Positions 1 to 13,610 of a DNA stretch of 13,610 nt are shown here, one piece after another. Source of the stretch: Alkalimonas sp. (GTDB taxonomy: Bacteria > Pseudomonadota > Gammaproteobacteria > Enterobacterales > Alteromonadaceae); NCBI GenBank assembly GCA_022565655.1, contig JAIUMG010000052.1, forward strand, positions 1-13,610, written 5' to 3'. The position numbers and the translations under genes were made by a program. The notes beneath the pieces were generated by a model. It saw only the letters and a program-made list of their open reading frames with translations. It ran no database searches and was not told the origin of the DNA. Within the stretch, counting starts at the first letter, position 1. Each line of letters opens with the position of its first letter.

Positions 1-714
1 CCGCATGCCTGGCGTAAAATTGTCAAACGACGCTTGCCATTTTTTTGGGCCTTACCGGCCGATCTGCAGTTGAAGCTGAAAAAGCATATCCAGGTTTTTC
101 TGCATGAAAAAAACTTTATCGGCTGTGCTGGTCTCGTCATCACCGATGAAATCCGGGTCACCATTGCGGCGCAGGCTTGTTTATTATTGCTCAATCGGCC
201 CGCCGATTACTACCCTGGCCTGCAATCCATTCTGGTGTATCCGGCCGCTTTTATCGTGCCACAGCGTCAGCCAGATGGCGCCGGGGTGGTGACGGATCAG
301 GCTGGTGTCTTGTTAGGGGAATCCTGGGGGCAGGGCAAGGTGATTTTGTCCTGGCAGGATTCATGGCAAGGGGCCGCGCACCCAACCGATGGCCATAATG
401 TGGTGCTGCATGAATTTGCCCATCAACTGGATCAGCAAACAGGCTCGGCCAATGGTGCTCCGGTTCTAGGCTCGGATGGTGACCTTAAGCACTGGAGCGA
501 TGTATTTCAGCGGGCTTTTAATCAATTGCAACAGCGCCTTGATCGTGGCGAAGCGACCTTCATTGTTCCTTATGCCGCCACCAATCCGGCAGAGTTTTTT
601 GCCGTTGTAACCGAAGTGTTTTTTGAACAGCCTCGGCAGCTGCAGCAACAACAGCCTGCTCTATACCAGCAATTAAGTCAGTTTTATCAGCTAAACCCGC
701 TGAGTTGGCAGTAA
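1..714 (+). CDS. mtfA: MtfA-like zinc peptidase (peptidase M90 / Mlc titration factor A family), 5'-truncated by the window edge
   Basis: Frame 1 is open from nt 1: PHAWRKIVKRR precedes the TTG that the ORF track used at 34. Stop is TAA at 712-714. The HEFAH zinc motif (VVLHEFAHQLD) and the SWGQGKVILSW and NPAEFFAVVTEVFF blocks match my recollection of E. coli MtfA. About 25-30 N-terminal residues should lie outside the window. Confidence 0.8.
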   Translation, partial: PHAWRKIVKRRLPFFWALPADLQLKLKKHIQVFLHEKNFIGCAGLVITDEIRVTIAAQACLLLLNRPADYYPGLQSILVYPAAFIVPQRQPDGAGVVTDQAGVLLGESWGQGKVILSWQDSWQGAAHPTDGHNVVLHEFAHQLDQQTGSANGAPVLGSDGDLKHWSDVFQRAFNQLQQRLDRGEATFIVPYAATNPAEFFAVVTEVFFEQPRQLQQQQPALYQQLSQFYQLNPLSWQ

Positions 715-814
715 AGTTACAAAAAATCGTGCTGCGATACTCTAACCGAATTAGATAGCAAAACTAATTCAATGATTACGGTGTATAAACAACTTTTAGT
801 GAGAGTGTTTGCCG

Positions 815-1075
815 ATGACAAAACAGATCGTAAATCAATGCGATGTATCGCGGATTATCGAAATGGCTTGGGAGGACAGAACGCCATTTGAGGCCATTGC
901 TGCGTTATATGGCCTGGATGAGTCTGCCGTGATTCGCTTAATGCGACGAGAACTAAAAGCCGCTTCTTTTCGCTGCTGGCGCAAACGTGTGACTGGCAGG
1001 GTGACTAAGCATGCCCGTCTGCGTTCACCAGATATCACGCGGGCTTACTGTCCAACGCAATACAAGCATCGTTGA
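815..1075 (+). CDS. TIGR03643 / DUF2805 family small conserved protein
   Basis: The block IIEMAWEDRTPFEAI...LMRRELK..SFRCWRKRVTGRVTKH matches the conserved core I recall for TIGR03643. I prefer ATG 815 over the track's TTG 809, because GAGAG at 801-805 sits about 9 nt upstream of it. Stop is TGA at 1073-1075. Confidence 0.7.
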   Translation: MTKQIVNQCDVSRIIEMAWEDRTPFEAIAALYGLDESAVIRLMRRELKAASFRCWRKRVTGRVTKHARLRSPDITRAYCPTQYKHR

Positions 1076-2302
1076 TTAACTGTCTAATTTGACTTTGTTC
1101 CTACCCGCCTTTTTGGCGGCATACAACGCCTGATCGGCCCGTTTTAGCAGTAACTCTGGTTTTTCTCCTTTCTGGCGGATGGCGCAACCTAAGCTAATGG
1201 TGATTTGCACGGTTTTGGTTTTCCCTGTCTGGCCGCGTTGTTGTTTGCCTTGTTGTGTATCTTTAGGTCGCTCGGCCTGGCGCACCACCAAGGGATAGTC
1301 AGCCACTTGCTGACGCACTTTTTCCAGTTGTTCCTGCAAGCGCTTAGGATTGGCATGATGAAATACCAGGGTAAACTCTTCGCCGCCATAACGATAGGCC
1401 GTCATACCGGGCTGCTTGGCCAGAATAGCACCTAATAAACGCAACACTTGATCGCCGACATCATGGCCATAGGTATCGTTAAACTTCTTAAAGTGATCGA
1501 CATCCAGCATGGTGACGGCACTTTTTTTACCGAGCCGGTTTAAATGCCCCATCAAAGCCCGGCGCTGCGGTAACTGGGTCAGCTCATCAATATAGGCCAG
1601 CTGCAGCATTTGCATGGCCAGAGATAGTAGCAAGGTCGCACTGGCTGCAACGGTGGTCCAGCCGGACATATCTGGCAGCATAAAACCGACGTAAAACAGC
1701 AGCAAGGCCAACAAGATGGCAAACTGGGCAAGTGCCTGACTACTAAACTGGCGATAACTGATGACAGCCAGCCATAAAGAAGCAATCAGGCTGATGTAGC
1801 CCAATTGCCCCCACATCAGCGGCGAGTCCTGGCTAACAGGCAGCAATAGCCGGTGATAGTCAGGCCATGATGCCAGCCACGAAGCAAGTGGAAGCGGCAG
1901 CAGCAAGGCCGGTGCCACCAAGGTGACCACCAGTAACAGTCCGCCAGTTTTAGTGAGTAAGGGAGGCCTGGGCAGCAGCGCCAGCACCCATAAAAAAGTA
2001 ACTGAGAACAACGGCAGAAAGAAATACAGAGCGGCAACATCTGGTTCCGTCAAGGGTTGCTGCAAACCGGATTGTACGACCCAGTAGTGGCCTGCCAGAA
2101 AGGCCAACCAGTACAGCCAGTCGGTTTGGCGCATCAGCAATGCCAGCGCAGCCACAAACGCCAACACGACATAGGCGGTTACGGGAAATGGCAGCGTATG
2201 AAACAAAGCCAGCTCAGGGTAGAACCAGCGGGCCAGGGCAAGTAGCAGTATCGGAGCAAGGATAAGTAACGGCAATGAAACCTCGTTTCTAATCAGCGAC
2301 AT
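1076..2302 (-). CDS. Membrane-anchored diguanylate cyclase (polytopic N-terminal domain plus GGDEF domain with GGEEF active site)
   Basis: RYGGEEF is encoded at 1373-1387 on the minus strand, with DVDHFKKFNDTYGHDVGD upstream and LYAAKKAGRNKV near the C-terminus. The N-terminal ~230 aa are very hydrophobic, with multiple predicted TM helices. Start moved to ATG 2300-2302 (MSLIRNEV...). The track's TTG at 2398 would place the coding region inside the ccdA-operon terminator hairpin. Confidence 0.85.
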   Translation of the reverse strand: MSLIRNEVSLPLLILAPILLLALARWFYPELALFHTLPFPVTAYVVLAFVAALALLMRQTDWLYWLAFLAGHYWVVQSGLQQPLTEPDVAALYFFLPLFSVTFLWVLALLPRPPLLTKTGGLLLVVTLVAPALLLPLPLASWLASWPDYHRLLLPVSQDSPLMWGQLGYISLIASLWLAVISYRQFSSQALAQFAILLALLLFYVGFMLPDMSGWTTVAASATLLLSLAMQMLQLAYIDELTQLPQRRALMGHLNRLGKKSAVTMLDVDHFKKFNDTYGHDVGDQVLRLLGAILAKQPGMTAYRYGGEEFTLVFHHANPKRLQEQLEKVRQQVADYPLVVRQAERPKDTQQGKQQRGQTGKTKTVQITISLGCAIRQKGEKPELLLKRADQALYAAKKAGRNKVKLDS

Positions 2303-2325
2303 CCTTGCGCAGCTTAAGCGTTTGC

Positions 2326-2354
2326 AGTGTAGCAAGGAAATGCAGCTGGATGAA
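2326..2354 (-). promoter_or_regulatory. Candidate sigma-70 promoter for the diguanylate cyclase gene
   Basis: Read on the minus strand: TTCATC (plus 2349-2354), a 17-nt spacer, then TACACT (plus 2326-2331). This lies about 25 nt upstream of ATG 2302. Hand-matched only, and the -35 is weak. Confidence 0.3.
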
Positions 2355-2383
2355 TAGGTTTTAATGCGCGTAGTGGCGTTGTT

Positions 2384-2419
2384 GAAAAAAGCCGGCAAAA
2401 AAGGATGCTATGCCGGCTT
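2384..2419 (-). terminator. Rho-independent terminator ending the thioredoxin-ccdA operon
   Basis: A 9-bp GC-rich stem pairs AAGCCGGCA (2389-2397) with TGCCGGCTT (2411-2419) around a 13-nt loop. On the minus-strand transcript the hairpin runs into UUUUUUC. It begins 8 nt after the ccdA stop (2427-2429). Confidence 0.55.
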
Positions 2420-2426
2420 GAAGGAT

Positions 2427-3128
2427 TTAAATCAGCGTGACCCAGTCGGGCAGGTACTCAATGGCCCAGGCCTCCATGACTTTATCGAAGCCGGTGAAGA
2501 TCATCAGTGCGATTAGCAATAATGCATAACCAAGCAGCAGGCGACCCACTTTGCCCGAGGTGCGCAGTGTATTGAGTTTAGTGCCGGCGGCGTAACCAAT
2601 CCCCACCAGGGGCAAGGCGGTGCCTAAGCCAAAGGCCAGCATTACGGTAAACGACATCAGCATATTCTGGCCGGTGGATGCCAGTGCAATGGCAGCGCCG
2701 AGCGTAGGGCCTACACAAGGCAGCCACACCAGCCCTAGCGAACCACCAATGACAAACTGAAAGGCCGGGCTATCTGAGGACTCAGTGACCTGGCCGCCAG
2801 CAGGCACCCGGCTGGTGAGCCGAGATAACAGCATGGTGAATTGCTGATTTAACCAGCCCACCACTAACACTAACCCCATCAGCAGCATAAATACCGCGGC
2901 TACGCTGCGCATGATATCTGGCGATAAGCCAGCGCTTAGCAGCAGGTAGGTCAGCAATGAACCACCCAGCGCAAAGGTGAGGGCTAAGCCACCGGCCAAA
3001 AACCAGACACCGGTTTTTGAGGCCCGCATCGCAGATGCTGTGACCGCCGGGATCATAGGAAGTACACAGGGCGATAGCAGGCTAAGCACACCGGCAATCA
3101 AGGCCAATGGAATGGCTGTAAATTCCAT
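2427..3128 (-). CDS. ccdA: CcdA/DsbD-family transmembrane thiol:disulfide electron transporter (cytochrome c biogenesis protein CcdA family)
   Basis: A polytopic membrane protein with the two hallmark Cys motifs of the family: LSPCVLPMIP near the N-terminus and WLPCVGPTLG mid-protein. ATG is at 3126-3128, only 5 nt after the upstream thioredoxin stop. Confidence 0.8.
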   Translation of the reverse strand: MEFTAIPLALIAGVLSLLSPCVLPMIPAVTASAMRASKTGVWFLAGGLALTFALGGSLLTYLLLSAGLSPDIMRSVAAVFMLLMGLVLVVGWLNQQFTMLLSRLTSRVPAGGQVTESSDSPAFQFVIGGSLGLVWLPCVGPTLGAAIALASTGQNMLMSFTVMLAFGLGTALPLVGIGYAAGTKLNTLRTSGKVGRLLLGYALLLIALMIFTGFDKVMEAWAIEYLPDWVTLI

Positions 3129-3133
3129 GGCAG

Positions 3134-3565
3134 TTACTCAGCTGCCGGGTCGTGTTTTTTCAGCTCGGCAAAGATCGTTCTCTGGCGAGTCTGAGCCACA
3201 CTAAACCACAGCTGCTCTTCACCACGATACAGCGCTAAGGTCGATTGACGCGGGGCTTTAAAGTAGGTGACCCAGTCTTTTTGCTGATCATAATCAACTT
3301 CCAACACTAATAAATCACTGTCCGGGTACTGAGCAAAATAATCATTTAACACATTCTGCTGGCGTCGGCAGGTTGGGCACCAGGTGGCATACACATCGAT
3401 GAGCACCAGTTTATTGTCAGCTTGAGCTTGACGAAATACGTCTTCACTGAAGGGTTGTTTGTGCTTATCTAAATGCTCGGTGGATGCATTGGCTGGTGTC
3501 AAAAAGAAAAATGCGGCGGCGGCTACAGCAATAACTGCAAGAGATACAGTGGTGGTAATTTTCAT
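3134..3565 (-). CDS. Periplasmic thioredoxin-fold protein (TlpA/thioredoxin-like, WCPTC active site)
   Basis: N-terminal signal peptide or anchor (MKITTTVSLAVIAVAAAAFFFLTPANA), then VLIDVYATWCPTCRRQ, a CxxC thioredoxin motif. GAGG Shine-Dalgarno lies 5 nt upstream of ATG 3565. It forms an operon with ccdA. Confidence 0.8.
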   Translation of the reverse strand: MKITTTVSLAVIAVAAAAFFFLTPANASTEHLDKHKQPFSEDVFRQAQADNKLVLIDVYATWCPTCRRQQNVLNDYFAQYPDSDLLVLEVDYDQQKDWVTYFKAPRQSTLALYRGEEQLWFSVAQTRQRTIFAELKKHDPAAE

Positions 3566-3665
3566 AAAAACCTCGTTGATTGAATGTTCTCAAACAGTCT
3601 ACGAGGAAGGGGCTGCAGCTACATCAGCCAATGCATCGGCTGAGTCAACCAAAACACCGAAATGG

Positions 3666-4595
3666 CTATGCCTGGCTGGCGCGATACTCGCCAGGTGAGA
3701 GTTGTTCACGTTGTTTGAAAAAACGGATAAAGGCGGTGGCGGATTGGTATCCCACCTGCTCGGCAATCAACTCCAGACTCAGTTCAGAATGGATCAGTAG
3801 ATAGCGGGCGCGTTGCAGTCGAATTTCATCCAGCAGGGCTTTGGCTGTCATGTCCATGACTTTGTGGCAACGCTCGGCAAAGGCACTTTTGGACAAAAAT
3901 GCCATCGCCGCCATGCTCTCTACCGTCCAGTCGGCAGCGGGGTCATCCATAATCGCCAGTACTACTTTACGTAAGGTGCTGTCTTTTAACGCCGCCAGTA
4001 AGCCATGGTTGACGCCATCATCACTCAGAACTTGCCGCAGCAAATGCAGCACCACCACATCGCTGAGCCGGCTAATCGCAGCCTGATAACCAGGTTGGCG
4101 CTCTGTGGCTTCCTGCTGAATGATTTGAATGAGTGGCTGCAAGCGGCTGGACTGCCGCTCTGCGGGTAAGTGAATATAGTCTGGCATTACGTGAAACAAA
4201 TTCGCCGTCAGCGGTGACTCGATCTGAATATCGTAACAAACCAAGCCTCGCTCTATATGTTCCGGCACGCAAAACGTCGGGAAGTCCACCTCTCGGGTTT
4301 GCTCTGACACCGGCTGATCACTTAGCCAATGGCGGAAACTGTGGCTAAAAAAAATAGCATCGCCGGGCTGCAGCTGCACCTGCTCATGCAAACGGCCGGG
4401 GATTGCCATCCAAACCGTGCCACGGGTCACAACATGCAAGGCCGCCTTGCTGGATTTACTGGTGAGTAAATTCCAATCATCACAGAAGCCAGACTCGAAA
4501 TGCAATTCAGAGCCGAAAGCCAGCTGAGCCAACAGTTGATCTAAGGCAGAGGTTGTTTCAGTCGATTGAGCAGGTGTTTTGGTCATTGTTGCCAT
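3666..4595 (-). CDS. AraC-family transcriptional regulator with N-terminal cupin-type sensor domain
   Basis: The C-terminal double HTH signature is LSKSAFAERCHKVMDMTAKALLDEIRLQRARYLL...ELIAEQVGYQSATAFIRFFKQREQLSPGEYR. The N-terminal half is cupin-like (LHVVTRGTVWMAIPG...LQPGDAIFFSHSFRHWL). It is transcribed divergently from the 4675-9258 operon. Confidence 0.85.
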   Translation of the reverse strand: MATMTKTPAQSTETTSALDQLLAQLAFGSELHFESGFCDDWNLLTSKSSKAALHVVTRGTVWMAIPGRLHEQVQLQPGDAIFFSHSFRHWLSDQPVSEQTREVDFPTFCVPEHIERGLVCYDIQIESPLTANLFHVMPDYIHLPAERQSSRLQPLIQIIQQEATERQPGYQAAISRLSDVVVLHLLRQVLSDDGVNHGLLAALKDSTLRKVVLAIMDDPAADWTVESMAAMAFLSKSAFAERCHKVMDMTAKALLDEIRLQRARYLLIHSELSLELIAEQVGYQSATAFIRFFKQREQLSPGEYRASQA

Positions 4596-4674
4596 TGGGT
4601 TAAGTGGCTAAGGTATTTAAGCATACCAGTCTAAGTTGTTTCTTAGGCTTTGCAACCCTAAATAAGGATATACG
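4596..4674. promoter_or_regulatory. Divergent control region between the AraC gene and the operon; candidate AraC operator repeats
   Basis: This 79-bp gap must hold both promoters. It contains GGTAT-N6-ATACC (4612-4627) and CTAAG-N6-CTTAG (4631-4646). There is also a direct CTAAG copy at 4608-4612, 23 nt upstream of the one at 4631. AAGGA Shine-Dalgarno is at 4664-4668. I could not assign convincing -35/-10 hexamers. Confidence 0.35.
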
Positions 4675-5124
4675 ATGTCACATATTTTACTTGCCCGGCC
4701 CCATCCATTTATTGTCAGTGAGATGGCGCCTTTTCTGCAGGATCAAGGCCATTCGTTCAGTAAGCTCACTCAGTTGGATGCTTTAAACGAGCAGTTGTCG
4801 CAAGCAAAAGCGGCCGTAATTTCATTGGCGTTATCGTCGCCACTCGCCCACACAGCCGAAGAGGTGGTTACTGCGATTCGGCAGAAAAATGCGCGCTTGC
4901 CTTTGGTTTTTGCCAGTTTATTGCCATTGGATCGGGTGCAGAAAAATATTCTGCAACTGTTGGAACAACATCATCCTGCCGCATCGGTGGTGTCAGCGAC
5001 TTCGACGCTAGGGAGTGGCCGCCCAGGCCAGCCAGATACCGCTTTGTATTTTTCGAAAGATGACCTGAATAACCCTGATAGTCGGCGACAATTTGCCCAG
5101 TTACTCAAGCAACATGCATTGTAA
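4675..5124 (+). CDS. Hypothetical 149-aa protein; possible degenerate receiver-like (flavodoxin-like alpha/beta) domain
   Basis: Good Shine-Dalgarno (AAGGA, 6-nt spacing). I recognise no family motif. The alternating hydrophobic strand and amphipathic helix pattern (HILLAR / AAVISLAL / LPLVFASL / ASVVSAT) lines up with CheY-like topology. The acidic pocket and the phospho-Asp are absent. Confidence 0.6.
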   Translation: MSHILLARPHPFIVSEMAPFLQDQGHSFSKLTQLDALNEQLSQAKAAVISLALSSPLAHTAEEVVTAIRQKNARLPLVFASLLPLDRVQKNILQLLEQHHPAASVVSATSTLGSGRPGQPDTALYFSKDDLNNPDSRRQFAQLLKQHAL

Positions 5125-5150
5125 TCATCCAAAAATTTAGGAGCACAGTC

Positions 5151-6074
5151 ATGCTTAAGTGGTTTCAGCAGTTTCAACCGAGTCAGCACGGTACAACGAA
5201 TGCTGAACAACTCAGCAAAGATCTGCTGTCCAGCTTGATGGTGATGGCGTGGTTTGTGGAAGCCAAAGATCCCTATACCGGCGGCCATCTGTGGCGAGTG
5301 TCGCGTTATGCCAATGTTTTGGCCCGAGCCGGTAAATTACCGGAGGGCGATGTCGCCCGCATCACCTTAGGTGGCTTCTTACATGACTTAGGCAAGGTGG
5401 CCATTCCTGATGCGGTCTTGAATAAAACCGGCAAGCTATCGGATAGCGAATACCGGGTGATTCAAACACACCCGCAAGCCGGGGGGCGGATGTTGGCCGG
5501 GCATCCACTGGGCCATTTGGTGGCTGCAGCAGTTGAGCTGCATCATGAACGACCCGATGGAAACGGTTATCCGCATGGGCTGGCGACCAGTATGATCCCG
5601 GTTGATGCGGCGATTGTTGGTATTTGTGATGCATTTGATGCCATGACCAGCCAGCGGCCCTACCGCAAACCGATGCCTTTAGACAAAGTGGTATCGATTT
5701 TCCGTCAGGAAATGGGCAGTCAATTCAATCAATTCTGGGGTGAGCTATTCCTGACTTTAGTTGAGCAAGGAAAGGTGGACAACATTATCGGACATAGTGA
5801 TGAAGGTATTCCCTTGCACACTTGTCCACATTGCGGACCGACGGTGGTGCAACACAGTGATGACCAAATAGGGGATCATCTGCACTGCCGAGTCTGTCAT
5901 AGTGAAATGGAATTATGCACTGAGCATGATAAGGTGACGGTGAAGCCTACAGGTAAAAAAGGCAATGCAGCCGAGATGCAACCTAAAGCCGACAACCTAT
6001 TGATTAAAAAGTTAATTGAGCAGTCCATTGCCCATATTCCTCTGCAACAACTCATGAAGCTGCCTGGCGTATGA
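5151..6074 (+). CDS. HD-GYP domain c-di-GMP phosphodiesterase with C-terminal CxxC...CxxC zinc-ribbon extension
   Basis: FLHDLGKVAIPDAVLNK (HD at 5382-5387) and HHERPDGNGYPHGL (GYP at 5565-5573) are the canonical HD-GYP motifs. CPHC (5823-5834) and CRVC (5886-5897) form a zinc-ribbon-like pair. AGGAG Shine-Dalgarno lies 7 nt upstream of ATG 5151. Confidence 0.85.
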   Translation: MLKWFQQFQPSQHGTTNAEQLSKDLLSSLMVMAWFVEAKDPYTGGHLWRVSRYANVLARAGKLPEGDVARITLGGFLHDLGKVAIPDAVLNKTGKLSDSEYRVIQTHPQAGGRMLAGHPLGHLVAAAVELHHERPDGNGYPHGLATSMIPVDAAIVGICDAFDAMTSQRPYRKPMPLDKVVSIFRQEMGSQFNQFWGELFLTLVEQGKVDNIIGHSDEGIPLHTCPHCGPTVVQHSDDQIGDHLHCRVCHSEMELCTEHDKVTVKPTGKKGNAAEMQPKADNLLIKKLIEQSIAHIPLQQLMKLPGV

Positions 6075-6313
6075 GCTTGTTACTAAGGCAGTTCTTTCAT
6101 GCTGATGTCATGAAAACTGCGCTTTATGTTGCTATCGTGGTTAGCAGTATCCTGAACCTCATCAACCAGTTCGATGCTCTGTTTGGTGAGGCATGCTGGC
6201 GCTGGGGAATGGCAGGCCTCAATTATTTAGTGCCCTATTGTGTTGCCAGTTACAGCGGTGCTTCGCAGCGAGTAAAACAACGATTATCGACGTTAAAGGA
6301 TTCAGAAACATGA
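6071..6313 (+). CDS. NrtS-like small integral membrane protein (annotated family: nitrate/nitrite transporter NrtS)
   Basis: An 80-aa protein with two hydrophobic segments. The pattern TALYVAIVVSSILNLINQFDALFG....NYLVPYCVASYS resembles the NrtS family consensus as I remember it (..vVG.iLnlINqgDal... VPYcVs). The start ATG overlaps the HD-GYP stop as ATGA (6071-6074). Confidence 0.55.
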   Translation: MSLLLRQFFHADVMKTALYVAIVVSSILNLINQFDALFGEACWRWGMAGLNYLVPYCVASYSGASQRVKQRLSTLKDSET

Positions 6314-6801
6314 ATGTGATTGCTCAAAACCTACAGCAACTTGGTTATTTGCGCAGTATTTTGCAACTAGTGAGTCTGGAGCATTATCAACACTGTTTAG
6401 CCTGGCCTGGTGAGCCCTCTATCGGCAAGCACAGCCGGCATGTGCTCGATCATTATCAACAATTGTGGCTGGCCTCTGAAAGCAAACAACTGGATTATCG
6501 CTTACGGTTACGGGATCTGGGGGCTCAGACAGAGCCCTCTATTGCCTTGCAGTGGATTGACCGCTTAGAAACCTGGCTACACTGCCTTGAGCTATCTGAG
6601 CTTGATAGGCAGCTGCAATATCAGTTTGATGGCGGTGCTACCTACACCAGCCTGCAACGCGAATTAGACTTTGTCTGCAGTCATACCGTGCACCACTTAG
6701 CGTTGATCAATGGAATTTTGCTGCAGCTCGATTACCCCATGCAGCCGCACCTTGGCCTGCACAGTTCTACGTTGGAGTATTTGCAACAATGTGCACCCTG
6801 A
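6310..6801 (+). CDS. DinB/YfiT-superfamily (four-helix-bundle, His-triad) protein
   Basis: GKHSRHVLDHY near the N-terminus and CSHTVHHLALING near the C-terminus look like the DinB_2-type metal-binding histidines, and the ~163-aa size is typical. Start set to ATG 6310 rather than the track's 6193. ATG 6310 overlaps the NrtS stop as ATGA (6310-6313) and has AAGGA 9 nt upstream. Confidence 0.55.
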   Translation: MNVIAQNLQQLGYLRSILQLVSLEHYQHCLAWPGEPSIGKHSRHVLDHYQQLWLASESKQLDYRLRLRDLGAQTEPSIALQWIDRLETWLHCLELSELDRQLQYQFDGGATYTSLQRELDFVCSHTVHHLALINGILLQLDYPMQPHLGLHSSTLEYLQQCAP

Positions 6802-8393
6802 GCTGGCAGTATCACGACCGTCAGCTCAAGCTGGTTTTTAATCGTGATGAACAAAGAGCACGCGCTGCGGCTCAGCCTCCTGAGTTGTACCAGCAAGATG
6901 GTGTGCAGGCCATGATGCCACTGGACCCAGCAGGTGGCGGCAGTTGGTTGGCCGCGAATGAAGATGGTTTTGTGGTGTGCTTACTGAATGATTATACGTC
7001 CAGTTTCCAACCTGCAGAAGATGAACGACAAAGTCGTGGGCTTTTGGTAAGACAATTAGCCCACTGTCGTAGTTGGTTGGAACTGGATTCATGGTTGCAA
7101 CCCGAGCTTATGCAGCGCTATGCCCCCTTTAAACTGTTGATTTTCTATCAGCAGCAAGAACCTTTGTTGTGGCACTGGAATGGCAACCACTTGCAACAAA
7201 GCCTGGCGGTTCGCTCACCGGTCTCTAGCTCTAGTGCGATGCCCCGTTTGATCCCAAGGCTGCGCGAACGCCGGATCCAGCGGTTGATGTCGGCCCCGAT
7301 TGATGCATCCACGCATCTGGCTCTGCATCGGCAGGCAAAGCCTTTGCATCGCTTTTTTGGCATCGCCATGCAGCGAGAAAAAGTACAGACCGTCAGCATC
7401 ACGATGGTCAACTGGCAGAGCAACCATATCGAGATGACGTATTGGGGTGGGCACCCGGCAAGGCACCAAGCCACTACAGATCGCCGTTTGACCTTGCCAC
7501 TGGTTTCAACACCTGAGCAAGGTGCTGATGGTTTTGCTACTCGGCTGGATGTGCGCGATTTAATGCAGCGCTTTAGCCCGGCAGTTAGCCGGCGCTTAAC
7601 AGGGTGGCAGTGGTCGTTGCTGCGCTGGTTATTGGCAGAAAAACCGTTAAATCAGGGGCTGCAATGGTTGAATCAACAACCGGCTGAACGCTTTTGCGAC
7701 ATCGCTTTGCAACGGCTCGGCTTGCAGCCTCATGTCGTCGCCTGTCGCTGGCCAGCATCAGCCACCCGGCCCGTTTTTGTCTGCAATCATCCCACCGGTG
7801 GCATTGATGGCTTAGTGCTGATCAGTATATTGAAAAAGCGCTATCCAGATCTAAAAGTCATTGCCAACGAGGTGCTGTCGGAAGTGCAGCAGTTGGCAGA
7901 TTGCATTGTGCCGGTATCGGTGTTTGGTAATGTTCGGGCATCCTTACCACGGGTGCAAGCTGCCTTTGCCAGTGATGCACCTTTGCTGATTTTCCCGGCG
8001 GGGCGAACGGCAAGAGCAGAGCCAAAGCTGGGGCTGGATGATGGACCTTGGGCGAAATTAGCTGTGACTCTGGCGCGCCGCGAGCAACGCAGCATGACGG
8101 TTTTGCACCTGCAAAGCCGAAATTCATGGGGGTTTTACCTGCTGGCACGATTACGACGTTGGTTGGGGATCAGTACCAACCTGGAGATGCTGCTGTTGGT
8201 GCGAGAAATGCTGAAACCGGCGATGAAACAGCCCAGGCTTTATGTTGATGTACCCATGCACCCGTTGGAGTTAACGGCGTTAGCCGATACGGATCGGCAA
8301 CGTATCAGCTGGTTAAAACGCCGATGCTACCAATTACCCCGAGTGTATCAGGAGGAACCCAATGCGACCGTTAAACCCAGTTGCAGCCGCTGA
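6789..8393 (+). CDS. Fusion protein: N-terminal NRDE-family (TANGO2-like, Ntn-hydrolase-fold) domain plus C-terminal lysophospholipid/OlsA-like acyltransferase domain
   Basis: One uninterrupted 534-codon frame. Residues 1 to ~238 start with MCT and carry FNRDE (NRDE at 6840-6851), the family signature. Residues ~251-534 carry VFVCNHPTGGIDGL (His at 7788-7790) and LLIFPAGRTAR (7992-8009), which are PlsC-superfamily catalytic blocks. No Shine-Dalgarno or obvious start is visible at the domain junction (7500-7565). It overlaps the upstream gene by 13 nt. Confidence 0.75.
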   Translation: MCTLSWQYHDRQLKLVFNRDEQRARAAAQPPELYQQDGVQAMMPLDPAGGGSWLAANEDGFVVCLLNDYTSSFQPAEDERQSRGLLVRQLAHCRSWLELDSWLQPELMQRYAPFKLLIFYQQQEPLLWHWNGNHLQQSLAVRSPVSSSSAMPRLIPRLRERRIQRLMSAPIDASTHLALHRQAKPLHRFFGIAMQREKVQTVSITMVNWQSNHIEMTYWGGHPARHQATTDRRLTLPLVSTPEQGADGFATRLDVRDLMQRFSPAVSRRLTGWQWSLLRWLLAEKPLNQGLQWLNQQPAERFCDIALQRLGLQPHVVACRWPASATRPVFVCNHPTGGIDGLVLISILKKRYPDLKVIANEVLSEVQQLADCIVPVSVFGNVRASLPRVQAAFASDAPLLIFPAGRTARAEPKLGLDDGPWAKLAVTLARREQRSMTVLHLQSRNSWGFYLLARLRRWLGISTNLEMLLLVREMLKPAMKQPRLYVDVPMHPLELTALADTDRQRISWLKRRCYQLPRVYQEEPNATVKPSCSR

Positions 8394-9258
8394 GCCAACT
8401 GATTGCATTCAGCAAGAGCTAGCCGCCTTAACGCCCATCGCCGAAGTGCGTGGCTTGCAAGTTTTTCGTGCCCAGGCCAGCCAGATCCCATCCACCTTGC
8501 TGGAGATTGGCCGCATACGTGAGCAAGTGTTTCGCGATGCTGGGGCCGGGCGCAACCTGGAGCGCGACCTGGATGCGCTGGATTATGGCGATGCAGCCTA
8601 CCATCAATTGATTGTATGGGATCCTCAGCGCCGCGAGTTGGTGGCTTTGTATCGTTATCAACTCGGCTGGCTGGCTGCACAACACGGTGTATCGATTTTA
8701 CGAACCAGCCAACTGTTTGATTACAGCCAGGCTTTTCAGCAGCAGGTGTTGCCTTACGGCATCGAGCTTGGGCGCTCCGTAGTGAACCAGCAGGCAAAAG
8801 GCCGAGCATTGGGTTTTTTTGCGCTCTGGGCCGGGCTTGGAGCTTTAGCCCGCCTGTATCCGCAGCTGCGCTATTTTTTCGGCAATGTCTCGTTGTATCA
8901 GGGCCTGGGGCAAGCCGGTATCGACTGTATGGTGCAGTTCTGCCAGCAGCTTTATCTGCCCCCTGAACCCATGATGCTGGCAAAAGCAGGGTTAAGTTTT
9001 GAGCCCAGACGGCAGCTGGAGACCGCATCGCTTATTGACGAAACGTCAGCTGTACGAATCAAGCACCTGCAACAGTACCTGAAATCGCTGGGTTGCCGTT
9101 TGCCGCCTATTTTGCAGTCCTACCTGGGAGTAGGCAATGCCATCTGGTTTGACGATGCGGCGCTGGATAACGACTTTGGTCAAGCTTATGAGCTCAGCAT
9201 CATGGTGCCATTGACTGCTGTCAGTGGTGCCATTCGGCAGCGGTTTATTGATTTATAA
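8362..9258 (+). CDS. OlsB-like GNAT N-acyltransferase (PF13444-type, lyso-aminolipid / N-acyl amino acid synthase family)
   Basis: LLEIGRIREQVFRDAGAG....ERDLDALDYGDAAYHQLIVWDPQRRELVALYRY matches the N-terminal signature I recall for OlsB/hemolysin-like GNATs. A perfect AGGAGG (8350-8355) lies 6 nt before ATG 8362, inside the end of the upstream gene (32-nt overlap). It is adjacent to the cognate-type acyltransferase. Confidence 0.7.
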   Translation: MRPLNPVAAAEPTDCIQQELAALTPIAEVRGLQVFRAQASQIPSTLLEIGRIREQVFRDAGAGRNLERDLDALDYGDAAYHQLIVWDPQRRELVALYRYQLGWLAAQHGVSILRTSQLFDYSQAFQQQVLPYGIELGRSVVNQQAKGRALGFFALWAGLGALARLYPQLRYFFGNVSLYQGLGQAGIDCMVQFCQQLYLPPEPMMLAKAGLSFEPRRQLETASLIDETSAVRIKHLQQYLKSLGCRLPPILQSYLGVGNAIWFDDAALDNDFGQAYELSIMVPLTAVSGAIRQRFIDL

Positions 9259-9280
9259 CACGCAAAGGAGTACTAAAAAG

Positions 9281-9886
9281 CTAGCCTTTCTCTTTTGGGG
9301 TAGAGCTGCCTAAACCACCGCTCAGCACCAGCTGCAAGGCTTCTGCAGGTTTCATATCGATGTTTTTGGTGCAGCTTTGCGGCACGATGATCGTATAGCC
9401 GCCCACGTTGTAGGCCATCGGGATAAACACCGCCAGCTGTGCTTCACCCATCAAAGACGACATGCGGTCGCCTTCAATGCCGCCTTTTTTGGTGACAATA
9501 CCAATCAACTCAATTTCCGTGCCTGGCAGTTTCACCATCACCACAGAGCCATCGGAAAAGCTTTTACCGGACATCACATCGATTAAATCTTGCAGCATGC
9601 CGTAAATTTGTTTGGTGCCCGGCAGCTTTAACAGCAACCGGCCTGGCAGCTGCCACAACCAGTCAAAGCTTCGCCAGCGGGCACTGAATCCAATGACAAC
9701 ACACAGCAGGAAAAAAGCCGCGATCGCCATGCCCGGCCAATACCACTTGGCAGGCAGAACCAACTCCAGCACTGGTGCCAGCCAGGACTCAACCGTGATC
9801 AGCAACCAACGAATCAGCTCTATGGTAATAACGATGGGCAGAATAATGGCAAGGCCTTTGGCCAGGCTTTTGGCGATAATTTTCAT
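9281..9886 (-). CDS. DUF502-family integral membrane protein
   Basis: Two N-terminal TM helices (GLAIILPIVITIELIRWLL, WPGMAIAAFFLLCVVIGF) followed by LPGTKQIYGMLQDLIDVM are typical of DUF502. Start moved to ATG 9884-9886 (MKIIAKSL) with AGGA upstream. The track's 9934 start adds a non-hydrophobic 16-aa extension. Confidence 0.7.
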   Translation of the reverse strand: MKIIAKSLAKGLAIILPIVITIELIRWLLITVESWLAPVLELVLPAKWYWPGMAIAAFFLLCVVIGFSARWRSFDWLWQLPGRLLLKLPGTKQIYGMLQDLIDVMSGKSFSDGSVVMVKLPGTEIELIGIVTKKGGIEGDRMSSLMGEAQLAVFIPMAYNVGGYTIIVPQSCTKNIDMKPAEALQLVLSGGLGSSTPKEKG

Positions 9887-10038
9887 GAGGTTTCCTAGCG
9901 GTTCACTGTGTTCGATGCTCGTGCAGCGCGGCAACGCAACTCATCATAAAGAAATAATCGCTTGATAGCCATGAGTTTGGTAGTTGGTTGACGACACTGT
10001 AGAGAGGCGACAGGTGATGCTAGTGGAGATACGATAAA

Positions 10039-10115
10039 TGGTGGCCCCTCCCAGACTCGAACTGGGGACCTAACGATTATGAGTCGTGTGCTCTAACCAA
10101 CTGAGCTAAGGGGCC
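10039..10115 (-). tRNA. ileX: tRNA with CAU anticodon, most likely tRNA-Ile2 (lysidine-modified, ileX-type) rather than elongator tRNA-Met
   Basis: The reverse complement GGCCCCTTAGCTCAGTTGGTTAGAGCACACGACTCATAATCGTTAGGTCCCCAGTTCGAGTCTGGGAGGGGCCACCA folds into a clean 77-nt cloverleaf: 7-bp acceptor, GCTC/GAGC D stem, CTCATAA loop, CCCAG/CTGGG T stem, encoded CCA. The acceptor GGCCCCU and the C29-G41 pair match E. coli ileX as I recall it, not metT. Confidence 0.9.
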
Positions 10116-10138
10116 ACGCTAATAGAAACTGTTGTACT

Positions 10139-10152
10139 ATGTGTATACACAT
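10139..10152. repeat. Perfect 14-bp palindrome ATGTGTATACACAT in the tRNA leader / intergenic region
   Basis: The sequence equals its own reverse complement. It lies 24 nt upstream of the tRNA 5' end and downstream of the candidate tRNA promoter. Confidence 0.9.
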
Positions 10153-10172
10153 CCAAGCACAAAGCGGCTTGC

Positions 10173-10201
10173 AGTATAGAAACTTTTGCTGGCGTTGTCA
10201 T
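10173..10201 (-). promoter_or_regulatory. Candidate sigma-70 promoter for the tRNA gene
   Basis: Read on the minus strand: ATGACA (plus 10196-10201), an exact 17-nt spacer, then TATACT (plus 10173-10178). A GC-containing discriminator (GCAAGCC) follows. This implies a ~55-nt 5' leader before the mature tRNA end. Confidence 0.45.
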
Positions 10202-10371
10202 CCGGCTTTCGCTGCCAAAAGCAGTTAAGCGATGGTTTTTTGTTCACTTGATGCTGGGGTTGTGCTTTACCCGGAAAAGAAACATTAACAATTATACGCT
10301 TATTGATGTGGCTGAGATGAAAAAGCATGACTAGACTCTAATTTAATACAGTCTAAATAAAGGGCTTTGCC

Positions 10372-11481
10372 ATGTCGCATCGTAAGTGTTTTTTATTTCC
10401 TGCTTTAATACTCGCCATGCCGGTCGCCGCAGTTGATATGCAGTACAGTGGCTTTCTAACCATAGGTGCTGGCACCATCATTGATAGCAAGGGGCCTGGT
10501 TATGACTATGAAGGGTTTGATTGTCCTTGCTTTGTTTCTGATTTCAATACGGCAGGGTTCTATGAACGTGGTGAAATTGGTTGGAAGCAGGATAGTCGCT
10601 TAGGTTTACAGGCGACGGCTCGCTTTCGTCCTGGACTGTCGCTGACGGCTCAGGGGGTCGCCCGTGGCGTAGACTCCAGCCTTAATCTGGAGTGGCTGTA
10701 TTTAAGCTATGATCTGACTGATGAGCTGACCTTGCAAGTGGGGCGAAAGCGGATCCCTCTGTATTACTACTCTGATTTTCAGGATGTAGGCTTGGCGTAT
10801 ATTTGGGCTCGTCCAACACAAGCACTTTACGGTTGGGAGGCCAGCAATTACAACGGTGCTAGTGTTCGTTATGCTACTTACTCCGGGCGCTGGGAAATTC
10901 AGAGCAGCCTTTTTGCCGGTAGAGAAACCGTTAAAAAGTCTGGTTTCGCACGAATCTATGATGAGGTTGCCCAAGATATTCGTTGGAAAAATATCATCGG
11001 TGCTGATCTTGAAGTAACCAGAGACTGGTTTACAGCGCGAGTGGTGTACTTGCAGTCAGATAACTCTATTACTGATAAGCCAGATGATACAGAGTTTCTT
11101 AGCCCTTCGGATAAACAGCAGGTATTTGGTTTAGCGTTGAATGCTGATTTCGGTGATTGGCTGATTTTGTCTGAGTTTAATACCAATACCCGGGAAAGCC
11201 GTGAAGATGGTTTGAAAGTACCGGCACCGGCCATGAGTGTTGGGGTTGGACGTCGGATTGGTGCCTGGACACCTTTTATTAACTACGCTCGTTTTTGGGA
11301 AAAAGCCAAAGATGATGAGTATGAAAATGAGCGCTTCATTGATGTGTCGGCTACCTTACGTTATGACCTGACCTCATCGAGTGCTTTTAAGGTTCAGATT
11401 AATCGTTTCTCAGATCGTTCTCAGTTCGAATTTGTTGGGTATACAACCTTGCTCAGCGCAAATTACAACTTGGTGTTCTGA
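10372..11481 (+). CDS. Outer-membrane beta-barrel protein (putative porin), family not identified
   Basis: Signal peptide (MSHRKCFLFPALILAMPVAA). The sequence has alternating aromatic/hydrophilic beta-strand periodicity throughout and a C-terminal ...LSANYNLVF ending in Phe, the typical OMP signature. AAGGG Shine-Dalgarno lies 7 nt upstream. Confidence 0.7.
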   Translation: MSHRKCFLFPALILAMPVAAVDMQYSGFLTIGAGTIIDSKGPGYDYEGFDCPCFVSDFNTAGFYERGEIGWKQDSRLGLQATARFRPGLSLTAQGVARGVDSSLNLEWLYLSYDLTDELTLQVGRKRIPLYYYSDFQDVGLAYIWARPTQALYGWEASNYNGASVRYATYSGRWEIQSSLFAGRETVKKSGFARIYDEVAQDIRWKNIIGADLEVTRDWFTARVVYLQSDNSITDKPDDTEFLSPSDKQQVFGLALNADFGDWLILSEFNTNTRESREDGLKVPAPAMSVGVGRRIGAWTPFINYARFWEKAKDDEYENERFIDVSATLRYDLTSSSAFKVQINRFSDRSQFEFVGYTTLLSANYNLVF

Positions 11482-11497
11482 TAAAAAGCAGGAGTAG

Positions 11498-11908
11498 ATG
11501 ATGATGAAAGCACTATGTTTGGTTCTGTTTGTTGTGTTGCAAGCTGCTGCTTATGCTGATATTGCCGTGATCGTACATCCATCACAAGGTATCACTATCA
11601 GTCAGGATGATATCAACCGGGTATTTATGGGACGCGCTGGAGACATTGCGGGCGAAACCTTTATCCCCATTAATCTGGTTGATTCTCACCCCGCAAAAGC
11701 GCAGTTTGATCAAAATGTATTGGGACGCTCGTCAAGCCAGGTGAAAGCATACTGGTCCAGGTTAGTATTTACTGGTAAGGGGTCACCGCCAAAAGAAGTG
11801 AGCTCGGAAACCGAAGTCATGGCCTTGGTTGCCAAAAATCCTAATATTATTGGTTATGTGCCACTAGACTTGGTCGATGACTCGGTCCGAGTCGTCGCAA
11901 CATTTTAA
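11498..11908 (+). CDS. Secreted half-size PstS-like / type-2 periplasmic-binding-fold protein
   Basis: Signal peptide MMMKALCLVLFVVLQAAAYA followed by DIAVIVHPSQ. The blocks ISQDDINRVFMGR, YWSRLVFTGKG and NPNIIGYVP resemble the short proteins usually auto-annotated as phosphate ABC transporter substrate-binding protein. Three tandem ATGs occur at 11498, 11501 and 11504. AGGAG at 11490-11494 favours 11501 or 11504 as the true start. Confidence 0.65.
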   Translation: MMMKALCLVLFVVLQAAAYADIAVIVHPSQGITISQDDINRVFMGRAGDIAGETFIPINLVDSHPAKAQFDQNVLGRSSSQVKAYWSRLVFTGKGSPPKEVSSETEVMALVAKNPNIIGYVPLDLVDDSVRVVATF

Positions 11909-11924
11909 TACGTGAATCATGTTT

Positions 11925-11953
11925 GAAAAAAAGGCGCCGGGTAGGCGCCTTTG
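11925..11953 (-). terminator. Bidirectional Rho-independent terminator (strong for rpoD, weaker for the plus-strand pair)
   Basis: An 8-bp stem pairs AAGGCGCC (11931-11938) with GGCGCCTT (11944-11951) around a 5-nt loop. On the minus-strand transcript the hairpin is followed by a U7 run (plus-strand A-run 11925-11932). On the plus strand only TTT follows. It lies 5 nt beyond the rpoD stop. Confidence 0.8.
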
Positions 11954-11957
11954 CTGA

Positions 11958-13610
11958 TTACTCGTCGAGGAAGCTTTTCAGTACCTCGGAGCGGGAAGGG
12001 TGACGCAGCTTGCGCAGCGCCTTGGCTTCAATTTGCCGGATCCGTTCACGGGTCACGTCAAACTGTTTGCCCACTTCTTCCAGTGTGTGGTCGGTATTCA
12101 TATCAATACCGAATCGCATCCGCAGCACTTTGGCTTCACGTGCCGTCAGGCCAGCCAATACTTCGTTGGTGGCGTTTTTCAGGCTTTCCATGGTGGCAGA
12201 ATCCAGCGGTGATTCACCGCCGACATCTTCGATAAAATCGCCCAGATGCGAATCTTCATCATCGCCAATGGGGGTTTCCATCGAAATCGGCTCTTTGGCG
12301 ATCTTCAGCACCTTACGGATCTTGTCTTCAGGCATCAACATGCGTTCGGACAATTCTTCCGGGGTTGGCTCGCGGCCCATCTCCTGCAACATCTGCCGTG
12401 AAATACGGTTCAGCTTGTTGATGGTCTCGATCATGTGCACCGGGATACGAATGGTGCGAGCCTGGTCGGCGATGGAGCGGGTAATGGCTTGTCGGATCCA
12501 CCAGGTCGCATAAGTAGAGAACTTATAGCCACGGCGATATTCGAATTTATCCACTGCTTTCATCAAACCGATGTTACCTTCCTGAATTAAATCCAGGAAT
12601 TGCAAGCCACGGTTGGTGTATTTTTTCGCGATAGAAATTACCAGGCGCAAGTTGGCTTCGACCATTTCTTTCTTGGCTCGACGCGCTTTGGCTTCACCAA
12701 TCGACATACGACGGTTGATGTCTTTGATTTTGGCAATACTCAGGCCGGTTTCTTCTTCAACCTTTTTCAGTTTCTCGATGCAGCGGTAGAGATCATCCTG
12801 GAATTCCGCTAATTTTGCAGCATGTGGCTTTGAACCAGCGACTTCGGCATCGATCCAGGCTGCAGAGGTTTCATTGCCGGTGAAGGCTTTGACAAAAGCT
12901 TTTTTCGGCATTTTAGCGTGTTCAACGCTGTGCTTCATGATCAGCCGCTCTTGCACCCGAACCCGATCCATCATTTCACGCATGTTTTTGACCAAGCGAT
13001 CAAATTGCTTGGGCACCAGGCGGAAACAACGGAATACTTCACTTAACTTCAGAATTTCTTCTTTGGTGGTCGCGTGTTCACGGCCATTGTTGACAATGGA
13101 ATGGCGGGTGACTTCGTATTGCTGTTGTAACTCACCAAACTTAACGCGAGCAACTTCCGGATCTGGCCCGGTATCACCATCATCGGCATCGTCGTCGTCA
13201 TCATCATCGTCATCGCTATCATCATCGGATGCACTTTCAGGCACTTCAGAGCCAATGTTGGTGGCAATGACCGGTGCTTCATCCAGTTCATTCGGATCGA
13301 CAAAGGCAGTGACAATGTCACTCAAACGCATTTGGTCTGCTTCGTATTTATCCCATAAATCAAGTAAATAGGTTATGGCTTCAGGGTACTCAGCGACAGA
13401 TGTCTGCACCTGATTAATGCCATCTTCAATACGCTTGGCAATTTCAATTTCACCATCACGGGTCAGTAGTTCTACTGTGCCCATTTCCCGCATGTACATC
13501 CGAACCGGATCCGTAGTGCGACCCAGCTCTTTGTCCACACTAACCAAGGCCTGAGCCGCTTCTTCAGCGGCATCGTCATCGGCGGCGGCATCAGCCATGA
13601 TCAAGTCATC
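11958..13610 (-). CDS. rpoD: RNA polymerase primary sigma factor RpoD (sigma-70), 5'-truncated by the window edge
   Basis: Long stretches match E. coli RpoD as I recall it: [104 protein letters not shown], and [32 protein letters not shown]. The frame stays open to nt 13610, so roughly 60-70 N-terminal residues lie outside the window. Stop is TAA at 11958-11960. Confidence 0.97.

Follow-up and report, generated by a model that had tools for sequence, protein, structure and literature searches.

The last three genes of a six-gene operon in a soda-lake Alkalimonas genome appear, from their sequences, to form an undescribed variant of the OlsF/GlsBA-type two-step acyloxyacyl amino-acid lipid pathway. 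What would be new is an O-acyltransferase whose N-terminal part is a TANGO2/NRDE domain with a Cys2 that can be freed. We put the probability at about 0.5 for the reading that best explains the whole locus, namely an aminolipid variant in which the NRDE Cys2 serves as an acyl adaptor, with RclR-like control and g1-g3 as accessory genes.

A six-gene operon with overlapping junctions

The window, the whole stretch of 13,610 nucleotides that was analysed, belongs to a metagenome-assembled genome (MAG) and carries a real six-gene chromosomal operon whose co-transcription we infer. The ORF listing shows six same-strand ORFs spanning 4675-9258, divergent from a Cupin_6/AraC gene (Table 1). The first-pass annotation had described six same-strand genes and their junctions, and both match the ORF listing and junction sequences exactly; the count of six fits the NRDE domain and the acyltransferase being one 534-aa ORF.

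Table 1. Features of the operon and its surroundings (positions in the window)
Feature	Positions	Strand	Assignment
Thioredoxin-fold protein and CcdA/DsbD-type membrane thiol-reductant transporter	2427-3565	-	downstream of regulator; context
AraC/Cupin_6 regulator gene	3666-4595	-	RclR-like; 79 nt from g1
Divergent control region, 79 nt	4596-4674		CTAAG repeats
g1	4675-5124	+	predicted stand-alone pseudo-receiver; accessory
g2	5151-6074	+	REC-less HD-GYP phosphodiesterase; accessory
g3	6071-6313	+	NrtS-like protein, 80 aa; accessory
g4	6310-6801	+	DinB_2-family protein; conserved core, partner of NRDE domain
g5	6789-8393	+	NRDE and acyltransferase in one 534-aa ORF
g5 N-domain	6789-7508	+	TANGO2/NRDE domain, Cys-Ntn-hydrolase fold
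g5 C-domain	7575-8336	+	predicted lyso-aminolipid O-acyltransferase, OlsF-N/GlsA type
g6	8362-9258	+	predicted amino-acid N-acyltransferase, OlsB superfamily, GlsB/OlsF-C type

A 26-nt gap (5125-5150) separates g1 from g2, ATGA overlaps join g2 to g3 (6071-6074) and g3 to g4 (6310-6313), and longer overlaps join g4 to g5 (13 nt, 6789-6801) and g5 to g6 (32 nt, 8362-8393). Shine-Dalgarno-like motifs lie 5' of g1 (AAGGA), g2 (AGGAG), g4 (AAGGA) and g6 (a strong AGGAGG, 7 nt upstream of the ATG). None was found at the start of g3, which would thus rely on its ATGA junction. By pattern scan, the operon holds promoter-like sites (5 against 6.1 expected) and terminator-like sites (10 against 7.7 expected) at shuffle level. 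Isolates and MAGs of three phyla have g4, g5 and g6 in the same order, again with an overlap of 4 to 41 nt between g5 and g6, so the layout is not due to chance.

The predicted lipid enzymes and their NRDE and DinB partners

All domain assignments of the first-pass annotation were upheld by profile search. The C-terminal domain of g5 matches Acyltransf_2 (PF19576, residues 263-516, E 2.3e-27) in Pfam, and the GlsA model (E 2.3e-43) and the N-half of OlsF (E 1.1e-33) in NCBIfam. In the alignment of fusions, N333-H334...D340-G341, with HX5D spacing, and F402-P403-x-G405 are invariant, and a Foldseek search with the predicted structure likens the fold to squash glycerol-3-phosphate acyltransferase (1k30/1iuq). 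The g6 product matches PF13444 (E 1.8e-11), the GlsB model (E 1.2e-51; 175.6 bits, under the cut-off of 300) and the C-half of OlsF (E 2.6e-45). GlsA/GlsB and OlsF are the best NCBIfam matches of the pair, all far under the equivalog cut-offs, so these models do not fix the product or the head group. In approximately 30 loci that have the fusion, and in most of those without NRDE, a g6 homologue lies 3' of the acyltransferase gene, and its start usually overlaps that gene. Collectively, these similarities support a two-step acyloxyacyl-aminolipid pair of the GlsA/GlsB-OlsF type (PF19576 plus PF13444). The earlier proposal of an OlsB/OlsA-type pair thus stands as to the two steps, but the O-acyltransferase is of the OlsF-N/GlsA type; its OlsA-type identity was dropped, the PF01553 (OlsA/PlsC) score of 20.3 bits being below the 23-bit cut-off. 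In the proposed pathway, g6 would N-acylate an amino acid with a 3-hydroxy fatty acyl group, and the C-terminal domain of g5 would esterify the 3-hydroxyl of the resulting lyso-aminolipid with a second fatty acid.

Residues 1-198 of g5 match PF05742 (TANGO2/NRDE) in Pfam with an E value of 6.5e-12 and 46.6 bits against a cut-off of 22.6. The domain and the O-acyltransferase form an in-frame fusion, in which the N-terminal Cys2 and the NRDE motif are intact. Across 20 fusions, M1-C2-T3 and N18-R19-D20-E21 vary little or not at all; the NRDE domain, with MCT and NRDE conserved, is always N-terminal. With the AF2 model of g5 (pLDDT 87, pTM 0.88), the top Foldseek matches of the predicted NRDE domain were human TANGO2 (9bwa, E 7e-8) and CV2077 (3gvz), ahead of bile-salt hydrolases, penicillin V acylase, NAAA and acid ceramidase; a profile match to 8sv7 lines up the NRDE motifs. 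Natronospirillum shows decay or loss of the domain: one protein starts MDALTW and has SSRD (L037), another has an unrecognisable NRDE domain (L040) and a third is without it (L039), indicating that NRDE is dispensable for the acyltransferase there.

The g4 product matches DinB_2 in Pfam (E 4.7e-6; 27.5 bits, above the cut-off of 24.8). Its His-rich motifs HSRHVLDHY (aa 41-49) and SHTVHH (aa 124-129), kept in relatives, form a putative metal site, and the DinB-fold protein is probably metal-binding. Among the 42 top-ranked loci (L001-L042; 41 NRDE-acyltransferase fusions and a DinB-acyltransferase fusion, L039), a family HMM placed DinB directly 5' of the acyltransferase gene in 30, as against none of 38 NRDE-less loci with both acyltransferases; in this set no adjacent DinB was found beside the fusion in ten Balneolales loci, L036 and L041. 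A DinB gene also precedes a stand-alone NRDE gene in five of six sampled cases.

The NRDE-acyltransferase fusion occurs in approximately 40 of 80 species-level loci, from Gammaproteobacteria, Balneolales/Cyclonatronaceae, Spirochaetaceae and one Chitinophagales MAG. Four architectures recur. DinB followed by the NRDE-acyltransferase fusion and the N-acyltransferase is found in the window and 29 other loci; the species with this unit, about 30, belong to Gammaproteobacteria, Spirochaetaceae and Balneolales, and most come from soda lakes. Natronospirillum operosum (L039) has a DinB-acyltransferase fusion followed by the N-acyltransferase. An OlsF-like fusion of the two acyltransferases overlaps by 7 nt with a DinB-NRDE read-through ORF on four contigs (L094), and DinB followed by NRDE without lipid genes is seen in L085-L090. 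Natural fusions of this kind support physical association for DinB, NRDE and the acyltransferase only. DinB followed by NRDE may be an older two-gene module, also existing without lipid genes, which alkaline-lake bacteria would have recruited to aminolipid enzymes and then fused with them. A literature search found no paper that ties TANGO2/NRDE to DinB or to aminolipid synthesis, and both terms, NRDE and DinB, are absent from two aminolipid reviews (PMC11631085, PMC12971839), in agreement with the initial remark that these proteins lie outside described aminolipid pathways.

Accessory genes and the divergent regulator

The g1 product has no Pfam match at E 0.01 and belongs to a small family of 34 clusters. 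Its AF2 model (pLDDT 91.8) best matches response-regulator receiver domains (Foldseek TM approximately 0.7), with the invariant ARPHP (aa 7-11) and S50 at the places of the receiver DD and D; as modelled, it is a pseudo-receiver, with a REC fold that lacks the acidic phospho-acceptor pocket. One distant homologue is encoded between a Cupin_6/AraC gene and a Pyr_redox_2 gene. The g2 product matches HD_5/HD-GYP in Pfam (E 1.7e-30), with HD at aa 78-79, HHERPDGNGYP at aa 131-141 and a C-terminal zinc-ribbon-like CxxC...CxxC motif (CPHC 225-228, CRVC 246-249); a NosR-family HD-GYP model matches its catalytic half only. The g3 product matches NrtS (NCBIfam NF038050, E 1.2e-8; 34.7 bits, above the cut-off of 25) and has two hydrophobic stretches, read as putative transmembrane helices. 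PAS-GGDEF-EAL proteins of 603-628 aa that flank the cassette in two other loci have a homologue of g3 as their N-terminal hydrophobic module (tblastn, 44-45% identity).

The first-pass annotation had regarded HD-GYP and NrtS as welded to the lipid genes. Among 16 closely related loci, the g1-g3 trio is complete in seven, partial in two (L004 without g2, L008 with g2 only) and absent from seven, and it is missing from the nearest relative, Alkalimonas collagenimarina (73% identity); g2 occurs in eight of the 16 related Alteromonadales-type loci (the window, L001, L003, L005-L008 and L012). The term welded therefore holds only for DinB, the NRDE-acyltransferase fusion and the N-acyltransferase, and g1-g3 are a lineage-specific accessory module, inserted between DinB and the promoter region on the AraC side, that would add membrane-linked c-di-GMP degradation to the same transcript. 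The link to c-di-GMP is kept in part, as c-di-GMP enzymes adjoin cassettes of this kind in three or four further forms that differ in build. An NrtS-like PAS-GGDEF-EAL fusion stands beside the cassette in Salinispirillum and Saccharospirillum (27 nt downstream in L018, convergent in L016), the stop of a REC-HD-GYP gene overlaps the acyltransferase start in two Spirochaetaceae loci (L049, L054), and a GGDEF-EAL gene lies 1.3 kb downstream in L046/L047. No c-di-GMP gene was present in the examined flanks of about 60 of 80 loci.

The regulator matches Cupin_6 (E 3e-32) and HTH_18 (E 4e-20) in Pfam; its best NCBIfam match is RclR (E 9e-30), but the score of 104 bits falls short of the 400-bit cut-off. 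RclR becomes active by way of Cys21/Cys89 (PMC7464077). When aligned with E. coli RclR, the regulators are invariant in the columns of Cys89, His42 and His75 (C120, H54 and H89 in the window), whereas the conserved C38 sits three residues off the Cys21 column. The regulator gene is kept divergent in L001-L015. Its divergent position was correctly noted at first, but instead of supporting small-molecule induction its invariant residues look like those of a thiol-based RclR-type redox sensor rather than a classical small-molecule AraC protein. Such a cysteine-based regulator would drive operon expression from the 79-nt region, and induction by oxidative, chlorine or copper-type stress would then be expected rather than by a sugar-like ligand. 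That region holds direct CTAAG repeats at 4608 and 4631 (23 nt apart), an inverted CTTAG at 4642 and then TTGCAA; the pattern AGTCTAAG...TTGCAA is common to loci with the g1-g3 insert and Alishewanella loci without it. A pattern scan of 4596-4674 found no sigma-70 consensus match, and the repeats may act as the operator. Beyond the regulator, 2427-3565 matches Thioredoxin (E 2e-11) and DsbD_2/DsbD_TM by profile search, and this pair adjoins the AraC gene in the window, L002, L003, L004, L009-L011 and L013-L015. A bufferin-type cluster parts the two in L007, and its ORF families recur at this position in L001, L005, L008 and L012.

Possible roles of the NRDE domain

TANGO2 binds C16/C18 acyl-CoA via its NRDE motif and its loss raises lysophospholipids, while the purified human protein showed no lysophospholipid acyltransferase activity (PMC11867700). 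From its crystal structure, TANGO2 was suggested to be a Cys-Ntn hydrolase whose cavity has the size of a fatty acid, and it was compared with the acyl-CoA-using isopenicillin-N acyltransferase (PMC13044924). By analogy with the latter, once Met is removed, the NRDE Cys2 of g5 could accept a fatty acyl group that acyl-CoA donates, bind it as a thioester and hand it to the adjoining acyltransferase active site, with the DinB protein helping the thiol chemistry of this step. OlsF/GlsA-type enzymes are generally assumed to use acyl-ACP as their acyl donor, which argues against this adaptor reading, as an acyl-CoA adaptor would then be needless. It is possible, though we consider it somewhat unlikely, that the NRDE domain is instead an amide hydrolase or transamidase that cleaves or exchanges the N-acyl-amino-acid bond of the lyso- or mature aminolipid in editing, head-group exchange or turnover, while DinB, an accessory metalloenzyme, would act on the head group so released. 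The hydrolases found by Foldseek all use lipophilic N-acyl amides, Cys2 is conserved and N-terminal in every case, and bile-salt hydrolase is also an amine N-acyltransferase (cited in PMC13044924). Moreover, stand-alone DinB-NRDE pairs adjoin TTL-type ATP-grasp amino-acid ligases that carry a PqqD-like domain, which places the pairs in an amide-bond setting where lipid genes are absent. However, a hydrolase fused to a lipid-completing enzyme would create a futile cycle unless tightly controlled, and it is acyl-CoA, not amides, that TANGO2 has been shown to bind (PMC11867700).

The first-pass annotation favoured one stoichiometric co-translated machine of all six products, with c-di-GMP hydrolysis by HD-GYP integral to aminolipid remodelling. 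We regard this as improbable: the junctions overlap throughout, the HD-GYP catalytic motifs are intact and c-di-GMP enzymes adjoin related cassettes in independent forms, but start-stop overlaps are frequent in operons and do not prove a complex, g1 homologues exist elsewhere without HD-GYP, and the distribution of the trio and of c-di-GMP genes given above speaks against it. DinB-fold enzymes are typically thiol S-transferases, and the cassette could be mainly a thiol/oxidant-stress detoxification unit, in which a DinB-fold thiol transferase and a Cys-Ntn amidase work like the pairs of DinB-type S-transferase and conjugate amidase in the mycothiol and bacillithiol systems and the acyltransferases make N-acyl amino-acid conjugates or signals, not bulk lipid. 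The RclR-like regulator and the thioredoxin and CcdA genes of the window agree with this, as do the neighbours of stand-alone DinB-NRDE (DoxX, Pyr_redox_2, GST/glutaredoxin, CMD/AhpD-like, and ECF sigma with zf-HC2 anti-sigma), DsbA and MerC in L094, a disulfide reductase in Spirochaetaceae loci and the bufferin-type cluster adjoining the regulator in L007. We nevertheless find it quite improbable, given that the two acyltransferases are the defining pair of membrane aminolipid synthesis, whose second acylation gives a two-tailed lipid, that the lipid-handling MlaA and VTT/DedA are neighbours in L094 and L088, and that no low-molecular-weight thiol biosynthesis genes were seen nearby. For bacterial TANGO2 homologues, heme binding and a promoting role in cytochrome c maturation have been reported (PMC10470608), and a CcdA-type 'cytochrome c biogenesis' membrane protein with thioredoxin is encoded 100 nt past the regulator. 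It is highly improbable that the NRDE domain binds or traffics heme, the function put forward for Shewanella HtpA and TANGO2, in a fusion unrelated to acyl chemistry: the heme role is contested (PMC12782551), heme binding was called nonspecific (PMC13044924), no heme, Ccm or cytochrome genes lie beside the cassette in other phyla, and the recurrent fusion partners are DinB and acyltransferases.

The main value of the locus is that a natural fusion bears on TANGO2 function. The cassette may offer a simple bacterial system for learning what TANGO2-type proteins, kin of a human disease protein, do to lipids.

Operon layout and the aminolipid enzyme pair

The first-pass annotation had claimed six same-strand genes with tight junctions, and the ORF listing and junction sequences agree with it exactly: between g1 and g6, there is first a gap of 26 nt, then two start-stop overlaps of the ATGA type, and finally overlaps of 13 and 32 nt. 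The domains that it had named (HD-GYP, NrtS-like, DinB, NRDE, acyltransferase and N-acyltransferase) were each confirmed by profile search. Since promoter and terminator pattern scans stayed at shuffle level, with no usable promoter at 4596-4674, and the sole match of an Rfam scan was a tRNA, with no riboswitch or leader RNA before the operon, we infer the co-transcription of g1-g6 from the spacing of the genes. A mobile-island origin of the operon was considered and found no support; GC content is even across the window and the flanks are syntenic among Alkalimonas species.

Coordinates of the operon genes, the divergent regulator gene and the flanking features
Feature	Position	Strand	Remarks
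M90 (MtfA-like) metallopeptidase	34-714		Ordinary flank
DUF2805 protein	809-1075		Ordinary flank
GGDEF diguanylate cyclase	1076-2398	-	Hydrophobic, presumably multi-pass; 2.3 kb from the operon
Cupin_6/AraC gene	3666-4595	-	Start 79 nt from g1
g1	4675-5124	+	ORF listing
g2	5151-6074	+	ORF listing; HD-GYP by profile search
g3	6071-6313	+	ORF listing; NrtS-like by profile search
g4	6310-6801	+	ORF listing; DinB_2 by profile search
g5	6789-8393	+	ORF listing; TANGO2/NRDE and PF19576 acyltransferase by profile search
g6	8362-9258	+	ORF listing; PF13444 N-acyltransferase by profile search
tRNA-Met (CAT)	10039-10115	-	Between DUF502 gene and 369-aa ORF without Pfam family
RpoD with acidic non-essential region	11958-13604		Ordinary flank; probably runs past the window end

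The last two genes had been proposed to be an OlsB/OlsA-type pair. g6 does carry a PF13444 GNAT-like domain (E 1.8e-11; score 45 bits, cut-off 22.4), but the O-acyltransferase (AT) half of g5 scored 20.3 bits with PF01553 (OlsA/PlsC), under the 23-bit gathering score, and is instead PF19576, the OlsF-N/GlsA type. The OlsB equivalog models reached g6 at E 6e-5 and 3e-3 only. The best NCBIfam scorers were GlsA (E 2.3e-43) and GlsB (E 1.2e-51), plus both OlsF halves, the OlsF model covering g5 residues 262-518 (E 1e-33, 116.7 bits) and g6 residues 5-296 (E 3e-45, 155.1 bits). Since all of these scores lie far under the equivalog cut-offs (GlsA, 148.3 against 260 bits; GlsB, 175.6 against 300; OlsF, 620 bits in a single polypeptide), the AT and the N-acyltransferase (NAT, g6) are, judged from sequence, a distinct branch of the OlsF/GlsBA lineage.

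A split or frameshifted OlsF was also considered for g5 and g6 and was rejected, since the AT-to-NAT order, which is the domain order of OlsF, and the overlapping junction are kept as two overlapping ORFs in isolate genomes of several genera. The two ORFs, which share the 32-nt overlap in the window, are separate in all relatives, isolates included. In aminolipid relatives, the lyso-aminolipid is the product of an N-acyltransferase, to which an O-acyltransferase then attaches the second chain (PMC11631085). OlsF, the bifunctional ornithine/lysine-lipid synthase of Serratia proteamaculans and Flavobacterium johnsoniae, likewise has PF19576 followed by PF13444, whereas the window has two overlapping genes, an extra N-terminal NRDE domain on the AT and a preceding DinB gene. 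The glycine-lipid pathway of Bacteroides (GlsB/GlsA) shares two separate genes, N- followed by O-acylation, and the best NCBIfam scores; however, hosts of the window type are gammaproteobacterial and soda-lake taxa, and the pathway as described has neither an NRDE fusion nor a DinB partner.

A hydrophobic protein of 283-310 aa with weak NIPA/EamA similarity, a candidate lipid or head-group transporter, lies after or beside the AT-NAT pair in two compared loci (L049, 3466-4398; L018, 14362-15213), and was seen in Spirochaetaceae and Salinispirillum.

The TANGO2/NRDE domain and its DinB partner

An exact-sequence look-up of g5 gave no match; by homologue search, g5 is 100% identical to a protein of an Alkalimonas sp. 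MAG, and its database label is 'NRDE family protein' only. Residues 1-198 of g5 pass the TANGO2/NRDE family PF05742 (46.6 bits against a gathering threshold of 22.6). In the AF2 model (pLDDT 87.1, pTM 0.88), the top Foldseek matches of the N-domain were human TANGO2 (9bwa; E 7e-8, TM 0.61 on target) and CV2077 (3gvz), followed by bile-salt hydrolases, penicillin V acylase, NAAA and acid ceramidase, and the C-domain matched squash glycerol-3-phosphate acyltransferase. A single-sequence PDB search with g5 gave no match, and the g5 family profile found TANGO2 (8sv7) at E 0.0045 with the NRDE motifs aligned. Twenty g5 homologues align end to end; M1-C2-T3 (C2 itself nearly invariant), N18-R19-D20-E21 and the AT motifs NH(334)PTGGxD(340)G and FP(403)xG are invariant or nearly so in these fusions, and stand-alone NRDE relatives also keep Cys2 and the NRDE motif. 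As for the Cys-Ntn catalytic set, Cys2 and Asp20 are present, and SSSS at 146-149 and the invariant R159 are candidate counterparts to TANGO2 Asn157/Lys166.

When 1.84 billion representative proteins were searched, the N-domain had 3,631 relatives (E <= 0.001). Among the best 150 of these 3,631, 17 were full-length fusions of 520-605 aa, one was a shorter fusion and one a DinB::NRDE protein (:: denoting an in-frame fusion); the remainder were stand-alone proteins of ~240-290 aa, except one 181-aa sequence. The domain has PF05742, a Met-Cys N-terminus, the NRDE motif and an Ntn-hydrolase-type fold in common with human TANGO2 (8sv7, 9bwa), CV2077 (3gvz) and Shewanella HtpA; unlike human TANGO2, with which its identity is ~14%, it is fused to an acyltransferase. 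It belongs to a DinB-paired subclade (MCT...NRDE...SRG...TSS...TVSLT), and no such pairing is reported for TANGO2 or HtpA. The Shewanella SO0126 gene adjoins a metal transporter gene (PMC10470608).

The DinB_2 assignment of g4 (PF12867) is marginal, at 27.5 bits against a gathering threshold of 24.8, and several orthologues fall under Pfam detection. Its motifs H-x-R-H-x-x-D-H-Y and S-H-x-x-H-H are present and conserved, and are candidates for the metal-binding His triad. Since a word-indexed search with g4 gave 11 close relatives only and no further fusions, the wider association was traced with a home-built g4-type DinB HMM and context look-ups. The neighbourhood survey, a single scan of species-representative genomes, comprised 80 loci, and ~40 of them carry the NRDE::AT fusion. 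These are found in the Gammaproteobacteria (Alkalimonas, Arsukibacterium, Alishewanella, Rheinheimera, Idiomarina, Aliidiomarina, Bacterioplanes, Saccharospirillum, Salinispirillum and Natronospirillum), in Balneolales/Cyclonatronaceae, in Spirochaetaceae and in one Chitinophagales MAG. Genus names such as Alkalimonas and Natronospirillum, together with sample codes, suggest that the fusion loci are predominantly of soda-lake or alkaline origin. By the g4-type HMM, DinB lies directly upstream of the AT gene in 30 loci of three phyla and in 0 of the 38 loci whose AT-NAT pair lacks NRDE. A GlsB-like gene follows the AT in ~30 loci, mostly with a 4-nt overlap; ten Balneolales loci and two others (L036 and L041) have the fusion without an adjacent DinB. 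The conserved part of the gene set is DinB/NRDE::AT/NAT, which recurs across ~30 surveyed loci.

Four architectures were distinguished. The window type (A) has DinB, NRDE::AT and NAT as adjacent genes. Natronospirillum operosum G-116 (B) has a 486-aa DinB_2::Acyltransf_2 protein without NRDE, followed by NAT. A metagenomic locus, L094 (C), has a 600-aa OlsF-like AT::NAT in 7-nt overlap with a 415-aa DinB::NRDE ORF that follows it. In the last (D), DinB is followed by a stand-alone NRDE gene without lipid genes; six of the nearest stand-alone relatives were sampled, and five have this layout. The sampled stand-alone NRDE relatives all start with MCT and carry (N/S)RDE. Given these four architectures, including pairs without lipid genes, DinB-then-NRDE is a module of its own, and aminolipid enzymes of the OlsF type have been combined with it repeatedly. 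The DinB::AT and DinB::NRDE fusions of architectures B and C would predict a direct contact of g4 with g5.

The first 150 residues of the 415-aa ORF of L094 (P0170) are g4-like (37% identity, E 6e-16), and its DinB::NRDE joint is in frame at GTG-TGC-ACG. A gene-calling artefact with an internal start is possible, since the joint codon is GTG; there is no in-frame stop, and the sequence recurs on four contigs. The Cys at this joint could be freed either by an internal start or by self-cleavage of the Ntn type. VTT/DedA, MlaA, DsbA and MerC genes surround the two ORFs (L094 1-6000).

In a rough NJ tree of the AT domains, which has no support values and serves as a rough guide only, the gammaproteobacterial, Balneolales and Chitinophagales fusions form one clade. 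The Spirochaetaceae fusions are interleaved with NRDE-less genes, which suggests horizontal spread and some losses of the NRDE fusion. The NRDE domain is not indispensable: in Natronospirillum MAGs, both Cys2 and the NRDE motif are gone from it, and it is under Pfam detection. Three Natronospirillum loci (L037, L039 and L040), in which NRDE is degenerate (MDALTW..., SSRD for NRDE) or there is a direct DinB::acyltransferase, provide a natural loss series.

Two further neighbourhoods were recorded. In four Spirochaetaceae loci (L027-L030, ~5600-13750 each), CoaBC lies on the opposite strand directly upstream of the cassette and a DUF89/ARMT1-like damage-control phosphatase on the same strand directly downstream, with a Pyr_redox_2 disulfide reductase and DUF547 also there; since TANGO2 binds CoA and acyl-CoA, these CoA-metabolism neighbours are of note, in this one lineage only. 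On metagenomic contigs (L085-L089), stand-alone DinB-NRDE pairs recur with DoxX, an unannotated ORF of ~100 aa and an ATP-grasp protein of the tubulin-tyrosine-ligase type (740-820 aa; the one scanned also has a PqqD-like RiPP recognition domain). This layout is similar to that of a peptide-modification cluster, and GGDEF-EAL and DUF547 genes lie close by.

Accessory genes, c-di-GMP enzymes and the regulator

The accessory genes g1-g3 were compared in 16 Alteromonadales-type loci, namely the window and L001-L015. In all 16, the AraC gene diverges from the cassette, and the stretch from AraC to DinB varies. All three genes are present in the window, L001, L003, L005, L006, L007 and L012; L004 has g1 and g3 only and L008 has g2 only; the set is absent from L002, L009, L010, L011, L013, L014 and L015, the last being Alkalimonas collagenimarina, the closest relative (g5 73% identity). 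Among cultured isolates, A. amylolytica CGMCC 1.3430 and A. delamerensis have the g1-g3 insert, and A. mucilaginosa, like A. collagenimarina, is without it. In the control region beside AraC, CTAAG repeats and TTGCAA are kept in insert-plus and some insert-minus loci.

No family was assigned to g1 by the Pfam scan, which gave no Response_reg match. Its AF2 model (pLDDT 91.8) matches the PA1611, PmrA and DivK receivers (Foldseek TM ~0.65-0.73), and since ARPHP after strand 1 and an invariant Ser50 after strand 3 replace the acidic pocket and the phospho-acceptor Asp, the modelled g1 is a pseudo-receiver. Elsewhere, a Cupin_6/AraC gene and an RclA-like Pyr_redox_2 gene flank a distant homologue of g1. 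HD-GYP enzymes normally carry N-terminal sensor domains. g2 matches PF13487 (HD_5; E 1.7e-30) with complete motifs (HD, aa 78-79; HHERPDGNGYP, aa 131-141). Its C-terminus (window 5823-5897) has a CPHC...CRVC zinc-ribbon-like motif, unusual among HD-GYP enzymes. A receiver-fold g1 followed by an HD-GYP g2 is reminiscent of RpfG-type REC-HD-GYP regulators; unlike these, g1 is a separate gene whose product has no phospho-acceptor residues, it occurs also without a linked HD-GYP, and g2 has the zinc-ribbon-like end. g3 scored 34.7 bits with the NrtS model (NCBIfam cut-off 25) and is thus a predicted member of this subfamily of small nitrate/nitrite transporters. It is homologous to the N-terminal hydrophobic module of PAS-GGDEF-EAL proteins in L016 and L018, a fusion that suggests a sensor or anchor role for the NrtS-like module there.

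Genes for c-di-GMP enzymes recur beside other cassettes. In Salinispirillum marinum, a 603-aa NrtS-like::GGDEF-EAL protein starts 27 nt past the NAT gene; in Saccharospirillum, a 628-aa NrtS-like::PAS-GGDEF-EAL gene is convergent with the cassette; in two Spirochaetaceae species (L049 and L054), the stop of a REC-HD-GYP gene overlaps the start of an NRDE-less AT; and GGDEF-EAL genes lie 1.3 kb downstream in another two loci. The occurrence of different c-di-GMP enzyme classes at the same position argues for a functional relation. The first-pass annotation had the HD-GYP enzyme welded to the lipid pair, and this recurrence speaks for it, but g1-g3 are absent from 7 of the 16 close loci and no c-di-GMP genes were found in the flanks covered at ~60 of the 80 loci. 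By gene neighbourhood, the c-di-GMP link is recurrent and optional, and the cassette clearly works without these enzymes. Orthologues of the GGDEF gene at the left of the window are no more than a few kb away from the cassette in L002, L003, L011, L014 and L015.

The window AraC protein is 27% identical to E. coli RclR and scored 104 bits with the RclR model (equivalog cut-off 400). In an alignment of eight sequences, the columns of RclR Cys89, His42 and His75 do not vary, and a conserved Cys is offset three residues from the RclR Cys21 column. His42 and His75 of RclR were reportedly noted as conserved residues by Parker et al. in 2013. RclR is activated by a Cys21-Cys89 disulfide (PMC7464077). 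The E. coli RclR-rclABC reactive-chlorine response likewise has a Cupin_6 plus AraC regulator divergent from its target operon, whereas in the window the identity is low, the Cys21 equivalent is shifted and the target genes are entirely different. A thioredoxin and CcdA pair adjoins the window regulator; near stand-alone DinB-NRDE pairs, there are genes for DoxX, Pyr_redox_2, GST/glutaredoxin, CMD and ECF/anti-sigma, and L094 has DsbA and MerC. Considering the RclR Cys/His columns and the redox/metal-stress genes recurring across lineages, a thiol-based stress sensor is favoured over a classical ligand-binding AraC regulator.

A bufferin-type cluster (BufA1-like precursor, MbnB/DUF692, HvfC/DUF2063 and DoxX) lies between thioredoxin-CcdA and AraC in L007 (4477-6863), and MbnB-, HvfC- or DoxX-type ORFs are beside AraC in L001, L005, L008 and L012. 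Such a cluster is absent from the window, and one of the same type is near a g1 homologue in L081-L082.

Putative role of the NRDE domain

The type of pathway is known, but not a TANGO2 domain fused into it, a DinB partner or an apparent alkaline-lake distribution. The terms 'NRDE', 'TANGO2' and 'DinB' are absent from a 2026 review (PMC12971839) and from PMC11631085, 'fusion' from the TANGO2 structure paper (PMC13044924) and 'acyltransferase' from the HtpA paper (PMC10470608). A literature search found no paper containing both 'DinB' and 'TANGO2', and nothing useful on Alkalimonas and aminolipids or on NrtS.

We infer that the NRDE domain handles an acyl group, since it is always N-terminal, as a Met-Cys Ntn enzyme needs, since TANGO2 binds C16/C18 acyl-CoA via the NRDE motif and its loss raises lysophospholipids (PMC11867700), and since the TANGO2 crystal structure, which suggests a Cys-Ntn enzyme, was compared with the acyl-CoA-using isopenicillin-N acyltransferase (PMC13044924). 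TANGO2 alone had no acyltransferase activity (PMC11867700), and the catalytic activity of TANGO2-family proteins is unproven (PMC13044924, PMC11867700). In the proposed mechanism, the acyl group would pass from acyl-CoA to a Cys2 thioester on the NRDE domain and then to the AT, with DinB aiding the thiol chemistry. Our overall account of the locus has a probability of about 0.5; this particular hand-off is more tentative and falls somewhat short of even odds.

In the main rival explanation, the NRDE domain would be an amidase or transamidase with an editing role on the N-acyl bond. The fold class and an N-terminal Cys are common to the g5 N-domain and to isopenicillin-N acyltransferase, bile-salt hydrolase/penicillin V acylase, NAAA and acid ceramidase, in which the Cys is catalytic and which act on lipophilic acyl groups (cf. 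PMC13044924), at a sequence identity of ~10%; these enzymes free the Cys by autoproteolysis or signal processing, whereas Cys2 of g5 would need Met removal. TANGO2 deficiency is a severe metabolic disease of humans, and what the protein does biochemically is disputed, the proposals being trafficking of heme, binding of acyl-CoA and a Cys-Ntn hydrolase that is unproven (PMC12782551, PMC13044924, PMC11867700, PMC10470608); a heme module is a weaker explanation of the NRDE domain, as is a detoxification unit of the cassette. Beyond the hand-off from Cys2 to the AT, DinB and NRDE might constitute an ancient two-protein catalytic unit that loads or edits fatty-acyl groups via the N-terminal Cys; its recurrent natural fusion to lyso-lipid acyltransferases would then show the TANGO2 family to feed or proofread lyso-lipid re-acylation, a generalization that we regard as doubtful.

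The cassette represents a fourth layout beside OlsBA, OlsF and OlsH, apparently concentrated in alkaline/soda-lake bacteria of three phyla, with hints of redox-stress control and a recurrent, optional c-di-GMP coupling. Fusion to a lyso-lipid O-acyltransferase in a bacterial lineage is evidence from genomes, obtained apart from the studies in humans, that the TANGO2 fold acts on fatty-acyl groups in the second acylation, and the DinB-type protein, fused to or paired with this fold, is a candidate partner. With three genes, the system is small, and its expected expression in E. coli makes the question of TANGO2 function directly testable. If true, the DinB-NRDE unit would explain the lysophospholipid build-up in TANGO2 deficiency at the enzyme level and would identify the missing partner activity as DinB-like thiol/metal chemistry.

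Follow-up and report, generated by a model that had tools for sequence, protein, structure and literature searches.

The window, meaning the whole 13,610-nucleotide stretch analysed here, carries a translationally coupled operon in which the genes follow one another in the order HD-GYP, NrtS-like, DinB-like, a fusion of an NRDE domain to an O-acyltransferase, and a GlsB/OlsF-C-type N-acyltransferase. The features, all on the + strand, are:

5151..6074, + strand: HD-GYP-type (HD_5) protein, first gene of the coupled run (Pfam HD_5, E 1.7e-30)
6071..6313, + strand: NrtS-like small protein, 80 aa (NCBIfam NF038050, 34.7 bits against a cut-off of 25)
6310..6801, + strand: DinB/YfiT-fold protein, here DinBL, 163 aa (Pfam DinB_2, 26.7 bits against a cut-off of 24.8)
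6789..8393, + strand: NRDE-O-acyltransferase fusion gene, 534 aa, both domains by profile search and predicted fold
6789..7493, + strand: NRDE/TANGO2 domain of the fusion, aa 1-235 (PF05742, invariant residues and fold), with Cys2 at 6792-6794 and NRDE at 6840-6851
7494..7574, + strand: poorly conserved interdomain linker, aa 236-262 (identity drop and lowest internal pLDDT block)
7575..8336, + strand: OlsF-N/GlsA-type lyso-aminolipid O-acyltransferase domain, aa 263-516 (PF19576, motifs and fold)
8362..9258, + strand: GlsB/OlsF-C-type amino acid N-acyltransferase, 298 aa (PF13444, E 1.8e-11)

The stop of the HD_5 gene overlaps the start of the NrtS-like gene (ATGA at 6071-6074), and the junction sequences show the latter to be ATGA-coupled at both ends. 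The end of the DinBL gene overlaps the fusion start by 13 nt, and the N-acyltransferase gene, preceded by AGGAGG at 8350-8355, overlaps the fusion by 32 nt in a different frame. A scan of positions 4500-10100 for promoters and terminators found none above shuffled expectation. An HD_5 gene is also found upstream of the cassette in Aliidiomarina (locus L006). In the window, as in two related loci, genes for thioredoxin and for a DsbD-like protein are found within a few kb.

The adjoining N-acyltransferase that the original prediction had described was confirmed as a PF13444/GlsB-like ORF. It scores 175.6 bits with the NCBIfam GlsB model and 155 bits with the C-terminal half of OlsF, both below cut-off (620 for OlsF), and it lies downstream of the fusion in nearly all gammaproteobacterial loci. 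Homology shows its product to be of the type that would attach a 3-hydroxy fatty acid to an amino acid by N-acylation.

No other gene accompanies this NRDE clade as constantly as the DinB-like gene, which is absent from the original prediction. The NCBI annotation has the same 163-aa product, and homologues are found upstream of the fusion in distant lineages, with His residues that are invariant across lineages. Its predicted structure (pLDDT 86) is most similar to YjoA (3dka), YfiT (1rxq) and DR0053, with BstA further down. The profile match, the modelled four-helix-bundle fold and the conserved putative His ligands together place DinBL in the DinB/YfiT superfamily.

The two halves of the fusion protein

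We found no internal stop in the 534 codons of 6789..8393, so the single frame that had been read there holds. The stop-to-stop frame containing the fusion starts at 6630, and the first ATG, GTG or TTG past the upstream in-frame stop is the ATG at 6789. Because this is the earliest start available, the product must begin with Met-Cys, which bears out the claimed MCT N-terminus and its Cys2; the protein begins MCTLSW and has FNRDE at aa 17-21. The NRDE codons (aa 18-21), AAT CGT GAT GAA at 6840-6851, are exactly where they had been placed. The AlphaFold2 model of the fusion is confident throughout (pLDDT 94.8, pTM 0.93), with an internal pLDDT minimum of 87 at STPEQGADGF (about aa 240-249), which is also the least conserved part of the protein; a short linker had been expected at about aa 239-250. 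At deep divergence, the identity of the linker is 8-23% compared to about 36-42% in both domains. Judged from these alignments, purifying selection acts on both halves of the fusion and not on the linker.

Profile search places the N-terminal half in the NRDE family, as had been predicted, with Pfam TANGO2 (PF05742) covering aa 1-198 (E 6.5e-12, 46.6 bits against a cut-off of 22.6). In 33 relatives, fused or stand-alone, that share 24-47% identity, the residues M1, C2, T3, R19, D20, E21, R25, N67, S82-R83-G84 and R159 are invariant, and so are the NRDE motif, M194, R196 and T201-V202-S203. Human TANGO2 aligns to these invariant positions with N25-E28, R32, N75 and R88-G89. While a direct sequence search of the whole fusion protein against the PDB gave no match, a profile of this NRDE clade matches human TANGO2 (8sv7) at E 3e-6. 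A Foldseek search with the NRDE half of the AlphaFold2 model, which is predicted to have a four-layer alpha-beta-beta-alpha fold, returned 8sv7 and 9bwa (both human TANGO2) and 3gvz as the best matches (E 1e-9 to 3e-8). A comparison with Ntn hydrolases had been proposed as a check, and the nearest folds after TANGO2 are acyl-CoA:isopenicillin-N acyltransferase (IAT), bile-salt hydrolases and penicillin V acylase, with 2x1d among the matches. The Met-Cys start, the NRDE, LLN and SRG motifs and the fold are common to the fusion, human TANGO2 and bacterial stand-alone NRDE proteins such as CV2077 (3gvz); however, structural alignments with these proteins give 14-16% identity, and the known proteins are single-domain whereas the NRDE half described here is fused to an acyltransferase and linked to a DinB-like gene.

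Human TANGO2's crystal structure led to the proposal of an Ntn active site made of Cys2, Asn25, Arg26, Asp27 and Asn75, of a hydrolase activity deduced from structure only, and of a comparison with acid ceramidase and NAAA; in the same structure Arg32 and Arg88 hold a bound sulfate, and G89C is pathogenic (PMC13044924). The conserved C2, R19-D20 and N67 of the fusion line up with the active-site residues mapped in that study, and R159 may be the counterpart of human Lys166. All intact NRDE halves are located at the extreme N-terminus of their proteins, as the Ntn mechanism requires, and the specificity of methionine aminopeptidase suggests that Met1 is removed. The modelled NRDE half resembles bile-salt hydrolase, penicillin V acylase and IAT in its fold and in a predicted N-terminal Cys with candidate Arg/Asp/Asn partners, but it has no sequence-level membership among these enzymes and its Cys would be exposed by Met removal, not by propeptide autoproteolysis. 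The substrates of Cys Ntn enzymes (the amides of N-acyl glycine and taurine, ceramide and N-acylethanolamine, and acyl-CoA) chemically resemble the N-acyl-amino-acid intermediate and the acyl donor of the pathway.

The C-terminal half had been described as an apparently full-length acyltransferase, and Pfam Acyltransf_2 (PF19576) indeed covers aa 263-516 (E 2.3e-27, 96 bits against a cut-off of 27), including NHPTGGID at aa 333-340 (7785-7808) and FPAGRT at aa 402-407 (7992-8009). The predicted fold matches plant GPAT (1k30), and H334, D340, F402, G405, T407 and N464-E466-M467 are invariant in 20 homologues. The H-X5-D spacing (H334 to D340) stands as read, but we reject it as a special variant of the fusion protein: the same spacing is found in 82 of 88 acyltransferase loci, OlsF-type relatives included, and is the family norm. 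The NCBIfam GlsA score of 148.3 bits is below the equivalog cut-off of 260, making this half a homologue and not a demonstrable GlsA orthologue, and the 117 bits obtained with the N-terminal half of OlsF do not reach the OlsF equivalog cut-off of 620. Homology shows it to be of the type that would esterify a second fatty acid onto the 3-hydroxyl, the step of GlsA or of the OlsF N-domain. Since the GlsA, GlsB and OlsF equivalog cut-offs are all missed, the lipid head group is not assignable from the scores.

GlsA and GlsB, which make the Bacteroides glycine lipid, and OlsF, the bifunctional synthase of ornithine lipid, belong to the same PF19576 and PF13444 families as the window proteins, with the NHPTGGxDG and FPAGRT blocks in common. 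OlsF has the same order of O-acyltransferase followed by N-acyltransferase; in the window, however, the two activities are on separate overlapping ORFs and not on one polypeptide. Relative to both GlsA and OlsF, the O-acyltransferase of the window has an additional N-terminal NRDE domain of 235 aa and is preceded by a DinB-like gene.

Recurrence of the fusion and its gene neighbourhood

The same fusion is present in about 40 genomes, at identities down to about 33%. The carriers are Alkalimonas, Arsukibacterium, Alishewanella, Rheinheimera, Aliidiomarina, Idiomarina, Saccharospirillum, Salinispirillum, Natronospirillum and Balneolales/Cyclonatronaceae, with isolates for Alkalimonas, Arsukibacterium, Alishewanella and Salinispirillum and MAGs for Balneolales. 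Most of these genomes come from alkaline or soda-lake habitats, a strong bias which suggests a role in membrane adaptation at high pH. We found no usable literature on the polar lipids of Alkalimonas, Alishewanella or Arsukibacterium. The architecture had been thought undescribed: we found no paper describing an NRDE-acyltransferase protein, but public databases already carry the fusion under the name 'NRDE family protein'.

That the long frame joins two genes through an assembly or sequencing error might be suspected from a window that is a 13.6-kb MAG contig, and from two database entries (P0016 and P0017) that show the acyltransferase part only. The fusion is, however, found in isolate genomes and in dozens of independent assemblies with 33-73% identity, the two-domain model is confident throughout, and the short entries result from wrongly called starts within intact 536-aa ORFs, as in L006. 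These comparative data rule out the artefact or frameshift, whose probability we consider negligible, and the two entries are likewise rejected as proof that the fusion is optional in close relatives. The sequence comparisons thus indicate that the fusion is a genuine gene for a predicted two-domain enzyme of an acyloxyacyl aminolipid pathway.

In some lineages the NRDE half has decayed next to an intact acyltransferase: Cys2 or the NRDE motif is lost in five loci (L033-L036 and L038) and L037 has lost the whole domain by deletion. Deletion of the NRDE half in Natronospirillum operosum leaves the DinB-like protein fused straight to the acyltransferase. An apparent DinBL-NRDE fusion (P0186), which would speak against an N-terminal Cys, is probably due to a frameshift or to merged gene calls and was disregarded: its DinBL C-terminus is garbled, a GTG-encoded Val takes the position of Met1, and it occurs in a single cluster. 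For the Balneolales fusion loci that have no adjacent N-acyltransferase, we found no OlsH-like GH3 partner within the flanks examined.

A partly structural role would agree with the lineages that have lost Cys2 or NRDE but retain the domain as a scaffold, and one could imagine a non-catalytic NRDE half whose binding of the lipid or of the acyl donor, acyl-CoA or acyl-ACP, raises the local substrate level for the fused O-acyltransferase. Consistent with this, purified human TANGO2 binds C16:0- and C18:1-CoA through its NRDE pocket and showed no acyltransferase activity (PMC11867700). The pTM of the model may also indicate one rigid two-domain unit. However, the invariance of M1-C2-T3 and of the Arg/Asp/Asn set down to 24% identity is more than binding needs, and the constant position at the extreme N-terminus is a constraint foreign to a binding module; we therefore regard a purely binding role as improbable.

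Stand-alone NRDE genes of the same clade have a related context. DinBL is directly upstream of NRDE in all five sampled stand-alone loci, and a metagenome scan with a query alignment of 12 sequences found a DinB-like gene preceding stand-alone NRDE in 55 of 70 assessable loci. OlsF-type genes cluster with stand-alone NRDE in L082, L088, L089 and many metagenome loci. One Phycisphaerales contig has an OlsH-like GH3 gene and an alpha/beta-hydrolase gene directly before DinBL-NRDE; the former gives 347 bits with its only NCBIfam match, below the equivalog cut-off. The GH3-dependent OlsH/OlsI pathway makes ornithine lipid in planctomycetes, and in this single case its OlsH-like component, missing from the window, would add a third type of aminolipid synthase to those found with the DinBL-NRDE pair; the paper describing OlsH/OlsI makes no mention of NRDE or DinB genes. 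In stand-alone loci the gene that most often follows DinBL-NRDE encodes a VTT/DedA-ATP-grasp protein (39 of all 80 loci, and 20 of the 32 that have 3 kb or more on each side). This DinBL/NRDE-aminolipid gene neighbourhood spans Pseudomonadota, Balneolota, Verrucomicrobiota and Planctomycetota. We read the cassette of the window as a variant of a wider, previously undescribed neighbourhood made of a DinB-like gene and NRDE, with or without the VTT/DedA-ATP-grasp gene, beside aminolipid synthases. The proposal that the fusion points to an acyl-lipid role of NRDE proteins is strengthened by these stand-alone genes adjoining OlsF-type and OlsH-like synthase genes.

The frequency of the VTT/DedA-ATP-grasp gene, whose product is a membrane protein with an ATP-dependent carboxylate-amine ligase fold, raises the question of whether DinBL and NRDE, instead of acting on the acyl chains, alter the head group once the aminolipid is complete, for instance through amide formation or trimming at the carboxylate or the side chain of the amino acid. 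An ATP-dependent transfer of taurine to ornithine lipid is known, though not its gene (PMC12971839), and thiol transferases are typical among DinB-fold enzymes. The ATP-grasp gene is, however, near none of the fusion loci, the window included, the NRDE domain is fused to the O-acyltransferase and not to a head-group enzyme, and its closest structural relatives act on N-acyl bonds. Head-group modification thus appears quite unlikely, a shade more so than mere binding.

HtpA of Shewanella (SO0126) belongs to the same Pfam family as the NRDE half and is proposed to function in heme trafficking. In vitro heme binding is known for both HtpA and human TANGO2, and over-expressing HtpA increases the cytochrome c content (PMC10470608); together with the thioredoxin and DsbD-like genes mentioned above, this would fit a heme-binding or heme-trafficking module whose fusion to a lipid enzyme is regulatory or incidental. 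Yet HtpA is a stand-alone protein encoded next to a metal transporter, with no reported link to aminolipid genes, whereas the NRDE clade is tied to DinBL and aminolipid genes in several phyla. Furthermore, the operon has no cytochrome c maturation gene and heme binding by TANGO2 has been reported to be non-specific (PMC13044924), leaving a heme function very unlikely for this protein.

A possible part played by the NRDE domain in aminolipid metabolism

The reading that we favour, with slightly better than even confidence, is an aminolipid synthase operon with a fused Cys-Ntn NRDE accessory domain, probably catalytic, acting on the N-acyl-amino-acid intermediate or on the acyl donor; the chemistry itself we infer. 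The intact ORF, both Pfam domains above their gathering scores, the confident model, the recurrence of the fusion, the invariant residues, the fold similarity to IAT and bile-salt hydrolases, the stand-alone NRDE genes beside aminolipid synthase genes and the DinBL-acyltransferase fusion in N. operosum all argue for this reading. So do the binding of acyl-CoA by the NRDE pocket of human TANGO2 and the lysophospholipid accumulation that follows its loss (PMC11867700).

Under this hypothesis, methionine aminopeptidase would expose Cys2 for attack on an acyl-amide or acyl-thioester, and R19-D20, N67 and R159 would act in the manner known from bile-salt hydrolase or isopenicillin-N acyltransferase. 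Because the NRDE domain is tethered to the O-acyltransferase, its substrates are most likely those of the O-acyltransferase itself: either the lyso-aminolipid, which is an N-acyl amino acid, or the donor acyl-CoA/ACP. The domain may hydrolyse or transacylate N-acyl amino acids that are unfit for O-acylation, as a form of editing, turnover or head-group exchange, or, alternatively, the incoming acyl group may be carried on Cys2 in an S-acyl intermediate. The putative DinB/YfiT-fold metalloprotein encoded upstream would work with the NRDE-acyltransferase module.

Several observations count against this reading. The NRDE half is dispensable in some lineages that keep the acyltransferase, and an amidase encoded beside an amide-making enzyme looks futile unless it is selective. 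In addition, we know of no NRDE protein with a demonstrated activity, and human TANGO2, purified or over-expressed, gave no lysophospholipid acyltransferase activity (PMC11867700).

More tentatively, and at odds that we would put clearly below even, the DinB-like protein and NRDE may form an ancient accessory module of N-acyl-amino-acid lipid metabolism that synthases of three unrelated types (split OlsF-type, OlsF and OlsH/GH3) have taken up; NRDE would then be a Cys Ntn enzyme, amidase or transacylase, acting on the N-acyl or acyl-thioester bonds of lipids as the partner of an LPLAT-fold acyltransferase.

With these results, the pathways for aminolipids, the phosphorus-free amino-acid membrane lipids, gain two unstudied components, the DinB-like and NRDE proteins, and in related loci the VTT/DedA-ATP-grasp protein. 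A 2026 review of aminolipids names no degrading or editing enzyme and few modifying enzymes. The fusion and the conserved aminolipid-synthase neighbourhood across four phyla provide independent evolutionary evidence for an acyl-lipid role of the TANGO2 family. People with TANGO2 deficiency suffer from a severe metabolic disorder, and the biochemical function of the protein is disputed, with a heme chaperone, an acyl-CoA binder and an Ntn hydrolase all having been proposed. The cultivable hosts Alishewanella, Alkalimonas, Arsukibacterium and Salinispirillum offer a bacterial system for testing TANGO2-family function. If the ancient-module reading is true, the fusion would be a 'Rosetta stone' for human TANGO2, pointing to acyl editing or to acyl hand-over to lysolipid acyltransferases, either of which would explain the lysophospholipid build-up in TANGO2 deficiency.

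The fusion gene and its operon

Proteins of the fusion family are already in public databases under generic names, and the exact protein encoded here, on a 13.6 kb contig of an Alkalimonas metagenome-assembled genome (MAG), is entered at NCBI as 'MAG: NRDE family protein [Alkalimonas sp.]'. The ORF at 6789-8393 (+) runs for 534 codons without interruption, and its ATG is the earliest possible start codon past the in-frame upstream stop; translation must therefore start with Met-Cys. The Pfam matches are TANGO2/NRDE (PF05742) on aa 1-198 with 46.6 bits (gathering score 22.6) and Acyltransf_2 (PF19576) on aa 263-516 with 96 bits (gathering score 27). NCBIfam aligns aa 253-516 with two models, GlsA (lyso-glycine-lipid O-acyltransferase) and the N-terminal half of the ornithine-lipid synthase OlsF; for the downstream ORF the corresponding matches are GlsB (N-acyltransferase) and the C-terminal half of OlsF. 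None of these scores reaches its equivalog cut-off. The motifs were found where the original prediction had placed them: NRDE is encoded at 6840-6851, and NHPTGGID (aa 333-340) and FPAGRT (aa 402-407) lie in the acyltransferase. The H-X5-D spacing in this half is likewise real, but it is not the special variant it was taken for, being the norm of the family (82 of 88 related loci, OlsF-type relatives included).

Five genes are translationally coupled here, and the fusion is the fourth of them.

Coupled genes of the cassette
5151-6074 (+), HD-GYP protein; ATGA overlap with the NrtS-like ORF
6071-6313 (+), NrtS-like ORF of 80 aa; ATGA overlap with the DinBL gene
6310-6801 (+), DinBL, a DinB/YfiT-fold protein; overlaps the fusion by 13 nt, GGAG upstream
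6789-8393 (+), NRDE-acyltransferase fusion; overlaps the N-acyltransferase by 32 nt, AGGAGG at 8350-8355
8362-9258 (+), N-acyltransferase; fifth and last coupled gene

By homology, the N-acyltransferase is predicted to make an N-(3-hydroxyacyl) amino acid, onto which the C-terminal half of the fusion would esterify a second acyl chain, with a head group that is not assignable. DinBL is modelled as a DinB/YfiT four-helix bundle whose histidines are conserved in homologues from distant lineages. Wherever a gammaproteobacterial locus has the fusion intact, the DinBL gene lies upstream of it, as it also does in some Cyclonatronaceae. The HD-GYP and NrtS-like genes (5151-6313) are tied to DinBL by ATGA overlaps, which suggests co-transcription of c-di-GMP-related genes with the lipid cassette. 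Aliidiomarina (L006) likewise has an HD_5 gene upstream, and L005 has a dCache-GAF-HD_5 gene near the cassette. The HD-GYP protein has a Cys-rich C-terminal tail (CPHCGP...CRVCHSEMELC).

The fusion itself ends in a tail (8362-8393; ...VKPSCSR) that is disordered in the model (pLDDT below 50) and kept as PSCSRR in gammaproteobacterial homologues. Its codons lie in the 32 nt shared with the beginning of the N-acyltransferase gene, just past the AGGAGG of that gene; constraint on this second gene and its ribosome-binding site, and not a role of the tail itself, is probably what conserves the residues. Thioredoxin and DsbD/CcdA-like genes are found near the cassette in the window (2427-3565, -) and in Alishewanella (L007:1482-2614), and a thioredoxin gene is immediately upstream of the DinBL gene in a Cyclonatronaceae MAG (L001:6822-7289); the proximity could be coincidental, or it could mark a thiol-redox connection with the Cys enzyme and the DinB-fold protein. 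Further downstream (10372-11908, +), a secreted 369-aa protein ending ...NYNLVF and a secreted 136-aa protein have no Pfam match at E <= 0.01; they may be similar to an outer-membrane porin and a small PstS-like binding protein, a pairing that would suit phosphate limitation.

Recurrence of the fusion

In a word-indexed search, both Pfam domains were present in 27 clusters, and a further cluster had a degenerate N-terminal half, at 31-73% identity. In a scan of one genome per species, the fusion was present in four Alkalimonas species, Arsukibacterium ikkense and Arsukibacterium MAGs, three Alishewanella species, Salinispirillum marinum, MAGs of Rheinheimera, Aliidiomarina, Idiomarina, Saccharospirillum and Natronospirillum, and many Balneolales/Cyclonatronaceae MAGs. 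This recurrence establishes the predicted fusion as genuine and, extending over many species and over both isolates and MAGs, excludes an assembly artefact. Two database entries with the acyltransferase only proved to be mis-called starts, the Aliidiomarina locus holding an intact 536-aa ORF (MCTLSW...). The public calls for the homologues P0015, P0016 and P0017 (L006:4663-6273), the last two being these entries, begin too late, hiding the NRDE half or the Met-Cys start; database counts of the architecture are therefore underestimates.

Between close relatives the N-terminal half diverges faster (57% identity versus 89% for the C-terminal half). At deep divergence both halves plateau at about 36-42% while the linker drops to 8-23%, thus both domains are under purifying selection. 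The whole-chain AlphaFold2 model (pLDDT 94.8, pTM 0.93) suggests a defined two-domain body. The habitat is strongly biased to soda lakes and other alkaline sites (L008-L039, L093-L101), the sources including Cock Soda Lake 'CSSed' MAGs and 'SL_*KL' sediment/brine contigs and the taxa Alkalimonas, Natronospirillum, Cyclonatronaceae and Arsukibacterium ikkense.

Stand-alone NRDE genes and aminolipid synthesis

The main addition to the original prediction is the linkage of stand-alone NRDE loci. The closest stand-alone proteins share 32-36% identity with the N-terminal half, and DinBL is directly upstream in all five loci examined. In Spartinivicinus ruber, contig L089 and an Opitutales MAG, the same cluster carries an OlsF gene, accompanied by a membrane VTT/DedA-ATP-grasp protein that is sometimes also fused to an alpha/beta-hydrolase; this protein is encoded beside DinBL-NRDE at L082:3712-5442, L089:7756-10335, L088:4398-6130 and L091:5293-6333. 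Over these and the metagenome loci below it often adjoins OlsF as well, and its parts are sometimes separate genes. Its ligase domain could use ATP to modify the head-group carboxylate of a lipid; no gene is reported to be known for the ATP-dependent transfer of taurine to ornithine lipid (PMC12971839). On a Phycisphaerales contig (L092:3866-7765), an alpha/beta-hydrolase, an OlsH-like GH3 protein, DinBL and a stand-alone NRDE protein are encoded in a row. The sole NCBIfam match of the GH3 gene is OlsH (347 bits), the lyso-ornithine-lipid synthetase of a recently described third pathway (PMC12493201); DinBL-NRDE would then have a link to aminolipid synthases of a third type, in a single case and below the equivalog cut-off.

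We also sampled the 80 metagenome loci most similar to the N-terminal half (L093-L172), a partly redundant set biased to this clade, in which the counts are descriptive and carry no test: DinBL is immediately upstream of NRDE in 55 of 70 assessable loci, and VTT/DedA-ATP-grasp is present in 39 of 80. Where at least 3 kb was available on both sides (n = 32), 20 loci had ATP-grasp, 7 an OlsF-type gene and 25 either. The ATP-grasp gene was found in no NRDE-acyltransferase fusion locus, and there appear to be two sub-architectures. A role in which NRDE modifies the head group together with DinBL and the ATP-grasp protein suits the stand-alone loci better than the window, and we regard it as distinctly unlikely.

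A candidate N-terminal nucleophile enzyme

Foldseek searches of the PDB with the predicted model matched the N-terminal half best to human TANGO2 (8sv7, 9bwa; E ~1e-9) and the bacterial NRDE protein CV2077 (3gvz), next to acyl-CoA:isopenicillin-N acyltransferase and then to bile-salt hydrolases and penicillin V acylase; the C-terminal half matched a plant glycerol-3-phosphate acyltransferase. An alignment of 33 relatives, both fused and stand-alone, that share 24-47% identity with the window protein shows M1, C2, T3, R19, D20, E21, R25, N67, S82, R83, G84, R159, M194, R196 and T201-V202-S203 to be invariant. The clade profile aligns N18-E21 with N25-E28 of human TANGO2, R25 with R32, N67 with N75 and R83-G84 with R88-G89. 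In the TANGO2 crystal structure the first visible residue is Cys2, the proposed cysteine N-terminal nucleophile (Ntn) active site includes Cys2, Asn25, Arg26, Asp27 and Asn75, a nearby sulfate is coordinated by Arg32 and Arg88, and G89C is a pathogenic variant (PMC13044924).

M-C-T is the exact start of every intact NRDE half (about 40 loci), and NRDE is always the N-terminal partner, the very arrangement that a nucleophile dependent on the free alpha-amino group of its own residue would demand. A 415-aa metagenome representative, P0186, joins DinBL and NRDE through a Val-Cys junction, and the C-terminus of its DinBL part is garbled; a frameshift or the merging of two gene calls is the probable cause. 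If real, it would need autoproteolysis to expose the Cys. A purely binding role of the NRDE half is plausible, though of low probability, but leaves the invariant Met-Cys terminus unexplained. An HtpA-like heme role is very improbable, given that HtpA has a different gene context, beside a metal transporter, and that the crystal-structure study reports heme binding by TANGO2 as non-specific (PMC13044924).

We infer instead that the NRDE half may be a working cysteine Ntn enzyme, because of the invariant Cys2/Arg/Asp/Asn, the obligatory N-terminal position and the nearest structural relatives; enzymatic activity is not known for any member of the NRDE family. Bile-salt hydrolase cleaves N-acyl glycine/taurine and isopenicillin-N acyltransferase uses acyl-CoA. 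Tethered to the O-acyltransferase, the NRDE half would meet the substrates of that enzyme. It might act as an amidase/transacylase, removing or re-routing N-acyl amino acids that resist O-acylation (editing, turnover, head-group exchange), or, about equally likely, handle an acyl-thioester and pass the second acyl group on. The latter would mirror human TANGO2, which binds acyl-CoA via its NRDE pocket and whose loss leads to lysophospholipid accumulation (PMC11867700).

Against an essential role, Cys2, the motif or the whole domain has been lost in several lineages that keep the acyltransferase. In the Natronospirillum operosum G-116 isolate (L037:4485-5945), deletion of the NRDE half has left DinBL fused straight to the acyltransferase in a 486-aa ORF, so that the three proteins occur joined in more than one combination. 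The half is decaying or partly deleted in sister Natronospirillum MAGs (L035, L039). Balneolales and Chitinophagales MAGs (L033, L034, L036, L038) have lost Cys2 or the motif (NRDD, NREI, NRDA; MQVSW replacing MCTLSW) with the acyltransferase intact, and Balneolales MAG SLLP01 holds an intact (L027) and a decayed copy (L036) together. Neither N-acyltransferase nor DinBL was found within the available flanks of the intact Balneolales/soda-lake fusions L024, L026-L029, L096 and L098-L100, where the partner supplying the N-acyl amino acid must belong to a different type or have its gene elsewhere.

We found no paper combining TANGO2/NRDE with aminolipid terms or DinB, in a literature coverage that is incomplete and where absence is not proof, and a 2026 aminolipid review names no NRDE domain, DinB protein or degrading enzyme (PMC12971839). 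The fusion locus is an aminolipid operon of the OlsF/GlsBA type whose accessory domain and partner are previously undescribed, a finding that makes the question of TANGO2 function testable in bacteria.
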